Assembly (NCBI RefSeq): GCF_055900595.2
Contig: NZ_CM148325.1
Strand: one strand, 5' to 3'
Length of the DNA stretch: 64,000 nucleotides
Shown: positions 1 to 64,000 of the stretch, in pieces
Layout: every line of letters starts with the position of its first letter
Position numbering within the stretch: position 1 is the first letter of the stretch
Position numbers and translations under genes: made by a program
The notes under the pieces: model-generated
What the model saw: only the letters and a program-made list of their open reading frames with translations
The model's database searches: none
What the model was told of the DNA's origin: nothing

Positions 1-143
1 GTGTTAAGAGCCATGACGTGCCAAATGTAATAAGAATTAACATTAATATTAACCCATGATGGGAATGATCTTGAGCATTAACGCATTTAATGCTTATTTT
101 AATAGGCTGGCAGTTCCAGGTAAGACAACCAAGTGATTACATA

Positions 144-641
144 ATGAACAAAACAGAATTTTACGCGGATTTAAACCGTGACTTTAACGCGCTGATGGCG
201 GGAGAAACCAGTTTTCTGGCAACGCTGGCAAACACCAGTGCGTTGTTATATGAGCGTCTCACTGACGTAAACTGGGCAGGTTTTTATTTGCTTGAGGACG
301 AGACGTTGGTTCTCGGACCGTTTCAGGGCAAAATTGCTTGTGTACGCATCCCCGTCGGGCGCGGTGTGTGTGGCACTGCAGTTGCCCGTAATGAAGTGCA
401 GCGAATCGAGGATGTTCACGCTTTTGACGGGCATATTGCCTGTGATGCAGCAAGTAATTCTGAAATTGTCCTGCCGCTGGTGGTGAAAAATCAGATTATT
501 GGTGTTCTCGATATCGACAGTACCGTCTTCGGTCGCTTTACAGACGAGGACGAGCAGGGCTTACGTCAGCTTGTGGCACAGCTTGAAAAGGTGCTTGCAA
601 TGACGGATTACAAAAAATTCTTTGCGAGCGTCGCAGGATAA
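144..641 (+). CDS. msrC: free methionine-(R)-sulfoxide reductase, GAF domain (MsrC/YebR)
   Basis: Track ORF 90..641 trimmed to internal ATG at 144 (MNKTEFYADLNRDF...); matches recalled E. coli YebR, ~165 aa. Confidence 0.85.
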   Translation: MNKTEFYADLNRDFNALMAGETSFLATLANTSALLYERLTDVNWAGFYLLEDETLVLGPFQGKIACVRIPVGRGVCGTAVARNEVQRIEDVHAFDGHIACDAASNSEIVLPLVVKNQIIGVLDIDSTVFGRFTDEDEQGLRQLVAQLEKVLAMTDYKKFFASVAG

Positions 642-737
642 TCAACGGATAACGTAGCATTTACTGATGGCGTCATTATAATGACGCCTGTTCATGCCTG
701 CGCTTGTTGGCTACGTCCGTTGTAATCAGGAAATTTC

Positions 738-1436
738 ATGGAAAATCAACCTAAGTTGAATAGCAGTAAAGAAGTAATCGCGTTTCTGGCCGAACGTTTT
801 CCCCACTGTTTCAGTGCGGAAGGTGAAGCGCGTCCGCTGAAAATCGGTATTTTTCAGGATTTGGTCGATCGTGTTGCCGGGGAAATGAACCTGAGCAAAA
901 CGCAATTGCGATCCGCTTTACGTCTCTATACCTCGAGCTGGCGTTACCTTTACGGTGTTAAACCCGGCGCAACGCGTGTCGATCTTGACGGCAACCCATG
1001 CGGTGAGCTGGACGAGCAACATGTAGAGCATGCTCGCAAGCAGCTTGAAGAAGCGAAAGCACGTGTTCAGGCACAGCGTGCTGAGCAGCAAGCGAAAAAA
1101 CGCGAAGCTGCCGCAGCTGCTGGTGAGAAAGAAGACGCACCGCGCCGTGAACGCAAGCCACGTCCGACCACGCCACGCCGCAAAGAAGGCGCTGAGCGTA
1201 AACCACGTGCGCAAAAGCCGGTAGAGAAAGCGCCAAAAACAGCAAAAGCACCTCGCGAAGAACAGCACACCCCAGTTTCTGACATTTCAGCTCTGACTGT
1301 CGGACAAGCCCTGAAGGTGAAAGCGGGTCAAAACGCGATGGATGCCACCGTATTAGAAATCACCAAAGACGGCGTCCGCGTCCAACTGAATTCGGGTATG
1401 TCTTTGATTGTGCGCGCAGAACACCTGGTGTTCTGA
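738..1436 (+). CDS. proQ: RNA chaperone ProQ
   Basis: 232-aa [28 protein letters not shown]..., Lys/Arg/Ala-rich linker and C-terminal domain as in E. coli ProQ. Confidence 0.95.
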
Positions 1437-1455
1437 AACGGAGGCCGGGCCAGGC

Positions 1456-3504
1456 ATGAACATGTTTTTTAGGCTTACCGCGTTAGCTGGCCTGCTTGCA
1501 ATAGCAGGCCAGACCTTCGCTGTAGAAGATATCACGCGTGCTGATCAAATTCCGGTATTAAAGGAAGAGACGCAGCATGCGACGGTGAGTGAGCGCGTAA
1601 CGTCGCGCTTCACCCGTTCTCATTATCGCCAGTTCGACCTCGATCAGGCATTTTCGGCTAAAATCTTTGACCGCTACCTGAATCTGCTCGATTACAGCCA
1701 CAACGTGCTGTTGGCAAGCGATGTTGAACAGTTCGCGAAAAAGAAAACCGAGTTAGGCGATGAACTTCGTTCAGGCAAACTCGACGTTTTCTACGATCTC
1801 TACAATCTGGCGCAAAAGCGCCGTTTTGAACGTTACCAGTACGCTTTGTCGGTACTGGAAAAGCCAATGGATTTTACCGGCAACGACACTTATAACCTTA
1901 ACCGCAGCAAAGCTCCATGGCCGAAAAACGAGGCTGAGTTGAACGCGCTGTGGGACAGTAAAGTCAAATTCGACGAGTTAAGTCTTAAGCTGACAGGAAA
2001 AGCGGATAAAGAAATTCGTGAAACCCTGACTCGCCGCTACAAATTTGCCATTCGTCGTCTGGCGCAAACCAACAGCGAAGATGTTTTCTCGCTGGCAATG
2101 ACGGCGTTTGCTCGTGAAATAGACCCGCATACCAACTATCTTTCCCCGCGTAATACCGAACAGTTCAACACTGAAATGAGTTTGTCGCTGGAAGGTATTG
2201 GCGCAGTGCTGCAAATGGATGATGACTACACCGTTATCAATTCGATGGTGGCAGGTGGCCCGGCAGCGAAGAGTAAAGCTATCAGCGTTGGTGACAAAAT
2301 TGTCGGTGTTGGTCAAACAGGCAAGCCGATGGTTGACGTGATTGGCTGGCGTCTTGATGACGTGGTTGCCTTAATTAAAGGGCCGAAGGGCAGTAAAGTT
2401 CGTCTGGAAATTTTACCTGCTGGTAAAGGGACCAAGACCCGTACTGTAACGTTGACCCGTGAACGTATTCGCCTCGAAGACCGTGCGGTTAAAATGTCGG
2501 TGAAGACCGTCGGTAAAGAGAAAGTTGGCGTGCTGGATATTCCTGGCTTCTATGTGGGGTTGACAGATGATGTCAAAGTACAACTGCAGAAACTGGAAAA
2601 ACAGAATGTCAGCAGTGTGATCATCGACCTGCGTAGCAATGGCGGTGGGGCGTTGACCGAGGCAGTATCGCTTTCAGGCCTGTTTATTCCTGCAGGTCCG
2701 ATTGTTCAGGTTCGTGATAACAACGGTAAAGTTCGTGAAGACAGCGATACCGACGGTCAGGTCTTCTATAAAGGCCCGCTGGTGGTGCTGGTTGACCGCT
2801 TTAGTGCTTCGGCTTCAGAAATCTTTGCTGCGGCAATGCAGGATTACGGTCGTGCGCTGGTTGTGGGTGAACCGACATTTGGTAAAGGCACTGTCCAGCA
2901 GTACCGTTCATTGAACCGTATTTACGATCAGATGTTACGTCCTGAATGGCCAGCTTTGGGTTCTGTTCAATACACGATCCAGAAATTCTATCGCGTTAAC
3001 GGCGGCAGTACGCAACGTAAGGGCGTAACGCCAGACATCATCATGCCGACAGGTAATGAAGAAACGGAAACGGGAGAGAAATTTGAAGATAACGCGCTGC
3101 CGTGGGATAGCATTGATGCTGCAACCTATGTGAAATCAGGCGATTTAACGGCCTTTGAACCGGAGTTGCTGAAGGCGCATAATGCGCGTATCGCGAAAGA
3201 TCCTGAGTTCCAGAACATCATGAAGGATATCGCGCGCTTCAACGCCATGAAGGACAAGCGCAATATCGTTTCTCTGAATTACGCGGTGCGTGAGAAAGAG
3301 AATAATGAAGATGATGCGACGCGTCTGGCGCGTTTGAACGAACGCTTTAAACGCGAAGGTAAACCGGAGTTGAAGAAGCTGGATGATCTACCGAAAGATT
3401 ACCAGGAACCGGATCCTTATCTGGATGAGACGGTGAATATCGCACTCGATTTGGCGAAGCTTGAAAAAGCCAGACCCGCGGAACAACCCGCTCCCGTCAA
3501 GTAA
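1456..3504 (+). CDS. prc: tail-specific periplasmic protease Prc (Tsp)
   Basis: Track ORF 1408..3504 trimmed to ATG at 1456 (MNMFFRLTALAGLLAIAG signal peptide); 682 aa as recalled for Prc. Confidence 0.95.
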   Translation: MNMFFRLTALAGLLAIAGQTFAVEDITRADQIPVLKEETQHATVSERVTSRFTRSHYRQFDLDQAFSAKIFDRYLNLLDYSHNVLLASDVEQFAKKKTELGDELRSGKLDVFYDLYNLAQKRRFERYQYALSVLEKPMDFTGNDTYNLNRSKAPWPKNEAELNALWDSKVKFDELSLKLTGKADKEIRETLTRRYKFAIRRLAQTNSEDVFSLAMTAFAREIDPHTNYLSPRNTEQFNTEMSLSLEGIGAVLQMDDDYTVINSMVAGGPAAKSKAISVGDKIVGVGQTGKPMVDVIGWRLDDVVALIKGPKGSKVRLEILPAGKGTKTRTVTLTRERIRLEDRAVKMSVKTVGKEKVGVLDIPGFYVGLTDDVKVQLQKLEKQNVSSVIIDLRSNGGGALTEAVSLSGLFIPAGPIVQVRDNNGKVREDSDTDGQVFYKGPLVVLVDRFSASASEIFAAAMQDYGRALVVGEPTFGKGTVQQYRSLNRIYDQMLRPEWPALGSVQYTIQKFYRVNGGSTQRKGVTPDIIMPTGNEETETGEKFEDNALPWDSIDAATYVKSGDLTAFEPELLKAHNARIAKDPEFQNIMKDIARFNAMKDKRNIVSLNYAVREKENNEDDATRLARLNERFKREGKPELKKLDDLPKDYQEPDPYLDETVNIALDLAKLEKARPAEQPAPVK

Positions 3505-3509
3505 CATCA

Positions 3510-3540
3510 ATCAGGCACAAGAAATTGTGCCTGATTTTTT
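3510..3540 (+). terminator. intrinsic terminator downstream of prc
   Basis: 11-bp perfect stem atcaggcacaa / ttgtgcctgat with GAAA loop, followed by a 6-T run. Confidence 0.75.
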
Positions 3541-3695
3541 AACAGCGGCAAGATGCCGTAAATCAGATGCTACAAAATGTAAAGTTGTGTCTTTCTGGTG
3601 ACTTACGCACTATCCAGACTTGAAAATAGTCGCGTAACCCATACGATGTGGGTATCGCATATTGCGTTTTGTTAAACTGAGGTAAAAAGAAAATT

Positions 3696-4577
3696 ATGAT
3701 GCGAATCGCGCTCTTCCTGCTAACGAACCTGGCCGTAATGGTCGTTTTCGGGCTGGTACTGAGCCTGACAGGGATACAGTCGAGCAGCGTTCAGGGGCTG
3801 ATGATCATGGCCTTGCTGTTCGGTTTTGGTGGTTCCTTCGTTTCGCTTCTGATGTCCAAATGGATGGCATTACGATCTGTTGGCGGGGAAGTGATCGAGC
3901 AACCGCGTAACGAAAGGGAACGTTGGCTGGTCAATACTGTAGCAACCCAGGCTCGTCAGGCGGGGATCGCTATGCCGCAAGTGGCTATCTACCATGCGCC
4001 GGACATCAACGCTTTTGCAACCGGTGCGCGCCGTGATGCCTCTCTGGTTGCTGTCAGCACCGGTTTGCTGCAGAACATGAGCCCGGATGAAGCTGAGGCG
4101 GTAATTGCTCACGAAATCAGTCACATCGCCAATGGTGATATGGTCACCATGACGCTGATTCAGGGCGTGGTGAACACCTTCGTTATCTTTATTTCACGTA
4201 TTCTGGCGCAGCTGGCTGCTGGTTTCATGGGCGGTAACCGTGACGAAGGTGAAGAGAGCAACGGCAACCCACTGATCTACTTTGCCGTCGCGACGGTGCT
4301 GGAACTGGTGTTTGGTATTCTGGCGAGCATTATCACCATGTGGTTCTCGCGTCACCGTGAATTCCACGCCGATGCGGGTTCAGCAAAACTGGTTGGTCGT
4401 GAGAAAATGATTGCCGCGCTGCAACGCCTGAAAACCAGCTATGAACCACAAGAAGCAACCAGCATGATGGCTTTCTGTATTAACGGGAAGTCGAAATCGC
4501 TCAGTGAGTTGTTCATGACTCACCCGCCGCTGGATAAACGTATTGAAGCTCTGCGTACGGGTGAATACCTGAAGTAA
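3696..4577 (+). CDS. htpX: membrane zinc metalloprotease HtpX
   Basis: 293-aa [22 protein letters not shown]..., HEISH zinc motif present in translation. Confidence 0.95.
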
Positions 4578-4592
4578 TATGAAGTAAATACT

Positions 4593-4625
4593 AAAAAGCG
4601 CGTCCTGATCGACGCGCTTTTTTTA
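4593..4625. terminator. bidirectional intrinsic terminator between convergent htpX and yebQ
   Basis: stem agcgcgtc / gacgcgct flanked by a 5-A run on one side and a 7-T run on the other. Confidence 0.75.
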
Positions 4626-5996
4626 TGCCCTGGATCGTGGCTGGGTAATACGTAAGCCACTGACACAGGCAGCAATCACTGCCAGAATAGCCGCAGCCAT
4701 CAGCGAGACGTGTGTACCATTATCACCAAACTGATTTAGCATCAGCGCCACCAGCGCCGCGCCACTACTCTGACCCAATAGACGAGCCGTCCCTAACATG
4801 CCACTGGCCCCACCGCTACGTTCGCGCGGAGCGGAGGTAATAATGGTGTGGTTATTGGGTGACTGGAATAAGCCAAATCCAGCGCCACATAAGATCATCG
4901 GCCAGATAATATTGATATCCGCAGGTGACGCGGGCAGCAGAACCAGGGAAAAAAGCCCCGCAGACATGATGAACAACCCTAAAGCACCCAGCAATCCTGC
5001 ATGTACGCGTTCAATTAAATAGCCTGCCAGCGGAGCCATCACCATTGTTGCTAACGGCCACGGTGTCAGAAGTAAACCTGTTTCGACTTCACTACGCCCG
5101 AGCACGGTTTGCAGGTAAAAGGGCAGGGAAACCATTGCCAGCATTTGTGCGCAGAAAGAGCAAACAGATGTGCAAATAGAAAGTGAAAACAGCGGGATAC
5201 GCAGTAAATCCACCGGTAGCAGCGGTACGGGAAGAGAAAGCTGGCGGCGAATAAAGAAAATACCAACGACAACCATTACCACCAGTTCCGCGCCAATCAA
5301 CGTCAGCGATTGCCCCTGAGCGAAACCACTCAATGCAGTAATAAGCAGGCCGAAGGTTAACGCGTTCATCACGGCGCTGGGCAGGTCGAAACGGGGTTTA
5401 CTGGCACGAGAGCCATTGGGTGGCAGAAAACGCATGGCCAGAAGCAGGGCGATAATACCCAACGGTACGTTGATTAAAAATAACCATTTCCAGGATGCGA
5501 TGGAGAGGATTGCTGCAGCAATTGTCGGCCCGGCAGCAGAAGAGACGGCAACAATAAACGAGTTTACGCCCATCCCTCTACCCAGAAAACGTTGTGGATA
5601 GATCAGGCGGATAAGTGCGGTATTAACGCTCATCAACGCTGCACCGCCGAAACCTTGTATGACACGCGCAAGGGTGAGCATTTGTAGCGAATCAGAAAGG
5701 GCGCAGAACAGTGAAGACAACAGAAAAACGACCAGACCACATTTATAAATACGTCGATAGCCAAACATATCGCCCAGAAACGAAAACGAGAGCAGGGAGA
5801 TGACAATGGCGATTTGATAGGCGTTCACTACCCAGATGGAACTGGCCGGTGTGGCATGAAGGTCTGTGGCGATTGTTGGCAAGGCGACGTTGGCGATTGC
5901 GCCGTCAAGCACAGCCATCGAAATACCAATCACAATGGTTAATATCGCACCGTATCGCTGGGGCAACGGCAGGCCGTCGGCCTGAACTTTTGGCAT
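4623..5996 (-). CDS. yebQ: MFS transporter YebQ
   Basis: Track ORF 4623..6107 trimmed to ATG at 5996 (MPKVQADGLPLPQRYGAILTIV...); 457 aa, multi-TM MFS-like. Confidence 0.85.
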   Translation of the reverse strand: MPKVQADGLPLPQRYGAILTIVIGISMAVLDGAIANVALPTIATDLHATPASSIWVVNAYQIAIVISLLSFSFLGDMFGYRRIYKCGLVVFLLSSLFCALSDSLQMLTLARVIQGFGGAALMSVNTALIRLIYPQRFLGRGMGVNSFIVAVSSAAGPTIAAAILSIASWKWLFLINVPLGIIALLLAMRFLPPNGSRASKPRFDLPSAVMNALTFGLLITALSGFAQGQSLTLIGAELVVMVVVGIFFIRRQLSLPVPLLPVDLLRIPLFSLSICTSVCSFCAQMLAMVSLPFYLQTVLGRSEVETGLLLTPWPLATMVMAPLAGYLIERVHAGLLGALGLFIMSAGLFSLVLLPASPADINIIWPMILCGAGFGLFQSPNNHTIITSAPRERSGGASGMLGTARLLGQSSGAALVALMLNQFGDNGTHVSLMAAAILAVIAACVSGLRITQPRSRA

Positions 5997-6172
5997 AGGA
6001 ATTTTATATCTTTGGTGAATAATCAACAGGGGTAAGATTCTAGCACTGATATTCACGGTGGATGTCGCAGAATTGTAACTAACCGGCAAAAGATGGATTG
6101 CGACCACCCAGGTGCGAAATTATAATAAAAAACAGTTCTGATTTTTATAAAACACTCGCAATGAGGTGATAA

Positions 6173-6964
6173 ATGGCTAACGCAGATCTGGATAAACAGC
6201 CTGATTCTGTATCTTCCGTGCTGAAAGTTTTTGGCATTTTGCAGGCGCTGGGTGAAGAGCGCGAAATAGGGATAACCGAGCTGTCGCAGCGCGTCATGAT
6301 GTCAAAAAGCACCGTTTATCGCTTTTTACAGACCATGAAAACCCTGGGTTATGTGGCGCAGGAAGGGGAGTCGGAGAAATATTCGCTGACCCTGAAATTG
6401 TTTGAACTGGGCGCTCGCGCGTTACAAAACGTCGATTTAATTCGTAGCGCAGATATCCAGATGCGTGAGATCTCCCGCCTGACGAAAGAAACTATCCACC
6501 TCGGCGCACTGGACGAAGACAGTATTGTTTACATCCACAAAATTGACTCTATGTACAATTTGCGCATGTATTCACGGATTGGTCGTCGTAATCCGCTGTA
6601 CAGCACCGCGATTGGTAAGGTACTGCTGGCATGGCGCGATCGCGATGAAGTGAAGCAAATTCTTGAGGGCGTGGAGTATAAACGCAGTACCGAACGGACC
6701 ATCACCAGTACAGAAGCGTTATTACCCGTTCTGGACCTGGTGCGCGAGCAGGGGTATGGCGAAGATAACGAAGAGCAGGAAGAAGGACTGCGTTGCATTG
6801 CGGTTCCGGTATTTGATCGCTTTGGCGTGGTCATTGCCGGTCTGAGCATCTCCTTCCCGACGTTGCGTTTCTCTGAAGAGCGTTTACAGGAATATGTCGC
6901 AATGTTGCATACCGCGGCGCGCAAAATTTCTGCCCAAATGGGTTATCACGACTATCCGTTCTGA
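6173..6964 (+). CDS. kdgR: IclR-family transcriptional repressor KdgR
   Basis: 263-aa ORF MANADLDKQPDSVSSVLKVFGILQALGEE..., IclR-type HTH and effector domain. Confidence 0.95.
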   Translation: MANADLDKQPDSVSSVLKVFGILQALGEEREIGITELSQRVMMSKSTVYRFLQTMKTLGYVAQEGESEKYSLTLKLFELGARALQNVDLIRSADIQMREISRLTKETIHLGALDEDSIVYIHKIDSMYNLRMYSRIGRRNPLYSTAIGKVLLAWRDRDEVKQILEGVEYKRSTERTITSTEALLPVLDLVREQGYGEDNEEQEEGLRCIAVPVFDRFGVVIAGLSISFPTLRFSEERLQEYVAMLHTAARKISAQMGYHDYPF

Positions 6965-6973
6965 TGAGAGTAA

Positions 6974-7010
6974 GAACCTGTCTGAATATCAAACAGACAG
7001 GTTCTTTATT
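6974..7010 (+). terminator. intrinsic terminator downstream of kdgR
   Basis: 12-bp perfect stem agaacctgtctg / cagacaggttct followed by T-rich tract. Confidence 0.7.
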
Positions 7011-7107
7011 TAGCATGAGAAAAATAAAGTTGAAGGTGGCGTTATATTAAACGCACTTGCGATAAGAATATTTTACTTATGAGTGAGAATCTGGTTATTT
7101 ATTACCC

Positions 7108-7347
7108 TTAACCATTATCGACCACAATATTGCTTTTACGTAACAACGGGCAATCTGTTATCCCCAGAAAACCACTTTTAGTGTGCAGGTATTGTACCGT
7201 GCTGGTGCCTCTGGCGGTCAGATAGGTACATTGCAAACCTAATCCCGCGGCATTCTCTTTGCTTCCAATCAAAACGCCATATCCGCTGAGTAATAATCCT
7301 ATCCATACCAGTGCTATCAGCATAACTGTGCGAATGATGAATCGCAT
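7108..7347 (-). CDS. yobH: small uncharacterized protein YobH
   Basis: 79-aa ORF MRFIIRTVMLIALVWIGLLLSGYG..., N-terminal hydrophobic segment. Confidence 0.8.
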   Translation of the reverse strand: MRFIIRTVMLIALVWIGLLLSGYGVLIGSKENAAGLGLQCTYLTARGTSTVQYLHTKSGFLGITDCPLLRKSNIVVDNG

Positions 7348-7449
7348 TACAACCTCTTCTCTTTTTATGTTCGCTTAATCGTAGCGGCAATATGCGCTGA
7401 AGCAAGCGACTCATTCTGAAAAAGCACGAATATCGACATAGTTAGGCGC

Positions 7450-7467
7450 TGTTTAACTAACACATGC
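7450..7467 (+). promoter_or_regulatory. candidate PhoP box in mgrB promoter
   Basis: TGTTTAA...CACATG direct-repeat-like motif about 40-55 bp upstream of the mgrB GTG, followed by TTTAAT -10-like hexamer; mgrB is a known PhoPQ target. Confidence 0.4.
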
Positions 7468-7505
7468 TAGTTTAATGACATAAGGTAGGTGAAACGGAGA
7501 TTGGA

Positions 7506-7649
7506 GTGAAAAAGTTTCGATGGGTCGTTCTGGTTGTCGTGGTGTTGGCTTGCTTGCTGCTTTGGGCGCAGGTATTCAACATGATGTGCGATCAGGATGT
7601 ACAATTTTTCAGCGGAATTTGTGCCATTAACCAGTTTATCCCGTGGTGA
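7506..7649 (+). CDS. mgrB: PhoQ feedback inhibitor MgrB (47 aa)
   Basis: Translated by hand: GTG start with GGAG 6 nt upstream; [47 protein letters not shown]; absent from track because it is under 60 aa. Confidence 0.9.
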
Positions 7650-7723
7650 TATCATTTTTTCAGCACTAGATTTTCTTCCTCTCCAGCAGTGGTAGAATAG
7701 CGCCTCTACTCAGAGGTGGTGAA

Positions 7724-8011
7724 ATGAACGAAGTTGTAAATTCAGGCGTGATGAACATTGCGTCTTTGGTTGTATCGGTGGTGGTTCTTCTTCTCGGGCT
7801 CATCTTGTGGTTTTTTATCAATCGTGCCAGTTCACGAACTAACGAACAGATTGAACTGCTTGAGGCGTTGCTGGATCAGCAAAAACGTCAAAATGCACTG
7901 TTACGTCGTTTGTGCGAAGCAAACGAACCTGAGAAAGAAGATAAAAAGACCGTTGAGAGTCAAAAATCGGTTGAAGACGAAGATATTATTCGTCTGGTCG
8001 CCGAACGGTAA
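7724..8011 (+). CDS. yebO: small membrane protein YebO
   Basis: 95-aa ORF MNEVVNSGVMNIASLVVSVVVLLLGLILWFFINR... Confidence 0.85.
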   Translation: MNEVVNSGVMNIASLVVSVVVLLLGLILWFFINRASSRTNEQIELLEALLDQQKRQNALLRRLCEANEPEKEDKKTVESQKSVEDEDIIRLVAER

Positions 8012-8680
8012 TCCTTCCTCAATCTTGAGTAACCCCGTCGTTGAAGGGTTACTCAATTCATCCTGATTATACGCACTGTCATGGTGCAACTGCTTCAAAT
8101 TAAAACTCTGGTCTGACTTCAAATAATTATCATATTATTTATTTGCGTAACGGGATATCAGAAAAAGATATTTAGCCCATTAATTTATTAGGATGTTTAC
8201 ATCGGATTTGTGATTAAGCGTGGTATTATTTATTAGCGAAACGTTTCTCTCTTGATTTTTTTGCGCATTCATCAATTTTTCTTATTTTAAATTTACAATA
8301 CCTTTGGCGATTGACTTCTCTTTGGGGTGATTGATAGCCGTTAACTGACTGTTTTATGAGAAAAAGTGATATAACTTTTTATTCATTGCATAGCAGAAAA
8401 TGTGATATTGCACGCACTATGTAATAACTTCTCCCATTGGCCTGGAACAACTGAACTTATTGAACTATGTTAGAAAATACGTCAGTTTAAGTATCTGCCT
8501 GAACTGGCAAGGTTAAGCACAATGATATATCGGCGCGTATTCCGTTGCATAAGTGTGCAAAAAAAGTGGAAGACGTATCGAGATTTGTGCGTCTGATCGA
8601 GACATGTTTAAAAATGGCTTGCCATAATTAACGTTGTATGTGATAACAGATTTCGGGTTAAACGAGGTACAGTTCTGTTT

Positions 8681-8824
8681 ATGTGTGGCATTTTCAGTAA
8701 AGAAGTCCTGAGTAAACACGTTGACGTTGAATACCGCTTCTCTGCCGAGCCTTATATTGGTGCCTCATGCAGTAATGTGTCAGTTTTATCTATGTTATGC
8801 CTGCGGGCGAAGAAAACAATCTAA
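8681..8824 (+). CDS. yobF: small protein YobF (47 aa)
   Basis: Translated by hand: [47 protein letters not shown]; immediately upstream of cspC; absent from track (under 60 aa). Confidence 0.85.
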
Positions 8825-8836
8825 GGAATTTTTCAA

Positions 8837-9046
8837 ATGGCAAAGATTAAAGGTCAGGTTAAGTGGTTCAACGAGTCTAAAGGTTTTGGCTTCATCACTC
8901 CGGCTGATGGCAGCAAAGACGTGTTCGTACACTTCTCCGCTATCCAGGGTAATGGCTTCAAAACTCTGGCTGAAGGTCAGAACGTTGAGTTCGAAATTCA
9001 GGACGGCCAGAAAGGTCCGGCAGCTGTTAACGTAACAGCTATCTGA
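8837..9046 (+). CDS. cspC: cold-shock-domain protein CspC
   Basis: 69-aa [40 protein letters not shown]..., canonical CSD RNP motifs. Confidence 0.97.
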
Positions 9047-9091
9047 TCGAATCCACTGATCTGAAGTGTGAAGACACTTCAATCTCGCTAT

Positions 9092-9118
9092 AAAGCCTCG
9101 TCGAATGCGAGGCTTTTT
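9092..9118 (+). terminator. intrinsic terminator downstream of cspC
   Basis: stem aaagcctcg / cgaggcttt followed by a 5-T run. Confidence 0.8.
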
Positions 9119-9211
9119 ACTTTGCTTTATCTTCGCTCCTGGCATTCGGATATTTGCCCGCCGCGTGATTCGCGTTACACTTGCGGACTTTAGTATCCTG
9201 CCGGAGTTGTC

Positions 9212-10021
9212 ATGTCGTTTTCCTGTCCACTTTGCCATCAGCCTCTCTCGCGTGAAAAAAACAGCTATATCTGTCCCCAGCGACATCAGTTTGATATGGC
9301 GAAAGAAGGGTATGTCAACCTGTTGCCTGTTCAGCATAAACGATCTCGTGATCCGGGCGACAGCGCGGAAATGATGCAAGCACGACGCGCATTCTTAGAT
9401 GCCGGACATTATCAGCCGCTGCGTGATGCAATTGTTGCCCAACTGCGGGAACAGCTTGATGAAACGGCCACGGCGGTGCTGGATATCGGCTGTGGTGAAG
9501 GGTATTACACACACGCATTTGCCGATGCGTTGCCCGAAATCACCACGTTTGGTCTGGATGTCTCGAAGGTGGCGATCAAAGCTGCGGCAAAACGCTATCC
9601 GCAGGTCACTTTTTGTGTCGCTTCCAGTCACCGTTTGCCGTTTGCCGATGCCAGCATGAACGCCATTATTCGCATCTATGCGCCGTGTAAAGCAGAAGAA
9701 TTAGCGCGCGTAGTGAAGCCCGGCGGTTGGATCATTACAGCTACGCCGGGACCGCGACATTTGATGGAGCTGAAGGGGCTGATTTACAATGAAGTACATC
9801 TTCATGCACCTCATGCAGAACAACTGGAAGGTTTTACATTACAGCAGAGTGATGAGTTGTGTTATCCGATGCGTCTTCGCGGTGACGAAGCCGTCGCGTT
9901 ATTGCAGATGACGCCGTTTGCCTGGCGAGCGAAGCCAGAAGTCTGGCAAACGCTGGCAGCAAAAGAAGTGTTTGACTGCCAGACGGACTTTAATATTCAC
10001 CTCTGGCAGCGTTCTTATTAA
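9212..10021 (+). CDS. rlmA: 23S rRNA (guanine745-N1)-methyltransferase RlmA
   Basis: 269-aa [31 protein letters not shown]... (zinc-ribbon N-terminus, SAM-MTase fold motif DIGCGEGYY). Confidence 0.95.
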
Positions 10022-10584
10022 CCGTGGAAGTGCGTCCAGAGGATCTGGACGCCGATGCCGATCAGTACCAGCCCGCCGAGAATTTCCGCTTTCTTCCCAA
10101 TAATTGAGCCGATAAAGCGACCAACCATCATCCCTAATGTCGACATAATCAAGGTTGCACAACCAATGGCTAATGCGGTCGCGATAATGTTGACCTGCAG
10201 GAAGGCCAGACCAACCCCCACAGCCATCGCATCCAGGCTGGTGGCAATCGCGGTGGTTACCAGTAGCCAGAAACCGTGTCGACGGCGCGGTTCTTCATCT
10301 TCATCATCTGCACCACGAAAACCCTCGATAATCATTCGCCCACCGAGGAATATCAGCAGCACAAACGCAATCCAGTGATTCCATTCAAGGACAAACCGGC
10401 TGGCTAACATGCCCATTCCCCAGCCGATCAGCGGCGTCAGGGTTTCGACGGCACCAAAAATAAGGCCAGTTCGCAAAGCTTCAGAAAATTTCGGTTTATG
10501 GAGGGTGGCACCTTTACCGATTGATGCAGCAAATGCATCCATCGACATACCAAACGCAAGAAGAACAGTAGCAGTGATATTCAT
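10018..10584 (-). CDS. mntP: manganese efflux pump MntP
   Basis: Track ORF 10018..10638 trimmed to ATG at 10584 ([21 protein letters not shown]...), AGGA Shine-Dalgarno 10 nt upstream; 188 aa. Confidence 0.9.
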
Positions 10585-10699
10585 GACAACGTCCTGACCG
10601 GGGTATCCATAAAACACATCATCGCCCCCAGCAAACATGCATACATGAACAACAAACCGCGATGATTTTCGCGTTCATGCAGGCATAGCGATTGATGTG

Positions 10700-10805
10700 C
10701 ATATGGTCTCGCCTGACTGAAAGTGTTCAGTTCGTACGTGCCACGTTTTGCAACGAGTATGTTGACACGTACATTTCCGGAATCTGGAAATCGGCTACTC
10801 CCCAA
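10700..10805 (-). promoter_or_regulatory. yybP-ykoY family Mn(II) riboswitch aptamer in mntP 5' leader
   Basis: Minus-strand leader carries conserved GGGGAGUAGCC ... GUCAACAUAC ... CAGGCGAGACC blocks typical of the yybP-ykoY motif, upstream of mntP. Confidence 0.7.
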
Positions 10806-11012
10806 ATGAGGGCGCAACATTAACATATTTTTAGAATATAAAACAACTGTTGGGATATATTATTTCAGCAGTTAATTGATAACGATTTTCATTTAGATTT
10901 ATATATCAATGAAACGTTAAAATAAATAACAAATAAGGGATGGGATAATATAGCCTAAGCTATGTCTGATTATTTAAAATACAGCAAACATAGCTTTGGC
11001 TAAATTCATAAC

Positions 11013-11471
11013 TTATTGAGTGGAAACAAGAAGTTTATAAATTTTCTCCAGGTCGTCGATATTTCGAACGCGGATTAACAGCCGGCGCTGTTCTAATTGC
11101 ATCACTAACACGCCATCTTCAGACAAGTTCATCGCTTTAATTCGACTATATTCAATCCAGACATTGGCGAAGAAAAAACCTTTTTGTTTAAAGATGATCT
11201 TCGGAACGCGGATCCAGAAAATATAAAACCCCATTAGAGCCAGTGCACTTAATAACCATGTCGTTATTTGCGCGCCATGATTCGTGACGTTGTTATAGAT
11301 AAGAATGACAATCAGTCCTACGAAGATAACGCTGTCGATGCGGCCACGTCGGAGCAAAGGAATTGCCAGCAGGGTGGGGCCGTTGCGGCGGGGCATGATG
11401 AACTGATCGTAGATCGCGAAGGTCAGGAGTGCGGCGATAAAAAGAATCAGTACCAGGTCCGTGATTGTCAT
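11013..11471 (-). CDS. yobD: UPF0266 membrane protein YobD
   Basis: 152-aa [27 protein letters not shown]..., multi-TM. Confidence 0.85.
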
Positions 11472-11525
11472 TAATCCTCCAGATAAAAAAACGGGGCCAA
11501 AAGGCCCCGGTAGTGTACAACAGTC

Positions 11526-12386
11526 TTACAGTCCCAGCAGGCCGCAAGCATAACCCGCGATACCGATGACGAAGAAGCCAACGATGATCCACAGCGGATT
11601 AACTTTTTTGCGCAGCAGCCACATACAAGCAAAGGTCAGCAGTAGCGGTACCAGGCCCGGCATTAACTGGTCAAGAATAGTCTGGACAGTGGTAACGTGT
11701 TCTTTGCCCGTCTGGTCAGTAATGCGAGAGACAACCAGCGGGATGTTGACATGTGTCCACTTGTTAACCAATGCCCCCATGACAAACAGGCCGAGAATAG
11801 ACGCCCCTTCCGTCAGTTTTTGCAGGAAGCCGCCACCCATATCTTTAACGATATCGATACCTTTGGAGTAACCATACGCTACGCCGTAGTAACGGGTTGC
11901 CAGACGCACCAGGTTAAACAGGATGAAGAACAGAAGCGGACCTAACAGGCTGCCGCTCATCGCGATACCGGCACCCAGCGCTGCAAATACCGGACGTACG
12001 GTTCCCCAGAAGATCGGGTCGCCCACACCAGCCAGCGGGCCCATCAAACCAACTTTGATACCGTTGATAGCACCGTCATCGATCTCTGCGCCATTAGCAC
12101 GCTGTTCTTCCAGCGCCAGGGTTACGCCGAGAATCGGCGCAGCCACGAACGGCTGGGTGTTAAAGAACTCCAGGTGACGGCGAATAGCTTGTTTACGAGC
12201 TTCGTTGTTCTCAGGGTAGAGGCGACGAATTGCCGGTACCATAGAGAAGCAGAAACCCAGTGCCTGCATACGTTCGAAGTTCCATGAACCCTGGAAGAGG
12301 TTAGAACGCAGGAAGACGCCACGAATATCACTTTGAGTGAGTTTTTTCTCGGTGGTAGTTTGAGTTGTATCAACCATTTCGCTCAC
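11526..12386 (-). CDS. manZ: mannose PTS EIID component ManZ
   Basis: ORF translation ...VDTTQTTTEKKLTQSDIRGVFLRSNLFQGSWNFERMQALGF...; true start may be the Met 3 codons in (12377). Confidence 0.92.
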   Translation of the reverse strand: MSEMVDTTQTTTEKKLTQSDIRGVFLRSNLFQGSWNFERMQALGFCFSMVPAIRRLYPENNEARKQAIRRHLEFFNTQPFVAAPILGVTLALEEQRANGAEIDDGAINGIKVGLMGPLAGVGDPIFWGTVRPVFAALGAGIAMSGSLLGPLLFFILFNLVRLATRYYGVAYGYSKGIDIVKDMGGGFLQKLTEGASILGLFVMGALVNKWTHVNIPLVVSRITDQTGKEHVTTVQTILDQLMPGLVPLLLTFACMWLLRKKVNPLWIIVGFFVIGIAGYACGLLGL

Positions 12387-12389
12387 CTG

Positions 12390-13190
12390 TTAGTCCAGTT
12401 CGTTATCGAGATCGTTGTTACCAGCGGCCTGAGCAGGCGCACCGGCTACGCGGTTGTATTTCGGGCTAAGTTGGATGTAGAGCACTGCCATAACAGTACC
12501 AATCACACCCAGAGCAACCAGGTTAAAGTTGGTGAATGCTGCGGTTACGAAGCCGAGGTAGAAGAACGGCATCAGGTAGCCAGCACGCATCATGTTGATA
12601 ACCATCGCATAACCAACCACCACGATCATGCCACCGGCGATATTCAGACCATTGGTCACCACTTCCGGAATCGCATTCAGCATGTTCTGGACTTCGCTGG
12701 TACCAACAGACAGCGCAACGATGACGGCCGGAATAGCCACACGCATTGCTTGCAGGAACAGAGAAGAAACGTGGATCCAGGAAATCGCTGTCAGGTTGCC
12801 GTTATCAGCAGCCTTATCCGCAGCGTGCTGGAAAGCAACGGTAATAGTACGAACGATGATGGTCAGTACCTGACCTGCAGCAGCCAGAGGGATTGCCAGT
12901 GCGATACCCGCACCAATGCTCTGATGACCTGCGATAACCAGAATGGTAGAAATGATAGAAGCCAGAGCGGCGTCAGGCGCAACGGCAGCACCGATGTTCA
13001 TCCAGCCCAGCGCGATCATTTCCAGCGTACCACCGATAATAATACCGGTTTTCATATCGCCAAGAACGATACCCACCAGGGTACACGCGATTAGCGGACG
13101 GTGAAACTGAAATTCATCGAGGATTGATCCCATACCTGCGATACAGGCTACGATAAATACCAGCACAATTTGAAGAGTGGTAATCTCCAT
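12390..13190 (-). CDS. manY: mannose PTS EIIC component ManY
   Basis: 266-aa ORF MEITTLQIVLVFIVACIAGMGSILDEFQFHRPLIACTLVG... Confidence 0.95.
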   Translation of the reverse strand: MEITTLQIVLVFIVACIAGMGSILDEFQFHRPLIACTLVGIVLGDMKTGIIIGGTLEMIALGWMNIGAAVAPDAALASIISTILVIAGHQSIGAGIALAIPLAAAGQVLTIIVRTITVAFQHAADKAADNGNLTAISWIHVSSLFLQAMRVAIPAVIVALSVGTSEVQNMLNAIPEVVTNGLNIAGGMIVVVGYAMVINMMRAGYLMPFFYLGFVTAAFTNFNLVALGVIGTVMAVLYIQLSPKYNRVAGAPAQAAGNNDLDNELD

Positions 13191-13252
13191 TGTACTTCTC
13201 CTGTTTACGTAAGACTTAAGTGTGAAAACTGAGTGATAATCAACACAATACG

Positions 13253-14224
13253 TTACTTATCGATTTTGCTGATCAGATCCATCATTTTCAGTTTCGGATC
13301 GGTGGAAACCTTACGGACTTCCAGCTCAATACCGCGCGCATTCAGTTTCTTGAACGCCTCGATATCTTTTTCATCAACCGAAACCGCGTTATTCACCTGG
13401 GTTTTACCCTGACGGAATGCCATACCACCAACGTTAACAGAGGTGATTTTCACGCCGCCTTCAACGAGACGCTCTACATCTGTAGGGTTGGTAAATAACA
13501 GCATTACGCGTTCGCCAGCATATTTCGGGTTGTTGTAGACGCGAATCATTTTGGCAACATCAACTACGTGTGCTGTTACGCCCGGAGGTGCAACCTGGGT
13601 GAGCAGTGTCTTACGAACGGTATCCGCAGCCACTTCATCACTAACAACAATAATACGGGAGACATTGGTTTCTTTGGTCCAACGGGTGGCGACCTGACCG
13701 TGAATCAGACGGTCGTCGATACGCGCAAGGCCAATAACCATGTAGTCGTTTGGTCCCATTGGTTTTGCCGGAGTTGGAGCCGCTTTTGGTGCTGCGGCAA
13801 CGGGTGCTGGCGCGGCTTTTTCAACCGGTTTGGCTTTCAGTGCTTTCACGCCTTCACGGCCTGTTTCTACTGCCAGCGCCACCAGTTCATCAAAGCTTGG
13901 GTCATCATCACGGGCCATTAACGTTTCCACGAGCATTGGAATGTTAACGCCTGCAATGACTTCATAATGCTCTTTGTCGACGACAATGCGGCTGGCAGCA
14001 TTGAACGGGCTGCCTCCCCATGTATCAACGAGAAACAGCACGCCTTTAGTGGTGTCGAGTTTTGCCAACTGAGCGTTGTACTTTTCAATCAGCGTTTCGG
14101 CATTTTCACCTGGAACGAAATCGATCCAGCCGACGTTTTCCTGCTCGCCTAACAGCATTTCTGCCGTTTTAAGCAACTGCTCTGCAGCCCAACCATGTGT
14201 GCCTATAACAATAGCAATGGTCAC
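13253..14224 (-). CDS. manX: mannose PTS EIIAB component ManX
   Basis: 323-aa ORF MTIAIVIGTHGWAAEQLLKTAEMLLGEQENVGWIDFVPGE..., Ala/Pro-rich interdomain linker. Confidence 0.95.
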   Translation of the reverse strand: MTIAIVIGTHGWAAEQLLKTAEMLLGEQENVGWIDFVPGENAETLIEKYNAQLAKLDTTKGVLFLVDTWGGSPFNAASRIVVDKEHYEVIAGVNIPMLVETLMARDDDPSFDELVALAVETGREGVKALKAKPVEKAAPAPVAAAPKAAPTPAKPMGPNDYMVIGLARIDDRLIHGQVATRWTKETNVSRIIVVSDEVAADTVRKTLLTQVAPPGVTAHVVDVAKMIRVYNNPKYAGERVMLLFTNPTDVERLVEGGVKITSVNVGGMAFRQGKTQVNNAVSVDEKDIEAFKKLNARGIELEVRKVSTDPKLKMMDLISKIDK

Positions 14225-14329
14225 TTGCTACCTCCTTTATTATCGTTAACACCTCAACGTGCCAGATGTATTTTTGAATCGTCGTCCACAATCGAATCGA
14301 TTCAGATAAGGGCTACAACCAAAAACCCC

Positions 14330-14350
14330 TGCGTTTCGCGATTTATTTTA
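14330..14350 (-). promoter_or_regulatory. candidate Mlc/NagC-type operator in manX promoter region
   Basis: AT-rich element centred on TTTCGCGATTTATTTT about 110 bp upstream of manX start; manXYZ is a known Mlc target; exact site not verified. Confidence 0.3.
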
Positions 14351-14686
14351 GATATCGAAAAAATTATTTTATGTGATGAAGATCCGTAATTTAACTTTCG
14401 ATTAGCAGAAATTTCGAAAGGTAAAATATCCTTGTCACATTCGTTTGCAAAGGAAGGTAAATCTTTGCCAAATCAGATGTGTCTCTGATATGTTTAACTC
14501 CCGTTTAACAACCATGGAGTATAGGGCAGTAGCCCGCAGTATGGATCGTCACCGACGTCATTTCAGCATCAGGCCTTTTAACGCCTGCTTTTCTGGCACT
14601 TTATGCCGCACCTTTCGTTTGCCTTTTGTCGTTACGCCTGCATTATTTCTGGCGCCGAATAGCTATTCCTTAAGCAGGAGCTTGTC

Positions 14687-16243
14687 ATGGAATTCTTAAT
14701 GGACCCCTCAATTTGGGCGGGGCTACTCACGCTTGTTGTTCTCGAAATTGTGCTGGGTATCGATAACCTGGTCTTCATCGCCATTCTTGCTGACAAACTG
14801 CCGCCAAAACAACGCGATAAAGCGCGTTTGCTGGGATTATCACTGGCGCTGATTATGCGTCTGGGGCTGCTGTCGCTGATTTCATGGATGGTCACGCTGA
14901 CCAAACCGCTATTTACCGTCATGGATTTCTCCTTCTCCGGACGCGACCTGATTATGTTGTTCGGGGGGATATTCTTGCTGTTCAAAGCAACAACCGAACT
15001 GCATGAACGGCTGGAAAACCGCGATCATGATTCCGGCCACGGTAAAGGCTACGCCAGTTTCTGGGTGGTCGTCACACAGATCGTCATCCTTGACGCCGTC
15101 TTCTCGTTGGATGCGGTAATTACGGCAGTAGGGATGGTTAACCATCTACCGGTGATGATGGCGGCGGTGGTGATTGCGATGGCGGTCATGTTGCTGGCAT
15201 CGAAACCGCTGACGCGATTTGTTAATCAGCATCCAACGGTGGTGGTGCTCTGTCTGAGCTTCCTGTTAATGATTGGTCTGAGTCTGGTGGCAGAAGGTTT
15301 CGGTTTCCACATTCCGAAAGGTTACCTGTATGCCGCGATTGGCTTCTCGATCATCATCGAAGTGTTTAACCAGATTGCGCGTCGCAACTTTATTCGTCAC
15401 CAGTCGACTTTGCCGCTGCGTGCGCGTACTGCCGATGCCATCCTGCGTTTGATGGGGGGGAAACGTCAGGCCAATGTTCAGCACGATGCCGATAACCCGA
15501 TGCCTATCCCGGTACCGGAAGGTGCGTTTGCCGAAGAAGAACGTTACATGATTAACGGTGTATTGACGCTGGCGTCGCGTTCTCTGCGCGGGATCATGAC
15601 GCCGCGCGGTGAAATAAGCTGGGTTGACGCTAATCTCGGGGTCGATGAAATCCGTGAGCAGCTGCTCTCCTCACCGCACAGTCTGTTCCCGGTATGTCGC
15701 GGTGAACTGGATGAAATCATCGGTATCGTACGTGCTAAAGAACTGCTGGTGGCGCTCGAAGAAGGTGTTGATGTGGCGGCGATTGCTTCGGCGTCTCCGG
15801 CGATTATCGTCCCTGAAACCCTTGACCCGATCAACCTACTGGGCGTGCTGCGTCGTGCTCGCGGGAGCTTCGTTATCGTGACCAACGAGTTTGGTGTGGT
15901 ACAAGGCCTGGTCACGCCGCTGGATGTGCTGGAAGCCATTGCGGGTGAATTCCCGGACGCTGACGAAACGCCGGAAATCATTACCGATGGTGACGGCTGG
16001 CTGGTAAAAGGCGGTACAGATTTGCATGCCTTGCAGCAGGCGCTTGATGTTGAGCACCTTGCCGATGACGATGATATCGCGACGGTCGCGGGCCTCGTGA
16101 TCTCGGCAAATGGTCACATTCCCCGTGTGGGCGATGTGATTGATGTAGGGCCACTGCATATCACCATCATTGAAGCCAATGATTATCGTGTTGATCTGGT
16201 TCGCATTGTTAAAGAGCAACCGGCGCACGATGAAGATGAGTAA
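14687..16243 (+). CDS. yoaE: TerC-family membrane protein with CBS pair and CorC domains (YoaE)
   Basis: 518-aa [37 protein letters not shown]... Confidence 0.9.
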
Positions 16244-16246
16244 GCG

Positions 16247-17845
16247 TTAACGTAACGGCATAACGGGCGTGATATGTCCATTATGCCGGGCGGGCGGCGG
16301 TTGGCTGCCCGCCAGCCATTTGGGAAAATCACGTAGCGGCATCGGCTGTGCGTACAAATACCCTTGCAAAATATGCACGCCATGACGGCGCAAATACTTC
16401 GCCTGTTCTTGTGTTTCCACACCCTCCGCCACCAGTTCAATATTCAGTCTTTGCCCCAGTGCGATGATGATATCGGTCACCGTCGAGTTAACCGCGTCAG
16501 AACCTATAGCTGCGGTAAATGACTTATCAATTTTCAGCACGTCAGGACGTAATGTTTCAAGCCAGGAAAATGAACTGTTGCCGGTGCCGAAGTCATCAAT
16601 CGCCAGTTTGACGTTTTTACGATGCAGCTCGCGGGCAATCCGATAATCAACATCCAGTAAGGCATCGCGTTCGGTGATTTCGAGGATCAGTTGCTGAATC
16701 GGGTGAGCGCTAAACCAGTACTGATTGAGATCTTTTATCAGCACACCACGGCGAAAATGGCTGGGTGCGACGTTAATGCCAACATGAAACTGACTACTCA
16801 TTGGGAAAACATGCCGCTGACGGATGGTTTCTGCCATCACATAGCGGGTCAGTGGCACAATTAAATGATGTTCTTCCGCGATAGGAATAAACACATCCGG
16901 TGAAATCCAGCCCTGACGTGGATTGTTCCAGCGCAGCAAAATCTCTACACCAATACATTGCTGGCTGCGCGCATTAAGCAAAGGCTGGCAGAACAATTCG
17001 AACTCATGTTGCGCCAGGCCCAGATTGATTTCACGGGAAAAACTCATCCGGTAAGCGGTCGCCAGCCAGGCGATATAGCCCACAAGTAAACTTAGCAGCA
17101 CCGCCAGCGGTAATTGTGTTGGAAGATAGTGCCATGCCAGCGCCGTAGCCCCCGGACCATTAACGTTAATGGTAAAAGGAAAGCGTTGCGAAGAAACATG
17201 ATAGTTTTCATTGTCTTCAGGTTGCGGAAGGGAATCTACCAGCCCATTACCATAGAGCAAATGCCGATCGTCCACCGTCAGGCTGGCGCTACTGATTTGC
17301 GGCAGTTGTGGCTCAAGCAGCATTGCCGCCAGTAAGTCGATGTTGATCATCTCCATGACCCCAGCATTGCTACTGCCCGCTGCAGGCGTCCATTGAATCA
17401 AAACCGGACTGCCTTTAATCAGGGCATGGTCGGTCGTCAGTCGTAAAAGTGGTTGCGGTGCAGGAAGTTCAGCCAGAATGTCCACGACGGGCACATTGCG
17501 ATAACCAAAAATGCTGGAGCAATAAAGTGTGCCGTCTTGCACCAGGCCAATGGATCGCACAGTTTGGAGTTTTGCCGCCTGTTTACGTAATGGCAAATGG
17601 GCGACAGAGCAGGGCAGACCAATTAGCGGAAGTAAGACTTCACTACCTGCCTGTAGGGGAAGCAGTACTTTATCTAATTCCTCTACAGCGTGATTGGCGA
17701 ATTGTACTACCCGTTGTTGATTTAAGTTACGCTGTGAAATAAATCGCACGCTCAGGGTCGAAGCGAGCGTAACGAGTGCGCAAATCGTACAAACAATCAT
17801 TCGATTACGGCGATAGGTTTTAATGATCCGTTGTGCTTTTTGCAT
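16247..17845 (-). CDS. pdeD: c-di-GMP phosphodiesterase PdeD (YoaD), CSS sensor plus EAL domain
   Basis: Track ORF 16247..17875 trimmed to ATG at 17845 (MQKAQRIIKTYRRNRMIV...); EAL signature ELVAEGVE present. Confidence 0.85.
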   Translation of the reverse strand: MQKAQRIIKTYRRNRMIVCTICALVTLASTLSVRFISQRNLNQQRVVQFANHAVEELDKVLLPLQAGSEVLLPLIGLPCSVAHLPLRKQAAKLQTVRSIGLVQDGTLYCSSIFGYRNVPVVDILAELPAPQPLLRLTTDHALIKGSPVLIQWTPAAGSSNAGVMEMINIDLLAAMLLEPQLPQISSASLTVDDRHLLYGNGLVDSLPQPEDNENYHVSSQRFPFTINVNGPGATALAWHYLPTQLPLAVLLSLLVGYIAWLATAYRMSFSREINLGLAQHEFELFCQPLLNARSQQCIGVEILLRWNNPRQGWISPDVFIPIAEEHHLIVPLTRYVMAETIRQRHVFPMSSQFHVGINVAPSHFRRGVLIKDLNQYWFSAHPIQQLILEITERDALLDVDYRIARELHRKNVKLAIDDFGTGNSSFSWLETLRPDVLKIDKSFTAAIGSDAVNSTVTDIIIALGQRLNIELVAEGVETQEQAKYLRRHGVHILQGYLYAQPMPLRDFPKWLAGSQPPPARHNGHITPVMPLR

Positions 17846-17975
17846 GCGGGCCACCCTGTAAGCGTATGGCGACAAACGCCTGACGCAACAGTGGAAGTGT
17901 AGTGGGGAAAATTACAGCAGACGAGAAAGCAGGGATAAATTCGCCCATCCGTTGCAGATGGGCGAGGATAAAGTA

Positions 17976-19340
17976 TTAGTCACACTGGACTTTAATTGCC
18001 AGACCACCACGAGACGTTTCGCGGTACTTGGCGTTCATGTCTTTACCGGTTTCGTACATCGTTTCGATGACTTTATCCAGCGAGACGCGCGGCGCACTGG
18101 TGCGACGCAGGGCCATCCGCGCGGCGTTAATCGCCTTGACTGACGCAATGGCGTTACGTTCAATGCACGGCACCTGAACTTGCCCTGCAACAGGGTCACA
18201 GGTCAGACCGAGGTTGTGCTCCATGCCAATTTCCGCTGCCACACAAACCTGTTCCGGGCTACCGCCCAACAGCTCGGCAAGGCCCGCAGCAGCCATTGAA
18301 CAGGCAACACCCACTTCGCCCTGGCAACCGACTTCCGCACCGGAAATAGAGGCGTTCATTTTATACAGTGCACCAATCGCGCCCGCAGCCATAAAGTAAC
18401 GGGTATAGATGTCCGGGCTAACCGATTCAATAAAGTGGTCATAATAAGCCAGCACTGCCGGAACAATGCCACAAGCACCGTTGGTTGGCGCTGTTACCAC
18501 ACGACCACCGGCGGCGTTTTCTTCGTTAACTGCCAGCGCAAACATGTTTACCCAGTCAATGACATTCATCGGATCGTTAGACAGTTTATCGCTGGAAACC
18601 AGCATCCGGCGCAGGGCCGACGCACGACGCGGCACGCGCAGCGGGCCTGGCAGTACGCCTTCGGTGTTCATCCCGCGATCGATACATGCCTGCATGGTTT
18701 GCCAGACATGCGCGAAATACTCGTCGATCTCTTTCTTGCTGTGCAGCGCCAGTTCGTTCTGCATAGCGAGACCAGACAGCGAATAGCCGGTTTCATTACA
18801 GTACGCGAGCAGTTCGGTGGCAGATTTGAACGGATACGGCACGCTCACTTCGTTGGCGGCATCCTGACCAAAGTGTTCTTCATCGACGATAAAACCGCCG
18901 CCGATGGAATAATAAGTTTTGCTGTAGACGACTTCATCGCCGTTATAGGCGTGGATTTGCATACCGTTTTCATGCAGCGGCAGGTTGCCGTTATGAAAAC
19001 GCATCCCGTTGTCGCGCGGGAAATCCACTTCATGCCGTCCCTGTGCCAGCAGCAGACGTTCGCGCTCTTCTACGTCGCGAATAAAACCGGGAATACTGTC
19101 GATATCCACGGTGGCAGGTTCGTTACCTGCAAGACCCATAATAATGGCGATATCGGTGTGGTGGCCTTTACCCGTCAGCGACAGTGAACCATAAACGTCC
19201 ACGGCAACGCGAGTAACGCTATCCAGTAAGCCTTTTTCGACCAGATCATCGACGAACTGTTTACCCGCCTTCATAGGCCCTACGGTATGGGAAGATGAGG
19301 GACCAATCCCCACCTTAAACATGTCGAATAGACTAATCAC
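17976..19340 (-). CDS. sdaA: L-serine dehydratase 1 (SdaA)
   Basis: 454-aa [32 protein letters not shown]... Confidence 0.95.
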
Positions 19341-19523
19341 GATAATACTCCTGACAAGGTGACTGGACTTCCAGTAACGAACGAATAACAGCGCATAGTG
19401 TAAGAGGGAACGCGGCGACTGGCTTAACTATTCACATGAATTAAACTAATCAAAAACCGCGATTTAACTAATATTGCGATGATTGTCTCAAGTAGTGTTT
19501 TGTAGATGTAAAGATAAGTATAG

Positions 19524-20102
19524 TCAGGGTTTCACACCAATTTGCAGCGCCAGCTCACGAATTATGCCTGCGGTCATTCCCCATACAAAATACTGTTCAT
19601 ACCAGGACAGCCATACCCGATGAGAATCGCCACGGCGGTAGATATCTAAAGGGTGATAACGACCCAGATGTAATGCCTGGGCGAGCGGCATTTCAAACAC
19701 AGCGGAGACTTCATCTTCACTGGCGCGATACGGTAGATCGGGCGGGATAATGCCGACCACCGGGGTTACCTGGTAGCCAGTTACGCTATCGACGGGCGGC
19801 AGCACGCCGATAACTTCAACGGCGGAAGGCGGTATAGCGACCTCTTCTTCAGCTTCGCGCAGCGCGGCGGCGATAACGGATGTGTCCGTGTCATCGACTG
19901 CACCTCCAGGGAATGCCACTTGTCCGGCGTGTTTACGCAGATGAATCGAACGCTGAGTCAGCAACAACCCCGGTTGCGGTCGACGGACGATGGGGATTAA
20001 CACGGCAGCCTGACGATGATTTAGGGTTTCCCGGTTAATTTGCGGGCGCAAAAGTTGAAAACGCGATAAAAAATCATCAAGCGTCAGGCTACGGTATTCC
20101 AC
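19524..20102 (-). CDS. nudL: Nudix CoA pyrophosphatase NudL
   Basis: 192-aa ORF; Nudix box region [27 protein letters not shown]. Confidence 0.9.
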
Positions 20103-20104
20103 GT

Positions 20105-21466
20105 TTATTTCTCCAGTTGCTTCAGGATACGATTAACTTTATCAAAAGTTTCCTGATATTCCGCTTCTTCCTGGCTATCAGCGACAATTCCACCGCCCGC
20201 AGAGCAGTATATTTGTCCGTTAATGGCAGTCAGCGTGCGGATAGTAATGCTGGTATCCATGTTGCCGCAAAAGCTCAAATAGCCAATGCTGCCGCACCAG
20301 GCATTGCGTCGCTGCGGTTCCAGTTCGTCGATAATTTCCATAGCCCGTACTTTCGGTGCTCCAGTTATTGAGCCACCAGGAAAAGCTGCGCGCAGCAGAT
20401 CGCTGGTGTGTAACTGTTCTGGTAGTTGCGCCGTTATGGTGCTGACCAGATGATGCACGGCAGGGAAGGGTTCCACCACGAACAGCTCTGGTACTTTTAC
20501 CGAACCTGCTACGGCAACACGACCGATATCATTACGCATTAAATCGACAATCATCAGATTTTCGGCACGATCTTTCGCTGAGTTCGCCAGTTTTTCTGCT
20601 TGTTTGCTATCTTCCTGAGGATCGGGTAGGCGTGGTAGCGTGCCTTTAATCGGGCGGGTCTGGATTTCACTATTATCACAAAGAATAAACCGCTCTGGCG
20701 AAAGGCTTAAAATCGCGCCCTGTTCAAGACGTAAAAAAGCGCTAAATGGCGCGCGGTTGGCCTGATTAAGCTGAAGGAATGCCTGCCATTCATCGCCAGA
20801 ATAGGTCGCATGGAAACGCTGGGCGAGATTCACCTGATAGCAATCACCGCTGTGCAGATATTCCTGTACCTGGCGAAATTTTTCGCCGTACAGCTCGCGG
20901 GTCATATTGGATTGCCAGTCGGAAGTGAGCGTGAAATCTTCCTGCGGCGAGAATTGCTGGCTTTCCAGCCAGGCCCGACGGGCATTGACATCATTATGAC
21001 TCAGCAAAGAAACTGTTTGACGCTGGTGGTCGACAATGAGCGCCCAGTCGTAGATACCCACAGCCATATCCGGCAGAACGATATCTTGCTGCGCAATTTC
21101 TGGCAGTGACTCAAAACGGCGGCCCAGATCGTAGCCAAACAACCCCATCGCGCCGCCCTGAAATGGCAAATCTTCGTTATGCGCTGGGCGAATGTCTGCG
21201 CGATCCAGCACCTGCTGGAGCACCTGTAGCGGGTCATCAGTGGTCGTTGTGCGTTTTTCGCTTTCACTAACAACGGTTTCTTTACCGAAAGTGGTTAAAG
21301 TGCAAATCGGCTCGGCGACCACAATATCAAAGCGGCTATATGGATGATCGGCATAGCCGGAGTGTAAAAGCATCGCCCACGGCAGGTGACTTAAGCGGGA
21401 GAAATAAAATTCAGCGGCGTCCTGACGCCAGGGTAAAGTAATCACAGCGGGAGATAACGTCTTCAT
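20105..21466 (-). CDS. pabB: aminodeoxychorismate synthase component I (PabB)
   Basis: 453-aa [50 protein letters not shown]... Confidence 0.95.
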
Positions 21467-21539
21467 CAGTCCTGACTCTACTGGCTATGTGCCGGGTAGC
21501 ATGAAATAATTAGCGCCAACAATTTAGCAGGAGTTAACA

Positions 21540-21719
21540 ATGTTTGCAGGTTTACCTTCACTCACCCATGAACAGCAGCAAAAAGCCGTCGAGCGGATCC
21601 AGGAACTGATGGCACAAGGGATGAGCAGCGGCCAGGCAATCGCGTTGGTGGCAGAAGAGCTGCGTGCCAACCATTCCGGTGAGCGAATCGTGGCGCGTTT
21701 TGAGGATGAAGACGAGTAA
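21540..21719 (+). CDS. yoaH: UPF0181 small protein YoaH (59 aa)
   Basis: Translated by hand: [59 protein letters not shown]; absent from track (under 60 aa). Confidence 0.85.
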
Positions 21720-21777
21720 CACACTAATCCGTATCGCTTTCGTTATACAAGCCGATGGTTATTTGATTGTGAGAAAA

Positions 21778-21810
21778 AGGACGCTTTTCATATGTGATTA
21801 AAAGCGTCCT
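21778..21810. terminator. hairpin terminator between convergent yoaH and yoaC
   Basis: 11-bp perfect stem aggacgctttt / aaaagcgtcct; 5-A run upstream gives a U-run on the minus strand (yoaC side). Confidence 0.7.
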
Positions 21811-21838
21811 GACCCATTTATGCTGATGTAAATTTAAC

Positions 21839-22138
21839 TTAGACCAGTGCTTTTAGTTCTTCCTGCATATATGTTGAAAAGTATTCAGGATTTTTAATCA
21901 CAATGCGTTCACCAGACTCCATTTTTTTTGCCCATCCAACCATTTTTTCCGTGAACCCTGGGTTCCAGCCTTCCTGGTCAGCTCGCGCCGTAATATCAGC
22001 GGCACTCGCGGGTACTCCCAGTTCTTTCAAATATTTAAAGATTCCCTTCGCCGTGCTTTCATTCATCGAACTTGGTGTTGGCGCTGATACATCCATGGCA
22101 CCAATGAAATCCAGGGCTTTATCTATTACAGCAGGCAT
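21839..22138 (-). CDS. yoaC: DUF1889 protein YoaC
   Basis: Track ORF 21839..22198 trimmed to ATG at 22138 (MPAVIDKALDFIGAMDVSAPT...); 99 aa. Confidence 0.8.
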   Translation of the reverse strand: MPAVIDKALDFIGAMDVSAPTPSSMNESTAKGIFKYLKELGVPASAADITARADQEGWNPGFTEKMVGWAKKMESGERIVIKNPEYFSTYMQEELKALV

Positions 22139-22559
22139 ATTCTTATCCTTAAAATTAACCATGTTATCGATAAGGCTATATATGACCTTAATTTGCATCT
22201 AATATCAAAGGGATTATAACGATATGGCACGAGTTAACCTGTTGACATTCAGGTGTTTTAAAGGTAGCAGCTCATGGTGTGTTATCCAGTAAGAGGGAGA
22301 AAATTAACGGTCAGTTCTCACGCTATAACCAGATTGTTCAGCTAAGAAAGAAAACAAGAGATGCTAATCGAAGGGCGAACACAACGGCATTGTTATGTTT
22401 ATTTATATAGTTAGTTTTATAGCTAAAATTGAAATTATAAAAATAAATAATGAATTAGCAGGAGCATCAACAGTAATATCTTAATCTCTGGTCGATTTAT
22501 GTAAAACCGACCAGTATTATCGATAAATTATCGTCTGACTTATTTTGCTTCGATAAAGC

Positions 22560-22904
22560 TTACACCGCAGCCACAATCTTAATTTCAACTTTATACTTCG
22601 GGTTCATCAAACCCGCTTGTACCGTGCAGCGCACCGGCGCATGACCCGCGACAACCCAGGCATCCCACGCTTTATTCATCGCCGCGAAGTCGTTTTTATC
22701 AGCCAGGAAAATGGTGGCATCCAGAATGCTCGATTTATTGCTGCCCTGTTTTTCCAGCACGGCGTCAATCTGCGCCAGCGTGTTGGCGGTTTGCTCAAAG
22801 GCATTGGCGTCGAGGTTTTCCGGTACACCAGTGTAGTAGAGCGTGTTGTTGTGGATTACTACATCAGACCAGCGGGCTTCAGCATCGATACGAACGATAG
22901 TCAT
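22560..22904 (-). CDS. yoaB: RidA/YjgF-family protein YoaB
   Basis: Track ORF 22560..22952 trimmed to ATG at 22904 (MTIVRIDAEARWSDVVIHNNTLYYTG...); 114 aa. Confidence 0.85.
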   Translation of the reverse strand: MTIVRIDAEARWSDVVIHNNTLYYTGVPENLDANAFEQTANTLAQIDAVLEKQGSNKSSILDATIFLADKNDFAAMNKAWDAWVVAGHAPVRCTVQAGLMNPKYKVEIKIVAAV

Positions 22905-23035
22905 CATTTTGTCCTCATTATCCTTCCATTTTCGTGCTGCAAAGACTGCCACAATGTGAGGTCGCCGTCACCACTTCAACTGGCGAAAGCGCCCTCATCC
23001 TGACATAATCCCTGTTCAAATCAACAGGGGGTAGT

Positions 23036-24946
23036 GTGACGGACGATTTTGCACCAGACGGTCAGCTGGCGAAAGCGATACCAGGCTTTAAGCCGCGAGA
23101 ACCACAGCGACAGATGGCGGTAGCCGTCACCCAGGCGATAGAAAAAGGCCAGCCGCTGGTGGTGGAAGCAGGAACCGGTACGGGCAAAACCTACGCTTAC
23201 CTGGCTCCTGCGCTGCGGGCGAAAAAGAAAGTCATTATCTCGACCGGCTCAAAAGCGTTGCAGGATCAGCTCTACAGCCGCGATTTGCCAACAGTCTCAA
23301 AGGCATTGAAATATACGGGCAACGTGGCGCTGCTGAAAGGGCGCTCTAACTACCTCTGCCTCGAACGTCTCGAACAGCAGGCGCTGGCGGGTGGCGATCT
23401 ACCGGTACAAATTTTAAGCGATGTGATCCTGCTGCGCTCCTGGTCTAATCAAACAGTCGATGGTGATATCAGCACCTGCGTCAGCGTGGCGGAAGATTCA
23501 CAGGCGTGGCCGCTGGTCACCAGCACCAACGACAACTGCCTTGGCAGCGACTGCCCGATGTATAAAGATTGCTTTGTGGTCAAAGCACGCAAAAAAGCGA
23601 TGGACGCCGATGTGGTGGTGGTAAACCATCATCTCTTTCTGGCGGATATGGTGGTGAAAGAGAGTGGATTTGGCGAACTGATCCCGGAAGCGGACGTCAT
23701 GATCTTTGACGAAGCCCATCAGCTGCCCGACATTGCCAGCCAGTATTTTGGTCAGTCACTCTCCAGTCGACAACTGCTCGACCTGGCAAAAGACATCACC
23801 ATCGCCTACCGCACCGAATTAAAAGACACCCAGCAGTTACAAAAGTGCGCCGACCGCCTTGCCCAGAGCGCGCAGGATTTTCGCCTGCAATTAGGTGAGC
23901 CAGGTTATCGTGGTAACCTGCGCGAACTGTTAGCTAATCCGCAAATTCAGCGAGCATTTTTACTGCTCGATGACACCCTGGAACTTTGTTATGACGTGGC
24001 GAAACTGTCGCTGGGGCGTTCCGCCTTGCTGGATGCGGCATTTGAGCGCGCCACGTTGTATCGTACGCGGCTGAAACGGCTAAAAGAGATCAATCAGCCG
24101 GGCTACAGCTACTGGTACGAATGCACTTCGCGCCATTTTACTCTGGCACTCACGCCGCTCAGCGTGGCGGATAAATTCAAAGAGTTAATGGCGCAAAAAC
24201 CAGGTAGCTGGATCTTTACCTCAGCAACGCTGTCGGTGAATGACGATCTGCATCATTTTACCTCGCGGCTTGGCATTGAACAGGCAGAGTCGTTGCTGTT
24301 ACCCAGCCCGTTTGATTACAGCCGCCAGGCGTTACTCTGTGTGCCGCGCAACCTGCCGCAAACCAACCAGCCGGGCTCCGCACGGCAACTGGCGGCAATG
24401 CTGCGACCGATCATCGAAGCTAACAACGGTCGTTGTTTTATGCTTTGTACCTCGCACGCCATGATGCGCGATCTGGCTGAGCAGTTCCGCGCCACCATGA
24501 CGCTTCCCGTGTTGTTGCAGGGGGAAACCAGCAAAGGCCAACTGCTACAGCAGTTTGTCAGCGCCGGTAACGCGCTGCTTGTGGCGACCAGCAGTTTCTG
24601 GGAGGGGGTGGATGTGCGTGGCGATACATTGTCATTGGTGATTATCGACAAGTTGCCGTTTACCTCCCCAGATGACCCGTTGTTAAAAGCGCGCATGGAA
24701 GATTGCCGTTTGCGCGGTGGTGACCCGTTCGATGAAGTACAGCTGCCGGATGCGGTCATTACTCTCAAGCAGGGAGTAGGGCGACTGATTCGCGACGCCG
24801 ACGATCGAGGGGTTTTGGTGATTTGCGATAATCGGCTGGTGATGCGTCCTTACGGCGCGACCTTCCTCGCCAGTCTGCCGCCCGCGCCACGCACCCGTGA
24901 CATTGCCCGTGCGGTTCGTTTCCTTGCGATACCATCCTCCAGGTAA
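23036..24946 (+). CDS. yoaA: DinG-family ATP-dependent DNA helicase YoaA
   Basis: 636-aa ORF; Walker A GTGTGKT and DEAH-like box DEAHQL in translation. Confidence 0.92.
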   Translation: MTDDFAPDGQLAKAIPGFKPREPQRQMAVAVTQAIEKGQPLVVEAGTGTGKTYAYLAPALRAKKKVIISTGSKALQDQLYSRDLPTVSKALKYTGNVALLKGRSNYLCLERLEQQALAGGDLPVQILSDVILLRSWSNQTVDGDISTCVSVAEDSQAWPLVTSTNDNCLGSDCPMYKDCFVVKARKKAMDADVVVVNHHLFLADMVVKESGFGELIPEADVMIFDEAHQLPDIASQYFGQSLSSRQLLDLAKDITIAYRTELKDTQQLQKCADRLAQSAQDFRLQLGEPGYRGNLRELLANPQIQRAFLLLDDTLELCYDVAKLSLGRSALLDAAFERATLYRTRLKRLKEINQPGYSYWYECTSRHFTLALTPLSVADKFKELMAQKPGSWIFTSATLSVNDDLHHFTSRLGIEQAESLLLPSPFDYSRQALLCVPRNLPQTNQPGSARQLAAMLRPIIEANNGRCFMLCTSHAMMRDLAEQFRATMTLPVLLQGETSKGQLLQQFVSAGNALLVATSSFWEGVDVRGDTLSLVIIDKLPFTSPDDPLLKARMEDCRLRGGDPFDEVQLPDAVITLKQGVGRLIRDADDRGVLVICDNRLVMRPYGATFLASLPPAPRTRDIARAVRFLAIPSSR

Positions 24947-25003
24947 TTTGTGATGGAGTATGGTATGATGCGCGCCTTTTTATTGATCTAAGCACGAAGA
25001 CCC

Positions 25004-25699
25004 ATGCGAATTCTGGCTATCGATACCGCGACAGAGGCCTGCTCTGTCGCCCTGTGGAACGACGGTACTGTCAACGCTCATTTTGAGCTTTGCCCTCGTG
25101 AACATACTCAACGAATCTTACCGATGGTGCAGGATATCCTGACCACCAGCGGAACTTCCCTGACGGACATAAATGCTCTGGCTTACGGGCGCGGCCCCGG
25201 TAGCTTTACCGGCGTGCGCATTGGTATTGGCATTGCGCAAGGGCTGGCGCTTGGCGCGGAATTACCGATGATTGGCGTCTCCACGCTAATGACGATGGCG
25301 CAAGGGGCGTGGCGCAAAAACCGCGCAACCCGCGTGCTGGCAGCCATTGACGCGCGAATGGGCGAAGTTTACTGGGCCGAATATCAGCGTGATGAAAATG
25401 GTATCTGGCACGGTGAAGAAACCGAAGCCGTACTCAAACCTGAACTCGTTCATGAACGGATGCAACAGCTTTCCGGCGAATGGGTGACGGTAGGGACGGG
25501 CTGGCAAGCCTGGCCGGATCTCGGTAAAGAGAGCGGTTTGGCCCTGCGCGATGGCGAAGTGTTACTGCCCGCTGCAGAAGATATGCTGCCGATTGCTTGT
25601 CAGATGTTTGCCGAGGGTAAAACGGTGGCGGTGGAACATGCCGAACCGGTTTATTTACGTAACAACGTCGCATGGAAGAAACTTCCGGGCAAAGAATGA
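25004..25699 (+). CDS. tsaB: tRNA t6A37 biosynthesis protein TsaB (YeaZ)
   Basis: 231-aa [45 protein letters not shown]... Confidence 0.95.
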
Positions 25700-25738
25700 A
25701 TCTTAAGAGTATGCCCTGAGAAAAAAAGGAGTCGCATC

Positions 25739-26320
25739 ATGGCGGTTCAAAAGAATGTTATCAAAGGCATACTGGCAGGTACGTTTGCGCTAATGCTGAG
25801 CGGTTGTGTCACTGTGCCGGACGCCATTAAAGGCAACAGTCCCACGCCGCAACAAGATTTAGTTCGGGTAATGAGTGCGCCGCAGCTGTACGTTGGTCAG
25901 GAGGCACGCTTTGGCGGCAAAGTGGTTGCGGTACAAAACCAGCAAGGGAAAACCCGGCTGGAAATTGCCACCGTACCGCTGGACAGTGGAGCCAGACCGA
26001 CGCTGGGAGAACCTTCTCGCGGTCGTATTTATGCCGATGTGAACGGTTTTCTGGATCCGCTAGATTTTCGTGGACAATTGGTCACGGTAGTTGGACCAAT
26101 CACCGGTGCGGTTGACGGCAAAATCGGCAACACGCCCTATAAATTTATGGTGATGCAGGTAACGGGTTACAAACGTTGGCATTTAACCCAGCAGGTGATT
26201 ATGCCGCCTCAGCCGATTGATCCATGGTTTTATGGCGGTCGTGGCTGGCCCTATGGCTACGGTGGATGGGGCTGGTATAATCCCGGCCCCGCGAGAGTAC
26301 AAACTGTTGTAACTGAATAA
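25739..26320 (+). CDS. yeaY: Slp-family outer-membrane lipoprotein YeaY
   Basis: 193-aa ORF with lipoprotein signal (…LMLSGC). Confidence 0.85.
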
Positions 26321-26524
26321 TTGCTTGTTTTTAAAGAAAAAGAAACAGCGGCTGGTCCGCTGTTTCTGCATTCTTACGGTAAAGATAAAAATAAATAGTG
26401 ACGCGCTTCGCAACCTTTTCGTTGGGTAATTATCAAGCTGGTATGATGAGTTAATATTATGTTAACAGCATGTATATCATTTGGGGTTGCGATGACGACG
26501 AACACGCATTTTAGAGGTGAAGAA

Positions 26525-28210
26525 TTGAAGAAGGTTTGGCTTAACCGTTATCCCGCGGACGTTCCGACGGAGATCAACCCTGACCGTTATCAATCTCTGG
26601 TAGATATGTTTGAGCAGTCGGTCGCGCGCTACGCCGATCAACCCGCGTTTGTGAATATGGGGGAGGTGATGACCTTCCGCAAACTGGAAGAACGCAGTCG
26701 CGCGTTTGCCGCTTATTTGCAACAAGGGTTGGGACTGAAGAAAGGCGATCGCGTTGCGTTGATGATGCCTAATTTATTGCAATATCCGGTGGCGCTGTTT
26801 GGCATTTTGCGTGCCGGGATGATCGTTGTAAACGTTAACCCGTTGTATACCCCGCGTGAGCTGGAGCATCAGCTTAACGATAGCGGCGCATCAGCGATTG
26901 TTATCGTGTCTAATTTTGCCCACACTCTGGAAAAAGTGGTTGATAAAACCGCCGTTCAGCACGTTATTCTGACCCGTATGGGCGATCAGCTATCCACGGC
27001 AAAAGGCACGGTAGTCAACTTCGTTGTTAAATACATCAAGCGTCTGGTGCCGAAATACCATCTTCCAGATGCCATCTCATTTCGCAGCGCACTGCATAAC
27101 GGCTACCGGATGCAGTACGTCAAACCCGAACTGGTGCCAGAAGATTTAGCTTTCCTGCAATATACCGGCGGTACCACTGGTGTGGCGAAGGGCGCGATGC
27201 TGACTCACCGCAATATGCTGGCGAATCTGGAACAAGTTAACGCGACTTATGGGCCGCTGTTGCATCCGGGCAAAGAGCTGGTGGTGACGGCACTGCCGCT
27301 GTATCACATTTTTGCTCTGACCATTAACTGCCTGCTGTTTATTGAACTGGGTGGGCAGAACCTGCTTATCACTAACCCGCGCGATATTCCGGGGTTGGTA
27401 AAAGAGTTAGCGAAATATCCGTTTACCGCGATAACCGGCGTTAACACCTTGTTCAATGCGTTGCTGAACAATAAAGAGTTCCAGCAGCTGGATTTCTCCA
27501 GTCTGCATCTTTCTGCAGGCGGTGGTATGCCTGTTCAACAAGTGGTGGCTGAACGTTGGGTGAAACTGACCGGACAGTATCTGCTGGAAGGTTATGGCCT
27601 GACCGAGTGTGCGCCGCTGGTCAGCGTTAACCCGTATGATATTGATTATCATAGTGGTAGCATCGGTTTGCCGGTGCCGTCGACGGAAGCCAAACTGGTG
27701 GATGATGATGATAATGAAGTACCACCGGGTCAACCGGGTGAGCTTTGTGTCAAAGGACCGCAGGTGATGCTGGGTTACTGGCAGCGTCCGGATGCTACCG
27801 ATGAAATCATCAAAAATGGCTGGTTACACACCGGCGATATCGCGGTGATGGATGAAGAAGGATTCCTGCGCATTGTCGATCGTAAAAAAGACATGATTCT
27901 GGTTTCCGGTTTTAATGTCTATCCCAACGAAATTGAAGATGTCGTCATGCAGCATCCTGGCGTACAGGAAGTCGCAGCTGTTGGCGTACCTTCCGGCTCC
28001 AGTGGTGAAGCGGTGAAAATCTTCGTAGTGAAAAAAGATCCATCGCTTACCGAAGAGTCACTGGTGACCTTTTGCCGCCGTCAGCTCACGGGCTACAAAG
28101 TACCGAAGCTGGTGGAGTTTCGTGATGAGTTACCGAAATCTAACGTCGGAAAAATTTTGCGACGAGAATTACGTGACGAAGCGCGCGGCAAAGTGGACAA
28201 TAAAGCCTGA
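26525..28210 (+). CDS. fadD: long-chain fatty acid-CoA ligase FadD
   Basis: Track ORF 26459..28210 trimmed to TTG at 26525 so the product begins (M)[19 protein letters not shown]..., 561 aa; AMP-binding motif [12 protein letters not shown]. Confidence 0.93.
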
Positions 28211-28227
28211 GCGTTAAGTCAGTCGTC

Positions 28228-28255
28228 AGACGCCGGTTAATCCGGCGTTTTTTTT
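28228..28255 (+). terminator. intrinsic terminator downstream of fadD
   Basis: stem cgccgg / ccggcg with TTAAT loop followed by an 8-T run. Confidence 0.8.
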
Positions 28256-28279
28256 GACGCCCACTAAAGAGAATACAAT

Positions 28280-29407
28280 TTGAATTACCAAATGATTACC
28301 ACGGACGATGCGCTGGCTTCTTTGTGTGAAGCCGTCCGTGCCTTTCCGGCGATAGCCCTGGATACTGAATTTGTTCGTACGCGCACCTATTACCCGCAGC
28401 TGGGTCTAATTCAACTTTTTGATGGTGAGCATCTGGCGCTAATTGATCCTCTCGGGATCTCCGACTGGTCACCGCTGAAAGCGATACTGCGCGATCAGTC
28501 CATCACAAAATTTCTCCATGCGGGCAGTGAAGATCTGGAAGTGTTCCTCAATGTCTTTGGCGAATTACCACAACCCTTGATTGACACGCAAATCCTTGCT
28601 GCCTTCTGCGGACGCCCGATGTCATGGGGTTTCGCTTCCATGGTGGAAGAGTATTCCGGCGTTACGCTGGACAAGAGTGAATCGCGCACCGACTGGCTGG
28701 CCAGACCGCTGACCGAACGTCAGTGTGAATACGCAGCGGCGGATGTCTGGTATCTGTTACCGATCACCGCAAAGCTTATGGTAGAAACGGAGGCCTCCGG
28801 CTGGCTACCTGCGGCGCTGGATGAATGCCGCCTGATGCAAATGCGTCGTCAGGAAGTCGTTGCACCGGAAGATGCCTGGCGTGATATCACCAATGCCTGG
28901 CAGTTACGCACACGCCAACTGGCCTGTCTGCAACTGTTAGCCGACTGGCGACTGCGCAAGGCGCGGGAGCGCGATCTGGCGGTGAACTTTGTCGTGCGTG
29001 AAGAGCATTTGTGGTCGGTAGCGCGTTATATGCCGGGAAGTTTAGGCGAACTGGACAGCCTGGGCTTATCCGGTAGCGAAATCCGCTTTCACGGTAAAAC
29101 GCTGCTGGCGCTGGTGGAAAAAGCGCAGACATTGCCGGAAGAGGCCTTACCGCAGCCGATGCTTAACCTGATGGACATGCCGGGTTATCGTAAAGCGTTT
29201 AAAGCGATTAAGTCGCTGATTACTGACGTGAGCGAAACACACAAGATCAGCGCCGAATTGCTGGCATCGCGTCGGCAAATCAACCAGCTGCTGAACTGGC
29301 ACTGGAAACTGAAACCGCAGAACAATTTGCCGGAGCTGATTTCCGGCTGGCGTGGTGAGCTGATGGCGGAAGCATTACACAATTTATTGCAGGAATATCC
29401 ACAGTAA
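28280..29407 (+). CDS. rnd: ribonuclease D
   Basis: 375-aa ORF starting at TTG (rnd is known to use a UUG start); (M)NYQMITTDDALASLCEAVRAFPAIALDTEFVRTRTYYPQLGLIQL... Confidence 0.92.
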   Translation: MNYQMITTDDALASLCEAVRAFPAIALDTEFVRTRTYYPQLGLIQLFDGEHLALIDPLGISDWSPLKAILRDQSITKFLHAGSEDLEVFLNVFGELPQPLIDTQILAAFCGRPMSWGFASMVEEYSGVTLDKSESRTDWLARPLTERQCEYAAADVWYLLPITAKLMVETEASGWLPAALDECRLMQMRRQEVVAPEDAWRDITNAWQLRTRQLACLQLLADWRLRKARERDLAVNFVVREEHLWSVARYMPGSLGELDSLGLSGSEIRFHGKTLLALVEKAQTLPEEALPQPMLNLMDMPGYRKAFKAIKSLITDVSETHKISAELLASRRQINQLLNWHWKLKPQNNLPELISGWRGELMAEALHNLLQEYPQ

Positions 29408-29413
29408 AATCTT

Positions 29414-29455
29414 CCGAAGCCGGACTGGGCGCGCTCAGCGCCACATCCGGCTTCG
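29414..29455. other. nested inverted repeat between convergent rnd and yeaX
   Basis: 11-bp perfect outer stem ccgaagccgga / tccggcttcgg enclosing a second GC-rich palindrome (ggcgcgctcagcgcc); no adjacent U-run. Confidence 0.5.
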
Positions 29456-29460
29456 GCAAA

Positions 29461-30426
29461 CTACAAATCCAACACCAGGCGTTTACCCTTCGCGCGTGAA
29501 CAACAGATCAACATACTTTGCTGGCTGGCACGCTCTTCATCGCTAAAATACTGATCCCGATGGTCAGCTTCACCTTCCAGTATTGCCGTTTCGCAGGTTC
29601 CGCATACCCCTTCACGACATAAACATTCCACTTTAGCTGCTTTACTATTTTCAATAACCTGCAAAATAGTCATCTCTTCCGGCACCACAAACTCTTTTCC
29701 GGAACGGGCAAGCACCAGCGTAAATGCATCGCCGGTTTTGTCTTCGATAGCAAATTGCTCAAAGTGCAGCGTATCGGTGGCGATGTCCAGACGCGCAGCT
29801 TCACTTCTTACCGCCTCATTTAGCGCCTCGGGGCCACAGGTATAAACATGTGTGCCAGGTTCGATATCCGCCAATAATCGCGCTAATTCCAGTCGTGTTC
29901 CGGTTGATGAATGATGCAAATGGACTTTCTCGGCCTGCGGATGCTGGACTAGCTCATCACGAAATGCGCAACTTTCTGGATTTCGCGAGCAGTAATGTAA
30001 CTGCCAGTCGACGTCGCTGTATTGCAACTCTGCCATGTGCGACAGGAAAGGGGTGATACCAATACCGCCCGCGATAAACAGATGCTTTCTGGCCGAGGGA
30101 ATTAGCGCAAACAGATTATTAGGCGTCGAAATGGTCAACCGATCGCCTGCTTTCACCTGCTGATGCAAAAAGCGCGAACCACCGCGCGAGTTTTCTTCCA
30201 GCCGAACGGCAATCTGATAACGAGACGTATCGAGTGGCGAACTCAGCAGTGAGTACGCATTGCTGTACTGGTTATCACCATCGCTCATCTGCACAATGAT
30301 GTGACTTCCTCCAGTAAACGCAGGTAATGGTTTGCCATCGGTTGCCACCAGCGTGAAGCGTTTCACCTGTTCGGTAAGGGGGTCAACCTGACTCACCTGT
30401 ACTTCAAACATTTGGTAGTTTGACAT
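29461..30426 (-). CDS. yeaX: carnitine monooxygenase reductase subunit (YeaX/CntB)
   Basis: 321-aa ORF; C-terminal plant-type [2Fe-2S] Cys cluster (CREGVCGTCE) and flavin reductase-like N-terminus. Confidence 0.9.
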   Translation of the reverse strand: MSNYQMFEVQVSQVDPLTEQVKRFTLVATDGKPLPAFTGGSHIIVQMSDGDNQYSNAYSLLSSPLDTSRYQIAVRLEENSRGGSRFLHQQVKAGDRLTISTPNNLFALIPSARKHLFIAGGIGITPFLSHMAELQYSDVDWQLHYCSRNPESCAFRDELVQHPQAEKVHLHHSSTGTRLELARLLADIEPGTHVYTCGPEALNEAVRSEAARLDIATDTLHFEQFAIEDKTGDAFTLVLARSGKEFVVPEEMTILQVIENSKAAKVECLCREGVCGTCETAILEGEADHRDQYFSDEERASQQSMLICCSRAKGKRLVLDL

Positions 30427-30481
30427 TGCTGTACTCCATCAAAAATCAGCCCAGCGGCGGAAAATACCGCCGCCGATGTCA

Positions 30482-31606
30482 TTAGTCCTTAAACACCTGC
30501 GCCAGCAGATTATGGAAATGGGCGATACCATGTTCGGAAATTCCGCTACCGCTACTGTCGGCCATGATGCGCCCCTGACCACGATAGCCACGCGATTTCA
30601 GCCCTTTCTGTACGCTTTCAACCAGACGTAAATCTTCCGGACGGAACACGTCGCGATACCACTCAATCAGTGATTTTTGCTCGTCGGTTAACTCTTCATT
30701 GGTGAAGTAAATATCGTAGTTTTGCAGGGTAGTTTCAGAATCCACCGGGAATTCATAAATGACCGTCATCATGCCTTTGAGCGGGGTGACGTTCAGCATC
30801 GTGCACGGCCACAGCCAGAAACCATGGAATGCCGCATCCGTGCCCTCTTCGAATTTGAAAGACTGTTCGGACGGTTTGGCGAAACCGTACTGTAGCGTCC
30901 AGTTACCGTGCATGGTGTGCCAGTAACGATCAACCTGAACGGAGTCGGAGAAACCTGGATGCGCCGGACCACAGTGATAGCACTCGAGATAGTTATCGAC
31001 AATGTTCTTCCAGTTGGCAGGCGTGCGGGTGGTAAAGCGAGCCGCCAGTTTCAGGTTGTGGACTTCCGGGCAGGCTTCCAGCACTTTCGCCCCCAGACCG
31101 GGTAACTGATCTTCTACGCTGGTGGCGTTGGGGTCCATGTTGATGAAGACGAATCCGGCATATTCTTCCAGACGTACTGGAACCAGTTGCGCTTTGTCGC
31201 TATCGAAATTGGCGACGTTTTCGCAGTTACGCGCATGGGCCAGGTTGCCATCGAGTTTGAATGCCCAGGCGTGATACGGGCAGGTAATCACATTTTTCGC
31301 TTTCCCTTCGCCGCTCAATAACTGATGACCACGGTGCGGGCAAACGTTATAGAACGCGCGCAAAACCTTATCACGACCGCGTACCAGCACGATGCTTTCG
31401 CCAATGATCTCACGCGTCACATAATCATTGGCATTCGCCAGTTCGCTGCTGTGAGCGACGCAAATCCAGCTTTTGGCGAAGACGTTCTCTTTTTCGTGTT
31501 CAAACGCGTTCTGATCGGTATAAAAACGGGCAGGAATGGTCCACGCCTCTTGTGGGTTAGCGCAAAAATTTTCGGGTAGTACAAAGTCAGGGCTCAGATT
31601 GCTCAT
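30482..31606 (-). CDS. yeaW: carnitine monooxygenase oxygenase subunit, Rieske type (YeaW/CntA)
   Basis: Track ORF 30482..31726 trimmed to ATG at 31606 (MSNLSPDFVLPENF...); Rieske motif CPHRGH ... CPYHAW. Confidence 0.9.
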   Translation of the reverse strand: MSNLSPDFVLPENFCANPQEAWTIPARFYTDQNAFEHEKENVFAKSWICVAHSSELANANDYVTREIIGESIVLVRGRDKVLRAFYNVCPHRGHQLLSGEGKAKNVITCPYHAWAFKLDGNLAHARNCENVANFDSDKAQLVPVRLEEYAGFVFINMDPNATSVEDQLPGLGAKVLEACPEVHNLKLAARFTTRTPANWKNIVDNYLECYHCGPAHPGFSDSVQVDRYWHTMHGNWTLQYGFAKPSEQSFKFEEGTDAAFHGFWLWPCTMLNVTPLKGMMTVIYEFPVDSETTLQNYDIYFTNEELTDEQKSLIEWYRDVFRPEDLRLVESVQKGLKSRGYRGQGRIMADSSGSGISEHGIAHFHNLLAQVFKD

Positions 31607-31637
31607 AGGGATACCTTTATCGTTAGGATGATGGCGT

Positions 31638-33248
31638 TCAGTTGTCGCCTTTGAATACGGTTCCAGCAGGAAGCACTGGCGCTTTTCCCGGGGCTTCAAC
31701 CGGTGTCTGCGGGAGATAATGTTCAACTTGATGAGCTGGAATGTCGGCGTAATCCTGTTTCAGCCAGCGAATAAATCCGCCGACTTTCACCAGTAAAATG
31801 GCGAGGAAGGGAAGGGCAGTGAGGACGACGGTAGTTTTCATTGTTTCCAGCGAAGCACCGGTAAACAAGATGGAAAGCGGGATCAGAGTGATCACTACGC
31901 ACCAGAACAGACGCAGCCCACGGTCAGGATCGTCACCTTCCTGGAGATTACGCGTGCTGGTCGCCGCCATGGTGTAAGCCACCGCATCCATATGCGAGGC
32001 GAGGAAGATAATCATCACGCCCAGATAGGCCGCGAGGAACAATTTACCGGCTGGTAGAGACATCAGAACTTGCTGCACAGCTGTTTCGCCGCCCAGTGTT
32101 TCCAGCACCTGTGGGACGTTGATTACGCCATTGATAAACTGATGAATGGCATAGCTTTCCATTACGCCGAAGAAGAACCAGCAACCGACGGTGCTGCCGA
32201 GGATCAGTCCCCAGATAACTTCTTTAATCTTACGACCGCGCGAAACTCGGGTGACAAACATTGCTACGCCAGGGGTGTATGAGATCCACCACAGCCAGTA
32301 GAAAACGGTCCAGTTGCGGGTAAATGAACCATCGCCAAGCGGATCGGTGAATAAGCTCATTTGCAGGAAGTTTTGCGTGGTCAGGCCGATGGCATTGATG
32401 ATGCTGTTGGTAATAAATTCGGTTGGACCGACAATCAGCACCAGTAATGGCAGCAGGAATGCGCCCCAGCCAACCATTTTGCTTAGACGTTGCAAACCGT
32501 TGTTGATACCAATCCACGAGCTTAGGCAAAAAATGCCGCCGGAAAGCAGGATCACAAATGCCTGTACGGTAAAGTTATCGGGTAAACCGGTCAGCGCGGA
32601 AAGCCCACGGGTAAAGGTTGCTGCGGTGACAACAAGGGAAATGGTCAGTGCGCCGACAGTGGCGATCAGGAACATCAAATCGACCAGTTTCCCCCACGGG
32701 CCTTGCGGGCGAACGCCGGTAATAGCAGCAATAATGCCGGAAAGGCTCAGCCCTTTATTTTTCCGCACATGAAAGTGATAAGCCATGATTAATGAGGCCA
32801 GCGTATAAGTTGCCCAGGCGCTGATGCCCCAGTGGAAGAAGGAGTAGGGAACGCTAAATTCGAGTGCCTGTTGTGAACGCGGTGCGATATTTAATCCAGG
32901 CGTTTGATAATAATAGGCCCATTCAGCAACCCCCCAATAAAGCGTAGAAGAACCTAAACCTGCACAAATAAACATAAACAGCCAGGAGAGCGTGCTGTAT
33001 TCCGGTTTTCCTTCGCCAAGACGAATATTGCCGTATTTACTGGTGGCTAAATAAATCACCAGTCCCATTGCCAGCAAAACCAATACCTGTACGGCGGAAC
33101 CTAACGTACGCGTAACAAAAGTGTATATTGCGTTGGCCGCGTCGGCCGATTGTTGTGGGAAAAGGCTTAATGCAGCTGCGATGAAAAGAATGGCCACCAG
33201 GCTGATGCTTATCAACGGCACATCTTTTTTCTTAACATTGCTCATCAT
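31638..33248 (-). CDS. yeaV: BCCT-family transporter YeaV
   Basis: 536-aa multi-TM ORF with BCCT-like N-terminus; start taken from track, true start may be internal. Confidence 0.82.
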
Positions 33249-33497
33249 GAGTCATCTCCTGGGCATAAAAGCCCGTCTCTGGCTTTTGCCAGTTGTAATT
33301 ATTTGCAGGGTATGAGTTGTATGTTGTGTTTAACAAATTGATTATTTACATGTTACATAAATTAAACAATTAAGAATACGGAAAGCCATAAAACACGAAA
33401 CGGAAACAATAAAAGGTGAAATGACGCAGGTTATTTACTGCAAAGAACGAATAAAAAAACCGCGTCAGTGACGCGGTTCAAATAAACTGGTTTGACC

Positions 33498-34583
33498 TTA
33501 ACGCAAAAGAATTTTGCAAATCGCGTCGGCAACCTGTGGCGTGGTGGCATTGCCTTTCATATCAGGTGTTTTCGGCCCGTGAGCAATCACTTCTTCAATC
33601 GCGGCCAGAATACCGTTATGCGCTTGCTGGAAACGCTCATCGCCATTGCCGAGAAAATCGAGCATCATTGCACCGGCCCAAATCGTGGCGATAGGGTTAG
33701 CAATATTTTTCCCGTAGATATCCGGCGCGGAACCGTGGACTGGCTCGAAGAGCGACGGGAAAGTGCGTTCGGGATTCAGGTTGGCGGATGGGGCAATGCC
33801 AATGGTGCCGGTGCAGGCCGGGCCAAGATCGGAAAGGATATCGCCAAACAAATTGGACGCCACTACCACATCGAAGCGTTCCGGCTGCATCACAAAACGT
33901 GCGCAGAGAATGTCAATATGCTGCTTGTCCCAGCGGATCTCCGGGTAATTCTCAGCCATTGCTTCCACTCGCTCATCCCAGTACGGCATGCTGATGGCTA
34001 AACCGTTCGATTTAGTGGCAGAAGTTAGCGTCTTACGTGGGCGGCTTTGCGCAAGTTCAAAGGCATAGCGCAAAATACGATCGACACCACGACGAGTAAA
34101 TACCGATTCCTGAATGACGACTTCATGCTCTGTACCTTCATTCACTCTACCGCCGAGCGAGGAATATTCGCCTTCGGTGTTTTCCCTGACCACGTAAAAA
34201 TCGATGTCGCCAGGCTGTTTTCCCGCCAGCGGGCAGGGAACGCCAGGAAAGAGACGAACCGGGCGCAGGTTGACGTACTGGTCGAACTCACGACGAAATT
34301 TCAGCAGCGAACCCCACAACGAAATATGGTCCGGAACGGTATCCGGCCAGCCGACGGCACCAAAATAGATGGCGTCGAAACGGCTAAGTTGCTCATGCCA
34401 GTCGTCCGGCATCATTTTACCGTGATGGCTGTAATACTCGCAGCTCGCCCACTCCATTTGCTCAAAACTCAAGGCGAAGCCCCAGCGCTCAGCGGCAGCC
34501 TGTAACACGCGAATCCCTTCAGGAAGGACTTCTTTGCCAATCCCGTCTCCCGGGATCGCAGCAATACGCATCGTTTTCATCAT
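33498..34583 (-). CDS. dmlA: D-malate/3-isopropylmalate dehydrogenase DmlA (YeaU)
   Basis: 361-aa ORF MMKTMRIAAIPGDGIGKEVLPEG..., isocitrate/isopropylmalate dehydrogenase family. Confidence 0.9.
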   Translation of the reverse strand: MMKTMRIAAIPGDGIGKEVLPEGIRVLQAAAERWGFALSFEQMEWASCEYYSHHGKMMPDDWHEQLSRFDAIYFGAVGWPDTVPDHISLWGSLLKFRREFDQYVNLRPVRLFPGVPCPLAGKQPGDIDFYVVRENTEGEYSSLGGRVNEGTEHEVVIQESVFTRRGVDRILRYAFELAQSRPRKTLTSATKSNGLAISMPYWDERVEAMAENYPEIRWDKQHIDILCARFVMQPERFDVVVASNLFGDILSDLGPACTGTIGIAPSANLNPERTFPSLFEPVHGSAPDIYGKNIANPIATIWAGAMMLDFLGNGDERFQQAHNGILAAIEEVIAHGPKTPDMKGNATTPQVADAICKILLR

Positions 34584-34685
34584 TGGGTTCTCACTTCCTG
34601 ACCATCAAAATTGACAATACCCTCATCCTATAATTGACTGAAAAGGAATTAATCCCCGTAACTGGTGAAACATAAAACACGAATC

Positions 34686-35609
34686 ATGAATAATTTACCG
34701 CTGCTGAACGATTTGCGCGTCTTTATGCTGGTGGCTCGCCGGGCTGGTTTTGCCGCTGTGGCGGAAGAATTGGGCGTTTCACCGGCGTTCGTCAGCAAGC
34801 GCATCGCCTTGCTGGAGCAAACGCTAAACGTGGTGTTGTTACACCGCACCACCCGCCGCGTCACCATTACCGAAGAAGGAGAGCGGATTTATGAATGGGC
34901 GCAGCGGATTTTGCAGGATGTTGGTCAAATGATGGACGAACTTTCTGACGTGCGTCAGGTGCCGCAGGGGATGCTGCGTATTATCAGCAGCTTTGGTTTT
35001 GGACGACAGGTAGTGGCTCCGGCGTTATCAGCGCTGGCGAAAGCGTATCCGCAACTGGAGTTACGTTTTGATGTGGAAGACCGACTGGTCGATTTGGTCA
35101 ATGAAGGCGTCGATCTCGATATTCGCATTGGCGATGATATCGCCCCTAATTTAATCGCCCGCAAACTGGCGACTAATTACCGCATTCTCTGCGCGTCGCC
35201 GGAATTTATTGCGCAACATGGCGCGCCGAAACATTTAACCGATCTTTCTGCATTGCCGTGCCTGGTCATTAAAGAGCGCGATCATCCTTTTGGTGTCTGG
35301 CAATTACGCAATAAAGAAGGCCACCATGCGATTAAAGTTACCGGCCCACTGTCGTCTAATCATGGAGAAATTGTCCATCAGTGGTGTCTCGATGGGCAGG
35401 GGATTGCTCTGCGCTCCTGGTGGGATGTTAGCGAAAACATTGCCAGTGGTCATTTAGTACAAGTGCTACCGGAATATTACCAGCCAGCAAATGTCTGGGC
35501 CGTTTATGTTTCAAGGCTGGCGACGTCAGCGAAAGTGCGGATAACGGTAGAATTTTTACGCCAGTATTTTGCCGAGCACTACCCGAATTTTTCACTGGAC
35601 CACGCCTGA
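34686..35609 (+). CDS. dmlR: LysR-type regulator DmlR (YeaT)
   Basis: Track ORF 34665..35609 trimmed to ATG at 34686 (MNNLPLLNDLRVFMLVARRAGFAAVAEELGVSPAFVSKRI...); divergent from dmlA. Confidence 0.9.
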   Translation: MNNLPLLNDLRVFMLVARRAGFAAVAEELGVSPAFVSKRIALLEQTLNVVLLHRTTRRVTITEEGERIYEWAQRILQDVGQMMDELSDVRQVPQGMLRIISSFGFGRQVVAPALSALAKAYPQLELRFDVEDRLVDLVNEGVDLDIRIGDDIAPNLIARKLATNYRILCASPEFIAQHGAPKHLTDLSALPCLVIKERDHPFGVWQLRNKEGHHAIKVTGPLSSNHGEIVHQWCLDGQGIALRSWWDVSENIASGHLVQVLPEYYQPANVWAVYVSRLATSAKVRITVEFLRQYFAEHYPNFSLDHA

Positions 35610-35717
35610 TTAATGATTCAATTATCGGGTTGATATCAGGTTAAACCCTGATTTTCTCCTTTCTAAGCCGCTAGAGATTGGTTAGCATATTCACCTTTAA
35701 TCGCGCATGATCGATAG

Positions 35718-36374
<657 letters not shown>

Positions 36375-36457
36375 TGCTTTCAGCCCGCGTTATCGCGGGC
36401 TTCCTGCCTGTAATCTTTCCTTATTCATCGCTGATACGGTGCTAAAGAGTAACCAAT

Positions 36458-36482
36458 AAATGGTATTTAAAATGCAAATTAT
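36458..36482 (+). promoter_or_regulatory. candidate NsrR operator upstream of yeaR-yoaG
   Basis: imperfect palindrome aatGGTATTTAAAATGCAaat resembling the NsrR 11-1-11 consensus, about 65 bp upstream of yeaR. Confidence 0.4.
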
Positions 36483-36546
36483 CAGGCGTACCCTGAAACG
36501 GCTGAAATAAACTGTTTTCAGCACATTCATCGAAGGAGGGAAAAGG

Positions 36547-36906
36547 ATGCTGCAAATCCCACAGAATTATATTCATACGCGCTCAACGCCTTTCTGGAAT
36601 AAACAAACTGCGCCTGCCGGAATATTCGAACGTCATCTTGATAAAGGAACGCGCCCGGGGGTTTACCCACGCCTTTCCGTTATGCATGGGGCGGTCAAAT
36701 ATCTCGGCTACGCTGATGAACACAGTACAGAGCCTGATCAAGTGATCCTTATCGAAGCGGGGCAGTTTGCGGTGTTCCCTCCAGAAAAGTGGCACAACAT
36801 TGAAGCCATGACTGACGACACTTATTTCAACATTGACTTCTTCGTTGCTCCTGAAGTCCTGATGGAAGGCGCGCAACAACGAAAAGTCATTCATAACGGG
36901 AAATGA
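36547..36906 (+). CDS. yeaR: DUF1971 protein YeaR
   Basis: 119-aa ORF MLQIPQNYIHTRSTPFWNKQTAPAGIFERHLDKGTRPG... Confidence 0.85.
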   Translation: MLQIPQNYIHTRSTPFWNKQTAPAGIFERHLDKGTRPGVYPRLSVMHGAVKYLGYADEHSTEPDQVILIEAGQFAVFPPEKWHNIEAMTDDTYFNIDFFVAPEVLMEGAQQRKVIHNGK

Positions 36907-36909
36907 ATC

Positions 36910-37092
36910 ATGGGCAAAGCAACGTATACCGTGACCGTCACCAATAACAGTAATGGCGTTTCTGTCGATTATGAAACAGAGACGCCGATGACTTTGCTGG
37001 TGCCAGAAGTGGCGGCTGAAGTGATAAAAGATCTGGTGAATACCGTGCGTTCTTATGACACGGAAAACGAACATGATGTTTGTGGTTGGTAA
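36910..37092 (+). CDS. yoaG: DUF1869 small protein YoaG
   Basis: 60-aa ORF MGKATYTVTVTNNSNGVSVDYETETPMTLLVPEVAAEVIKDL..., 3 nt after yeaR stop. Confidence 0.85.
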   Translation: MGKATYTVTVTNNSNGVSVDYETETPMTLLVPEVAAEVIKDLVNTVRSYDTENEHDVCGW

Positions 37093-37239
37093 TTATCACT
37101 GATCGTAGATGGCGCAATTTCTGCGCCATCGCAAAAAAATCCTCCGTGATGCTTGTCACAAATCTTGCCCTCCTGATGTTGTGCTATGCTTTTTATCAGC
37201 GACTAACCCGCTAATGCAAAACAGATAAGTGAGGAAACA

Positions 37240-37488
37240 ATGGGCATTCTGTCATGGATTATTTTTGGGCTTATTGCCGGTATTCTGGCGAAGTGGATCA
37301 TGCCAGGTAAAGATGGTGGTGGATTCTTTATGACTATCCTGCTGGGGATAGTCGGTGCCGTAGTCGGCGGATGGATCAGCACGCTGTTTGGCTTTGGTAA
37401 AGTCGATGGCTTCAATTTTGGCAGCTTCGTGGTTGCCGTTATTGGTGCGATTGTCGTGCTGTTTATCTACAGAAAGATCAAAAGTTAA
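37240..37488 (+). CDS. yeaQ: GlsB/YeaQ/YmgE-family small membrane protein YeaQ
   Basis: 82-aa ORF MGILSWIIFGLIAGILAKWIMPGKDGGGFFMTILLGIVGAVVGGW... Confidence 0.88.
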   Translation: MGILSWIIFGLIAGILAKWIMPGKDGGGFFMTILLGIVGAVVGGWISTLFGFGKVDGFNFGSFVVAVIGAIVVLFIYRKIKS

Positions 37489-37501
37489 CGCGTAAATTGC
37501 A

Positions 37502-37537
37502 CAAAGGCTGCACACAGGCAGCCTTTGCTATTTTTTA
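37502..37537 (+). terminator. intrinsic terminator downstream of yeaQ
   Basis: 10-bp stem caaaggctgc / gcagcctttg followed by a 6-T run. Confidence 0.75.
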
Positions 37538-37546
37538 GATGTGACG

Positions 37547-37621
37547 TTACCACCATCCCAACTCAGTGCCGAGAACGACAATAATCGCTACGCCCATCAT
37601 AATAATCGTTGTTTTTTTCAT
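37547..37621 (-). CDS. yoaJ: small hydrophobic protein, 24 aa (YoaJ-like)
   Basis: Translated by hand on minus strand: MKKTTIIMMGVAIIVVLGTELGWW*; name assignment yoaJ versus yoaK from memory. Confidence 0.65.
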   Translation of the reverse strand: MKKTTIIMMGVAIIVVLGTELGWW

Positions 37622-37623
37622 CT

Positions 37624-37722
37624 TTACGCTCCCGGGGCAGCATAGCCGCCAATAAAAAACCATGCTAAAAATACGACCGCTGTAATAAAGATTACAACCG
37701 GAAAAATAATACCGATTCGCAT
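37624..37722 (-). CDS. yoaK: small hydrophobic protein, 32 aa (YoaK-like)
   Basis: Translated by hand on minus strand: MRIGIIFPVVIFITAVVFLAWFFIGGYAAPGA*; stop lies 2 nt before the start of the 24-aa ORF. Confidence 0.65.
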   Translation of the reverse strand: MRIGIIFPVVIFITAVVFLAWFFIGGYAAPGA

Positions 37723-37754
37723 GTTATCACCAATCAAAAGGATGTGAATACGCC

Positions 37755-38780
37755 TCAGGAATGTAGCGCTGAATGCGCGACAAAAGGTGTTTTCTGTTTG
37801 TGTTTTTTCTCCTGATACATCGCGATATCGGCAGCATGCAGGGCGCTGTCTGCATCGGTCGTTTCAGGATCGACTTCTACTATGCCAAGACTGGCACCAG
37901 GATAATACAAATCAACATCACCTAAGTGATATTCTCCGCGTATTTGCTGTTGAATACGTTCTCGCAGCGATGGAATATCCGCATTCTCATTGTTCAGTGA
38001 AACAACCAAAAACTCATCACCGCCGAGACGACCAATAACTTCGCCATTTTGCTGGAGCGTATTAAGGCGCTCGCCAACCTGAATAAGAAACAGATCGCCA
38101 CTATTATGACCAAAACGATCATTGATTAATTTGAAGTTATCCAGATCGATAAATGCGATCATTATCTTATGGTTAAGATGCCTCGCAAGAGAAAACAGCG
38201 TCGTCAGGTTTTCAAAAATCGCCCGCCGATTCGGTAGCCCGGTTAACGAGTCGGTATACGATTGCGCAATCAGTGCGGCATTTGCTTCGCGCAGCTGTTC
38301 AACCAGCGCCTCTTTTTGAATATATTGTGCAATCAGTCCGGCGAATAGCTGTAAAACCTGTTCCGCGCGTTCACTCCACTGGCGCTTCTCACTGCTGGCG
38401 GCGCAAAGTGTGCCATAGAATGATCCATCCGGTAAGTGAATTGGCGTGCTCAGAAATGTGGTGATGCCAAGATTTCGTGCCGCAACACAGTCGCCCCAAC
38501 GGTCGGGGACTTCATCGCTGAAAAAGCAGTTTTCATCAATGGCGCGTTTGCATAACGAGTAATCCCACGAGACGGTAAAATTCTCCGGGATGTGCATTTT
38601 CTGGCTATTACGGGCAAACATTATATGCTGCAGGCGCGCTTCGACATCCACTTTGGTCAGGTAGGTTGACTCCATATCAGTGACCATTTCCAGCATCTCC
38701 AGAAGCTGTCGGACCAGACTTTCCAGTGACTGTTCTTTGGCAAGGGATTGCGAGACGCGGGCGATAATCTGATCTGACAC
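37755..38780 (-). CDS. dgcP: diguanylate cyclase DgcP (YeaP), GAF plus GGDEF
   Basis: Track ORF 37755..38909 trimmed to GTG at 38780 ((M)SDQIIARVSQSLAKEQ...); GGDEF motif RLGGDEF present; 341 aa. Confidence 0.88.
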   Translation of the reverse strand: MSDQIIARVSQSLAKEQSLESLVRQLLEMLEMVTDMESTYLTKVDVEARLQHIMFARNSQKMHIPENFTVSWDYSLCKRAIDENCFFSDEVPDRWGDCVAARNLGITTFLSTPIHLPDGSFYGTLCAASSEKRQWSERAEQVLQLFAGLIAQYIQKEALVEQLREANAALIAQSYTDSLTGLPNRRAIFENLTTLFSLARHLNHKIMIAFIDLDNFKLINDRFGHNSGDLFLIQVGERLNTLQQNGEVIGRLGGDEFLVVSLNNENADIPSLRERIQQQIRGEYHLGDVDLYYPGASLGIVEVDPETTDADSALHAADIAMYQEKKHKQKTPFVAHSALHS

Positions 38781-38962
38781 GAAACAACTCCAGGATACGG
38801 CGGGTAAATGCTGATTATTTAATCTTTGCAGGCATGATAAAACATCATCAACAAAGATGAAACAAGACGTAATATGTTTTGAGTGAATGTAATAAAAATA
38901 GTGCTGCAAAACAAAACGATACCGCGATACTCTAAGCTTGGATAAATATGTGAGATCAATAA

Positions 38963-39217
38963 ATGAAAATTATCAGTTTTGTTCTGCCTTGCTTGCTGGT
39001 CCTGGCTGGTTGTTCAACCCCTTCTCAGCCAGAAGCACCTAAACCGCCGCAGATTGGTATGGCAAATCCGGCGTCGGTCTATTGCCAGCAGAAGGGCGGG
39101 ACGCTCATTCCTGTGCAGACAGCGCAAGGGGTCAGCAACAATTGCAAATTACCGGGCGGTGAAACGATTGATGAATGGGCATTGTGGCGACGGGACCATC
39201 CGGCTGGTGAAAAATAA
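38963..39217 (+). CDS. yoaF: DUF333 lipoprotein YoaF
   Basis: 84-aa ORF with lipoprotein signal MKIISFVLPCLLVLAGCS. Confidence 0.85.
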   Translation: MKIISFVLPCLLVLAGCSTPSQPEAPKPPQIGMANPASVYCQQKGGTLIPVQTAQGVSNNCKLPGGETIDEWALWRRDHPAGEK

Positions 39218-39238
39218 CCGCCGGATGCTGCACTAAAA

Positions 39239-39586
39239 TCACAAGCTACGTAGCCAGTCTGCCAGCACCAGCGCATGGTTCTGTGTGGTGTTTTTTGCTG
39301 AGTAGAGCAGGGTCAGCGGCTGTTTTTTGGCGATGTCTGCCAGCCGCTTTCCTTCTTGCTCGTGTTGCGCCAGTTCTGCAAGATATTGCTCGCGAAAGGT
39401 TGCAAAATCGACGACTTCGCCGTGAAAGGCTTTGCGCAGCTCCGTTGACGGCGTGATTTCTTTATCCCACTCATCAAGGGCTAAATCGGTTTTTTTGATA
39501 CCGCGTGGCCAGAGGCGGTCGACCAGTACGCGATAACCATCGCTCTGTTCAGCCGGATCATAAACGCGTTTGCACTGAATATTCAT
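39239..39586 (-). CDS. yeaO: DUF488 protein YeaO
   Basis: Track ORF 39239..39607 trimmed to ATG at 39586 (MNIQCKRVYDPAEQSDGYRVLVDRLWPRG...). Confidence 0.8.
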   Translation of the reverse strand: MNIQCKRVYDPAEQSDGYRVLVDRLWPRGIKKTDLALDEWDKEITPSTELRKAFHGEVVDFATFREQYLAELAQHEQEGKRLADIAKKQPLTLLYSAKNTTQNHALVLADWLRSL

Positions 39587-39640
39587 CGTATTTGTTCTTC
39601 CTTTCACGCATGATTTGTCACGTCACTATAGCACCGGATA

Positions 39641-40822
39641 TTAGCGAATTTCTTTGTCTCTCCCGGCGCAAAGTCCGAAAATCGCCATCAGTAGTGAAAG
39701 TATTGCAACACCCATCAGTGGTACGGACCAGTCACCGTTAGCATCGTGTATTTTACCCATCAGCGGCGGCCCACAGGCTGCCAGCAAATACCCGACGGAT
39801 TGTGCCATCCCCGAGAGTGCTGCCGCCTGATGCGCAGAACTTGCCCGAAGACCAATGAACGTCAACCCCAGTATCATTGTTGCGCCGGAACCAAAACCGA
39901 AAAGCAGAGTCCAGGTGATCGCGTGTGCTGGCATAAAGCAGAGCCCAACCGCGCCCACTGCGCACATCAAGGCAACGAACGCTGCAATACCACGCTGATC
40001 TTTCACATGATGTAAGAAAAGTGGGATCAGCAAACCGGGAGCTGCTGTGGCTAGTTGCAGCAAACCATGCAGTGAACCCGCCTGTGCTTCGCTATAGCCG
40101 TGACTGATGAGGATCGCCGGAAGCCAGCCAATAATCACGTAATAGACGAGTGAGTTGATCCCAAGAAACAATGTTACCTGCCAGGCAAGCGGCGAACGCC
40201 AGATACCCCGAGTATGTAAGGCGCGTGAGGTACTCAAATTTGCATGTTGTTGACTTCGCCACTGTGGCAGCCATAAAAAAAGAGCCAGCAGAGGAAAACA
40301 CATCAGCATGAGCAACGCGCCTTGCCAGCCAAAACCGTTCAAAGCCAGCGGCACGACCATAGCCGATCCCAGTGCCGCCGCAGCTCCCATTGTCAGGGAA
40401 TATGCGCCGGTAAGTCTGGCGACGGAATGAGGGAAATCGCGTTTAATTAATCCTGGCAGTAAGACATTGCCTAATGCAATCCCACCGCCAATGACCGCTG
40501 TACCGCCAAATAATAAGTAAGGCGAAGGGAGAGAGCGAATTGCGATACCTGCACAGATCAAAAGTAACGCGGCAAACAGGCTACGTTCCATACCAAAACG
40601 TCGCGCCACCGGGGCGGCAAGAGGTGAGATTAGCGCAAAGGCCAATAATGGCAGGGTGGTTAATAAGCCGGTTTGCGCCGTCGTTAGCGAGTAAGCGGAA
40701 CGAATCGTATCCAGTAACGGTGCTGCGCCGGTAAAGGTGACGCGTAATGTTGTGGCAATCATCAGAATGCCAGCGATAAGGACAATCCTGTTTTTGCCGC
40801 TTAATGAAGTTGAACAGGCCAT
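39641..40822 (-). CDS. nimT: MFS transporter NimT (YeaN)
   Basis: 393-aa multi-TM ORF MACSTSLSGKNRIVLIAGILMIATTLRVTFTGAAPLL... Confidence 0.88.
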   Translation of the reverse strand: MACSTSLSGKNRIVLIAGILMIATTLRVTFTGAAPLLDTIRSAYSLTTAQTGLLTTLPLLAFALISPLAAPVARRFGMERSLFAALLLICAGIAIRSLPSPYLLFGGTAVIGGGIALGNVLLPGLIKRDFPHSVARLTGAYSLTMGAAAALGSAMVVPLALNGFGWQGALLMLMCFPLLALFLWLPQWRSQQHANLSTSRALHTRGIWRSPLAWQVTLFLGINSLVYYVIIGWLPAILISHGYSEAQAGSLHGLLQLATAAPGLLIPLFLHHVKDQRGIAAFVALMCAVGAVGLCFMPAHAITWTLLFGFGSGATMILGLTFIGLRASSAHQAAALSGMAQSVGYLLAACGPPLMGKIHDANGDWSVPLMGVAILSLLMAIFGLCAGRDKEIR

Positions 40823-40918
40823 ATGTTTCTCATTGATACAAACGAGGCTGTACCTTACCGTTTTTATTGTTATGTTGAATCAAGTTAAAATGACAAATTA
40901 TCGCTAAATTCGGACAAA

Positions 40919-41740
40919 ATGATGCACAGGTTGAATCTCAATGGTTATGAACCCGACCGACACCATGAAGCCGCGGTCGCATTTTGTATTCACGCCGGAA
41001 CGGATGAGTTAACCAGTCCTGTACATCAGCACCGCAAAGGGCAGCTGATACTGGCGCTACATGGTGCAATTACCTGTACGGTGGAAAATGCTTTGTGGAT
41101 GGTGCCGCCACAATATGCGGTTTGGATACCGGGCGGGGTGAAACATAGCAATCAAGTGACAGCTAACGCTGAACTCTGTTTTCTGTTTATAGAGCCCAGC
41201 GCAGTGACAATGCCGACAACATGTTGCACATTGAAAATATCGCCCTTATGCCGGGAATTAATTTTAACCCTGGCAAACAGGACGACGACTCAGCGTGCTG
41301 AGCCGATGACCCGCAGATTAATTCAGGTCCTGTTTGATGAACTCCCTCAGCAGCCACAACAACAGCTGCACCTGCCCGTTTCTTCTCATCCTAAAATCCG
41401 CACGATGGTGGAGATGATGGCGAAAGAGCCTGTCGAGTGGGGGGCATTGGGGCAATGGGCTCGCTTTTTTGCGATGAGTGAACGCAATCTTGCCCGACTG
41501 ATAGTGAAAGAGACGGGGTTGAGTTTTCGCCAGTGGCGTCAGCAGTTACAGCTGATTATGGCGCTTCAGGGATTAGTGAAAGGCGATACTGTACAGAAAG
41601 TTGCTCATACGCTGGGGTATGATTCAACAACGGCCTTTATTACTATGTTTAAGAAAGGCCTGGGGCAAACGCCAGGCCGATATATTGCGGGATTAACTAC
41701 TGTTTCCCCACAATCAGCGAAACCAGACCCGCGGCAATAA
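40919..41740 (+). CDS. nimR: AraC-family regulator NimR (YeaM)
   Basis: 273-aa ORF, cupin-like N-terminus and AraC HTH C-terminus; divergent from nimT. Confidence 0.88.
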
Positions 41741-42143
41741 GCGGGCCAACCGGTACGCCGCGAAACAGCGCCACGCCCAAAACAGTGCCCACCAGCAGCC
41801 CGGCGACCAGTTGCGGCTGGCTGCCCATTAACGTCACGCCGCGCCCACCTAGCCAGGAGACAATAACGCCTACTGCAATTGCCACCAGCGATTTCCAGTT
41901 CAGAAACGAGTGAATCAGGGTTGAGGGCGGTAGCGTCCCGCTGGCGATGGGGGCCATAACGCCAATCGTCAGAATGATTATCCCGATACTTAGCCCCTGT
42001 TTTTCAATCCACGGGAAAAAGGTGCTTAACGGTGTGACGCGGACAATGATTAACACCAGAATTGAAACGGCGACAGTGGTGTTATGACTGATAAAGCCCA
42101 GCGCAGCTAACCCGAGCAGGATCAGCAAAGTGACATCAAACAT
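41697..42143 (-). CDS. yeaL: DUF441 membrane protein YeaL
   Basis: 148-aa [39 protein letters not shown]... Confidence 0.85.
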
Positions 42144-42312
42144 CGTGGTTTCCTTGCCAAAAAATAATAAGCCTGCTTACTTTACGCTTGCTGCAGGAAG
42201 GAAGTAGAAAATCTTTACGTTTTTTGCATAAAAAATCAGGCGAACTGTCATCAAACTGCCATTTGTGCACGCTAACAATAACGTGAAAACAGCTATCTCC
42301 CCGGGGCATACT

Positions 42313-42417
42313 ATGAACGATCAAATGTTTGTCGAGACACTGATTATCACGTCATCGTTTTTTGCCATTGCTGTTGTGCTGGTTTTGTCCGTTCTGCTTA
42401 TTGAACGGACAGGCTAG
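42313..42417 (+). CDS. yoaI: small membrane protein YoaI (34 aa)
   Basis: Translated by hand: [34 protein letters not shown]; absent from track (under 60 aa). Confidence 0.75.
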
Positions 42418-42921
42418 TTACGCAGTGCGGCGGAAATTGACCAGTTCTGGTTGCGCAATGCGCAAATAATCCGCGGTTTTCAAAATAACGGATTTATCCA
42501 GCATGCCTGCATTGAAGGCGATTTCATCAAATCGTTCGAAGAGTAGGGGGTCGGCAACCAGTTTGAGTTTTGGATGGAAGCTGAAAGGGGGGATCGCGCC
42601 GAAGACACAGCCTGTGAGTTCATCGACTTCCGCCGGGCTGGCCAACGAAGCGCGTAATCCGCCTATATGGATGGCAAGTTGGCTCAGATCGGCCTGTTGA
42701 TCGGCAGCGAGGATCGCCAGAACATGTTGATTTACGCCATTGCCTTTGACTTTACATACCAGTGCCTTAGCCCCCTGGCCTAAAGCGGTGCCACGAATTT
42801 CTGACACCGCTTCGCATTTACCTACCGCCTCATGGGTAACGACGCGGAAGTCAGCACCTTCTTGTGATAATAAAGCGATTAACCGCTGATGCGTCACGCT
42901 TCCTTTAGCCATTTCAGTCAT
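42418..42921 (-). CDS. yeaK: YbaK/ProX-family aminoacyl-tRNA deacylase YeaK
   Basis: 167-aa ORF MTEMAKGSVTHQRLIALLSQEGADFRVVTHEAVGKCEAVSEIRG... Confidence 0.88.
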   Translation of the reverse strand: MTEMAKGSVTHQRLIALLSQEGADFRVVTHEAVGKCEAVSEIRGTALGQGAKALVCKVKGNGVNQHVLAILAADQQADLSQLAIHIGGLRASLASPAEVDELTGCVFGAIPPFSFHPKLKLVADPLLFERFDEIAFNAGMLDKSVILKTADYLRIAQPELVNFRRTA

Positions 42922-42963
42922 TTCACGCTCCTGAGATTACAAGCAAACAACCACAGAAGATTA

Positions 42964-44454
42964 TCATGAACGGCTGTTTTTGTTCTGCTTATTGACATAT
43001 AAACGCTCATCGGAAGCTTTATACGCATCATGTAACGTATCGTTTTCTTTCATCGCATAAATACCGGAAGAGAAGCCGATCTCTTTCTGCGGCGCGATAT
43101 GTTGCAGACGTTTTTCGATACGTTCAGGCAGTTGTGCTGCAATTTGCGGCGTCGAATCGACAAGAATGATGCAGAATTCATCGCCACCGAGTCGGATGGC
43201 ATAATCACTTTTACGAATCGACTGTTTAATCGCCTGAGCTAATAACGTAATCGCTAAATCTCCTTCCTGATGACCGAGCGTGTCATTTATTTGCTTTAAC
43301 TTGTCCATGTCAATTGCAATAAACATCACCGAAGAACCAGATTGCACCAGTTTTTGCAACCGCTGCTCCAGTTCAGGGGTTAATATTTTGCGATTATACA
43401 GTCCGGTCATCGCATCACTAATATTTTCTCGCGACACATTTTGGTATAAACGGAAGTGCATCCGCACCATATTCAGCAAAATTAACGCCGTCAAAATCCA
43501 GAACAGAACGCTTTTCCACGAAGATGTGATAAAGTAAAGAATATCAATGGATAACGATACACGAATGCCGCCCGGTAAGTCATGGACGTAACTGACATAC
43601 TGGAACAGATTATCTTCGCTCTGGTTGATGATAATGTCGCGCCCAGAATCTGTATCGGTTAGCGTGACATTGAGAAAACGCCAGAGGAGAGGGCGGTCAT
43701 GCGTGTAAAAGATATTCCGCAGATTGTTTTTGTTAATATCCAGCAGCACAATTCCTTTTAGCTGCCCTGCAACATACACTGGCGTCAGCAAACTCATCAC
43801 GTTCTGTTTAGTACGCTGATCCTGGTAAATGCTCGATAATACGGTGCGACCGGTAAAAACTTTTTCAATATCTTTGCGATCGATGCCAATGCTTCCTGAC
43901 TGCAGGAAGGACCAGTTATTCATCGCAAAGTACTCAACATTAACCGGCTCATAAAAATAGACATAGAGGTCATTGAGATCGAGATAATAGTGAAATTTCT
44001 CTTCGGCCATTCCAAGACCTGAACCATAATCATCCTGGTGGCGGTTGCCTTCCACTGCCTGATCAAAAGCGGGTAATAGTGCTGCAGCTTCCACAATTGT
44101 GTCGCATTCAGTGGATGCGGTTTGTAGTGTACCGTGTAAGCCCGTGTACTTATGGGCAGTCAGGTTTAAGCCATGGGTATTATTGGCAGACTCAAAAGCC
44201 TCGCAGATGGTACGCCGCTGTTCTGGCGACACTTCCGACTGCTCAGCAGCGAGAGCGCGCATCACATGCGCGGCAATACTCTGATTTTGATACTTGTCAT
44301 AAAGAAAGGAGGAATCTGCTCTCTGCACGATATAGCGCAGATAGGCACTCATTGCTCTGTCGCTGGCGACAAGTTCAAAAATAAGGAAGGAAGATGTCAG
44401 CACAATGACACTTGCGGCGATAAAATGCCGGAGCATTCTATGGTGCAATTTCAT
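42964..44454 (-). CDS. dgcJ: diguanylate cyclase DgcJ (YeaJ), membrane sensor plus GGDEF
   Basis: Track ORF 42964..44634 trimmed to ATG at 44454 (MKLHHRMLRHFIAASVIVLTSSF...); GGDEF motif RLGGDEF; 496 aa. Confidence 0.88.
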   Translation of the reverse strand: MKLHHRMLRHFIAASVIVLTSSFLIFELVASDRAMSAYLRYIVQRADSSFLYDKYQNQSIAAHVMRALAAEQSEVSPEQRRTICEAFESANNTHGLNLTAHKYTGLHGTLQTASTECDTIVEAAALLPAFDQAVEGNRHQDDYGSGLGMAEEKFHYYLDLNDLYVYFYEPVNVEYFAMNNWSFLQSGSIGIDRKDIEKVFTGRTVLSSIYQDQRTKQNVMSLLTPVYVAGQLKGIVLLDINKNNLRNIFYTHDRPLLWRFLNVTLTDTDSGRDIIINQSEDNLFQYVSYVHDLPGGIRVSLSIDILYFITSSWKSVLFWILTALILLNMVRMHFRLYQNVSRENISDAMTGLYNRKILTPELEQRLQKLVQSGSSVMFIAIDMDKLKQINDTLGHQEGDLAITLLAQAIKQSIRKSDYAIRLGGDEFCIILVDSTPQIAAQLPERIEKRLQHIAPQKEIGFSSGIYAMKENDTLHDAYKASDERLYVNKQNKNSRS

Positions 44455-44634
44455 GATAAATGGCACTCCTTCGGTTAGTGAAACGAGAAAACCAGATAAA
44501 GTTCGATTGCGGCCTGGCACAGGGGCGCTAATTATACTCATCTCTGCGCCGCTGGGGAGGGGAAATTTAGGGGTAATAGTAATAAATTGTATGCAAAAGC
44601 CACGCAAAAAGCATGGCTCTGAATATTTTTGCAC

Positions 44635-46083
44635 TTAAATATGATGAATAATCACTTTGTTGCCCCCCTCGCTTTTCGCTTCGCGTAAGGCTTTATCTGC
44701 TTCCGTCATGACAAGCGAGATATTACGCGTGTCACCCGTTGAAAAAACCGTGCCAATACTGATGGTCATTTGTTCAGGAACATCATATCTGTTACTAAAA
44801 CCGGTCAGGAGTTCGACATTTTTACGCATACGTTCCGCAATGATTTTTGCCTGGGCACTATTGAGTTCGGTAAATAGCAAGCCAAACACCTCACCCTCCA
44901 GTCGCGCTAAAATATCATCGGGGCGGATGCTTTGCTGGATAATATCGACAATTGAAACCAGCACTTTATCACCCACACGATGTCCCCATTGGGCATTGAT
45001 GCGCTTGAACTGATTAATATCAACCAGCATGACACAAAAGTCCTTAACAACAGGTCGCGACAATAATGACTCTACGCTGTTGAAAAAGTAGCGCCGATTA
45101 TAAATATTGGTCAGTACATCATGAACTGCCAGTTTGCTGGAGAGTTGCAGTTCCTGAAAAATGTTATAAATCAGAAAAGACACAACAAACAGTTTACTGG
45201 AAACTTCAATCCCGCGACTGATATACCAGATGGTGTAATTATACTCATCCAGAGTCAGTAGAAGTAAGTTGCAGCATAGCGATGCCAGACATAATAATGC
45301 TATTAACGGCCATAGTTCGCTGGCTAATCGTGTACGCATGATAATAAAGAACAGTAAAAATGCCCACAGACAAACCAATATTTTTGTATAGTTGATTCCC
45401 CAGGTCGCAGTATGGTTGTCCGGACAGTAATCGACGACATACAAAGAATAGTCAGCGTTATAACTGCTCAGATTGTGTGCCAGAAGGGGAAATACTAAAA
45501 AAGGGATCAGCGTCAGTAACAGGATCCCCGTTTTTTTCTTATTGTTGTTAAGAATGTTGTCTTTACCATAACAAAAGAGCGCCAGCGAGGTTAAACAAAT
45601 AAAACTGAGTTGGCGGAAAATATAGAAAATAGAAACATCATTCGACTTTGTCTGGATCAGTGTACTGCCGTTGATTGGTTTATGGATAATTACAATGGTT
45701 TCAACTAAATAGATAAGGCCACTTAAAAATGCAAGGCTTAAAATGAGTGTTGGTAAAATTTGTTTGTTAGTGAAATATTTCATCAACATGAAAAGAAAAA
45801 TGACGGCGTTAAGGAAGAACAAAGCCACAACAACCATCAGGTAATTCATCTGTGGAATGAGTTTTACATTCGTGTTTTCGTTATATAAGGTGGTGATGCA
45901 AAATAAAATTAACGTCAGCAATAAGCTGAAAATAAAAAAGCCTTGAGCTTTTAATTTTTGTGTACCCATAGAAACCATAAAAAGGAGAGCAATGTGAGTG
46001 CTGGATTTTATTGATGGCAGAGATATATGGTTTTGACCAAGATCAATTTTCGGTAACGATGCAAAATAATTAAAGAATAACAC
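44635..46083 (-). CDS. cdgI: GGDEF-domain membrane protein CdgI (YeaI)
   Basis: 482-aa track ORF from GTG; multi-TM N-terminal region and C-terminal GGDEF-like domain (RLEGEVFG); strongly AT-rich; true start uncertain. Confidence 0.8.
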   Translation of the reverse strand: MLFFNYFASLPKIDLGQNHISLPSIKSSTHIALLFMVSMGTQKLKAQGFFIFSLLLTLILFCITTLYNENTNVKLIPQMNYLMVVVALFFLNAVIFLFMLMKYFTNKQILPTLILSLAFLSGLIYLVETIVIIHKPINGSTLIQTKSNDVSIFYIFRQLSFICLTSLALFCYGKDNILNNNKKKTGILLLTLIPFLVFPLLAHNLSSYNADYSLYVVDYCPDNHTATWGINYTKILVCLWAFLLFFIIMRTRLASELWPLIALLCLASLCCNLLLLTLDEYNYTIWYISRGIEVSSKLFVVSFLIYNIFQELQLSSKLAVHDVLTNIYNRRYFFNSVESLLSRPVVKDFCVMLVDINQFKRINAQWGHRVGDKVLVSIVDIIQQSIRPDDILARLEGEVFGLLFTELNSAQAKIIAERMRKNVELLTGFSNRYDVPEQMTISIGTVFSTGDTRNISLVMTEADKALREAKSEGGNKVIIHHI

Positions 46084-46255
46084 GGGTAAATACGTGTTGA
46101 ACGAAGCATTTTTCCGAATGATTGTTTTCTGGAACTAAATTGTGTAAAGGTTGTGCTGTTATATTTAAAGCGATTGTAAGTTAATGTATATAATAAATGA
46201 GATGATTTACAGTGTGCTAAAAAACAGCCAGGCGACGATGACCCGGCTGATAGTT

Positions 46256-47551
<1,296 letters not shown>

Positions 47552-47651
47552 CTACATTTGCCAACTGTTTGCTACGCCTGTGTTGCCGCTTCTCTGGCCC
47601 ACGGTTCGCTGTCGTTGTAGGCCCGGTAGCATGCGTACCGGGCCATGGTTG

Positions 47652-49586
47652 TTAAGACGATTTACGTACGCGCAAATACCATTCGCACAGTAAACGCACC
47701 TGTTTACGGGTGTAGCCTTTTTCCATCATACGGTCGACAAAATCGTCGTGTTTCTTCTGCTCGTCGGTTGACGTTTTGGCGTTAAACGAAATAACCGGCA
47801 ACAGCTCCTCGGTATTAGAGAACATTTTCTTCTCAATAACCGTGCGCAGTTTTTCATAGCTGGTCCAGTTCGGATTGCGTCCGCTGTTATTCGCTCTGGC
47901 GCGCAGTACGAAGTTGACAATCTCGTTGCGGAAATCTTTTGGATTACTGATCCCCGCCGGTTTCTCAATTTTCTCCAGCTCAGCGTTGAGAGATTCGCGG
48001 TCAAATAGCTGCCCGGTATCCGGGTCGCGATACTCCTGATCCTGAATCCAGAAATCTGCATACGTGACATAACGGTCAAAAATGTTTTGTCCATATTCAG
48101 AATAGGATTCAAGATACGCAGTCTGAATCTCTTTACCGATAAACTCGGCATATTTCGGAATCAAGTAACCTTTCAGGAACTCGAGATAACGCTCAGCCTG
48201 CTCCTGAGGGAACTGCTCGCGCTCGATCTGCTGTTCCAGGACGTAGAACAGATGAACAGGGTTTGCTGCCACTTCCACGTGGTCGAAGTTGAACACGCGA
48301 GAGAGGATCTTAAACGCAAAACGCGTGGACAGACCGTTCATCCCTTCATCAACGCCTGCGTAGTCACGATATTCCTGATACGACTTGGCTTTCGGATCGG
48401 TGTCTTTCAGACTTTCGCCATCATAAACCCGCATCTTCGAATAAATGCTGGAGTTTTCCGGCTCTTTCAGACGCGAAAGAATGGAAAAACGAGACAGCGT
48501 TTCCAGCGTGCCAGGTGCGCAGGGGGCGTGAGTCAGTTCACTGTGATTAAGCAATTTCTCGTAGATTTTGATCTCTTCGGAAATACGCAAGCAATATGGC
48601 ACCTTCACGATATAAACACGATCGAGGAAGGCTTCGTTGTTCTTGTTATTACGGAAAGTGACCCATTCGGATTCGTTCGAATGGGCGAGAATAATCCCGT
48701 TAAACGGCAGGGCGGAGATACCTTCCGTCCCGTTGTAGTTACCTTCCTGAGTGGCGGTTAACAGGGGATGCAGCACTTTAATCGGGGCTTTAAACATCTC
48801 GACAAACTCCATGATCCCCTGGTTGGCGCGGCATAGTGCACCGGAATATCCGTAGGCGTCCGGATCGTTCTGCGCGTAGTGTTCGAGTTTACGGATATCG
48901 ACTTTCCCTACCAGCGCTGAGATGTCCTGGTTGTTCTCATCGCCAGGTTCCGTTTTGGCGATAGCAATTTGTTGCAGAATTGACGGCCAGACCTTTACCA
49001 CCCGGAACTTAGTAATATCGCCACCAAATTCATGCAGGCGTTTTGCTGCCCACGGCGACATGATGGTGCCAAGATAGCGTCGAGGAATGCCATACTCTTT
49101 TTCCAGAATCTGCGCATCTTCTTGCGGATTGAAAAGACAGAACGGATGATCGTTGACCGGGCTCCGCTCACCGTTAGCGCTTAATACATAGATCGGCACG
49201 AGCTGCATTAATGATTTCAGTCGCTCAGCAAGCGATGATTTACCCCCACCCACAGGCCCCAGCAGATACAGGATTTGTTTCTTCTCCTCCAGCCCCTGAG
49301 CCGCGTGTTTCAGATAAGAGACAATCTGTTCAATCGCGTCTTCCATGCCGTAAAACTCTTCAAAGGCTGGGTAACGTGCAATGACCCGGTTAGAAAAGAG
49401 TCGAGAAAGTCTGGGTTCCTGGGCTGTATCGACCATGACAGGCTCACCGATAGCCATCAATAGCCGCTCAGCCGCGTTGGCATAAGCACTGCGATCTTGC
49501 CGACAAGTGGTAAGAAACTCCTGCAGTGTGAACTCTTCGTTCTTGGCAGCTTCATATCGCTGGCGATAGTGATCGAATATATTCAT
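47652..49586 (-). CDS. yeaG: PrkA-family serine protein kinase YeaG
   Basis: 644-aa ORF MNIFDHYRQRYEAAKNEEFTLQEFLTTCRQDRSAYANAAERLL..., Walker A-like LLGPVGGGKSS. Confidence 0.95.
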   Translation of the reverse strand: MNIFDHYRQRYEAAKNEEFTLQEFLTTCRQDRSAYANAAERLLMAIGEPVMVDTAQEPRLSRLFSNRVIARYPAFEEFYGMEDAIEQIVSYLKHAAQGLEEKKQILYLLGPVGGGKSSLAERLKSLMQLVPIYVLSANGERSPVNDHPFCLFNPQEDAQILEKEYGIPRRYLGTIMSPWAAKRLHEFGGDITKFRVVKVWPSILQQIAIAKTEPGDENNQDISALVGKVDIRKLEHYAQNDPDAYGYSGALCRANQGIMEFVEMFKAPIKVLHPLLTATQEGNYNGTEGISALPFNGIILAHSNESEWVTFRNNKNNEAFLDRVYIVKVPYCLRISEEIKIYEKLLNHSELTHAPCAPGTLETLSRFSILSRLKEPENSSIYSKMRVYDGESLKDTDPKAKSYQEYRDYAGVDEGMNGLSTRFAFKILSRVFNFDHVEVAANPVHLFYVLEQQIEREQFPQEQAERYLEFLKGYLIPKYAEFIGKEIQTAYLESYSEYGQNIFDRYVTYADFWIQDQEYRDPDTGQLFDRESLNAELEKIEKPAGISNPKDFRNEIVNFVLRARANNSGRNPNWTSYEKLRTVIEKKMFSNTEELLPVISFNAKTSTDEQKKHDDFVDRMMEKGYTRKQVRLLCEWYLRVRKSS

Positions 49587-50021
49587 GGTATGCCGTCCTT
49601 TCGTTTTTTAGCACAGGTTAAGAGCCGTTCATATGAATAGTAGAGGCTCCCGGAAGAGGTAAACTGAACGACGTCTCTTGCTAAAACACAGCAACTCTCA
49701 TGCCATTTTATCGACGATGAGAACAACGTGCCCGGTGATACACCTTCAAAATTAAGCGTAGATGGCAAATGGAAAACTTGCCTGCACGGCTTTCTTAATT
49801 TCAATGGCATATCAACAACTCATCCATAAAATTTGCATAATTAATGTAAAGACCAGGGTCGCCAGTAACGCGTAATTCATTTGGCTGTAAGCGTGGTGTC
49901 ATCTGCGTCAGGAAAATTAAACAGTTACTTTAAAAAATGAAAACGTAAAAAGGTTGGGTTTCGATGTATTGACGGGTAAACTTTGTCGCCCGCTAAACAT
50001 TTGTTTAAGGAATGATTAATT

Positions 50022-50768
50022 GTGACCAAACTCAAACTTCTGGCACTTGGAGTGCTTATCGCAACGTCTGCAGGCGTAGCGCACGCTGAAGGTAAATTTT
50101 CCCTGGGCGCAGGCGTAGGTGTCGTTGAACACCCATATAAAGATTACGATACCGATGTTTACCCAGTACCGGTAATCAACTATGAAGGCGATAACTTCTG
50201 GTTCCGTGGCTTAGGTGGTGGTTACTACCTGTGGAATGACGCAACGGATAAACTTTCAATTACCGCTTACTGGTCGCCGCTTTACTTCAAAGCTAAAGAC
50301 AGTGGCGATCACCAAATGCGTCACCTGGATGACCGTAAGAGCACCATGATGGCTGGTCTGTCTTATGCTCACTTTACCCAGTACGGTTACCTGCGTACCA
50401 CCCTGGCTGGCGATACCCTGGATAACAGCAACGGCATCGTCTGGGATATGGCCTGGTTGTATCGTTACACCAACGGTGGCCTGACCGTGACTCCGGGTAT
50501 TGGTGTGCAGTGGAACAGCGAAAACCAGAACGAATACTATTATGGCGTATCGCGTAAAGAGTCTGCGCGCAGCGGTCTGCGTGGCTATAACCCGAATGAC
50601 AGCTGGAACCCTTACCTGGAGCTAAGTGCCAGCTACAACTTCCTCGGCGACTGGAGTGTTTACGGCACCGCACGCTACACTCGTCTGTCTGATGAAGTTA
50701 CTGACAGCCCAATGGTGGATAAATCCTGGACTGGCCTGATTTCTACCGGGATCACCTACAAATTCTGA
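50022..50768 (+). CDS. mipA: MltA-interacting outer-membrane protein MipA
   Basis: 248-aa ORF with signal peptide MTKLKLLALGVLIATSAGVAHA and C-terminal ...ITYKF. Confidence 0.92.
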   Translation: MTKLKLLALGVLIATSAGVAHAEGKFSLGAGVGVVEHPYKDYDTDVYPVPVINYEGDNFWFRGLGGGYYLWNDATDKLSITAYWSPLYFKAKDSGDHQMRHLDDRKSTMMAGLSYAHFTQYGYLRTTLAGDTLDNSNGIVWDMAWLYRYTNGGLTVTPGIGVQWNSENQNEYYYGVSRKESARSGLRGYNPNDSWNPYLELSASYNFLGDWSVYGTARYTRLSDEVTDSPMVDKSWTGLISTGITYKF

Positions 50769-50857
50769 TAATGCATCTTTCCAGGGCATTTTGTGCATAA
50801 AAACAGGGCGTAATGCCCTGTTTTGCATTACGGTGGTGCAATACCTGGGAGGAAACA

Positions 50858-51712
50858 ATGCAACAAAAAATGATTCAATTTAGTGGCGATGTCTCACTGC
50901 CAGCCATAGGGCAGGGAACATGGTATATGGGCGAAGATGCCAGTCAGCGTAAAACAGAAGTTGCTGCACTACGCGCGGGCATTGAACTCGGTTTAACCCT
51001 CATTGATACCGCCGAAATGTATGCCGATGGTGGTGCCGAAAAGGTGGTTGGGGAAGCATTAACCGGTCTGCGTGAGAACGTCTTTCTCGTCTCTAAAGTC
51101 TATCCGTGGAATGCTGGCGGGCAAAAAGCGATAAATGCATGCGAAGCCAGTTTACGCCGTCTCAATACTGATTATCTCGATCTCTACCTATTACACTGGT
51201 CTGGCAGTTTCGCTCTCGAAGAGACTGTCGCAGCGATGGAAAAATTGATCGCCCAGGGAAAAATCCGCCGCTGGGGCGTTTCTAACCTTGATTATGCCGA
51301 TATGCAGGAACTCTGGCAGCTGCCGGGGGGAAATCAGTGTGCCACTAATCAGGTGCTTTACCATCTCGGTTCACGAGGGATTGAGTACGATCTACTTCCC
51401 TGGTGCCAGAAACAGCAGATGCCGGTGATGGCTTACAGTCCATTAGCCCAGGCCGGGCGGTTGCGCAATGGACTGTTAAAAAATGCGGTAGTCAACGAAA
51501 TTGCACATGCTCACAATATCAGTGCGGCACAAGTATTGTTGGCGTGGGTAATCAGCCATCAGGGTGTGATGGCGATTCCAAAAGCGGCAACTGTCGCACA
51601 TGTCCAACAAAATGCGGCTGTGCTTGAGGTTGAACTTTCGTCAGCGGAATTAGTTATGCTGGATAAAGCGTATCCGGCACCAAAAGGAAAAACTGCGCTG
51701 GATATGGTGTGA
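50858..51712 (+). CDS. yeaE: aldo-keto reductase YeaE
   Basis: Track ORF 50813..51712 trimmed to ATG at 50858 (MQQKMIQFSGDVSLPAIGQGTWYMGEDA...); GGAGGA Shine-Dalgarno upstream. Confidence 0.9.
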   Translation: MQQKMIQFSGDVSLPAIGQGTWYMGEDASQRKTEVAALRAGIELGLTLIDTAEMYADGGAEKVVGEALTGLRENVFLVSKVYPWNAGGQKAINACEASLRRLNTDYLDLYLLHWSGSFALEETVAAMEKLIAQGKIRRWGVSNLDYADMQELWQLPGGNQCATNQVLYHLGSRGIEYDLLPWCQKQQMPVMAYSPLAQAGRLRNGLLKNAVVNEIAHAHNISAAQVLLAWVISHQGVMAIPKAATVAHVQQNAAVLEVELSSAELVMLDKAYPAPKGKTALDMV

Positions 51713-51762
51713 TGTTGATACGTGCCGGATGCATCGCACCCGGCACACAATATTAACGCAAA

Positions 51763-52647
51763 TTAACGTTTCGCAACGCGAATGGATTGCGCCAGATGTG
51801 CAGGTTTCTCTTTGGTGACTTTTTGCGTTTCTGAAGCGTATGCCGTTTCTACACAAACAAAGGTCTTGTAGCCATCATCCGGCATATCGCCCATGCTAAC
51901 TGAAAGCGCCGGTCCTGGGTTCCAGCCTACAACGTTCAGATGATGCTGGTGGCCTACGGCGATAATACGATTCAGCGCTTCGTCATTAATTACGCTGCAA
52001 TCTTGCGGATTCAGATACACGCGATCGGTACGGTCAGGGAAGGTCTGAATACCGTCGGTCAGTACATCTTCTTTCGCGTCATTTACTTTATCAATGAAGC
52101 GATCGCCTAGTCCACTGACGCTTACCTTAGCGATATCACCCACGTTAAAGTAGGTATGCAGAGCAGAGGTAGTTTCAAATTCGCCGTGTGCTTCAAGATC
52201 GATTTCACAGGTTTTACCCACGTGGAAATGCGCTAACAGCGTAAAGTCGTGCGGCCAGAATTTTTTCGTCTCTTCGCTTTGTGTCAATTCAAAAGTCAGC
52301 GCTACACCATCAGCATCTTCACGATGTGATTTCAGCGTCCACGGCAGGTTGCGGGCAAAACCGTGCGCAGGCAGACCTTGTTGTGCAGCCGGACCAAACC
52401 ACGGCCAGCAAACCGGTATGCCACCGCGAATGGCGACGCCATTTTTGAACGGTGTGTTGTTACTCAACCACAGAACTTCTTCTTCACCCGCAGGTTTCCA
52501 CGAGAGAAGGTGTGCGCCCTGTAATGCAAAAGAGGCTTTTACCTGGGGATGATCGACCACAATGAGGTCCAGTTCATCCAGTTTACGACGGGAGAGGACA
52601 GGGGAGATTTGTTCGATGACCGGAAGGGCAAAAATTTTCTTAATCAT
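51763..52647 (-). CDS. yeaD: putative glucose-6-phosphate 1-epimerase YeaD
   Basis: Track ORF 51763..52668 trimmed to ATG at 52647 (MIKKIFALPVIEQISPVLSRRKLDELDLIVVDHPQ...). Confidence 0.9.
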   Translation of the reverse strand: MIKKIFALPVIEQISPVLSRRKLDELDLIVVDHPQVKASFALQGAHLLSWKPAGEEEVLWLSNNTPFKNGVAIRGGIPVCWPWFGPAAQQGLPAHGFARNLPWTLKSHREDADGVALTFELTQSEETKKFWPHDFTLLAHFHVGKTCEIDLEAHGEFETTSALHTYFNVGDIAKVSVSGLGDRFIDKVNDAKEDVLTDGIQTFPDRTDRVYLNPQDCSVINDEALNRIIAVGHQHHLNVVGWNPGPALSVSMGDMPDDGYKTFVCVETAYASETQKVTKEKPAHLAQSIRVAKR

Positions 52648-52678
52648 GACGCAGTCCTTTAACTTCATTTTATCAGGT

Positions 52679-52710
52679 AAAAAAAAGAGCGACCGAAGTC
52701 GCTCTTTTTA
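52679..52710 (-). terminator. intrinsic terminator downstream of gapA
   Basis: stem aagagcgac / gtcgctctt with CGAA loop, flanked by A-run and T-run (bidirectional geometry). Confidence 0.8.
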
Positions 52711-52730
52711 GATCACAGTGTCATCTCAAC

Positions 52731-53738
<1,008 letters not shown>

Positions 53739-54067
53739 CTATTTGTTAGTGAATAAAAGGTTGCCTGTAAAATTACAAAAACCTTACGCAGCGTCAAGCG
53801 GAATCGTGTCAATCATTGCGACAAATCAATCCTGTGCCTAAGCATTATGCGACTGACTCGCCTCACTCTTCCTTTGGGCTTGAGACCACATGGGGTCGGC
53901 GCCCCGAATTTTAAAGGGCAATTACGATAAAAATGTGATTTTCATCACGATTTAGGTGCAGCTATTTCGTCGAGATCAAGTTTAGGACAAAATTTTGCCA
54001 GTTGGTGTTAATGTTTTGTTAGAATCAGTCGCGTAATGTGAGCACGATTAAAGTGAGATGTGAGCAA

Positions 54068-54481
54068 ATGGCTAATAAACCTTCGGCAGAAGAACTGAAA
54101 AAAAATTTGTCCGAGATGCAGTTCTACGTGACGCAGAATCATGGGACAGAGCCGCCATTTACGGGTCGTTTACTGCATAACAAGCGTGACGGCGTATATC
54201 ACTGTTTGATCTGCGATGCCCCGCTGTTTCATTCCCAAACCAAGTATGATTCCGGCTGTGGCTGGCCCAGTTTCTACGAACCGGTGAGTGAAGAATCCAT
54301 TCGTTATATCAAAGACTTGTCACATGGAATGCAGCGCATAGAAATTCGTTGCGGTAACTGTGATGCCCATCTGGGGCATGTCTTCCCCGACGGGCCGCAG
54401 CCAACGGGTGAACGTTATTGTGTTAACTCAGCCTCTTTACGCTTTACCGATGGCGAAAACGGCGAAGAAATCAACGGTTGA
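54068..54481 (+). CDS. msrB: peptide methionine sulfoxide reductase MsrB
   Basis: Track ORF 54038..54481 trimmed to ATG at 54068 ([33 protein letters not shown]...); CxxC zinc pairs present. Confidence 0.93.
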
Positions 54482-54522
54482 AAAAACGATTCAGCAACTT
54501 ATTCCACAGGAGCGGAAAAATT

Positions 54523-54795
54523 ATGAATCTTGATGACATTATCAACAGCATGACGCCTGATGTATACCAGCGTTTGTCGACTGCCGTTGAGCTGGGGAAA
54601 TGGCCCGATGGCGTTGCGCTGACCGAGGAACAAAAAGAGAACTGCCTACAGCTGGTGATGCTGTGGCAAGCCCGCCATAATACCGAAGCACAGCATATGA
54701 CAATTGACACACATGGTCAGATGGTTATGAAGAGCAAACAACAGTTAAAAGAAGATTTTGGTATCTCAGCAAAGCCTATTGCCATGTTTAAGTGA
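54523..54795 (+). CDS. yeaC: DUF1315 protein YeaC
   Basis: Track ORF 54478..54795 trimmed to ATG at 54523 (MNLDDIINSMTPDVYQRLSTAVELGKWPDG...). Confidence 0.88.
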   Translation: MNLDDIINSMTPDVYQRLSTAVELGKWPDGVALTEEQKENCLQLVMLWQARHNTEAQHMTIDTHGQMVMKSKQQLKEDFGISAKPIAMFK

Positions 54796-54901
54796 ATGAG
54801 TTGTCTAGTATTTAAGCCTGTTATTAAGGGAGGGCAAATAGACTTGTTCGGACGTCGTGTTTTAGCTGCAAGTAGGTTAAATGCAACACTGACAAGTATT
54901 A

Positions 54902-54938
54902 TCTGGCCTACAATGTCATTGAGGAAATGTAGGCCAGA
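54902..54938. repeat. 11-bp perfect inverted repeat in the yeaC-pncA junction
   Basis: tctggcctaca ... (15-nt loop) ... tgtaggccaga; no adjacent U-run on either strand. Confidence 0.6.
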
Positions 54939-54955
54939 GATGAATCCAACTAATA

Positions 54956-55597
54956 TTACTCCTGCGTCTCTTCCCAGTCTGCAAGCGTATATAGCGTTGC
55001 CCCAGCTGCTGACATCTCCATAAACGCGTGCGCACTGTCCTGTGGCTGGATATTCACGCCACGACAACCATCGGTAATCACATTAACCTTATAACCTAAC
55101 TGTAACGCGTCCAGCACGGTAAACTTCACGCAATAGTCAGTAGCCAGGCCCATAATGATCAATTCATCGATTTCATGATCGCGTAACCAGTCATCGAGCG
55201 TGGTTTTCTGCCGACGGCCGTTATCAAAAAAGGCACTGTAACTGTCAACTAAAGGATTTTCGCCTTTATGGAACACCGCTGCGATCGCTTTTTGGTTCAG
55301 TAACGGATGTAATTGTGCGCCTTCACTGTTCTGCACACAGTGATCTGGCCAGAAGGTTTGTGGCAAACCGTCGATTTGGCCTGGCGTATAAGGCTCTACA
55401 CCGTGCTGACTGGCAAAACTGCCGTGATTCGCCGGGTGCCAGTCTTGACTGGCGATAACCGCTTCACCGCGTGACTGGCACCAGTCAATCAGGCGGTTAG
55501 CGACATCCACCGTACTGTCACCTTCCGGCACGGCGAGCGCGCCACCAGCACAGAAATCATTTTGTAAATCGACCAGTAACAGGGCGCGAGGGGGCAT
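54956..55597 (-). CDS. pncA: nicotinamidase/pyrazinamidase PncA
   Basis: Track ORF 54956..55615 trimmed to ATG at 55597 (MPPRALLLVDLQNDFCAGGALAV...). Confidence 0.93.
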   Translation of the reverse strand: MPPRALLLVDLQNDFCAGGALAVPEGDSTVDVANRLIDWCQSRGEAVIASQDWHPANHGSFASQHGVEPYTPGQIDGLPQTFWPDHCVQNSEGAQLHPLLNQKAIAAVFHKGENPLVDSYSAFFDNGRRQKTTLDDWLRDHEIDELIIMGLATDYCVKFTVLDALQLGYKVNVITDGCRGVNIQPQDSAHAFMEMSAAGATLYTLADWEETQE

Positions 55598-55607
55598 TGC
55601 AGTCTCC

Positions 55608-56624
55608 TTAATCATCCGGCGTCAGTTCGCCGCGCAGGTTTTGGCTCATGGCCTTGCGAATGGTTTCAGTATCCAGTTCCTGGCTAAGCAGGTAATGCAG
55701 TTTGGTTAGCGTGGCTTCTACAGTCATATCTGCACCGCCAATAACGCCGGCATGGGCGAGGGCGTTACCGGTGGCATAACCCCCCATGTTCACTTTACCG
55801 GACATACATTGTGTCAGGTTGACTACCACAATTCCGCGATCGCTGGCTTCTTGTAATTCTTGCAGGAAGGCTTTGTTTTGTGGCGCATTACCCACGCCAT
55901 ATGAGCGCAGAATCAATGCTTTCACCGGTTGGCGCAGAAAATTGCGCACGACGTCAGCAGAAATCCCTGGATAAATCGTCACTACGCCAATTGGTTGTGG
56001 GGTGATTGGATGAACGATCAATTCCCCTTCACCGTGCGGGGCGGGTGGCGTATTCAAACGACGAATATGGATACCTGCTTCCAGTAACGGAGGAAGGTTT
56101 GGAGAGGCAAACGCATCAAAACCATCGGCATGGGCTTTGGTGGTACGGTTGCCACGATAAAGTCGATTATTAAAAAAGAGAGTTACTTCGTTGATAGGAT
56201 AATTCGCCGCAACGTACAACGCATTCAGCAGATTAATTTGTCCGTCAGAGCGTAACTCAGCCAGCGGGATTTGTGACCCTGTCACAATGACCGGTTTACC
56301 GAGATTCTCGAGCATGAACGACAGCGCAGAGGCGGTATACGCCATCGTGTCGGTGCCGTGCAGAATGACAAAACCATCATAGTCGTCATAATGCGCTTTA
56401 ATATCTTCAGCAATATGCTGCCAGTCTTCTGGCGTCATATCTGAAGAGTCCATCAGCGGCGTATATTCATGAATGGTGAAATCTGGCATCTCCGGGCGAT
56501 GGAATTCCGGCATCAGCGCCAGTTGGCGTTGTAGATGACCTGACACCGGAATATAACCCTGCTCGGAACGCTGCATCCCGATGGTCCCGCCCGTGTAGGC
56601 GACGTAAATTGATTTCTTTTGCAT
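55608..56624 (-). CDS. ansA: cytoplasmic L-asparaginase 1 (AnsA)
   Basis: 338-aa ORF MQKKSIYVAYTGGTIGMQRSEQGYIPVSGH...; start 10 nt upstream of pncA. Confidence 0.95.
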   Translation of the reverse strand: MQKKSIYVAYTGGTIGMQRSEQGYIPVSGHLQRQLALMPEFHRPEMPDFTIHEYTPLMDSSDMTPEDWQHIAEDIKAHYDDYDGFVILHGTDTMAYTASALSFMLENLGKPVIVTGSQIPLAELRSDGQINLLNALYVAANYPINEVTLFFNNRLYRGNRTTKAHADGFDAFASPNLPPLLEAGIHIRRLNTPPAPHGEGELIVHPITPQPIGVVTIYPGISADVVRNFLRQPVKALILRSYGVGNAPQNKAFLQELQEASDRGIVVVNLTQCMSGKVNMGGYATGNALAHAGVIGGADMTVEATLTKLHYLLSQELDTETIRKAMSQNLRGELTPDD

Positions 56625-56755
56625 GATATTGATATGAATGATATCGAAAGAGCAAAAGTATATACGTGAGGGGCAGCGAGCGCACCTGGATACTCTGTGG
56701 ATATGAGAAAAGTCCGGCAGAACGGAGGGATTAGTGTCCCGCCGGAGAAAAGTGG

Positions 56756-57478
56756 TTAATCCTGCAACGCATAGGTTACGGTGGTGACTACGCGTACCGT
56801 TTTATTAATCGCCGTAGGATCATCTTCATCACTGCCACTGGCGAAGATCTGGAACACGCCTTGTGAGGCATCGCTAATTGACCCCACCTGGCTACCTGAG
56901 TCCGTTGCAAATTGTAATGCTGCGTTGCGTGCATCTTTGGTGGCGGCGGCAATCATCTCAGCGCGCAGTGCGCCAATACCATTAAAGCGATAGGCGACTT
57001 TGCTCTCAGCGATAGCGCCCTCCGTAGCGACTTGCAGTTCGTTTAATTTCGCGACGACTTTTTCGACAGCAGCAACATTATGGGTTTTTATCGTCACTGA
57101 CCCGTCTGCGTTATAGCGTGGCATTGTGGGATCATCTTTCAGATAAAAGGAATCTGTTCGCTTGCTTGTCCATTGGCCCAGGGTTATCTCTTTCTCGTTA
57201 ATCCCCTGAGCATTGAGTTCGGCAACAATTTTTTTCTGCGCGTCTTCCAGTTTCGGGAACAGTTCGCCGGGAATATTACCCTTAAAGTTAATCGCAATTG
57301 TTAATTCTGCCGTATCTGCGCGAACTTCTTTTTCAGAAAGCCCACGCACATTTACATAACGGTTATTGGTTTTCAAATGTTTAACACCATCGCCAACAAA
57401 ATAACCACAGGCGCTAATCCCCAGTCCGAGGACGATAGCGGCAATTAAAGAGGGGGCCTTATTCACTGATGACTCCAT
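56756..57478 (-). CDS. SIMPL/DUF541-like putative lipoprotein
   Basis: C-terminal ~240 codons of track ORF 56756..57925; ATG at 57478 (MESSVNK...) or, better supported, GTG at 57466 with GGAG 6 nt upstream giving (M)NKAPSLIAAIVLGLGISAC lipobox signal; family call from recalled SIMPL architecture. Confidence 0.55.
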   Translation of the reverse strand: MESSVNKAPSLIAAIVLGLGISACGYFVGDGVKHLKTNNRYVNVRGLSEKEVRADTAELTIAINFKGNIPGELFPKLEDAQKKIVAELNAQGINEKEITLGQWTSKRTDSFYLKDDPTMPRYNADGSVTIKTHNVAAVEKVVAKLNELQVATEGAIAESKVAYRFNGIGALRAEMIAAATKDARNAALQFATDSGSQVGSISDASQGVFQIFASGSDEDDPTAINKTVRVVTTVTYALQD

Positions 57479-57717
57479 ATCAGATGCTAAATGAGCAAGG
57501 GAATGTAGTGGAGAGAGGGAGTGAAAGACAGTCCGATTCAGGAGTGTGGCCGACAGCATATCGGCCACATTTTTGTGCACAGAAAACCCCCAGCTAGGCT
57601 GGGGGTTCCGGAAAGCTTTCAGCTTTGAGCCAGTTATTAAAACCCCTTTTGATTTGTTAAAACACCTTGCGGTCTGGCAACTGCAAGTGTCAAACAAGAA
57701 ATCAAAAGGGGGTCCCA

Positions 57718-58176
57718 ATGGGGGACGAAAAGAGCTTAGCGCACACCCGCTGGAACTGTAAATATCACATAGTTTTTGCGCCGAAATACCGAAGACTGGC
57801 GTTTTACGGAGAGAAGCGTAGGGCGATAGGCAGTATTTTGAGAAAGCTGTGTGAGTGGAAAAGCGTACGGATTCTGGAAGCAGAGTGCTGCGCAGATCAT
57901 ATCCATATGCTTGTGGAAATCCCACCCAAAATGAGCGTATCCGGCTTTATGGGATATCTGAAAGGGAAAAGCAGTCTGATGCTTTACGAGCAGTTTGGGG
58001 ATTTGAAATTCAAATACAGAAACAGGGAGTTCTGGTGCCGAGGGTACTATGTCGATACGGTGGGTAAGAACACGGCGAAGATACAGGACTACATAAAGCA
58101 CCAGCTTGAAGAGGATAAAATGGGGGAGCAGTTATCGATTCCATATCCGGGCAGCCCGTTTACGGGCCGTAAGTAA
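57718..58176 (+). CDS. tnpA: IS200 transposase TnpA (HUH/Y1 family)
   Basis: Track ORF 57667..58176 trimmed to ATG at 57718: MGDEKSLAHTRWNCKYHIVFAPKYRR...HIHMLVEIPPK...; HUH motif (HIHML) and catalytic-Tyr region recognisable. Confidence 0.92.
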   Translation: MGDEKSLAHTRWNCKYHIVFAPKYRRLAFYGEKRRAIGSILRKLCEWKSVRILEAECCADHIHMLVEIPPKMSVSGFMGYLKGKSSLMLYEQFGDLKFKYRNREFWCRGYYVDTVGKNTAKIQDYIKHQLEEDKMGEQLSIPYPGSPFTGRK

Positions 58177-58252
58177 CGAAGTTGAATGCAAATGTCAGAT
58201 CGTATGCGCCTGTTAGGGCGCGGCTGGTAACAGAGCCTTACAGGCGCATTTG

Positions 58253-58276
58253 AAAAACCTCCGGCTATGCCGGAGG
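58253..58276 (-). terminator. intrinsic terminator 16 nt downstream of sppA stop
   Basis: minus-strand stem cctccgg / ccggagg with 5-nt loop followed by UUUUU; may lie inside the IS200 right end. Confidence 0.6.
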
Positions 58277-58292
58277 ATATTTATTGCAGGAT

Positions 58293-60149
58293 TTAACGCA
58301 CGTTGGCGCAGGTCAGGCAAAACGCATAACGGTTTTGTGGGTCGTTAAACGCTGCCAGCTTGTCGCTTTCACTTTTAACGGTAGAGGCTACCGAGGCCAG
58401 CGGTGCAGGTAACATGGCCTGGAACGCATCTGGCAACATTGCCCGGACAGAACCAGACATATTGTCCATCACTTTGTCGAAGAAGGTCGGTTCATCAACG
58501 TAGTATTCCAGATGCCACTGTTTCACTTTTGCCAGCTCTGCCGCTTTGGCAACCGCATCATCGAAATCCCCGAGACTATCGACCAGCCCGTTAGCTTTTG
58601 CATCCTGACCGGTCCAGACGTGGCCCTGGGCGATTTTATCAATCTGCTCCGGCGTCGAATGACGCGCATCAGCAACCAGCGTGATAAAGCGTTTATAGCC
58701 ATTCTCAATGCTTAACTGCATCATCTGCTGCGCTTCCGGCGGCAGTGCCTTGGTGATAGAAACATCCGCTAGCGGTGAAGTTGAGACGCCATCGGTATGA
58801 ACACCAATCGAATCCAAACTATTTTCTACGGTAGTGATCACGCCGAAGATACCGATAGAACCGGTCAGGGTGCTGGGGTTAGCCACAATGTAATTAGCTG
58901 GCGTGGAAATCCAGTAACCACCAGATGCCGCCATGCCGCCCATCGATACAACCACCGGCTTACCCGCTGCCCTGGCTGCTGCCAGTTCAGCGCGAATCAC
59001 TTCAGAGGCGGTAACGCTGCCGCCAGGGCTATTAACACGCAGAACAATCGCTTTCACTTTCGGGTCAAGGCGAGCGTCGCGGATTTGTGCCGCAGTGGTA
59101 TCACCGCCAACATTCCCCTGAGTTTCCTCGCCATCCATAATTGCGCCATTAGCGAAGACGACACCGATACTGTCACCGGTATCTGCCGGCGTTTTCAATG
59201 CGTAATCGTAATAACTGATGGCGCGATAATTTTTATCAGTCTTACTCCAGCCGAACTCTTTGGTCAGAGCTTTTTCGATTTCGGCACTTGATGCCAGTGC
59301 ATCGACCAGCTTGTTTTCCAGCGCATATTTCGCGGTATCGCCACCGGTTTTGGTTAAACCCTTAAGCAACCCTTGCGCACCAGGGAATACCTGCTGAGCA
59401 GGGATCTGCCGGTTAGCGGCAACAGTATTCAGATAGTTTTGCCACAGCTCACCGATCCAGCGGCTGTCAGCTTCGCGGGCTGCCGGTGACATATCATCAC
59501 GAATAAACGGTTCAACGGCAGATTTATACGTACCCACGCGGAACACATGGGTGGAAACTTTCAGCTTATCCAGCAACGATTTGTAGTACAGGCCGTTGGT
59601 AGCAAAACCGTGCAGATCCACCACGCCTTGTGGAGATAGCCAAATTTTGTTGGCGAAACTGGCGAGATAATATTGCCCCTGGCTGTAGTTCTCGCCTATG
59701 GCATAAACTGGTTTCCCGCTGTCACGAAACTCTTTCAGGGCTTTGCCGATGTACTGCATAGACGGCTGGTCGCCGCCTGCGAAGTTTTTCAGATCCATCA
59801 CGATACCGGTGATATTGCGGTCGTCCTTCGCCTGGCGAATGGTGTTGACGATATCAAACAGTGAGTTTTCCTGCAGACGATCGGAACTGGCACCAAGCAG
59901 CTGGCGGCTTAGCTTACTAAACCGCTGAGAACTGTCGGGTTTATCGACGATTACACCAGATATGTCCAGCAGCAGCGCGCCACGACTGGCCGTTTCTTTC
60001 GAATCACCACCACTGACCTGCATCCAAATCCCCACACCAACCAGTACGAGAAAAATAAAGAACAGGTTAAGTACCATTTCACGGACGAAATTCAGCAGAC
60101 GCCACGTCCATTTAAAAAATCCGGCAATAAATCGCCAAAGGGTTCGCAT
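58293..60149 (-). CDS. sppA: signal peptide peptidase SppA (protease IV)
   Basis: Track ORF 58293..60161 trimmed to ATG at 60149 ([38 protein letters not shown]...); 618 aa. Confidence 0.95.
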
Positions 60150-60309
60150 GTATTCTCCCAACTAAAGGTCACACCTGTCACAGGCGCAATAGATGTGGTT
60201 ATCGTAATGACCCAACCGGCACTTGTCAGCAGGAATTGCGGACTGTGCTGTAACAAAATCCACTCTCGTGTTAATTTTGTGAATAAATATCATGACAGGA
60301 GTTAATCAA

Positions 60310-60861
60310 ATGGATGCACTCGAACTATTGATCAATCGCCGTAGCGCCTCCCGCCTGGCTGAACCTGCGCCAACGGGTGAACAACTGCAAAACATACTGC
60401 GAGCGGGTATGCGTGCCCCGGACCATAAGTCCATGCAACCGTGGCATTTTTTTGTGATTGAAGGGGAAGGACGCGAGCGTTTCAGCGCATTATTGGAACA
60501 GGGGGCGATTGCTGCCGGTAGTGATGACAAAGCTATCGACAAAGCGCGTAATGCGCCGTTCCGCGCACCGCTCATCATAACGGTGGTGGCAAAATGCGAA
60601 GAAAATCATAAAGTCCCGCGCTGGGAACAGGAAATGTCTGCGGGATGTGCGGTCATGGCGATGCAAATGGCAGCAGTTGCCCAGGGGTTTGGCGGCATCT
60701 GGCGCAGTGGCGCATTAACTGAAAGTCCGGTAGTGCGTGAAGCATTCGGTTGCCGTGAGCAGGATAAAATTGTCGGTTTTCTCTACCTTGGTACGCCGCA
60801 GTTGAAAGCATCTACGTCGATAAACGTTCCGGACCCGACGCCGTTTGTGACTTATTTCTGA
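60310..60861 (+). CDS. ydjA: NAD(P)H nitroreductase YdjA
   Basis: Track ORF 60292..60861 trimmed to ATG at 60310 ([30 protein letters not shown]...); 183 aa. Confidence 0.9.
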
Positions 60862-60977
60862 TAATTGTCGCGAAACTGTCTGGATTGTGAGCAAAGGCGC
60901 AGGAATTCAGACACTCTCACTTATCACTTCATGGAATGAGGGTTACCATACCCGGATTGCATTGACAGGAGATGTCC

Positions 60978-62021
60978 ATGAGCGAGAACTCGATTCGTTT
61001 GACCCAATACAGCCACGGTGCAGGTTGCGGCTGTAAAATTTCCCCAAAAGTGTTGGAAACCATCCTGCACAGTGAGCAGGCGAAGTTTGTTGATCCGAAT
61101 TTGCTTGTGGGTAATGAAACCCGCGACGATGCGGCGGTGTACGATCTGGGCAATGGCACCAGCGTTATCAGTACCACCGACTTCTTTATGCCGATCGTTG
61201 ATAATCCTTTCGATTTTGGCCGCATTGCGGCGACTAACGCCATCAGCGATATCTTCGCGATGGGTGGCAAACCGATTATGGCGATTGCGATTCTCGGCTG
61301 GCCTATTAACAAACTTTCCCCTGAAATTGCCCGCGAAGTAACCGAAGGTGGACGCTATGCATGCCGTCAGGCGGGTATTGCGCTGGCTGGCGGTCACTCC
61401 ATCGATGCGCCGGAGCCGATTTTTGGTCTGGCGGTAACGGGGATCGTACCGACCGAGCGGGTGAAGAAAAACAGTACTGCACAAGCCGGATGCAAACTGT
61501 TCCTGACGAAACCGCTGGGAATTGGCGTTCTTACTACGGCTGAGAAAAAATCACTGCTGAAACCAGAACATCAGGGACTAGCGACGGAAGTGATGTGCCG
61601 GATGAACATCGCAGGCGCGTCCTTTGCCAACATCGAAGGCGTAAAAGCGATGACTGACGTGACTGGTTTTGGTCTGCTGGGGCATTTGAGCGAAATGTGT
61701 CAGGGTGCTGGTGTGCAGGCGCGAGTCGACTATGAAGCGATCCCGAAACTGCCGGGGGTTGAAGAGTACATTAAGTTGGGCGCAGTGCCTGGCGGCACCG
61801 AACGTAACTTTGCCAGCTATGGGCATCTGATGGGTGAAATGCCGCGTGAAGTGCGCGATCTGCTGTGCGATCCGCAAACTTCTGGCGGTCTGCTGCTGGC
61901 GGTCATGCCGGAAGCAGAAAATGAGGTCAAAGCTACAGCCGCCGAGTTTGGCATTGAACTGACGGCGATTGGCGAACTGGTGCCAGCGCGCGGCGGTCGT
62001 GCCATGGTTGAGATCCGTTAA
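60978..62021 (+). CDS. selD: selenide, water dikinase (selenophosphate synthetase) SelD
   Basis: Track ORF 60972..62021 trimmed to second ATG at 60978 ([26 protein letters not shown]...). Confidence 0.95.
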
Positions 62022-62025
62022 TTCA

Positions 62026-63981
62026 ATGCGGTTGTTTATTGCCGAAAAACCGAGTCTGGCGCGCGCCATTGCTGATGTCCTGCCCAAACCGCACCGGAAA
62101 GGCGATGGCTTTATCGAGTGCGGTAATGGCCAGGTGGTGACCTGGTGTATCGGTCACCTGCTTGAGCAGGCGCAGCCAGACGCCTACGACAGTCGCTATG
62201 CGCGCTGGAACCTGGCCGATCTCCCCATTGTCCCGGAAAAGTGGCAATTACAGCCACGACCCTCCGTGACCAAACAACTTAACGTCATCAAACGCTTTCT
62301 GCATGAAGCCAGCGAAATCGTTCACGCCGGTGACCCGGACCGTGAAGGGCAATTGCTGGTAGATGAAGTGCTGGACTACCTGCAACTGGCACCAGAAAAG
62401 CGCCAGCAGGTACAGCGTTGTTTGATAAACGACCTGAACCCGCAGGCGGTTGAGCGGGCGATCGATCGTCTTCGCTCCAATAGCGAGTTTGTACCACTGT
62501 GCGTTTCTGCGCTGGCGCGAGCACGAGCCGACTGGTTATACGGCATCAATATGACCCGCGCGTACACCATTCTCGGTCGTAATGCGGGTTATCAGGGCGT
62601 GCTTTCCGTGGGCCGCGTGCAGACGCCCGTGCTCGGGCTGGTGGTGCGCCGCGATGAAGAAATTGAAAACTTCGTGGCGAAAGACTTCTTTGAAGTCAAA
62701 GCGCATATCGTGACACCTGCCGATGAGCGGTTTACCGCTATCTGGCAACCGAGCGAAGCGTGTGAACCGTACCAGGATGAAGAAGGGCGCTTGTTACATC
62801 GTCCGCTGGCGGAGCATGTGGTCAACCGCATCAGCGGCCAACCGGCTATTGTCACCAGCTATAACGATAAACGGGAATCAGAATCCGCACCGCTGCCGTT
62901 TTCGCTTTCGGCGTTGCAGATTGAAGCGGCTAAACGCTTTGGTCTGAGTGCGCAGAACGTGCTTGATATCTGCCAGAAGTTGTACGAAACGCACAAGCTA
63001 ATCACTTATCCGCGTTCCGATTGTCGCTATCTGCCAGAAGAGCATTTTGCCGGACGCCACGCGGTGATGAATGCTATCGGCGTCCATGCGCCGGATCTGT
63101 TGCCGCAACCAGTGGTAGATCCAGATATACGCAACCGCTGTTGGGATGACAAAAAGGTCGATGCGCACCACGCCATCATCCCGACCGCGAGGAGTTCTGC
63201 CATCAACCTGACGGAAAACGAGGCGAAGGTCTATAACCTGATTGCTCGTCAGTATTTGATGCAGTTCTGTCCGGACGCGGTGTTCCGCAAGTGTGTTATC
63301 GAACTGGAAATAGCCAAAGGCAAATTTGTCGCTAAAGCCCGTTTTCTTGCTGAAACAGGCTGGCGCACACTGTTAGGCAGCAAAGAGCGCGATGAAGAAA
63401 ACGACGGCACGCCACTGCCTGTGGTGGCGAAAGGCGATGAGTTGCTGTGTGAAAAAGGTGAAGTGGTAGAGCGGCAAACCCAGCCGCCGCGCCATTTTAC
63501 CGATGCAACACTGCTTTCGGCGATGACCGGGATCGCGCGCTTTGTGCAGGACAAAGATCTGAAAAAGATCCTTCGTGCCACCGATGGTCTGGGGACAGAA
63601 GCAACCCGTGCCGGGATTATTGAACTGTTGTTCAAGCGTGGCTTTCTGACCAAAAAAGGGCGCTATATCCACTCCACCGACGCCGGAAAAGCGTTATTCC
63701 ATTCACTGCCAGAAATGGCTACGCGACCGGACATGACCGCGCACTGGGAATCGGTGCTGACGCAAATCAGCGAAAAGCAGTGCCGCTATCAGGACTTTAT
63801 GCAACCGTTGGTGGGGACGCTGTATCAGTTGATTGATCAGGCCAAACGTACGCCGGTGCGGCAGTTTCGCGGCATAGTGGCTCCAGATGGCGGAGAAGGA
63901 AATAAAAAGACTTCACCCCGTAAGCGAGCAGCGAAAAAAAGCCCGCCAGCAGCAGAGGCGGGCAGTGGAGTGATAATGTAA
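62026..63981 (+). CDS. topB: DNA topoisomerase III (TopB)
   Basis: Track ORF 61969..63981 (TTG-initiated) trimmed to ATG at 62026 ([46 protein letters not shown]...); 4 nt after selD stop. Confidence 0.93.
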
Positions 63982-64000
63982 TGCTCTGATGCAGTCAGTT

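What the first reader, a model, noticed from the sequence alone, without database searches (positions are those of the whole stretch)
37547..37722. Two tandem small hydrophobic-protein genes (24 and 32 aa) between yeaQ and dgcP
Hand translation of the minus strand gives two back-to-back ORFs, MKKTTIIMMGVAIIVVLGTELGWW and MRIGIIFPVVIFITAVVFLAWFFIGGYAAPGA, each essentially a single transmembrane helix. They match the small proteins I recall as YoaJ and YoaK in E. coli. Both are absent from the 60-aa ORF track.
Basis: partly seen in the sequence, partly recalled or inferred. Interest (0 to 1): 0.35.

Follow-up and report, generated by a model that had tools for sequence, protein, structure and literature searches.

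The report
Known small membrane genes yoaK, yoaJ
The two tiny back-to-back genes are real and already catalogued: they are E. coli yoaK and yoaJ, which encode single-helix inner-membrane peptides of unknown function. The only new point is that relatives of yoaK also sit unannotated right behind the repressor gene of many lambda-like prophages.

Summary
Observation confirmed and interpretation supported. On the minus strand, 37722..37624 encodes the 32-aa MRIGIIFPVVIFITAVVFLAWFFIGGYAAPGA. Two nucleotides after its stop, 37621..37547 encodes the 24-aa MKKTTIIMMGVAIIVVLGTELGWW.

- **Identity:** both peptides are identical to K-12 YoaK (b4676) and YoaJ (b4675). They pass the NCBIfam cut-offs and are annotated in RefSeq. 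The locus is present in 5418 of 5426 complete E. coli genomes.
- **Coding status:** across about 22 genera of Enterobacteriaceae both ORFs keep their length, their abutting arrangement (-4 to +3 nt) and strong purifying selection. dN/dS is 0.15 for yoaJ and 0.06-0.17 for yoaK, against >1 in the wrong frames.
- **Operon:** they lie downstream of dgcP in a conserved nimT-yeaO-yoaF-dgcP-yoaK-yoaJ-yeaQ block, probably as one operon with translational coupling.
- **Literature:** papers report tagged-protein detection, ribosome footprints, type II membrane topology for YoaJ and RseP cleavage, but no function.

Hence: already known, low interest.

Side result: solo YoaK-family genes lie 12-52 nt downstream of cI-like repressors in 65 of 75 phage or prophage loci (12-172 nt overall). 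This is the slot that holds rexAB in lambda. The gene is unannotated in phages HK106 and mEp234. This suggests, but does not show, a lysogen-expressed and possibly anti-phage role for the family.

The parts
37624..37722 (-). yoaK CDS (32 aa plus TAA stop): YoaK family small inner-membrane protein
   Evidence: ORF and translation. NF033821, 69.1 bits against a cut-off of 32; identical to K-12 b4676; dN/dS 0.06 (0.17 on the codons the search pattern left free); single helix at residues 3-24, pLDDT 90.6.
37547..37621 (-). yoaJ CDS (24 aa plus TAA stop): protein YoaJ, small type II inner-membrane protein
   Evidence: ORF. NF011343, 60.4 bits against a cut-off of 54; identical to K-12 b4675; a 24-aa orthologue abuts the yoaK stop in 60 distinct sequences; dN/dS 0.15, against 1.2 and 2.3 in the shifted frames.
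37726..37731 (-). Shine-Dalgarno-like GGTGAT, 3 nt before the yoaK ATG. It is complementary to the AUCACC part of the 16S rRNA 3' end.
   Evidence: Read directly. Function is inferred.
37629..37633 (-). Shine-Dalgarno GGGAG for yoaJ, embedded in yoaK codons 30-31 (CCG GGA), 7 nt before the yoaJ ATG. The yoaK stop and the yoaJ start are 2 nt apart, the geometry expected for translational coupling.
   Evidence: Read directly; the stop-to-start distance stays between -4 and +3 nt in every complete 24-aa orthologue. Coupling is inferred.
37501..37528 (.). G+C-rich hairpin (10-11 bp stem) between the convergent yoaJ and yeaQ genes. It is a canonical intrinsic terminator for yeaQ, with a T-run on the plus strand. 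It is the probable 3' end of the dgcP-yoaK-yoaJ transcript, although the U-tract on the minus strand is weak.
   Evidence: terminator scan, plus strand 37502-37527 followed by CTATTTTTTA; fold of -23.4 kcal/mol, z = -2.0.
37755..38780 (-). dgcP (yeaP), a GAF-GGDEF diguanylate cyclase and the upstream gene of the probable dgcP-yoaK-yoaJ operon. Its stop lies 32 nt before the yoaK ATG.
   Evidence: annotation. GAF plus GGDEF domains; dgcP lies directly upstream of yoaK in 111 loci. (PMC4620388): RNA-seq-based operon call yeaP-yoaK-yoaJ.

Best explanation
These are the known E. coli genes yoaK (32 aa) and yoaJ (24 aa).

Shown here or in the cited literature:
- Both are genuine protein-coding genes under purifying selection.
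- They are conserved as an abutting pair in a fixed chromosomal neighbourhood across Enterobacteriaceae.
- Each product is essentially one hydrophobic helix with a basic N-terminus and a short conserved C-terminal tail. The YoaK motif is W21-F22-x-x-G-G-Y-A-x-P-G. The YoaJ motif is G18-x-x-[LF]-G-W-W.
- Published work reports YoaJ as an integral membrane protein in type II (N-in/C-out) orientation. It reports both peptides as detectable in cells and as cleavable by the intramembrane protease RseP in some assays.

Inferred:
- The pair is transcribed with dgcP from its vegetative promoter and ends at the hairpin shared with yeaQ.
- yoaJ is translationally coupled to yoaK, because the stop and start are 2 nt apart and the yoaJ ribosome-binding site lies inside the last yoaK codons. 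The two peptides would therefore be made together in a fixed ratio.
- Conservation sits in the membrane helix and the periplasmic tail, and only 2-5 residues face the cytoplasm. The pair therefore most likely acts within the membrane or at its periplasmic face, as a small two-helix module that binds and modulates a larger envelope protein. That is how the characterised small proteins AcrZ, MgrB, MgtS and CydX work.

The partner and the physiological role are unknown.
For: - Identity.
- Coding status and selection. All 238 pattern matches lie in intact ORFs, nearly all of 30-35 aa. YoaJ is exactly 24 aa in all but one orthologue. dN/dS is 0.15 and 0.06, against >1 in the other frames.
- Synteny and operon: dgcP directly upstream in 111 loci; nimR-nimT-yeaO-yoaF-dgcP-yoaK-yoaJ-yeaQ conserved; RNA-seq operon call; no terminator between dgcP and yoaJ, hairpin after yoaJ.
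- Coupling geometry.
- Helix and topology: hydropathy; helix 3-24, pLDDT 90.6; PMC4597795: YoaJ type II, integral to the membrane, co-precipitates with RseP.
- Expression: tagged YoaK detected; ribosome footprints on yoaK; YoaJ reported as induced by diamide, citing Hemm 2010.
- RseP cleavage: (both cleaved in vitro, 'class II' substrates).
- dgcP expression: (DgcP under RpoD control, expressed in all growth phases).
Against: - No partner protein or phenotype is known. A deletion spanning yeaJ-yeaV had no growth effect in M9 glucose, and the authors list yoaK and yoaJ as of unknown function (PMC9769844).
- Neither peptide appears as a chain in any solved structure. They are therefore not stoichiometric subunits of any complex solved so far.
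- A YoaK-YoaJ interaction is untested.
- YoaK occurs alone in Buttiauxella and in all phage copies, so it does not strictly need YoaJ.
- The hairpin has only a weak U-tract on the yoaJ strand.
- RseP cleavage was not seen with chromosomal RseP levels.
Confidence: 0.85

Rival explanations
1. The YoaK family is at heart a prophage 'lysogeny-module' peptide. It is made from the repressor operon in lysogens and acts at the inner membrane to protect the lysogen, for example by superinfection exclusion or another anti-phage or envelope effect. On this view the chromosomal yoaK-yoaJ pair is a domesticated relative, or the source, with a related activity.
For: - Solo YoaK-family ORFs lie on the same strand 12-172 nt after a CI-like (HTH plus S24) repressor gene in 75 loci, and 12-52 nt after it in 65 of them. 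These include phages HK106, mEp234, mEp506 and a Klebsiella phage.
- In mEp234 no terminator intervenes before Timm.
- The copies pass the NCBIfam YoaK cut-off at 54.9-67.8 bits and are under purifying selection, with dN/dS 0.12-0.20.
- They follow two different CI clusters, while the genes after them vary: HicAB and many unknowns.
- Other copies sit among accessory genes such as Bro-N, ImmA/IrrE, NYN and an ADP-ribosyltransferase.
- One provirus has a YoaJ-like peptide in the same slot.
- The cI-to-N region is a known hotspot that houses rexAB and bstA, and it is highly transcribed in lysogens (PMC8585504).
Against: - No phenotype has been tested.
- There is no match in PADLOC or PHROGs.
- The window copy is a core chromosomal gene in conserved synteny, not in a prophage.
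- The HK106-type copy occurs in only 6 of 5426 E. coli genomes.
- Position alone does not establish function.
Confidence: 0.25
2. YoaK and YoaJ are accessory factors of DgcP. They would tether or regulate the soluble GAF-GGDEF cyclase at the membrane for local c-di-GMP signalling.
For: dgcP lies directly upstream on the same strand in 111 loci. An RNA-seq-based operon call covers the three genes. DgcP has no membrane segment of its own, only GAF plus GGDEF domains.
Against: - The yoaK-yoaJ pair is kept in at least 10 species-representative genomes where no dgcP ORF lies directly upstream. In at least four of these dgcP is absent between yoaF/yeaO and yoaK. L002 shows the same.
- Phage YoaK copies have no cyclase nearby.
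- Only 2-5 residues of either peptide face the cytoplasm, while conservation is in the helix and the periplasmic tail. This leaves little surface for a cytosolic enzyme.
Confidence: 0.12
3. They are type I toxin-like hydrophobic peptides (in the manner of Hok, Ibs, Ldr or TisB). Their synthesis would normally be held down, and they would damage the membrane when over-made.
For: They are small and very hydrophobic. They were screened alongside Hok toxins as RseP substrates. A phage homologue lies next to a hicAB toxin-antitoxin pair.
Against: - There is no antisense or other RNA family match in 3.5 kb around the locus.
- They have ordinary ribosome-binding sites and sit in an operon with a housekeeping-promoter gene.
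- The tagged protein is detectable in normal cultures.
- They are single-copy core genes in fixed synteny across genera, unlike the patchy, multi-copy type I loci.
Confidence: 0.05
4. They are chance ORFs in the dgcP 3' untranslated or terminator region, and any conservation is at the RNA or DNA level.
For: Very short ORFs are common: 582 ATG-ORFs of 20-50 aa in the window. YoaJ does not stand out by hydropathy alone.
Against: Third-position variability is 4-9 times that of the second position, and dN/dS is 0.06-0.15 in frame against 1.2-3.1 out of frame. ORF length and start are preserved in 60-121 distinct sequences. The six differences from K-12 are all synonymous. Published work reports protein detection and ribosome footprints.
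Confidence: 0.01

Closest known systems
E. coli K-12 MG1655 yoaK (b4676, YP_002791242.1) and yoaJ (b4675, YP_002791243.1)
   Same: The amino-acid sequences, the 2-nt spacing, the orientation and the neighbours (dgcP upstream, convergent yeaQ downstream) are all identical. The surrounding 10 kb is collinear at 97.5% identity.
   Different: Six synonymous nucleotide differences in 176 nt. At this locus the window's strain belongs to a minority lineage: only 14 of 5418 genomes are at least 99% identical.
Characterised small inner-membrane regulators of E. coli (AcrZ, MgrB, MgtS, CydX, KdpF). This is a functional analogy from general knowledge and from the reviews cited in PMC10470546.
   Same: They are under 50 aa, have a single transmembrane helix, are encoded by short ORFs missed by length cut-offs, and are often co-transcribed with a larger gene.
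   Different: There is no sequence similarity and no known partner. Unlike CydX, AcrZ and KdpF, neither peptide appears in any solved complex. YoaK and YoaJ come as a coupled pair.
Lysogen-expressed genes in the cI-to-N slot of lambdoid prophages (lambda rexAB, BstA)
   Same: Phage-borne YoaK-family genes occupy this same slot, directly after cI on the same strand and before the variable cargo and Timm. PMC8585504 describes the slot as a diversity hotspot with high lysogenic transcription.
   Different: YoaK has no sequence relation to RexA, RexB or BstA, and no defence phenotype has been tested. The copy in the window is chromosomal and not in a prophage.
Type I toxins (Hok, Ibs, Ldr, TisB families)
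   Same: They are small, hydrophobic, single-helix inner-membrane peptides. Some are also RseP substrates.
   Different: No antisense RNA or Rfam family is found at the locus. The genes sit in an ordinary operon, in conserved single-copy synteny, and the product is detectable without induction.

Membership tests
YoaK family small membrane protein (NCBIfam NF033821; Pfam PF28021 in precomputed annotations) | Score at or above the curated cut-off of the family model over its full length | tested here: met
   69.1 bits against a cut-off of 32, residues 1-32 on profile positions 1-32. The local Pfam copy has no YoaK model. Precomputed hits label the homologues PF28021:YoaK.
YoaK family small membrane protein (NCBIfam NF033821; Pfam PF28021 in precomputed annotations) | Orthology with E. 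coli K-12 b4676: same sequence and same chromosomal position | tested here: met
   100% amino-acid identity, downstream of dgcP, in a collinear 10-kb block.
YoaK family small membrane protein (NCBIfam NF033821; Pfam PF28021 in precomputed annotations) | About 30-35 aa with one transmembrane helix and the conserved core G4, F7-P8, A15, W21-F22, G-G-Y27-A | tested here: met
   the invariant columns M1, G4, F7, P8, A15, W21, F22 and Y27 are all present; helix at residues 3-24; hydropathy window 2.98.
YoaK family small membrane protein (NCBIfam NF033821; Pfam PF28021 in precomputed annotations) | The protein is actually made and located in the inner membrane | not testable with these tools
   Literature only. 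A chromosomally tagged YoaK was detected (10.1101/511675), and ribosome footprints were reported (PMC4666370). The primary papers (Hemm 2008, Fontaine 2011) are not held.
Protein YoaJ (NCBIfam NF011343 / PRK14760) | Score at or above the curated cut-off of the family model over its full length | tested here: met
   60.4 bits against a cut-off of 54, residues 1-24 on profile positions 1-24.
Protein YoaJ (NCBIfam NF011343 / PRK14760) | Orthology with K-12 b4675: a 24-aa ORF abutting the yoaK stop, with the motif M-[KR]-K-[TS]-T ... G-x-x-[LFM]-G-W-W | tested here: met
   identical to b4675, with a 2-nt gap. The invariant residues M1, K3, T5, A12, G18, G22, W23 and W24 are all present.
Protein YoaJ (NCBIfam NF011343 / PRK14760) | Type II (N-in/C-out) integral inner-membrane topology | not testable with these tools
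   The two N-terminal lysines and the acidic, aromatic C-terminus fit the positive-inside rule (read from the sequence). PMC4597795 reports integral membrane association and cites Fontaine 2011 for the topology.
Type I toxin-antitoxin toxins (considered, not adopted) | A cognate antisense or overlapping regulatory RNA at the locus | tested here: not met
   no Rfam family match up to E = 1 in window 36000-39500 on either strand. An undescribed antisense RNA cannot be excluded.
Type I toxin-antitoxin toxins (considered, not adopted) | Toxicity on over-expression | not testable with these tools
Prophage lysogeny-module or superinfection-exclusion genes (considered for the family, not for the window copy) | Located within a prophage, in the repressor operon | tested here: not met
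   The window copy lies in conserved core synteny nimT-yeaO-yoaF-dgcP-yoaK-yoaJ-yeaQ. The feature is met by 75 homologous loci elsewhere.
Prophage lysogeny-module or superinfection-exclusion genes (considered for the family, not for the window copy) | Confers exclusion of, or defence against, infecting phage | not testable with these tools
   There is no match to PADLOC defence models. A phenotype would need experiments.

The most novel reading that the evidence does not exclude
YoaK is not only a chromosomal 'orphan' small protein but also a mobile peptide of the prophage lysogeny module.

- In at least 75 phage or prophage loci a solo YoaK-family gene sits directly behind the cI-like repressor, in the rexAB/bstA slot. 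It is unannotated in phages HK106, mEp234 and mEp506, and it is under purifying selection.
- Once, a YoaJ-like peptide takes the same place.

The most novel reading not excluded is this: these peptides are made in lysogens and act at the inner membrane against incoming phage or on an envelope machine. The conserved chromosomal yoaK-yoaJ pair would then be a domesticated two-peptide version of the same activity. That would give a first functional handle on two uncharacterised E. coli small proteins.
Probability: 0.25. Interest if true: 0.5.

Novelty: already known. Interest (0 to 1): 0.12.

Why it matters
For the scan, this is a positive control. A reader working from raw sequence recovered two genuine genes of 24 and 32 codons that any 60-aa ORF filter drops, and the tools confirm them completely. 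Biologically the locus itself adds nothing new, because yoaK and yoaJ have been catalogued since 2008 and remain without a known function.

The side observation is that YoaK relatives sit unannotated just after cI in many lambdoid prophages. It offers a cheap, concrete experiment (phage plating on strains that express or lack these peptides) that could give the family a function. It also flags a recurrent annotation gap in phage genome records.

Tried and rejected
I replaced them with a whole-library phmmer search and degenerate DNA patterns.

**Papers not available**
- The primary papers are not held: Hemm 2008, Hemm 2010, Fontaine 2011 and Hemm 2020. One PMC id that I recalled was wrong. Their content is cited only through papers that quote them.

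**Searches with no result**
- Rfam gave no match around the locus.
- The local Pfam copy has no model for either peptide.
- PHROGs and PADLOC gave nothing.
- PDB sequence and profile searches gave nothing meaningful.
- YoaK and YoaJ profiles are unrelated to each other (hhalign probability 2%).
- I looked for a second small hydrophobic ORF after the phage YoaK copies and found none that recurs.
- tblastn of YoaJ against GenBank phages found nothing, but short, low-complexity queries have little power there.

**Corrections and discarded tests**
- I recalled that dgcP is RpoS-dependent. PMC5635695 contradicts this and places it under vegetative RpoD control, so I dropped the idea.
- The promoter-like hexamers at 37748-37721 overlap the yoaK start codon and are no more frequent than in shuffled sequence. 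I do not use them.
- The stop-codon count over the joint yoaK-yoaJ block was ill-posed, because the block contains a frame change. I do not use it.

**Caveat on the yoaK statistics**
- The YoaK search pattern fixed several conserved residues, which biases the yoaK dN/dS downward. I therefore also report the value for the 15 unconstrained codons (0.17). yoaJ was not part of that pattern.

Full report
**1. The observation**

- An ATG at 37722 opens a 32-codon ORF, MRIGIIFPVVIFITAVVFLAWFFIGGYAAPGA, which ends at TAA 37626-37624.
- Two nucleotides later, an ATG at 37621 opens a 24-codon ORF, MKKTTIIMMGVAIIVVLGTELGWW, which ends at TAA 37549-37547.
- Upstream, the dgcP stop codon lies at 37757-37755, 32 nt before the first ATG.
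- Downstream, yeaQ (37240-37488, plus strand) converges on the pair.
- GGTGAT lies 3 nt before the first ATG. GGGAG lies 7 nt before the second ATG, inside the last codons of the first ORF.

Short ORFs are abundant, so their existence alone is not significant. The window has 582 ATG-ORFs of 20-50 aa. Only 7 have a 17-residue hydropathy window of at least 2.4, and only the 32-aa ORF among those also has a ribosome-binding motif. The 24-aa ORF peaks at 2.26 and would not stand out alone.

**2. Identity**

- An 801-nt stretch around the finding is present in 5418 of 5426 complete E. coli genomes. RefSeq annotates 'yoaK: YoaK family small membrane protein' and 'yoaJ: protein YoaJ' under it.
- Against K-12 MG1655, both peptides are identical to b4676 and b4675. 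The 176-nt block differs at six positions, all synonymous. The surrounding 10 kb is collinear at 97.5%.
- Both peptides exceed the curated NCBIfam cut-offs: NF033821 YoaK at 69.1 against 32 bits, and NF011343 YoaJ at 60.4 against 54 bits.
- The local Pfam copy has no model, but precomputed annotations carry PF28021:YoaK.

**3. Are they real genes?**

- A whole-library phmmer search with YoaK found 25 representative clusters.
- I then scanned for a degenerate DNA pattern of the YoaK core.
  - It matched 116 stretches in species-representative genomes. These come from about 22 named genera, all Enterobacteriaceae apart from one Serratia rubidaea, plus a few MAGs labelled only Enterobacteriaceae or Proteobacteria.
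  - It matched 115 stretches in IMG/VR viral contigs.

All 238 matches lie in intact small ORFs, nearly all of 30-35 aa and opening with M-[RK]-x-G, giving 121 distinct proteins.

Directly after the yoaK stop (-4 to +3 nt), a 24-codon ORF with the pattern M-[KR]-K-[TS]-T...G-x-x-[LFM]-G-W-W is present in 67 of the 71 complete dgcP-linked genome loci, giving 60 distinct sequences. The four exceptions are all Buttiauxella, where a terminator follows yoaK.

Pairwise Nei-Gojobori estimates are as follows:

| Gene | dN/dS, annotated frame | dN/dS, shifted frames |
|---|---|---|
| yoaJ | 0.15 | 1.2 and 2.3 |
| yoaK | 0.06 (0.17 on the 15 codons the search pattern left free) | 2.0 and 3.1 |

Third-position entropy is 4-9 times second-position entropy. 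This is a protein-level signature and rules out a chance ORF or a purely RNA-level element. No Rfam family matches the region.

**4. Anatomy and likely expression**

- Across Enterobacteriaceae the neighbourhood nimR-nimT-yeaO-yoaF-dgcP-yoaK-yoaJ-yeaQ is conserved. dgcP lies directly upstream on the same strand in 111 loci.
- An RNA-seq-based resource calls yeaP(dgcP)-yoaK-yoaJ a three-gene operon in K-12 (PMC4620388).
- No terminator-like site lies between dgcP and yoaJ.
- A 10-11 bp G+C-rich hairpin at 37501-37528 follows yoaJ. It is a canonical terminator for the convergent yeaQ and has only a weak U-tract on the yoaJ strand.
- DgcP is reported to be under vegetative RpoD control and present in all growth phases (PMC5635695). 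This corrected my own recollection of RpoS control.
- The 2-nt stop-to-start distance, its conservation at -4 to +3 nt, and the yoaJ Shine-Dalgarno inside yoaK codons 30-31 argue for translational coupling. This is an inference.

**5. The products**

- YoaK: the AlphaFold model built on a 49-sequence alignment gives one helix at residues 3-24 (mean pLDDT 90.6), followed by the non-helical tail GGYAAPGA. Invariant residues are M1, G4, F7, P8, A15, W21, F22 and Y27, with G26 and A28 nearly invariant.
- YoaJ: invariant residues are M1, K3, T5, A12, G18, G22, W23 and W24.
- Both peptides have basic N-termini, and their most conserved polar and aromatic residues are at the C-terminal end. This fits an N-in/C-out orientation.
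- The two families are unrelated to each other.

What the literature reports:
- YoaJ is integral to the membrane and type II, and it co-precipitates with RseP (PMC4597795).
- Both peptides are cleaved by purified RseP and in some in vivo assays, but not by chromosomal levels of RseP (PMC10470546).
- Tagged YoaK is detectable in stationary phase (10.1101/511675).
- yoaK carries ribosome footprints, about two-fold higher with RyhB, though this was not verified (PMC4666370).
- YoaJ is reported as induced by diamide (PMC12542507, citing Hemm 2010).
- No function is known. A yeaJ-yeaV deletion grows normally in M9 glucose (PMC9769844).
- Neither peptide occurs in any solved structure.

**6. How it most likely works**

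Shown: these are two co-located, co-conserved, selected genes for single-helix membrane peptides.

Inferred: they are co-transcribed with dgcP and made together through coupling. Only 2-5 residues face the cytoplasm and conservation sits in the helix and the periplasmic tail. They therefore most likely act within the membrane or at its periplasmic face, as a small module that binds a larger envelope protein. Characterised small proteins such as AcrZ, MgrB, MgtS and CydX work this way.

A role as a DgcP tether is less likely. The pair persists where no dgcP lies directly upstream (at least 10 species-representative genomes and L002), and almost nothing is exposed to the cytoplasm.

A type I toxin reading is unlikely. 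There is no antisense RNA family match, the genes sit in an ordinary operon, the synteny is single-copy and stable, and the product is detectable.

**7. Where the evidence led beyond the finding**

The more distant YoaK relatives are not chromosomal neighbours of dgcP.
- In 75 loci a solo YoaK-family ORF lies on the same strand 12-172 nt after a CI-like HTH/S24 repressor gene, and 12-52 nt after it in 65 of them. Of these loci, 66 are IMG/VR contigs, 4 are genome contigs and 5 are loci fetched individually.
- tblastn finds the ORF in phages HK106, mEp234 and mEp506, where nothing is annotated. It also finds it in Klebsiella phage ST974-OXA48phi18.2, where a 39-aa CDS over it is named 'CI transcriptional regulator'.
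- In the richly annotated mEp234 immunity region the ORF (L008 1562-1657) lies between cI (744-1457) and hicA (1821-2075). It has an AGGGA motif 8 nt upstream and no terminator before Timm at about 2957. This is the position of rexAB in lambda.
- These phage copies pass the NCBIfam YoaK cut-off at 54.9-67.8 bits and are under purifying selection, with dN/dS 0.12-0.20.
- They follow two different CI clusters and are followed by variable cargo. They have no YoaJ and no other recurrent small partner.
- They are absent from PHROGs v4 and PADLOC.
- PGAP does name the HK106-type copy 'YoaK family small membrane protein' in the 6 of 5426 E. coli genomes that carry it.
- Further solo copies sit among accessory genes: Bro-N, ImmA/IrrE, NYN, an ADP-ribosyltransferase, and a KTSC plus Gate membrane protein.
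- One provirus (L241) carries a YoaJ-like 24-aa peptide, 32.7 bits and below the cut-off, in the same post-cI slot.
- The cI-to-N interval is described as a mosaic hotspot that houses rexAB and bstA and is highly transcribed in lysogens (PMC8585504).
- No paper in the searchable library links YoaK to prophages. I cannot exclude that the link is noted elsewhere.

This supports a testable hypothesis, not a conclusion: the family has a lysogen-expressed and possibly anti-phage role.

**8. Verdict**

The feature is already known and ordinary, so the interest of the finding itself is low. The phage association of the YoaK family is the only element with some novelty. I rate the functional reading at about 0.25 probability and moderate interest if true.

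Noticed in passing
L008 (mEp234, EF120460.1) 1562-1657; L006 (HK106, NC_019768.1) 2501-2596; also mEp506 (PV340542.1): A 32-aa YoaK-family ORF (MRIGIVFPILVFIVAMGFMAWFIIDGYATPSG) lies unannotated between cI and hicA in the immunity region of these lambdoid phages. That is the slot lambda uses for rexAB. It passes the NCBIfam YoaK cut-off.
   Followed up: yes
L007 (Klebsiella phage ST974-OXA48phi18.2, MK448237.1) 2480-2599: The 39-aa CDS annotated 'CI transcriptional regulator' (QBP28606.1) covers the YoaK-family homologue, which is 71% identical to E. coli YoaK. The name looks like an annotation error.
   Followed up: partly
L241 (IMGVR_UViG_2854564814_000007) 11818-11892, plus strand: A solo YoaJ-like 24-aa ORF (MRKTTIFLIFIAIAVGVGSHFGWW; 32.7 bits on NF011343, below the cut-off of 54) sits 17 nt after a CI-like repressor that has a divergent Cro-like gene. 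This is the same slot that holds YoaK in 75 other loci. It is the only such case found.
   Followed up: partly
L033, L043, L084, L121 (Buttiauxella species): The dgcP-linked yoaK (subtype MKIGVLFPIAII...) is followed directly by a terminator hairpin, with no yoaJ. YoaK can therefore exist chromosomally without YoaJ.
   Followed up: partly
P0002, P0004, P0001; L239 and L072: Database proteins and loci occur in which a frameshift or lost stop fuses YoaK to a read-through of the yoaJ region. P0002 (57 aa) is an in-frame YoaK-YoaJ fusion. They may be sequencing errors or rare natural variants.
   Followed up: no
32 IMG/VR loci among L125-L239 (for example L127, L134, L144, L153): Many predicted proviruses end about 3 nt after a chromosomal-type yoaK, with dgcP just inside the contig. 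None of the usual upstream genes (nimT, yeaO, yoaF) is detected in them. The host dgcP-yoaK flank seems to have been included in the provirus call, which suggests a prophage inserted next to dgcP in those hosts. It may also mean that yoaK is scored as virus-like.
   Followed up: partly
window 37200-38000 and 34495-44495: At this locus the window's strain belongs to a minority E. coli lineage. It is 100% identical to strain Z0117EC0005 (dog, South Korea). Only 14 of 5418 genomes are at least 99% identical, and identity to K-12 is 97.5% over 10 kb without gaps.
   Followed up: no
window 37755-38909, minus strand: The longest dgcP ORF starts at a TTG at 38909 (384 aa), but RefSeq and K-12 annotate a 341-aa protein that starts at the GTG at 38780.
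   Followed up: no
CI-linked loci, 0-1500 nt downstream of the phage yoaK (for example L004, L012, L114, L137, L147, L194): The genes after cI-yoaK are highly variable: HicA/HicB and several unrelated proteins of 250-430 aa with unknown function. This is what one would expect of a cargo or defence hotspot. I did not characterise them.
   Followed up: no

Follow-up and report, generated by a model that had tools for sequence, protein, structure and literature searches.

Convergent nimR and yeaL share 44 bp of coding sequence

The window, a stretch of 64,000 nucleotides (RefSeq assembly GCF_055900595.2, contig NZ_CM148325.1), contains two genes that run into each other from opposite sides. nimR, also named yeaM, occupies positions 40919–41740 of the plus strand, encodes 273 amino acids (aa) and ends with a TAA stop codon at 41738–41740, while yeaL occupies 41697–42143 of the minus strand, encodes 148 aa and ends with TAG, which reads CTA on the plus strand (41697–41699). 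The two coding sequences (CDSs) overlap tail to tail over 44 bp (41697–41740, both strands), and each stop codon falls within the CDS of the partner gene. From the sequence, the phase of the overlap is (123:132), with nimR codon positions 1, 2 and 3 facing yeaL positions 1, 3 and 2, respectively. The preliminary description had reported a 44-bp 3′ overlap in which some 15 codons of each gene lie on opposite strands of the same DNA; the overlap is borne out by the list of open reading frames (ORFs), the sequence and the RefSeq annotation, and the codon estimate is fair, as each gene contributes 14 sense codons and a stop.

RefSeq annotates the identical two CDSs with the identical 44-bp overlap in a strain that is 100% identical to the window. 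In K-12 MG1655, RefSeq places yeaL at 1874352–1874798 and nimR at 1874755–1875576, again with an overlap of 44 bp, and there are zero differences between K-12 and the window within it. The nimR–yeaL region was found in 5408 of 5426 complete Escherichia coli genomes. Because it is the stop codons that determine the 3′ ends, misannotation of a start codon is ruled out as the source of the overlap, and both genes are genuine protein-coding genes, as judged from their Pfam matches and hundreds of orthologs.

YeaL is a DUF441 inner-membrane protein that matches the Pfam profile DUF441 over aa 7–145 (2.7e-44), covering the full profile (1–139 of 139), and its identity across Enterobacteriaceae amounts to 84–98%. 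The part of YeaL encoded in the overlap (residues 135–148) belongs to this conserved domain, which reaches aa 145 of 148. The C-terminus of YeaL is constrained, as it lies inside DUF441 and its sequence is nearly invariant.

NimR is an AraC/XylS-family regulator which, according to Pfam, combines an N-terminal cupin-like domain (AraC_binding/Cupin_2, aa 22–147) with a C-terminal double helix-turn-helix (HTH) domain (HTH_18, aa 180–255, 3.4e-19, ending at profile position 77 of 80; HTH_AraC, aa 224–256). It is annotated in K-12 as a transcriptional repressor, and the nimR product is described as an AraC-family repressor of nimT; the regulon of this single-target regulator consists of nimR and nimT (PMC5934670). 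An AlphaFold2 model built with 18 orthologs shows N-terminal beta strands and C-terminal helices, the last helix spanning residues 252–260, and pLDDT falls below 50 for residues 263–273. With the limit of the HTH domain at about aa 255–258, the part of NimR encoded in the overlap (residues 260–273) is predicted to be a tail past the DNA-binding domain. A low pLDDT does not in itself prove that the NimR tail is disordered or functionless.

The overlap is conserved among relatives, but its length is not

A per-species survey, in which one genome per species was scanned and each ORF was extended to its stop, returned 80 loci. Convergent adjacency of nimR and yeaL recurs in 69 of the 80 loci of related species, usually in exactly the same register, indicating that the arrangement is conserved. 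In about 45 of the 69 loci, nimR ends with a TAA that aligns with codon 265 of E. coli, the overlap is 17 bp long, and YeaL ends with …L(F/L/I)-I-G-K-(S/Q/A). In E. coli and 13 Citrobacter loci, YeaL ends with …L-I-V-G-K-Q, NimR has 273 aa, and the overlap is 44 bp long. The 44-bp form is thus carried by 5408 E. coli genomes and 13 Citrobacter loci, and the 17-bp form by about 45 species.

Lengths other than these two were found in a limited number of loci. The overlap amounts to 20 bp in C. amalonaticus, C. sedlakii and one Citrobacter metagenome-assembled genome (MAG), to 21 and 0 bp in two Salmonella subspecies, to 29 bp in a Klebsiella MAG, to 45 bp in Yokenella and to 0 bp in Enterobacter sp. 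BIGb0383; in C. werkmanii and Franconibacter the genes do not overlap and are separated by gaps of 4 and 8 bp. Even among close relatives the overlap switches between lengths of 17, 20, 21, 29, 44 and 45 bp.

In a protein search, most NimR orthologs had 262–264 aa and ended with …L(T/A)T(T/P)S(R/Q), including those of Salmonella, Klebsiella, Enterobacter, Kluyvera, Raoultella, Leclercia, Lelliottia, Pluralibacter and others. NimR has 273 aa in E. coli, where clusters P0002 and P0003 of this form comprise thousands of members, and 272–273 aa in C. freundii; an Escherichia variant with 90% identity (P0004) has 264 aa and ends with LTTVSR. In the 12 species in which yeaL is not adjacent, NimR has 262–264 aa in 11 and 272 aa in one, Entomohabitans. 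Three of these genera, Kosakonia, Phytobacter and Edwardsiella, have NimR ends of the type …RYLAxLGxx or …LAANTP, i.e. tails of unrelated sequence. Judged from the ortholog sequences, the natural length of NimR is about 262–264 aa. The preliminary description named orthologs in which one of the two proteins ends earlier as grounds for refutation, and NimR is such a case: it has 263–264 aa in about 45 species of at least 15 genera as well as in a divergent Escherichia lineage, and for this protein the earlier end is the normal one.

Ile145Val in YeaL coincides with loss of the nimR stop codon

Alignment of the orthologs places the lost ancestral TAA stop at nimR codon 265, which is now CAA (Gln; 41711–41713, plus strand). 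The yeaL codon that meets it on the minus strand is codon 145 (41709–41711), GTG (Val) in the window and ATC or ATT (Ile) in most other genera. The two codons share a single nucleotide, position 41711, which is the first base of both. In the 60 in-register loci, this column contains T in 43 and C in 17, and among the overlapping in-register loci Ile145 always occurs with a stop at nimR codon 265 and Val145 always without, with zero exceptions. In the species with Ile145, the plus strand reads TAA because yeaL codon 144 is xTT; in the E69 lineage this codon is xTC and the stop is TGA. YeaL residue 144 in the species with short NimR is Phe, Leu or Ile.

The sequences themselves show the path from the short to the long form. 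The ancestral overlap is the 17 bp between the yeaL stop and the nimR stop position of most Enterobacteriaceae (41697–41713, both strands). An A-to-G change in yeaL codon 145, replacing Ile by Val, is a T-to-C change on the nimR strand and turns TAA into CAA. The nimR frame then stays open for nine more codons up to the next in-frame stop, located within the antisense of Leu135–Ile136, yielding a protein of 273 aa and an overlap of 44 bp. The extension comprises residues 265–273 (QSAKPDPRQ), i.e. Gln265 and the run-on residues 266–273 (SAKPDPRQ; 41714–41737, plus strand), which are antisense to yeaL codons 136–144. As a substitution in YeaL, Ile145Val is conservative and lies in a hydrophobic stretch close to the C-terminus.

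The present nimR stop is the antisense of two conserved yeaL codons, Leu135 (CTT) and Ile136 (ATT). Columns 41738 and 41740 are invariant and column 41739 varies only synonymously with respect to yeaL Leu135; due to this variation, the stop at 41738–41740 is absent in some species. Over the 149 antisense yeaL codons, the nimR frame contains 9 stops with a mean spacing of 16 codons, so that the actual run-on of 9 codons can be explained without selection.

The finding that E. coli NimR exceeds most of its orthologs in length might raise the suspicion that the overlap is an artefact of annotation or sequencing, with one of the genes truly ending earlier in E. coli. Such errors are common among long convergent overlaps, 124 of 178 of which were artificial 3′ extensions due to frameshifts or stop-codon errors in the survey of Pallejà et al. 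(PMC2478687). However, the same sequence is present in thousands of independent complete genomes, the 3′ ends are set by stop codons irrespective of the choices of a gene caller, both frames are intact through the conserved domains, and the extension reflects a true genetic stop loss that E. coli has in common with Citrobacter. We assign next to no probability to an artefact, which is refuted at the DNA level; the convergent nimR–yeaL overlap is conserved across species and is no annotation error.

Evolutionary history of the overlap

A neighbour-joining tree was calculated from nimR and yeaL, i.e. from the locus itself. It groups Escherichia, Salmonella and Citrobacter together, and the outgroup genera all have Ile145 and the 17-bp overlap, except for the Klebsiella MAG, Yokenella and the other exceptions listed above. 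On this tree, the most parsimonious history would have a single Ile145Val substitution, and with it the longer NimR, at the root of the clade of Escherichia, Salmonella and Citrobacter, and a minimum of five shortenings after it.

The shortenings took different forms. In the 'E. coli E69' lineage Val reverted to Ile with TGA as the stop, and in C. youngae ATCC 29220 the reversal produced TAA. In the C. sedlakii and C. amalonaticus group the reading of NimR ends at a new TAA at nimR codon 266, made by a change of the yeaL Leu143 codon from CTG to CTT that is synonymous in yeaL. In Salmonella there is a 1-bp change of register or an earlier stop, and in C. werkmanii TGA at nimR codon 258. In the opposite direction, Ile changed to Val independently in the Klebsiella MAG and in Yokenella, and the overlap was lengthened. 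Next to E. coli, the scan returned a single divergent Escherichia lineage ('E. coli E69', L002) and no locus of E. albertii or E. fergusonii, so that polarity inside the genus depends on that lineage.

Within E. coli itself, a search of the 5408 genomes for an allele with TAA at nimR codon 265 gave zero exact 45-mer matches, a search that would miss an allele with a second difference nearby. The 273-aa form of NimR appears to be fixed within E. coli.

Signs of constraint in both frames of the ancestral overlap and in one frame of the extension

We computed the entropy of alignment columns over the 60 in-register loci; neither the entropy values nor the Mann-Whitney comparisons take phylogeny into account. 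Where DNA codes for one protein, the third codon positions stand out as expected: in the nimR-only HTH region, the entropy is 1.20 at nimR third positions vs 0.28 at first and 0.17 at second positions, and in yeaL-only DNA it is 1.26 at yeaL third positions vs 0.13 at first and 0.00 at second positions. The DNA of the NimR extension (41714–41737) behaves like yeaL-only DNA, with an entropy of 1.35 at yeaL third positions (second positions of nimR) and of 0.00 at yeaL second positions (third positions of nimR). At yeaL synonymous sites, the entropy is 1.13 in codons 136–144 compared with 1.18 in codons 1–135 (p = 0.85). DNA under purifying selection in two frames should show fewer changes at the synonymous sites of each than the non-overlapping parts of the two genes do; in the extension this is not seen, and the second codon positions of NimR are the most variable ones. 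Because in this phase every synonymous site of yeaL is a second codon position of nimR, drift in yeaL rewrites the NimR tail. Where NimR has 273 aa, hardly any residue of the tail is the same between species, while YeaL 136–144 is identical in all of them. No constraint from NimR is detectable in the nine-residue extension.

The ancestral 17 bp show a different pattern. From codon 145 to the stop, the synonymous entropy of yeaL drops to 0.48 vs 1.18 in the rest of the gene (Mann-Whitney p = 0.0017, ignoring phylogeny). About 55 of 59 species retain the rare G-ending codons GGG, AAG, TCG and TAG, which stand consecutively at the yeaL end, and the third position of Gly146 has the lowest entropy among the 16 conserved Gly codons of YeaL. 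The nimR third positions within 41697–41713 are near-frozen as well. This is how constraint in two frames would look, but where the genes do not overlap NimR has tails of unrelated sequence; any constraint on NimR residues 260–264 would be compositional at most. Transitions at the frozen yeaL sites would introduce Ile, Met, Val or Phe at the end of NimR, which offers a possible, if speculative, reason for the freezing. The view that the overlap constrains both C-termini thus may hold for the ancestral 17 bp, where silent sites look frozen in both frames (p about 0.002, ignoring phylogeny), and holds for the end of YeaL, but not for the nine-residue extension of NimR.

One could nevertheless envisage that E. 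coli and the C. freundii complex benefit from the extension, for instance through the stability, oligomerisation or ligand response of NimR, and that selection keeps it. The 273-aa form prevails in essentially all E. coli, where the TAA version has no exact match, and in the 13 Citrobacter loci, and it is kept in most of the C. freundii complex, a distribution that weak selection rather than drift could explain; the tails are also loosely similar among species, being polar and Pro-rich. However, this composition follows from the conserved yeaL codons, to which the tail is antisense, and the tail varies at nearly every residue through changes that are exclusively synonymous in yeaL. The synonymous entropy of the underlying yeaL codons equals the background, and the extension was lost at least five times in the same clade by four routes, including the yeaL-synonymous CTG-to-CTT change. 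The predicted structure has pLDDT values below 50 in this part, and most orthologs work with 262–264 aa. An adaptive role of the extension is accordingly highly improbable.

The alternative, which we prefer, is a neutral or near-neutral extension that forms a probably disordered appendage on NimR. Most likely, nimR–yeaL is an ordinary conserved tail-to-tail overlap of two unrelated genes that was lengthened by the loss of a stop codon, and not a device coupling the two proteins.

Transcription across the overlap

A consensus scan identified a candidate intrinsic terminator of yeaL on the minus strand at 41647–41678, inside the sequence coding for the HTH domain of nimR. The hairpin starts 19 nt past the yeaL stop and has a stem GGCCUGG/CCAGGCC (41678–41657) of 7 bp, including 6 GC pairs, an 8-nt loop and a downstream UUUCUU. 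Its folding energy is −14.1 kcal/mol (z = −1.48), and 16 of 200 shuffled sequences fold equally well. The perfect 7-bp stem is confined to Escherichia and Citrobacter (17 of 60 loci), with 3–6 pairs elsewhere. Covariation across the 60 species is weak: 77% of the cells are paired vs 73% after shuffling, there is one compensatory pair, and two pairs are broken in half of the species. TERMITe Term-seq supplements contain no entries for yeaL, nimR, b1789 or b1790. The hairpin is a reasonable candidate for a yeaL terminator in E. coli.

The element resembles bidirectional or embedded intrinsic terminators in being a GC-rich hairpin followed by a U-tract and placed directly after the yeaL stop, where the two transcription units converge. 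It differs from them in its location inside the nimR CDS with no intergenic spacer, in being clade-specific, and in having the U-tract on the yeaL strand only (the plus strand after the stem reads GAUAUAUU), so that it looks unidirectional. An Rfam scan of 40700–42600 returned JUMPstart as its only hit, at 21.5 bits against a threshold of 35; this sub-threshold match was dismissed as chance.

On the plus strand past nimR, the consensus scan gave no intrinsic terminator, and the fold of 41735–41860 (z = +0.99) had no unusual structure. The RNA in this region, which is antisense to yeaL, is rich in C and poor in G and U (C/G = 1.5, 9–12% T). We infer that yeaL transcription would end at the hairpin and U-tract about 20 nt past the yeaL stop, inside the nimR CDS, while nimR transcripts would run into the C-rich, G-poor antisense yeaL RNA and, judged from base composition, would probably be ended by Rho. 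The two mRNAs would then be complementary over at least 44 nt, with a regulatory effect that is probably small.

Overlapping transcripts from a convergent pair are also the hallmark of excludons, and nimR–yeaL might be a working example, in which the genes are expressed in a mutually exclusive manner owing to collision of RNA polymerases and/or cleavage of the RNA duplex by RNase III. If so, derepression of nimR would lower the expression of yeaL, and vice versa. The pair is indeed one of the 165 convergent excludons that ExcludonFinder detected in at least 50% of 58 MG1655 RNA-seq sets, placing it in the MG1655 'excludome' together with its neighbours yeaK-yoaI and yeaO-yoaF (PMC12288877). 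Consistent with such a function, the convergent arrangement and its geometry are conserved (69 of 80 loci), and nimR has no intrinsic terminator, making read-through into yeaL likely.

Several observations argue against mutual exclusion. The listing denotes overlapping RNA-seq coverage and no more than that, as coverage inevitably overlaps when CDSs do, and the same report gives neither an anticorrelation of expression nor a dependence on RNase III for yeaL-nimR (PMC12288877). Read counts of yeaL were low in a PhoB study (one dataset; PMC10294691), and nimR is annotated as a repressor and belongs to its own regulon; with low yeaL reads in that dataset and an autoregulated repressor, promoter firing and hence collisions may be rare, and interference is expected to be weak. 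Among species, the overlap ranges from −8 to 45 bp with neither gene lost, and the candidate hairpin and U-tract probably stop yeaL transcripts about 40–50 nt into nimR. Classic excludons overlap by long UTRs and have mutually exclusive expression based on interference or RNase III, whereas nimR and yeaL overlap by their CDSs. We found no evidence of reciprocal regulation in the literature on the pair. A working excludon is therefore unlikely.

A more elaborate scheme would combine these elements: nitroimidazole-type derepression of nimR would silence yeaL by antisense read-through, the hairpin would shield nimR from the reverse effect, and the frozen yeaL codons would keep hydrophobic residues out of the NimR tail. 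We regard this combination as very unlikely. The ordinary overlap lengthened by stop-codon loss remains the preferred reading.

Relation to other convergent overlaps and practical consequences

Convergent pairs make up about 7% of the overlaps between well-characterised genes, and they originate by loss or mutation of a stop codon or by 3′ extension (PMC2478687); conserved convergent overlaps were also the subject of Rogozin et al. 2002, as cited there. Longer overlaps are tolerated in the convergent orientation only, and with 44 bp nimR–yeaL falls below the limit of 60 bp that Pallejà, Harrington and Bork (2008) set for a 'long' overlap (PMC2478687). The phase (123:132) is the commonest one for convergent overlaps of at least 5 nt, accounting for 49% (Lillo and Krakauer 2007, PMC2174442). 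With two unrelated genes on opposite strands, shared 3′ ends, a stop codon altered by a point mutation, the (123:132) phase, a length of <60 bp and conservation in relatives, nimR–yeaL resembles the conserved convergent overlapping pairs and shows no essential difference from them.

The overlap was already annotated and the pair already catalogued as an excludon; the overlap is genuine but commonplace. The present analysis contributes the exact substitution, yeaL Ile145Val being the nimR TAA-to-CAA change, the one-sidedness of the constraint, and the finding that the NimR tail has changed its length repeatedly. The locus may serve as a traceable textbook case, in which one conservative substitution in one gene removes the stop codon on the opposite strand and only one of the two frames is selected.

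For experimental work, any edit, deletion or insertion in 41697–41740 hits both genes, and standard knock-outs of yeaL or nimR may change the C-terminus and the 3′ end of the partner. Natural variants illustrate the point: in O157:H7, the single-nucleotide polymorphism 41732 C>T simultaneously changes NimR (R272W) and YeaL (A138T), and in strain 23CRST051 an IS1 insertion in the overlap replaces the C-termini of both proteins.

Changes at the 3′ ends of nimR and yeaL

In E. coli 23CRST051 (locus L085), an IS1 element is located at 1560–2330, within the nimR/yeaL overlap, at a site equivalent to window position ~41731. After the insertion, NimR comprises 279 amino acids with the new end …KPDPGDDANLLI, and YeaL comprises 166 amino acids with its final 9 residues exchanged; a single IS1 insertion has rewritten the C-termini of both proteins. 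In O157:H7 G5295 (locus L083), a C>T polymorphism at window position 41732, which is codon position 1 for nimR and yeaL alike, results simultaneously in NimR R272W and YeaL A138T.

At the end of yeaL, codons 146–148 and the stop form a run of four successive rare G-ending codons, GGG, AAG, TCG and TAG (41697–41708, minus strand), which is kept in ~55 of the 59 species. Despite this frozen run in yeaL, the NimR tail sequences of the non-overlap species are unrelated.

nimR is probably damaged in two further loci, with yeaL intact in both. In Silvania confinis (L021, 3001–3438), a premature TAG breaks nimR after 145 codons, and in Leclercia adecarboxylata (L066) the NimR match begins only from residue 33; these two nimR copies are probably pseudogenes or frameshifted. 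An E. coli NimR variant, P0001, has 292 amino acids and carries an internal tandem duplication of 19 residues in its cupin domain.

Neighboring convergent pairs and the yoaI–yeaL spacer

Within 5 kb, the window holds three tight convergent pairs. In addition to nimR/yeaL, these are yoaI (42313–42417, plus strand) with yeaK (42418–42921, minus strand), which are separated by 0 intergenic bases, and yoaF (38963–39217, plus strand) with yeaO (39239–39586, minus strand), which are separated by 21 bp. All three are included in the published list of excludons (PMC12288877).

The spacer between the divergent genes yoaI and yeaL (42144–42312) has been reported to contain a PhoB binding site, placed at 1874218 in K-12; in that study, yoaI depended strongly on PhoB for its expression, and yeaL counts were low (PMC10294691). 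The promoter scan returned a sole sigma-70-like match, at 42335–42308 on the minus strand, inside yoaI.

Further features of the region

The longest dgcJ open reading frame (42964–44634, minus strand) starts with GTG and encodes 556 amino acids, and the RefSeq gene (42964–44454) encodes 496; the upstream extension beyond the RefSeq start is probably untranslated. Inside yeaL, antisense to the gene, a sub-threshold match to the Rfam JUMPstart family at 41908–41937 (plus strand) scored 21.5 bits compared to a gathering score of 35, with E = 0.1, and most likely arose by chance.

Follow-up and report, generated by a model that had tools for sequence, protein, structure and literature searches.

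The small gene yoaI and the convergent gene yeaK meet at their stop codons with no base between them, and we consider it probable that this known Escherichia coli pair forms a weak 'excludon', in which each transcript ends inside the other gene and yeaK expression is modestly lowered. Public annotation and the literature already cover both genes, the abutment and the overlap of their transcription. Our analysis adds the placement of the mapped yeaK 3′ end and a hairpin inside yoaI codons 25–33, the fall of yeaK RNA with yoaI induction, the tight packing found in every genus in which yoaI adjoins yeaK, and the consequence that yoaI deletion or tagging alleles alter the yeaK 3′ end.

The stretch analysed, here called the window, comprises 64,000 nt of contig NZ_CM148325.1 (RefSeq assembly GCF_055900595.2). 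In the sequence, yoaI occupies 42313..42417 on the plus strand, with an ATG start at 42313–42315 and 34 codons followed by a TAG stop at 42415–42417. On the minus strand, yeaK spans 42418..42921 (167 aa; ORF list and RefSeq), and its TAA stop takes up 42418–42420. The junction at 42415..42420 therefore consists of the two abutting stops, TAG/TTA, with 0 intergenic bases, and reads ...GAA CGG ACA GGC TAG|TTA CGC... on the plus strand. Among eight aligned Escherichia sequences, TA[G/A]TTA is invariant at the junction and free of indels. The DUF441 membrane protein gene yeaL (41697..42143, minus strand; ORF list and RefSeq) runs in the same direction as yeaK, so that yoaI and its promoter, on the other strand, are flanked by two genes of like orientation. 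In a near-identical strain that differs from the window by about one mismatch per 4 kb, the RefSeq gene order is nimR, yeaL, yoaI, yeaK, dgcJ, with the same abutment of yoaI (2214–2318, plus) and yeaK (2319–2822, minus). The genes also abut in K-12 MG1655, where the locus is inverted (yeaK 1873574..1874077, plus; yoaI 1874078..1874182, minus). The zero spacing reported in the first-pass annotation is thus borne out by the sequence, RefSeq and K-12 alike. The gap-free alignment to K-12 allows published positions to be transferred as window = 42313 + (1874182 − K-12 coordinate). All experimental data cited here come from K-12, to which the window is near-identical and gap-free in this region. 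Of 5426 complete E. coli genomes, 5411 matched a 1.5-kb query taken around the site.

Both genes have clear identities. YoaI matches the NCBIfam equivalog NF041475, 'small membrane protein YoaI', at 79.8 bits (cut-off 45) and over its full length, residues 1–34 aligning to model positions 1–34. Its 34-aa sequence is identical to that of E. coli YoaI (b1788; WP_000999630.1), with no protein-level difference, and the compared part of yoaI differs between the window and K-12 by synonymous changes only. Ser26, Val27 and Glu31, reported as invariant in 57 YoaI orthologues (bioRxiv 10.1101/2024.09.13.612970), are all present in the window (...VLS26V27LLIE31RTG). The S-V...L-E pattern is retained in almost all of the 40 orthologues that we recovered, the exceptions being SI in locus L081 and D31 in locus L052. 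Within Escherichia, the yoaI frame has a pS of 0.30 and a pN of 0.041, giving a pN/pS of 0.14, lower than that of any other of the six frames across this DNA; against more distant genera the ratio is 0.17–0.59. We conclude that yoaI is a real gene under purifying selection. The protein has been detected; it resides in the inner membrane, binds the sensor kinase EnvZ via Glu31 and stimulates EnvZ–OmpR signalling (bioRxiv 10.1101/2024.09.13.612970). The convergent gene, named as yeaK from the start, encodes a PF04073 (YbaK/ProX-type editing, tRNA_edit) domain at residues 30–154, scoring 92.9 bits against a gathering threshold of 25.5, and carries the RefSeq product name mischarged aminoacyl-tRNA deacylase; it is YbaK-like.

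The 34-codon ORF had been named yoaI on first reading, with its conservation proposed as a check. That name is upheld by the NF041475 match, the pN/pS of 0.14 and the retention of the ORF in 40 of 80 enterobacterial species loci, and published data show both genes to be expressed. The mechanical ORF list extends this small plus-strand ORF to a GTG at 42265 (50 aa) and also calls a 62-aa ORF with a TTG start on the minus strand (42136..42324), which we regard as spurious. The first-pass annotation rejected this antisense ORF, rightly, and misplaced it: it lies beside yoaI, mainly over the yeaL–yoaI intergenic region and the yoaI promoter, and overlaps yoaI by 12 nt only and yeaL by 8 nt. That the 62-aa frame is the real gene and the 34-codon ORF a chance one can practically be discounted, its greater length being the sole point in its favour. 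It finds no family in NCBIfam or Pfam searches, is interrupted by stops or a frameshift in four of six other Escherichia species (E. albertii, E1V33, E. whittamii and SCPM) and sits over an experimentally mapped PhoB site, whereas yoaI belongs to a curated family, is under purifying selection and has had its protein detected. The automatic call had thus chosen the longer, spurious ORF over a real 34-codon gene, and tests of conservation and selection settle the choice.

Transcription of yoaI is under the control of PhoB. A Pho box, TGTCATCAAACTGCCATT, is located at 42246..42263 on the plus strand, starting 67 nt upstream of the yoaI ATG, and matches exactly the motif beneath the PhoB ChIP-seq peak in K-12 (PMC10294691 Table 1). 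The pattern TGTCAT-N5-TGYCAT recurs across genera, 60–75 nt ahead of yoaI in almost all loci with an orthologue. The usual distance from a Pho box to a −10 element served to place a putative −10 for yoaI, TAACAAT, at 42273..42279 on the plus strand, 10 nt downstream of the box. This element had no match in a consensus promoter scan, which is unsurprising for a promoter that depends on an activator and lacks a −35 element. In K-12, the activation of yoaI by PhoB is evident from RNA-seq (12,266 in wild type versus 28 in ΔphoB) and is backed by PhoB ChIP-seq and by RNA polymerase and sigma-70 occupancy (PMC10294691). These PhoB activity data were obtained in K-12, a strain other than that of the window.

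We then considered where the two transcripts end. Scanned on both strands, the junction and its surroundings contain no consensus terminator, and an Rfam search gave nothing there, its only match being a sub-threshold JUMPstart inside yeaL. A bidirectional intrinsic terminator at the junction was considered and rejected, as flanking A- and U-tracts are absent and the scan was negative. The earlier statement that the junction leaves no room for terminators accordingly stands, with one refinement: the 3′-end signals are displaced into the partner gene. Because no terminator fits between the genes, each transcript would end inside the other gene. For yeaK, the primary 3′ terminus in K-12 has been mapped to 1874113 or 1874114, depending on the table (PMC10687069 Supplementary Data 2–4); it appears in three supplementary tables, two of them lists of termini and the third a table of 3′ UTRs derived from these. 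Transferred to the window, the mature yeaK mRNA ends at 42381..42382 on the minus strand, giving a 3′ UTR that extends 36–37 nt past the stop and is wholly antisense to yoaI codons 23–34. Adams et al. 2021 list no curated 3′ end at the yoaI/yeaK locus in their Term-seq tables.

Just ahead of this end lies a hairpin. The sequence upstream of the K-12 terminus is given as GCCGCACUGCGUAACUAGCCGGUCCGUUCGAUAAGAAGAACGGACAAAACCA, with an 8-bp hairpin of −15.4 kcal/mol (PMC10687069). In the window, an inverted-repeat search identified a perfect 9-bp hairpin with arms TGTCCGTTC and GAACGGACA and an 8-nt loop (42386..42411, minus strand; fold −13.4 kcal/mol). It is positioned inside yoaI codons 25–33, 7–32 nt after the yeaK stop on the yeaK-sense RNA, and its arms correspond to the yoaI codons for Ser26-Val27 and Glu31-Arg32-Thr33. 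Three of the synonymous changes between the window and K-12 fall in or beside it, at yoaI codons 28, 30 and 33. The fold of the whole region in the yeaK sense is unremarkable (z −1.0). A canonical intrinsic terminator for yeaK is absent from the window and from all Escherichia, in which the 8-nt tail of the hairpin holds at most one U.

Further downstream, a Rho-dependent termination region for yeaK-sense RNA has been mapped independently in K-12 by Adams et al. with its peak at 1874225, equivalent to about window 42270 and an approximate region of 42230..42310 on the minus strand. Reads upstream and downstream of the site were 73/36 without bicyclomycin (BCM) and 120/166 with it, for a weak Rho score of 2.8 (p 1e-5), at a coarse resolution set by a method that compares 800-nt windows (PMC7815308 Supplementary file 2). 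In the reading that we prefer, RNA polymerase leaving yeaK would cross yoaI in antisense and be halted by Rho near the yoaI promoter, after which a 3′-exonuclease would trim the RNA back to the hairpin and leave the end 36–37 nt past the stop. The trimming step is suggested by the usual behaviour of Rho-terminated transcripts (PMC6061677).

Alternatively, the hairpin could itself be the site of yeaK termination, either as a U-tract-less intrinsic terminator or by pausing polymerase with the aid of collisions. The mapped end, 4–5 nt beyond the stem, would suit such a site, a nascent stem–loop has been reported to position head-on polymerase collisions at convergent genes (10.1101/2022.10.23.513370), and Enterobacter has a true hairpin and U-tract at the equivalent place. 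We nonetheless find this unlikely, given that the yeaK-sense tail after the stem, AAAACCAG, contains no U, and the T run, on the plus strand, lies upstream of the stem (GGTTTT-hairpin-GGCTAG). Moreover, bicyclomycin-sensitive read-through downstream indicates that polymerase passes the hairpin, and since yoaI is off in the media used for mapping, collisions cannot be required. The same read-through, which bicyclomycin raises towards yeaL, could instead be taken as a sign of a non-contiguous operon, with yeaK and yeaL co-transcribed across the antisense yoaI; the two genes are co-directional and mostly 60–190 nt apart where yoaI is undetected. The primary yeaK 3′ end at +36, the Rho region before yeaL, a level of yeaL RNA about 10-fold below that of yeaK (54/17 versus 389/413) and the absence of the pair from the three such operons listed by ExcludonFinder (PMC12288877) all make this arrangement improbable.

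On the other strand, the yoaI transcript probably runs on well into antisense yeaK. The consensus scan found no intrinsic terminator for yoaI near the junction, and the hairpin at 42386–42411 cannot serve as one, being upstream of the yoaI stop and lacking a U-tract. Past the yoaI stop, G-rich RNA continues for about 290 nt, and a C-rich, G-poor stretch fit for Rho loading first appears 300–416 nt downstream of the stop (window 42717–42833). The yoaI-sense strand folds better than shuffled sequences (z −2.8), with no terminator-like element. A candidate yoaI terminator at 42469–42493, a weak hairpin followed by UUAUCC, was considered and left as unsupported. The published 3′-end maps derive from phosphate-replete media, in which yoaI is off. 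With transcript ends lying in the partner genes, the two mRNAs would share a complementary stretch of at least 36 nt, and the polymerases would run into each other head-on.

We also asked how far the hairpin itself is conserved. All nine pairs form only in E. coli and the MOD1 clade; eight form in E. albertii, and the hairpin is weakened in the cryptic Escherichia clades and absent in other genera. When eight Escherichia sequences are aligned in the yeaK sense, pairing holds in 80.6% of cells, compensatory changes are absent and five of the nine pairs vary by disruption only. Synonymous changes in the stem (8 of 36 opportunities, against a pooled pS of 0.30) are near background, and a hairpin of equal or greater stability occurs in 35% of 78-nt windows drawn at random from these loci. 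A conserved RNA structure was consequently rejected: the hairpin decays across clades, shows no covariation and has a synonymous rate close to background. A general excess of stable hairpins after the yeaK stop was likewise rejected on comparison of medians (−10.9 kcal/mol with adjacent yoaI and −9.5 without, versus −11.3 in random windows). What lends the hairpin weight is the mapped 3′ end; neither comparison nor statistics does so. Where the spacer is 20–21 nt, in Enterobacter-type loci such as L031, L035, L051 and L078, yeaK has a canonical terminator whose stem spans the spacer together with the yoaI stop and Gly34 codons, and whose U-tract is the complement of yoaI codons 31–33 (Glu31-Arg32-Lys33). 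Such terminators occur in 4 of 39 loci versus 9 of 405 control windows, all four being from one related genus group.

Tight packing extends beyond Escherichia. Among 80 species-level enterobacterial loci encoding a YeaK relative, a yoaI homologue is convergent with and adjacent to yeaK in 38 and lies 2.2 kb away in 2; yoaI was undetected in the other 40 (Citrobacter freundii group, Klebsiella, Raoultella, Kluyvera, Atlantibacter, Pseudocitrobacter and others). The yeaK–yeaL gap measures 249–328 nt in most loci with adjacent yoaI and mostly 60–190 nt where yoaI is undetected, a difference which implies that yoaI and its promoter act as a unit of ~170–200 nt that a locus either has in full or lacks. 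The stop-to-stop spacing stays between −4 and +30 nt in all 38 loci with adjoining genes, never leaving room for a free-standing terminator. All seven Escherichia species loci and Cedecea davisae have a spacing of 0; a value of −4, with the stops sharing two bases (TTAG or CTAG), is seen in Salmonella enterica subspecies arizonae and diarizonae, Trabulsiella and Yokenella, and also in one Pluralibacter locus and Enterobacter sp. BIGb0383; in the remaining genera with adjacent yoaI it is +1 to +30.

This distribution also feeds the most serious rival reading, namely that the abutment is neutral packing, a by-product of a compact genome and of the chance position of the yoaI unit, in which the transcripts overlap with no meaningful effect on expression. 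The 11 convergent pairs in the 64-kb window are spaced at −44, −4, 0, 3, 21, 50, 53, 58, 116, 119 and 160 nt, the −44 nt pair being nimR/yeaL, the next pair along from yoaI/yeaK. With 4 of the 11 at most 3 nt apart, zero spacing is not very unusual in this part of the genome. The drift in spacing between genera, the lack of yoaI at the site in about half of the genera, where yeaK and yeaL are close, and the absence of a selection signal in the hairpin fit the neutral reading equally, and we regard it as quite possible.

Expression data bear on the choice. In directional RNA-seq of wild-type and ΔphoB K-12 cells (two replicates each; PMC10294691), yoaI RNA stood at 11,755 / 12,778 in wild type versus 32 / 23 in ΔphoB, an induction of ~450-fold. 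Over the same comparison, yeaK RNA was ~1.7-fold lower in wild type (389 / 413 versus 709 / 655; log2 −0.8, q 0.0115). Neither dgcJ (yeaJ), immediately upstream of yeaK (210 / 176 versus 158 / 143; log2 +0.4), nor yeaL (54 / 17 versus 58 / 76) changed significantly (PMC10294691). Under neutral packing, the 1.7-fold change in yeaK would be indirect, and many genes do shift similarly in the ΔphoB table. Against this, the change is in the direction predicted by interference and is specific to yeaK, sparing the upstream dgcJ, and yoaI RNA is ~30 times as abundant as yeaK RNA, so that head-on traffic should be heavy. The fall in yeaK RNA on yoaI induction, seen in two replicates, is suggestive: it fits head-on interference or duplex-triggered decay without proving either. 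Wild type and ΔphoB differ in their whole phosphate response, through which yeaK could also change by indirect physiology. In the weak excludon that we favour, phosphate starvation would raise yoaI ~450-fold and probably lower yeaK mRNA modestly, by ~1.7-fold.

A stronger claim, that the overlap is a working regulatory link running either from PhoB and yoaI to yeaK or from yeaK RNA to YoaI abundance, appears improbable to us. Were the first direction true, PhoB-driven yoaI transcription would turn down a tRNA-proofreading enzyme specifically in phosphate starvation, the lowering being brought about by head-on transcription into yeaK and by pairing with the yeaK 3′ end. If the overlap is such a link, codons 25–33 of yoaI would be doubly used, for the conserved Ser-Val...Glu-Arg residues and for the yeaK 3′-end hairpin. 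The second direction would touch on the finding that low magnesium raises YoaI abundance post-transcriptionally, as seen with a chromosomal YoaI-SPA fusion (bioRxiv 10.1101/2024.09.13.612970). Here the yeaK 3′ UTR and read-through RNA, with perfect complementarity to the whole yoaI mRNA, would set the low-magnesium control of YoaI. In SPA tagging, the yoaI coding sequence becomes separated from yeaK by the tag and a resistance cassette, which argues against yeaK RNA setting the magnesium-dependent control.

The overlap has a practical consequence. Alleles with yoaI deleted or tagged, among them published ones that lack the entire ORF and its stop, necessarily alter the yeaK 3′ end, so phenotypes of yoaI mutants should be complemented in trans and yeaK expression should be checked. 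With its ~450-fold induction, which one mutation in the Pho box would abolish, the pair is also suited to testing whether a tiny gene, when strongly and conditionally transcribed, weakens the expression of the gene convergent to it.

Features of the locus recur in several known systems. The yeaK end resembles those of Rho-terminated mRNAs that are trimmed to a 3′ stem–loop (Dar and Sorek 2018, PMC6061677), with a hairpin lacking a U-tract just before the end and a bicyclomycin-sensitive region further downstream; it differs in that the hairpin sits in the coding sequence of an opposite-strand gene, and trimming here is inferred. Bidirectional intrinsic terminators (10.1101/2022.10.23.513370) similarly place a single hairpin at the boundary of two convergent genes, but the yoaI/yeaK hairpin lacks their A-tract/hairpin/U-tract symmetry and has its T run on the wrong side of the stem. 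The closest parallel is with convergent excludons. Of the 165 convergent excludons that ExcludonFinder detected in half or more of 58 MG1655 transcriptomes, one is yeaK–yoaI, and three other pairs from the window, yeaL–nimR, yeaO–yoaF and pdeD–yoaE, are listed too (PMC12288877). Compared with that class, the apparent effect at yoaI/yeaK is small (1.7-fold) and the overlap is mapped from the yeaK side. As in other convergent excludons, the genes converge at the short spacing typical of the class, and the transcripts overlap, with the yeaK 3′ end 36–37 nt inside yoaI in the K-12 data. The opposite movement of the yoaI and yeaK RNAs on yoaI induction would fit the mutually exclusive expression of the class.

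The yeaK gene of Enterobacter-type loci carries a canonical intrinsic terminator (positions 3009–3036 of one such comparison locus, L051, and similar in L031, L035, and L078) that is built partly from yoaI itself. The terminator stem comprises a 20-nt spacer together with the yoaI stop codon and its Gly34 codon, while the U-tract corresponds, in reverse complement, to yoaI codons Glu31-Arg32-Lys33 (GAAAGAAAA). Published ΔyoaI alleles remove the entire small ORF, including its stop codon (window 42313–42417), and thereby also the mapped yeaK 3′ UTR and its hairpin. Because these elements are lost, yeaK may be affected in cis in the published ΔyoaI strains.

An insertion of approximately 2.2 kb separates yeaK from yoaI in Huaxiibacter chinensis (L029, 3001–5257) and in one Enterobacter asburiae genome (L030, 3001–5236), which breaks the tail-to-tail arrangement of the two genes. 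Enterobacterial copies of both genes, with 80% amino-acid identity for yeaK, also occur on a contig labelled Chryseobacterium sp. 18061 (L034, CACSKA010000011.1), probably through contamination or mislabelling of the assembly.

Elsewhere along the stretch, strain E200086 is near-identical to the window apart from a 9.3-kb insert (L083, 13686–23021) that is absent from the window and lies between yoaB and yoaA, at approximately 23022–23027. At the insert junction, the two blocks of the alignment share 6 nt. The inserted genes encode a Zot-domain protein, a GspD-like secretin, a replication endonuclease, and an IS110 transposase, a content that gives the element the appearance of a filamentous prophage.

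Within yeaL, an Rfam JUMPstart match (window 41908–41937, plus strand) scores below threshold, at 21.5 bits (E 0.09) versus a gathering score of 35, and is most likely due to chance. On the minus strand, the mechanically called dgcJ ORF begins at an upstream GTG and spans 556 aa (window 42964–44634), compared with 496 aa for the protein of the annotated CDS (42964–44454); the upstream extension is probably untranslated.

Tight convergent spacing recurs across the 64-kb window, where 4 of the 11 convergent pairs are separated by 3 nt or less. The convergent genes rlmA and mntP have 4 nt in common (window 10018–10021), and 3 nt lie between the convergent yoaE and pdeD (window 16243–16247). The neighbouring convergent pair, nimR (plus strand) and yeaL (minus strand), is packed more closely than yoaI and yeaK, with a 44-nt overlap of the 3′ ends (window 41697–41740), and is also among the excludons, convergent neighbours with overlapping transcripts, listed for MG1655 (PMC12288877).

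Follow-up and report, generated by a model that had tools for sequence, protein, structure and literature searches.

The dgcJ-cdgI locus

Two GGDEF genes lie side by side, next to yeaH, in the window (the whole 64-kb stretch of DNA that was analysed), which is part of an E. coli chromosome: over this region it matches NZ_CP098223.1, also E. coli, at 100% identity. The gene names and coordinates given to the pair by an earlier, sequence-only reading agree with the PGAP annotation of that identical record (dgcJ, cdgI, yeaH) and with the Pfam domains of the products. All the coding features, and the leader, candidate promoter and hairpin described here, are on the minus strand. dgcJ (yeaJ; 42964..44454; GC 0.449) is annotated, by PGAP and Pfam, as a membrane diguanylate cyclase of 496 aa. 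A spacer of 180 bp (44455..44634; GC 0.45) runs from the cdgI stop to the dgcJ start; it is by chance open in the dgcJ frame, and the mechanical dgcJ ORF is consequently 556 aa long. cdgI (yeaI), read from the ATG at 45978, occupies 44635..45978 (447 aa by PGAP and by the start analysis below; GC 0.39), and an intrinsic-terminator-like hairpin with a T-run (46225..46249) stands between yeaH and cdgI, just past the yeaH stop (46256). The sole Rfam match between 42000 and 47000 is a chance-level snoRNA (E 0.59). The locus is found in 5390-5408 of 5426 complete E. coli genomes; just 8 of the 5426 carry a cdgI allele at least 99% identical to this one at the DNA level.

DgcJ

Pfam divides DgcJ into a periplasmic GAPES1 sensor domain (PF17155, E=1e-148 over the full model; aa 31-304, 43543..44364) and a GGDEF domain (PF00990, E=3.2e-40; aa 346-494, 42973..43419). 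The protein is 99% identical in amino acids to K-12 DgcJ, its canonical GGDEF active-site motif is intact (aa 423-427, 43174-43188), and an RKSD I-site lies at 43204-43215. Y210 (43825-43827) and D239 (43738-43740) do not vary in an alignment that includes the proteins of Salmonella, E. fergusonii and Citrobacter; both are reported to be needed for autoinducer-2 (AI-2) binding (PMC9637222), and residues matching Y210 and D239 of Salmonella YeaJ serve as the criterion for a GAPES1 receptor (PMC9637222, PMC12503165). AI-2 sensing has been described for the GAPES1 domain of YeaJ, the EHEC protein included (AI-2 binding was shown for the EHEC O157:H7 homologue), and c-di-GMP synthesis from GTP is reported for Salmonella YeaJ (PMC9637222). 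By analogy, dgcJ should encode an active diguanylate cyclase whose periplasmic GAPES1 domain senses AI-2.

CdgI and its lost catalytic motif

CdgI begins with an integral-membrane MASE4 domain (PF17158, E=6.3e-49; aa 44-275, 45154..45849), followed by a GGDEF domain (PF00990, E=8.8e-45; aa 284-441, 44656..45129) that had been called degenerate on the strength of the string RLEGEVFG. The string is present and the call was right: EGEVF (44884-44898; residues 361-365 in the 447-aa numbering) has replaced GG[D/E]EF, and substrate-binding residues have changed with it (EGEVF for GGEEF, INAQWGH for INDxxGH, GGN for GRN). The I-site is intact: RPDD (aa 352-355, 44914-44925) is followed by ILARL and then by EGEVF, so that RxxD sits five residues upstream of the A-site. 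R352 and D355 are invariant in 20 of 20 homologues, across which many MASE4 residues are invariant as well.

In Escherichia the motif reads EGEVF, EGEEF, DGEVF, EGDVF, EGNVF or EGKRF, accompanied mostly by INA or INN, and by GGN. The syntenic Citrobacter orthologues retain GGEEF, INDxxGH and GRN; the motif therefore degenerated in the Escherichia lineage. To judge by their sequences, these orthologues should be canonical cyclases, which would date the loss of catalysis to that lineage: GGEEF would have become EGEVF and its variants, the guanine-binding Asp would have become Ala or Asn, and GRN would have become GGN. With the RxxD site retained, CdgI is expected to act as a c-di-GMP-binding protein rather than as an enzyme.

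Binding of c-di-GMP by CdgI has been reported, as has toxicity, and the protein is undetectable in K-12 under laboratory conditions (PMC5635695). Published two-hybrid data suggest that CdgI may work through pairs formed with the GGDEF domains of other proteins. Deletion of yeaI produces a defect in glycerol medium, and supplying an active cyclase did not complement it (PMC3484386). (A side note: the same paper counts YeaI among verified cyclases and found complementation by WspR in one medium, observations that conflict with a purely non-catalytic CdgI.)

The start of cdgI

The start codon had been flagged as uncertain, with good reason: the maximal ORF opens at GTG 46083, which is where the sequence-only reading had ended the pair, the K-12 RefSeq model begins at an ATG another 27 nt upstream, and PGAP places the start at ATG 45978. 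A 1-bp deletion relative to K-12 puts the K-12-type ATG (46107-46109) out of frame, and here it opens a 33-codon uORF. In the upstream extension (codons -35 to -1) pN is at least as large as pS, compared with a pN/pS of 0.03-0.19 in the gene; E. fergusonii has three in-frame stops in this extension and the Citrobacter orthologues have stops there too. GTG 46083 and the K-12 ATG are accordingly rejected as cdgI starts, the K-12 ATG being out of frame and the extension evolving like non-coding DNA, which leaves the ATGs at 45978 and 45969. Of these, only the second is also found as a start in the Citrobacter orthologues. On this sequence evidence, the start of cdgI is ATG 45978 or, better conserved, ATG 45969. 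The leader (45979..46109) is taken to be non-coding, and so, by extension, is the N-terminal extension that it corresponds to in the 491-aa K-12 gene model.

An SrsR gSELEX site and its box have been placed in the yeaH>cdgI spacer at K-12 1,868,366 (PMC9181523). The candidate cdgI promoter in this spacer (46121..46156; TTTACA-16-AACAAT at 46148-46121, a consensus match only) overlaps 46146-46156, GCACAACCTTT, which in the window/K-12 alignment is one base off the K-12 sequence GCATAACCTTT; in reverse complement, GCATAACCTTT appears, as mapped by eye, to be the SrsR box for the spacer.

Base composition

The pair had been described as more AT-rich than its neighbours, cdgI especially, and both statements stand. 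The GC content is 0.495 for the window, 0.449 for dgcJ and 0.388-0.393 for cdgI. The sequence-only reading had named one outcome as fatal to it, a GC no different from the window average; the dgcJ-cdgI region (42964-46083) has a GC of 0.421. The lowest-GC 1.45-kb stretch of the entire 64 kb lies inside cdgI. Compared with the 51 other window genes of at least 100 codons (GC mean 0.515, sd 0.026), cdgI is lowest (z -4.8), and dgcJ (z -2.6) is second lowest of those compared, with leuE alone below it. GC3 is also lowest in cdgI (0.446 vs 0.540 ± 0.044 in the other window genes); that of dgcJ (0.487, z -1.2) is inside the window range. Long A/T runs and AAA/TTT-rich codons had been singled out in cdgI. 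The runs are indeed the most frequent in the window (A/T homopolymers of at least 5, 9.7 vs 2.9 per kb, z 3.1; [AT] runs of at least 8, 13.4 vs 1.8 per kb, z 5.6), but the share of AAA+TTT codons is only mildly raised (8.5% vs 5.9%, z 1.6). On all three counts dgcJ is unexceptional. Within cdgI the MASE4 part is the most AT-rich (GC 0.371 vs 0.447 in the GGDEF half), while GC3 is alike in the two halves (0.448 and 0.462).

Why, then, is cdgI so AT-rich? Codon usage was assessed by the GC content expected from the amino-acid sequence and by the Karlin codon-bias distance. From amino-acid sequence alone one expects a GC of 0.434 for cdgI, 0.470 for dgcJ and, in the other genes, 0.517; the residual left to synonymous codons is -0.041 in cdgI (z -2.4), lower than in any other of the 52 genes, and an unremarkable -0.021 in dgcJ. 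About two-thirds of the GC deficit of each gene is amino-acid composition and about one-third synonymous codons. In CdgI, 50% of the residues are Phe, Ile, Leu, Met, Asn, Lys or Tyr, compared with 34% in the other genes; a protein rich in these residues and poor in Gly, Ala, Arg and Pro would account for most of the AT-richness. The Karlin distances from the other window genes (0.25-0.26 vs 0.32 ± 0.10) are ordinary.

The deficit is not peculiar to this chromosome. Across E. coli, E. whittamii, E. fergusonii and three Citrobacter species, cdgI has a GC content of 0.36-0.39, while their yeaG and yeaH stand at 0.47-0.51; the GC of K-12 dgcT, a MASE4 paralogue of cdgI, is 0.386. dgcJ, for its part, has a mild AT bias in each of Escherichia, Citrobacter, Salmonella and Buttiauxella. 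The low GC of cdgI shows no amelioration across lineages whose synonymous sites are saturated and looks for that reason like a lasting feature of the cdgI gene and family: a stable, lineage-wide trait, common to dgcT, that does not date a transfer. Low GC that is mostly amino-acid composition and stable over deep time is a caution against taking AT-richness alone as evidence of transfer.

H-NS and the promoter island

A K-12 "promoter island" in yeaI has its approximate counterpart at 45680..45985 (no strand assigned; about ±10 bp), within the part of the window where GC is lowest (0.34-0.39), a placement that starts from what we take to be the gene's old K-12 start coordinate. The converted position agrees with the SrsR site at 1,868,366 in the yeaH>cdgI spacer. 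Conversion was from the older K-12 genome version used in PMC3661553, where the island is one of the 78 in Table 1 (304 bp, entry 1868534_304 yeaI(+)); H-NS binds it in every ChIP-chip study compared there, and GIST, Nakamura et al. and Lawrence & Ochman each predict it to be foreign. H-NS occupancy of the window's cdgI is an extrapolation from K-12, to which the gene is 98% identical. The high-affinity H-NS motif TCGATAAATT, allowing at most 2 mismatches, occurs 107 times over the whole window vs 71 expected, with no concentration in cdgI; a crude σ70 promoter scan of 42000-48000 gives 9 sites vs 9.9 expected, that is, no excess, and does not reproduce the island.

That the AT-rich 5' half of cdgI is an H-NS-bound promoter island in K-12 would fit the near-silence of the gene in the laboratory. 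Its expression probably requires specific activators, and two have been reported: SrsR activates cdgI (PMC9181523), and AppY has a ChIP peak within it (PMC10057817). Silencing and weak expression presumably maintain the AT bias of cdgI.

Distribution and origin of the two genes

In Escherichia, Citrobacter, Salmonella and Buttiauxella, dgcJ stays at its yeaH/yeaK position whether cdgI is there or not. cdgI itself occurs in all Escherichia and, within Citrobacter, in three of about 20 species representatives; it is absent at the yeaH-dgcJ junction of the other Citrobacter and of both Salmonella subspecies sampled, and in other Citrobacter the junction is a variable slot with unrelated genes in it. 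The sequence-only reading had proposed an older acquired or H-NS-silenced module, to be checked by ortholog distribution and codon usage. Both checks give divided answers: cdgI is patchy and dgcJ syntenic throughout; the synonymous residual of cdgI is the lowest of 52 and its Karlin distance is ordinary. What survives of the proposal concerns cdgI (H-NS binding in K-12 and predicted foreignness, PMC3661553; undetectable protein, PMC5635695; patchiness); what does not is the two-gene module, dgcJ being syntenic without cdgI, with no signs of mobility and with ordinary codon usage.

Identity to the window's CdgI is 86% in E. albertii, 77% in E. fergusonii and 57-61% in Citrobacter; DgcJ falls off in much the same way, with 95% in E. 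whittamii, 67% in E. fergusonii and 63-68% in Salmonella and Citrobacter. The DgcJ family diverges unusually fast relative to its neighbours, and dgcJ is probably an old, vertically inherited, fast-evolving gene of the yeaG-yeaH-dgcJ-yeaK neighbourhood in Enterobacteriaceae. As to cdgI, tblastn and sensitive blastn find no remnants beyond chance in the yeaH-dgcJ spacers of Salmonella, C. amalonaticus, C. werkmanii and Buttiauxella, and gain is consequently not distinguishable from loss: we infer that cdgI was in the common ancestor and was later lost from Salmonella and most Citrobacter, but an old insertion fits equally well. There are no tRNA genes in the 64 kb, no convincing direct or inverted repeats flanking the locus, and no mobility genes (integrase, IS element) among the neighbours, which are housekeeping genes.

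The explanation that we favor, with a probability of roughly 0.8, is that of two resident genes: DgcJ an active AI-2-sensing cyclase, CdgI a non-catalytic c-di-GMP-binding protein, their AT-richness mostly a stable matter of amino-acid composition, with an island in cdgI that H-NS binds in K-12.

That cdgI alone is an old horizontal acquisition is possible, though we doubt it. It would have come from an AT-rich donor and been inserted between yeaH and dgcJ in the Escherichia ancestor, would either have reached one Citrobacter lineage by recombination or have come from it, and would have been kept AT-rich by H-NS silencing. The patchiness just described (all Escherichia, 3 of about 20 Citrobacter, neither Salmonella subspecies) and the variable slot speak for it, as do the H-NS binding of yeaI and its foreignness by three published methods (PMC3661553), the AT-richness of the entire MASE4-GGDEF family of E. 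coli, and the description of one family member, dgcX, as horizontally mobile (PMC10459773). It has to contend with the lack of a tRNA, integrase, IS element or flanking direct repeats, with an ordinary codon-usage distance, with an Escherichia-Citrobacter CdgI identity (57-61%) that parallels that of the certainly ancestral DgcJ (63-64%), and with a GC3 that has not moved towards the host value despite saturated synonymous sites, as simple amelioration predicts it should.

More tentative still is the thought that cdgI is a recent enzyme-to-receptor conversion. An active MASE4-GGEEF cyclase at the yeaH-dgcJ junction, still canonical in a few Citrobacter, would have lost catalysis in the Escherichia stem and kept RxxD; CdgI might now, under the control of c-di-GMP, partner or inhibit other GGDEF proteins, DgcJ possibly among them, and its AT-richness might be selected, in that H-NS silencing would hold in check a protein whose over-production is toxic.

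It is most improbable that cdgI is a decaying, functionless relic, with AT-richness and motif both products of relaxed selection and GC-to-AT mutation bias. True, the catalytic motif is degenerate and still varying, CdgI is undetectable in K-12 (PMC5635695), and truncated alleles circulate in some E. coli, which makes the gene dispensable in some lineages; its dN/dS (0.09-0.11 between Escherichia species, compared with 0.03-0.05 for dgcJ) is the highest among five neighbouring genes. But a dN/dS of about 0.1 is far under 1, E. coli, E. albertii, E. fergusonii and E. whittamii all carry an intact ORF, the 20 homologues share an invariant RxxD and many invariant MASE4 residues, and deletion phenotypes (PMC3484386) and c-di-GMP binding (PMC5635695) are on record. 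In Citrobacter, the orthologues whose motifs are canonical are just as AT-rich, so that AT-richness is older than degeneration. Purifying selection and conserved ORFs lead us to reject cdgI as a pseudogene.

Joint and fairly recent acquisition of dgcJ and cdgI as one AT-rich GGDEF module, suggested by their adjacency on one strand, their shared GGDEF domains and their GC below that of the window, is barely credible and for dgcJ is refuted by synteny across genera: dgcJ keeps its place beside yeaK in Buttiauxella, in Salmonella and in about 20 species of Citrobacter, usually with no cdgI next to it; the locus is in 5390-5408 of 5426 complete E. coli genomes; the sensor domains (GAPES1 and MASE4) are unrelated; and the GC3 of dgcJ is within the window range.

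dgcJ and cdgI, then, are resident chromosomal c-di-GMP signalling genes of E. coli, and the observation that singled them out is correct but already known: earlier publications cover both genes, the degenerate motif, the binding of c-di-GMP, the AT-rich island bound by H-NS and the sensing of AI-2. Beyond bookkeeping the finding is of little import; three by-products (the cdgI start, the loss of catalysis and the caution about GC) are useful.

Comparison with known systems

DgcJ shares with the DgcJ (YeaJ) proteins of Salmonella and E. coli the GAPES1 and GGDEF domains, the RxxD I-site, Y210 and D239, but is just 68% identical to the experimentally studied Salmonella YeaJ. CdgI is 99.3% identical in amino acids to K-12 CdgI (YeaI, b1785) over 447 shared residues and has in common with it EGEVF, the RPDD I-site, the yeaH/dgcJ position and low GC (0.385 in K-12); the leaders differ at several bases, and the 491-aa start is unusable here on account of the 1-bp deletion. 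DgcT (YcdT) and DgcX, the active MASE4-GGDEF cyclases of E. coli (PMC10459773), have the architecture and AT-richness of CdgI (dgcT GC 0.386) at about 38-40% identity; unlike CdgI, they keep GGEEF, the guanine-binding Asp and GRN.

Like the H-NS-bound promoter islands and xenogeneically silenced genes, cdgI is AT-rich and poorly expressed, and the yeaI island is itself H-NS-bound (PMC3661553). It differs in being near-universal in E. coli, under purifying selection and syntenic genus-wide, and in carrying no mobility signatures; a strain-specific island it is not.

Locus and relatives

The genes under study are annotated by PGAP, all on the minus strand, as dgcJ (yeaJ; 42964-44454) and cdgI (yeaI; 44635-45978), with yeaK (42418-42921) on one side and yeaH (46256-47539) and yeaG (47652-49586) on the other. 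The sequence-only reading had both names and coordinates right; its end point at 46083 is the GTG that opens the longest possible cdgI ORF. Pfam finds GAPES1 (E 1e-148) and GGDEF domains in DgcJ, MASE4 (E 6e-49) and GGDEF domains in CdgI. The window belongs to an E. coli chromosome. Positions 42964-46300 are identical (100%) to E. coli strain Z0117EC0005 (NZ_CP098223.1) and share ~97% identity with almost every one of 5426 complete E. coli genomes; only 8 of the 5426 carry this allele set at 99% identity or more. Synonymous divergence from K-12 is mosaic across 42418-49586 (yeaG 0.26, yeaH 0.18, dgcJ 0.115, cdgI 0.074, yeaK 0.06), which suggests recombination breakpoints along the locus. (Two technical notes: a 1-bp indel somewhere in 10584-11013 separates the window from NZ_CP098223.1, so that either the window is not exactly that sequence or one of the two has a homopolymer error, and annotated gene coordinates upstream are off by one base; ansA and sppA are separated, at 56756-58176, by a SIMPL-domain gene and an IS200/IS605 tnpA.)

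Base composition

Why is the pair AT-rich? The contrast itself is real, strongly so for cdgI and moderately for dgcJ: GC is 0.39 and 0.449, respectively, against 0.495 for the window. In comparison with 51 other annotated genes that have 100 codons or more (0.515 ± 0.026), cdgI is lowest (z -4.8) and dgcJ (z -2.6) is undercut only by leuE among them; the 1.45-kb stretch of lowest GC in the entire 64 kb lies within cdgI. The long A/T runs claimed for cdgI are borne out, both A/T homopolymers and long A/T-only runs being denser there than in any other compared gene, while the claimed richness in AAA and TTT codons comes down to a mild rise; dgcJ is unexceptional on all three counts.

Most of this contrast is, by itself, a consequence of the encoded proteins. 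When each gene's amino acid sequence is re-encoded with window-average codon usage, the GC expected for cdgI is 0.434, against 0.517 for other genes, and approximately two thirds of its 12-point deficit is therefore amino acid composition: Phe, Ile, Leu, Met, Asn, Lys and Tyr account for 50% of CdgI residues (34% in other genes), Gly, Ala, Arg and Pro 14% (27% in other genes). An AT shift at synonymous sites supplies the other third (residual -0.041, the lowest of 52 genes; GC3 0.446 versus 0.540). The deficit of dgcJ divides similarly and is smaller (expected GC 0.470, residual -0.021). The MASE4- and GGDEF-encoding halves of cdgI have equal GC3 (0.448 and 0.462) and unequal total GC (0.371 versus 0.447), which shows that the extreme AT-richness of the 5' end is the membrane domain. 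Karlin codon-bias distance from the other window genes is ordinary for both cdgI and dgcJ.

Descent, possible transfer and probable silencing

The pair had been proposed to be an older horizontally acquired or H-NS-silenced module. One genome per species was scanned with a DgcJ profile, and YeaG, YeaH, CdgI, DgcJ and YeaK were mapped onto the resulting loci. Escherichia and Buttiauxella share the order yeaG-yeaH-[slot]-dgcJ-yeaK with some 20 Citrobacter species (yeaK was not found in Buttiauxella); two Salmonella loci, which end early upstream, have yeaH-[slot]-dgcJ-yeaK. This conserved synteny refutes horizontal acquisition of dgcJ, whether alone or in one module with cdgI.

The slot between yeaH and dgcJ (44455-46255 in the window) varies, in contrast, among Enterobacteriaceae. 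Its occupant is cdgI throughout Escherichia, E. fergusonii among them, and in Citrobacter sp. NCU1, Awk 4 and R56. Many other Citrobacter have unrelated ORFs at this place: a methyltransferase-like one of 256 aa, encoded on the opposite strand, either alone or together with ORFs of 136 and 204 aa. The slot is empty (about 140-170 bp) in C. amalonaticus, C. sedlakii and C. werkmanii, and Salmonella arizonae and diarizonae have some 660 bp of AT-rich DNA (38-40% GC) that contains no ORF. No cdgI remnants were detectable in the empty slots, and there are neither tRNA genes nor bracketing repeats. Older acquisition of cdgI alone is left as a tentative reading, somewhat short of an even chance.

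Both cdgI and dgcJ evolve at a much higher rate than the genes around them: when E. coli is compared with Citrobacter or Salmonella, identity is 98-99% for YeaG, 94-97% for YeaH and 83-88% for YeaK, against 63-68% for DgcJ and 57-62% for CdgI. Both are nevertheless under purifying selection (dN/dS 0.09-0.11 for cdgI, 0.03-0.05 for dgcJ). Identity falls broadly in step with species relatedness, a pattern that fits vertical descent. The exception is the E. fergusonii DgcJ, at 67% identity to E. coli as distant as the Salmonella and Citrobacter proteins. (In the E. fergusonii locus nimR is also missing between yeaL and an MFS transporter gene, and the yeaK homologue has a greater length, 183 aa.) A possible cause of the fast DgcJ divergence is diversifying pressure on its periplasmic sensor domain.

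The GC of cdgI is 0.36-0.39 in every lineage that carries it, despite saturation of synonymous sites between Escherichia and Citrobacter; its K-12 MASE4 paralogue dgcT (8877-10235 of its K-12 locus) is equally AT-rich (GC 0.386, GC3 0.408); and dgcJ lies 3-9 points below its neighbours in all lineages compared. Low GC accordingly looks like a stable property of these genes and not the fading mark of a recent transfer. (dgcT adjoins the moderately AT-rich pgaABCD operon and an IS3 element.)

As to silencing, crude motif and promoter scans of the sequence were uninformative; published K-12 data support H-NS as the probable silencer of cdgI. A 304-bp "promoter island" within K-12 yeaI is H-NS-bound in all ChIP-chip studies compared, and GIST, Nakamura et al., and Lawrence & Ochman predict a foreign origin for the genes linked to it (PMC3661553, Table 1). 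Dps binds the same island preferentially (PMC4433220), SrsR binds in the yeaH-cdgI spacer and activates cdgI (PMC9181523), and an AppY ChIP peak lies within cdgI (PMC10057817).

The start and the catalytic motif of cdgI

The start codon, rightly flagged as uncertain, can be narrowed. The K-12 RefSeq model uses an ATG giving 491 aa. Owing to a 1-bp deletion, that ATG (46107-46109) is out of frame in the window, where it opens a 33-codon uORF (MLRSTRIYPCYSLIILHRYRKLILVKTIYLCHQ; 46008-46109, minus strand) ending 30 nt ahead of the cdgI ATG. (A 6-bp hairpin at 46079-46098 is absent in K-12.) The 35-codon extension from GTG 46083 to ATG 45978 evolves like non-coding DNA: 1) between the window and K-12 it has 0 synonymous and 7 non-synonymous differences, against 21 and 3 in cdgI proper; 2) among Escherichia species its pN is at least equal to pS, against pN/pS of 0.03-0.19 in the gene; 3) it contains three in-frame stops in E. 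fergusonii, and the Citrobacter orthologues also have stops. Frame, substitution pattern and stops eliminate GTG 46083 and the K-12-type ATG, and place the start at ATG 45978 (PGAP's choice) or ATG 45969, the only one conserved in Citrobacter orthologues.

The degenerate motif RLEGEVFG is present in CdgI (EGEVF, 44884-44898), and the RxxD site ahead of it is intact (RPDD, 44914-44925); the DgcJ motifs are canonical (GGDEF and RKSD). Alignment of 20 homologues shows that GGEEF, INDxxGH with its guanine-binding Asp, and GRN are retained by the syntenic Citrobacter orthologues and by more distant MASE4-GGDEF proteins. Escherichia CdgI has instead EGEVF, EGEEF, DGEVF, EGDVF, EGNVF or EGKRF, Ala or Asn for the Asp in most, and GGN in all; the RxxD Arg and Asp do not vary in any of the 20. 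The pattern predicts a loss of catalysis in the Escherichia lineage, with the c-di-GMP-binding site kept under constraint. CdgI shortened to 345, 295 and 281 aa, lacking most or all of the GGDEF domain, forms E. coli clusters of 639, 249 and 934 members, so inactivation of the gene has recurred in some lineages.

Comparison with known systems

The AT-richness of the pair is already known; the corrected cdgI start, the dated loss of catalysis and the persistence of the AT bias are small additions that serve annotation and would not surprise a specialist. CdgI has been described as a degenerate GGDEF protein whose I-site is intact; it binds c-di-GMP and, in two-hybrid tests, pairs with several other GGDEF domains. 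Under standard conditions it escapes detection, and its over-production is toxic (PMC5635695). It has been placed with DgcT and DgcX in a MASE4-GGDEF family and called catalytically non-functional (PMC10459773). Its deletion has biofilm formation phenotypes, which an active cyclase failed to complement in glycerol medium (PMC3484386). DgcJ uses its GAPES1 domain to sense autoinducer-2, Y210 and D239 being the key residues, and AI-2 binding is reported for the EHEC homologue (PMC9637222). Both residues are present in the window's DgcJ, and the K-12 DgcJ and CdgI proteins are 99% identical to their counterparts here.

Follow-up and report, generated by a model that had tools for sequence, protein, structure and literature searches.

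The window analysed here is a 64,000-nucleotide stretch of contig NZ_CM148325.1, in which two convergent genes, yeaC (+) and pncA (-), are separated by a 160-bp spacer at positions 54796-54955. The left border of the spacer, yeaC (54523-54795, plus strand), is an open reading frame of the DUF1315/YeaC family, with 96% amino acid identity to K-12 YeaC by tblastn, and PGAP annotates it in an identical strain. The right border, pncA (54956-55597, minus strand), is an open reading frame, also annotated by PGAP, for a nicotinamidase/pyrazinamidase with 98% amino acid identity to K-12 PncA. The gene order is yeaD(-), gapA(-), msrB(+), yeaC(+), pncA(-), ansA(-), a SIMPL-domain gene(-), an IS200 copy (tnpA, +) and sppA(-). 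Positions 54400-55700 are 100% identical to E. coli strain Z0117EC0005 (NZ_CP098223.1; source: dog, South Korea), for which PGAP reports the same genes and no CDS in the yeaC-pncA gap. The stop codons, TGA of yeaC at 54793-54795 and that of pncA (complement TTA) at 54956-54958, together with the PGAP annotation of Z0117EC0005, bear out the convergent arrangement with a 160-bp gap that had been described in the initial annotation. Over its 273 positions, the yeaC gene of the window has 10-13 differences from each of the other E. coli alleles examined, and several of these substitutions are private to the lineage, missing even in outgroup species.

In E. coli K-12 the same two genes flank an operon. 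The MG1655 chromosome (NC_000913.3) carries pncA (b1768), ydjE, ydjF, ydjG, ydjH, ydjI, ydjJ, ydjK and ydjL (b1769-b1776), and yeaC (b1777), and a second K-12 chromosome likewise has ydjL, K, J, I, H, G, F and E between yeaC and pncA. The K-12 order given in the initial annotation was thus correct in both chromosomes, and eight ydj genes, rather than a direct yeaC-pncA junction, are found in MG1655. The cluster was also rightly said to be missing from the window, where 160 bp stand in place of the 9,173 bp that separate the yeaC and pncA stop codons in K-12. The products of ydjLKJIHGFE comprise two MFS transporters, a DeoR-type regulator, a kinase, an aldolase and dehydrogenases for a long-chain sugar acid; in the MG1655 annotation YdjH is an L-glycero-L-galacto-octuluronate kinase and YdjI the corresponding 1-phosphate aldolase. 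A tblastn search of the window with the eight Ydj proteins returned no ydj homologue beyond YeaE, a distant paralogue of YdjG. The flanks are the same in the ydj-bearing strains K-12, ST131 and WCHEC000837, namely yeaC and pncA with ydjL-E between them. Among the ydj-bearing genomes some copies are damaged (hits H111, H112 and H130): in O157:H7 strains an IS3-family insertion splits an MFS transporter gene of the cluster, and in strain KTa005 only the last 7% of the cluster, corresponding to the 3' end of ydjE, is left.

The frequency of the two arrangements was assessed in 5426 complete E. coli genomes, 5425 of which match a yeaC-pncA query. The site is contiguous in 1089 of the 5426 (20%), and in the remaining matching genomes the query match is broken 5 bp before the pncA stop codon. 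K-12 ydj DNA (8.7 kb) was found in 4336 of the 5426 genomes, or about 80%. The two counts add up to 5425, the number of genomes with the locus; since this is a sum of totals and not a per-genome tally, the two states appear to be mutually exclusive and exhaustive, with no sign of a translocated ydj copy. A relocation of the cluster elsewhere in the genome, which the initial annotation had named as an alternative, thus finds no hint either in this arithmetic or in the tblastn search of the window. A 93-bp stretch of the window that has no K-12 counterpart (54794-54886) occurs in 1086 genomes, in a single place in each and always adjoining yeaC, in agreement with the 1089 genomes that have a contiguous site. 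The exact spacer variant of the window is present in only 13 genomes. Among the matches listed, the empty-site genomes include many O103, O111 and similar STEC strains, serogroups of phylogroup B1. The locus thus shows a chromosomal operon presence/absence polymorphism, with common core flanks, one state that lacks the operon, and both states frequent. In a published survey of 178 E. coli genomes from meat plants, ydjI was carried by all genomes of B2, D and E (100%), by nearly all of phylogroup A (96.6%), by half of C (50%) and by a minority of B1 (29.9%), and the operon was treated as a variable, possibly niche-related trait and proposed as an ecological marker (PMC9602453, Microbiol Spectr 2022). 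The empty site is therefore not specific to one strain; it is a frequent allele, and the polymorphism was already known from that survey.

The spacer of the empty allele is made up of three parts. Its yeaC-proximal part (54796 to about 54841) matches the first ~50 bp past yeaC in K-12, with 33 of 47 aligned bases identical (70%). Its middle (54842-54877, approximate bounds) has no convincing K-12 counterpart and is specific to the empty allele, being found in other empty-site E. coli and in L008 (NZ_JAATUR010000030.1), a GTDB species representative labelled "E. coli SCPM-O-B-8794" that belongs to a cryptic clade of Escherichia. The pncA-proximal flank (from about 54878 to 54955) is homologous to the ydjE-pncA spacer, with identities of 53/73 (73%) to K-12 and 64/84 (76%) to the ydj-bearing Escherichia sp. 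E1V33. When the spacer was compared by BLAST (word size 7) with the 26.7-kb K-12 locus, only the hairpin flank was matched and the 93 bp of its left and middle parts were not. A blastn-short search of the best 80 species loci matched the middle in L008 only, and otherwise the hairpin flanks. Over its whole length the spacer is identical to that of L008 at 122 of 158 positions (77%). In L008 (9546-11082), msrB and yeaC stand at 15-23 mismatches from E. whittamii and E1V33, with which they group, and at 30-48 from E. coli. For pncA the order is reversed, with 38-43 mismatches to E. coli, which is much the closer, and 79-86 to the other two. The L008 pattern points to an interspecies recombination breakpoint at the yeaC-pncA spacer.

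Occupied alleles contain a second stem-loop, ATCCCCTT-N14-AAGGGGAT, just past the yeaC stop (L001 3833-3870 in K-12). It is kept in E. whittamii, E1V33, E. albertii and Escherichia sp. MOD1-EC7003, and the ATCCCCTT...AAGGGGAT structure is decayed in the window-type empty allele and in L008.

The initial annotation had dismissed the two open reading frames called in the spacer as spurious, and this is supported. Neither 54796-55023(+) nor 54717-55067(-) has an NCBIfam match, and PGAP annotates neither. The minus-strand frame is interrupted by a stop codon in RM8385. In the plus-strand frame, 8 of ~10 changes among three E. coli alleles are non-synonymous, and the frame is truncated and different in L008. 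Given that no conserved frame, purifying selection or family match was found, a coding reading of the two frames was rejected.

The most conspicuous feature of the spacer is a hairpin at 54902-54938, recognised by reading the sequence and by folding, with arms TCTGGCCTACA (54902-54912) and TGTAGGCCAGA (54928-54938) that form 11 perfect pairs around a 15-nt loop. The 8-bp core palindrome GGCCTACA-N15-TGTAGGCC occurs once in the window and in none of 100 shuffles. On the pncA strand, the region with its flanks folds at -23.3 kcal/mol (z = -2.9); the opposite strand reaches -20 kcal/mol, and z over the two lies between -2.5 and -2.9. Six of the 11 pairs of the stem are G-C, as in the GC-rich stem-loop of an intrinsic terminator, and a terminator scan of 54400-55100 found no T-run site on either strand. 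Both parts of the earlier description, an 11-bp perfect inverted repeat and the lack of a U-run, are thus confirmed. The sequence 3' of the stem reads AGAUAAUACUU on the pncA strand and GAUGAAUCC on the yeaC strand. A promoter consensus scan gave one promoter-like site, at chance level. A search of 53.7-58.4 kb against Rfam 15 at a permissive E-value returned no real family in the spacer, the only one in the region being STnc490 of IS200; the best overlap at the hairpin was a chance-level match to mir-2796 (22.5 bits against a gathering score of 72, E = 0.15).

K-12 has the same hairpin between ydjE and pncA (L001 12948-12998, 80% identity), with its arms intact and most differences in the loop. 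A 69-bp hairpin query matched 5369 genomes, in exactly one copy each. In 1087 of these the region is 95-100% identical (empty sites), and in the other 4282 it falls in an 80-90% band (occupied sites; 80.4-82.4% in the rows sampled). We compared eight sequences, namely the window, two empty and two occupied E. coli alleles, the occupied alleles of E. whittamii and E1V33, and the empty allele of L008. In all of them the arms GGCCTACA/TGTAGGCC are invariant, and the loops differ. By BLAST, K-12 homology restarts at 54887, 15 bp ahead of the hairpin, and pairwise alignments push this point to about 54878, about 25 bp ahead. The suggestion that the hairpin marks a conserved empty-site junction did not hold up: it is a single-copy element of both alleles, K-12 included, and homology restarts before it, which makes it part of the 3' flank of pncA. 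Its distance past the pncA stop codon is 17 nt here and about 7 nt in K-12.

Flanking genes differ by 1-4% among E. coli of either allele type, in contrast to a spacer whose homologous stretches are ~70-73% identical to K-12. The rise in divergence is sharp and coincides with the stop codon of yeaC, a TGA where the site is empty and a TAA in the E. coli alleles that are occupied. Across the 1086 genomes the empty allele itself is 95.7-100% identical. Strains 14EC020 (empty) and WCHEC000837 (occupied) have identical YeaC and PncA proteins, and allele state is therefore uncoupled from the flanking haplotype. This uncoupling, and the contrast between 70-73% identity in the spacer and 96-99% in the genes, argue that the two alleles are old haplotypes whose flanks have been homogenised by recombination up to the indel, and that the window strain has not undergone a recent deletion. 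Our preferred reading, in which we have considerable confidence, is that of an old two-allele locus, the alleles of which are exchanged by homologous recombination and both of which retain the hairpin in the pncA flank.

The window provides a possible example of such an exchange. It was compared with strain 81009, which we take to be ST131, as we do several of the strains with IS200 at the window site; 81009 carries both ydj and the SIMPL gene. Mismatches to 81009 per 500 bp number 0-4 over 51.0-53.0 kb and 0-1 over 56.5-57.6 kb; past IS200, the 58.0-kb bin, which is covered in part, has 4. Within the alignable part of 53.0-56.5 kb there are 79 mismatches, many of them private against all five comparators. 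The mismatch positions, counted per 500 bp, delimit a tract of raised divergence (~2.4%) with approximate bounds at 53106 and 56529. Local identity to 81009, together with the sequence type presumed for that strain, would place the window in an ST131-like background, in which a ~3.5-kb tract carrying the empty allele would have replaced about 12.6 kb by homologous recombination. The reverse event, a replacement in the ST131 lineage, would give an identical mismatch pattern. With no donor among the five comparators, the argument for import is the divergence contrast itself, and on that basis the 3.5-kb tract was probably imported.

Nothing at the ends of the cluster speaks for a mobile element. 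A search for direct and inverted repeats at the ydj ends of four occupied alleles found shared sequences of at most 6-7 bp, which are chance matches, and no integrase, IS, transposase or tRNA is annotated in or beside ydj in K-12, WCHEC000837 or 81009. With neither mobility genes nor flanking repeats longer than 7 bp, the cluster does not qualify as a mobile genomic island. The nearby IS200 lies 2.6 kb from the spacer, beyond ansA, and is at this site in only 8 genomes. The alleles would thus pass between lineages through homologous recombination in the flanking core genes, not by way of a mobile element.

Which of the two states came first was approached through a survey of the best 80 Enterobacteriaceae loci found with YeaC, among which representatives of E. 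coli, E. fergusonii and E. marmotae do not figure. In 16 of the 80 loci ydj is at the site (E. whittamii, E1V33, Citrobacter, the Klebsiella oxytoca group, Intestinirhabdus and one MAG). In 28, including Salmonella arizonae and diarizonae, Kosakonia and Phytobacter, pncA lies less than 500 bp from yeaC. Another 30 hold other cargo of 1.3-8.6 kb, and 6 were unassigned. In the named taxa the amino acid identities of the ydj proteins to K-12 (84-96% in Citrobacter) are similar to or above those of the flanking genes, and identities no lower than those of the flanks fit a long residence at the site. Within the genus, E. albertii retains about 190 bp of the yeaC-ydjL spacer, after which its short contig diverges, and MOD1-EC7003 has a structurally different empty allele, on the left side of which the flank hardly differs from that of occupied E. 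coli. On balance we lean towards an occupied state that was ancestral for the genus Escherichia, the empty alleles having arisen by deletion and through more than one loss. Against a settled polarity, Salmonella and many other genera have yeaC beside pncA, and the junction sequences give no directional clue.

The opposite polarity takes the empty site as ancestral and K-12 as the derived form, a ydj catabolic islet having entered the yeaC-pncA interval before it spread. It draws on the adjacency of the two genes in those 28 loci, on the use of the interval as a hotspot with other cargo in 30 more, and on the GC content of the K-12 ydj segment, 46.4% as against 48.5% and 51.6% in the flanks. 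We nevertheless regard it as unlikely. Five genera carry the cluster at this one site, with its orientation unchanged, its divergence from Citrobacter is no greater than that of the flanking genes, occupied alleles or remnants of them are present in E. coli, E. whittamii, E1V33, E. albertii and MOD1-EC7003, and no insertion signature is seen at the ydj ends.

The surveyed loci indicate that the yeaC-pncA interval is a family-wide hotspot for cargo. Between the two genes, many species of Citrobacter, Enterobacter and Klebsiella encode a 430-aa secreted protein that, as read by eye, is GH18 chitinase-like. A small HNH-motif protein (HHIDHDHSNNPEDGSNWEMLC...), likewise read by eye, occupies the slot alone or together with the GH18-like protein. 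These readings were made on loci L012 (10334-12107) and L051 (10325-11617) and on the spacers of L019, L023, L028 and L079. In Kluyvera the slot holds 7.7-8.6 kb of other cargo.

A more ambitious reading would treat the ydj/empty dimorphism as a trans-species polymorphism under niche-dependent balancing selection, with the GGCCTACA hairpin as a functional RNA 3'-end element in both haplotypes. If this were true, the empty allele would be an ancient haplotype that predates the diversification of E. coli and passes between species and phylogroups; we consider this doubtful. In a weaker variant of the same reading, the spacer of the empty allele may encode a small product coupled to yeaC, since an ATG directly abuts the yeaC stop codon (TGAATG).

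As regards the hairpin, its position near the pncA stop codon, its conserved arms and its variable loop make it most likely a 3' stem-loop of the ansA-pncA transcript, with a protective or terminating role. In the window-type allele, where the yeaC-proximal hairpin is decayed, it may also serve read-through yeaC transcripts. The stem is invariant in all eight sequences and therefore offers no compensatory change by which conservation of RNA structure might be told from conservation of DNA sequence. In genera with adjacent yeaC and pncA, a strong stem-loop, unrelated in sequence, is predicted by folding for most of the short spacers, which fits a generic need for a 3'-end structure between convergent genes.

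An alternative is that the hairpin belongs to the REP/BIME-type repeats, or acts as a recombination site, and favoured the loss or gain of the cluster. Its arms end in GGCCTACA, which resembles the tail of E. coli REP sequences, and in the context of the left arm TTATCTGGCCTACA departs from the REP tail TTATCCGGCCTACA by a single mismatch. At the equivalent position Escherichia sp. ESNIH1 shows GCCCGGCCTACA...TGTAGGCCCGG, which is REP-like, and no more than about 25 bp separate the hairpin from the boundary between the alleles. Such a role is very improbable. REP and BIME palindromes are dispersed in many copies per genome; this sequence is single-copy, occurring exactly once in each of the 5369 genomes, and the REP reading was rejected on that account. 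There is no further GGCCTACA palindrome in the 64-kb window, and the motif GGCCTACA is unenriched there (3 matches against 1.3 expected). The hairpin is equally present in occupied alleles, outside the ydj cluster, it has no matching repeat at the opposite end of the cluster, and no REP feature is annotated at the site in MG1655.

Scarcely credible, finally, is a recent deletion in the window lineage, by which illegitimate recombination in a K-12-like ancestor would have left the 160-bp spacer as a scar: although the spacer combines yeaC-proximal and pncA-proximal pieces that are both homologous to the K-12 flanks, and ydj is carried by the nearest relatives to either side of the tract (ST131), the scar of a recent event should be an almost exact match to occupied flanks, as the left side of MOD1-EC7003 is, whereas here the retained flanks are 70-73% identical to occupied alleles as against 96-99% in the neighbouring genes, about 36 bp in the middle of the spacer are without a K-12 counterpart, a 77% version exists in another Escherichia species, and the same allele is shared at 95.7-100% by 1086 genomes of diverse backgrounds, which differ in host, serotype and flanking haplotype and are not one clone.

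The two-allele locus has variable neighbours, and the description of 54.8-58.3 kb as the variable part of the window holds, with the ydj site, the SIMPL gene and IS200 all varying among genomes. The SIMPL-domain protein gene (56756-57466, minus strand, annotated by PGAP), located between ansA and sppA, was found in 943 of the 5426 E. coli genomes, among them ST131 (99.9% identity) and O157:H7 (97.9%). It is missing from K-12 and O103 RM8385, and MOD1-EC7003 has it at 96% amino acid identity. In NCBIfam its product matches PRK11087, 'oxidative stress defense protein', only weakly, at 19.5 bits where the cutoff is 249. The gene is a second, independent presence/absence polymorphism, 1.7 kb from the ydj site. 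The IS200 copy (57576-58278, plus strand; tnpA at 57718-58176) is delimited by genomes that lack it, in which homology ends at 57575 and restarts at 58279. Its 5' end carries a structured RNA, the Hfq-binding STnc490 of Rfam, at 57585-57708 (+), which scores 146 bits where the gathering score is 56. In each of the 8 genomes that share the insertion there are 15-17 matching places, and the lineage is therefore rich in IS200. Further along, 58500-64000 (sppA to topB) is ~4% diverged alike from K-12 (A), O103 RM8385 (B1) and ST131 81009 (B2), climbing to 5-8% per 500 bp near 62.5-64 kb, which is high for core genes within a species. This divergence suggests either a deep-branching lineage or another imported tract.

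The practical consequences are mostly ones of annotation. K-12 is no universal template at this locus, as the ydj sugar-acid pathway is missing from a fifth of complete E. coli genomes. For simple typing, the exact sequence of the empty site and the two discrete haplotypes of its flanks could be used as a marker, and the locus could illustrate how an operon is lost or gained when its core flanks recombine homologously. The result on the hairpin guards against mistaking a conserved 3' structure of pncA for a deletion scar. Only the depth of divergence between the spacer haplotypes and their sharing across Escherichia species are mildly notable, and the importance of the locus beyond annotation and population genetics is little.

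Several features recall known systems. The hairpin resembles the U-tract-less 3' stem-loops that block 3' exonucleases on mRNAs, such as processed Rho-terminated ends and REP stabilisers. It has a stable stem of 11-12 bp without a U-run, 17 nt past the pncA stop here and ~7 nt in K-12, with arms conserved and a loop that varies across Escherichia. Unlike REP stabilisers it is single-copy and not a REP, and its role as such a barrier here is putative.

Core-flanked accessory-gene hotspots that are exchanged by homologous recombination in E. coli are a general concept of pangenome studies. The yeaC-pncA site shares with them a fixed position, the lack of mobility genes, a state uncoupled from the flanking haplotype, and the presence of other cargo in other genera (GH18 chitinase-like proteins, HNH nucleases and 8-kb inserts). 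It differs in that two states, ydj or empty, dominate within E. coli, in place of diverse islands.

The closest precedent is the published ydjI survey, which concerns the same eight genes and agrees with our results in the frequent absence from B1 and the near-universal presence in A, B2, D and E; the 20% of complete genomes that we count as lacking ydj fits those figures (PMC9602453). That paper deals with gene presence only, and differs from the present analysis in leaving aside the empty-site sequence, its deep divergence, its sharing with a cryptic clade and the hairpin. The two also differ in the background concerned, as the window strain appears locally ST131-like, that is B2-like, a background where absence of ydj is unusual.
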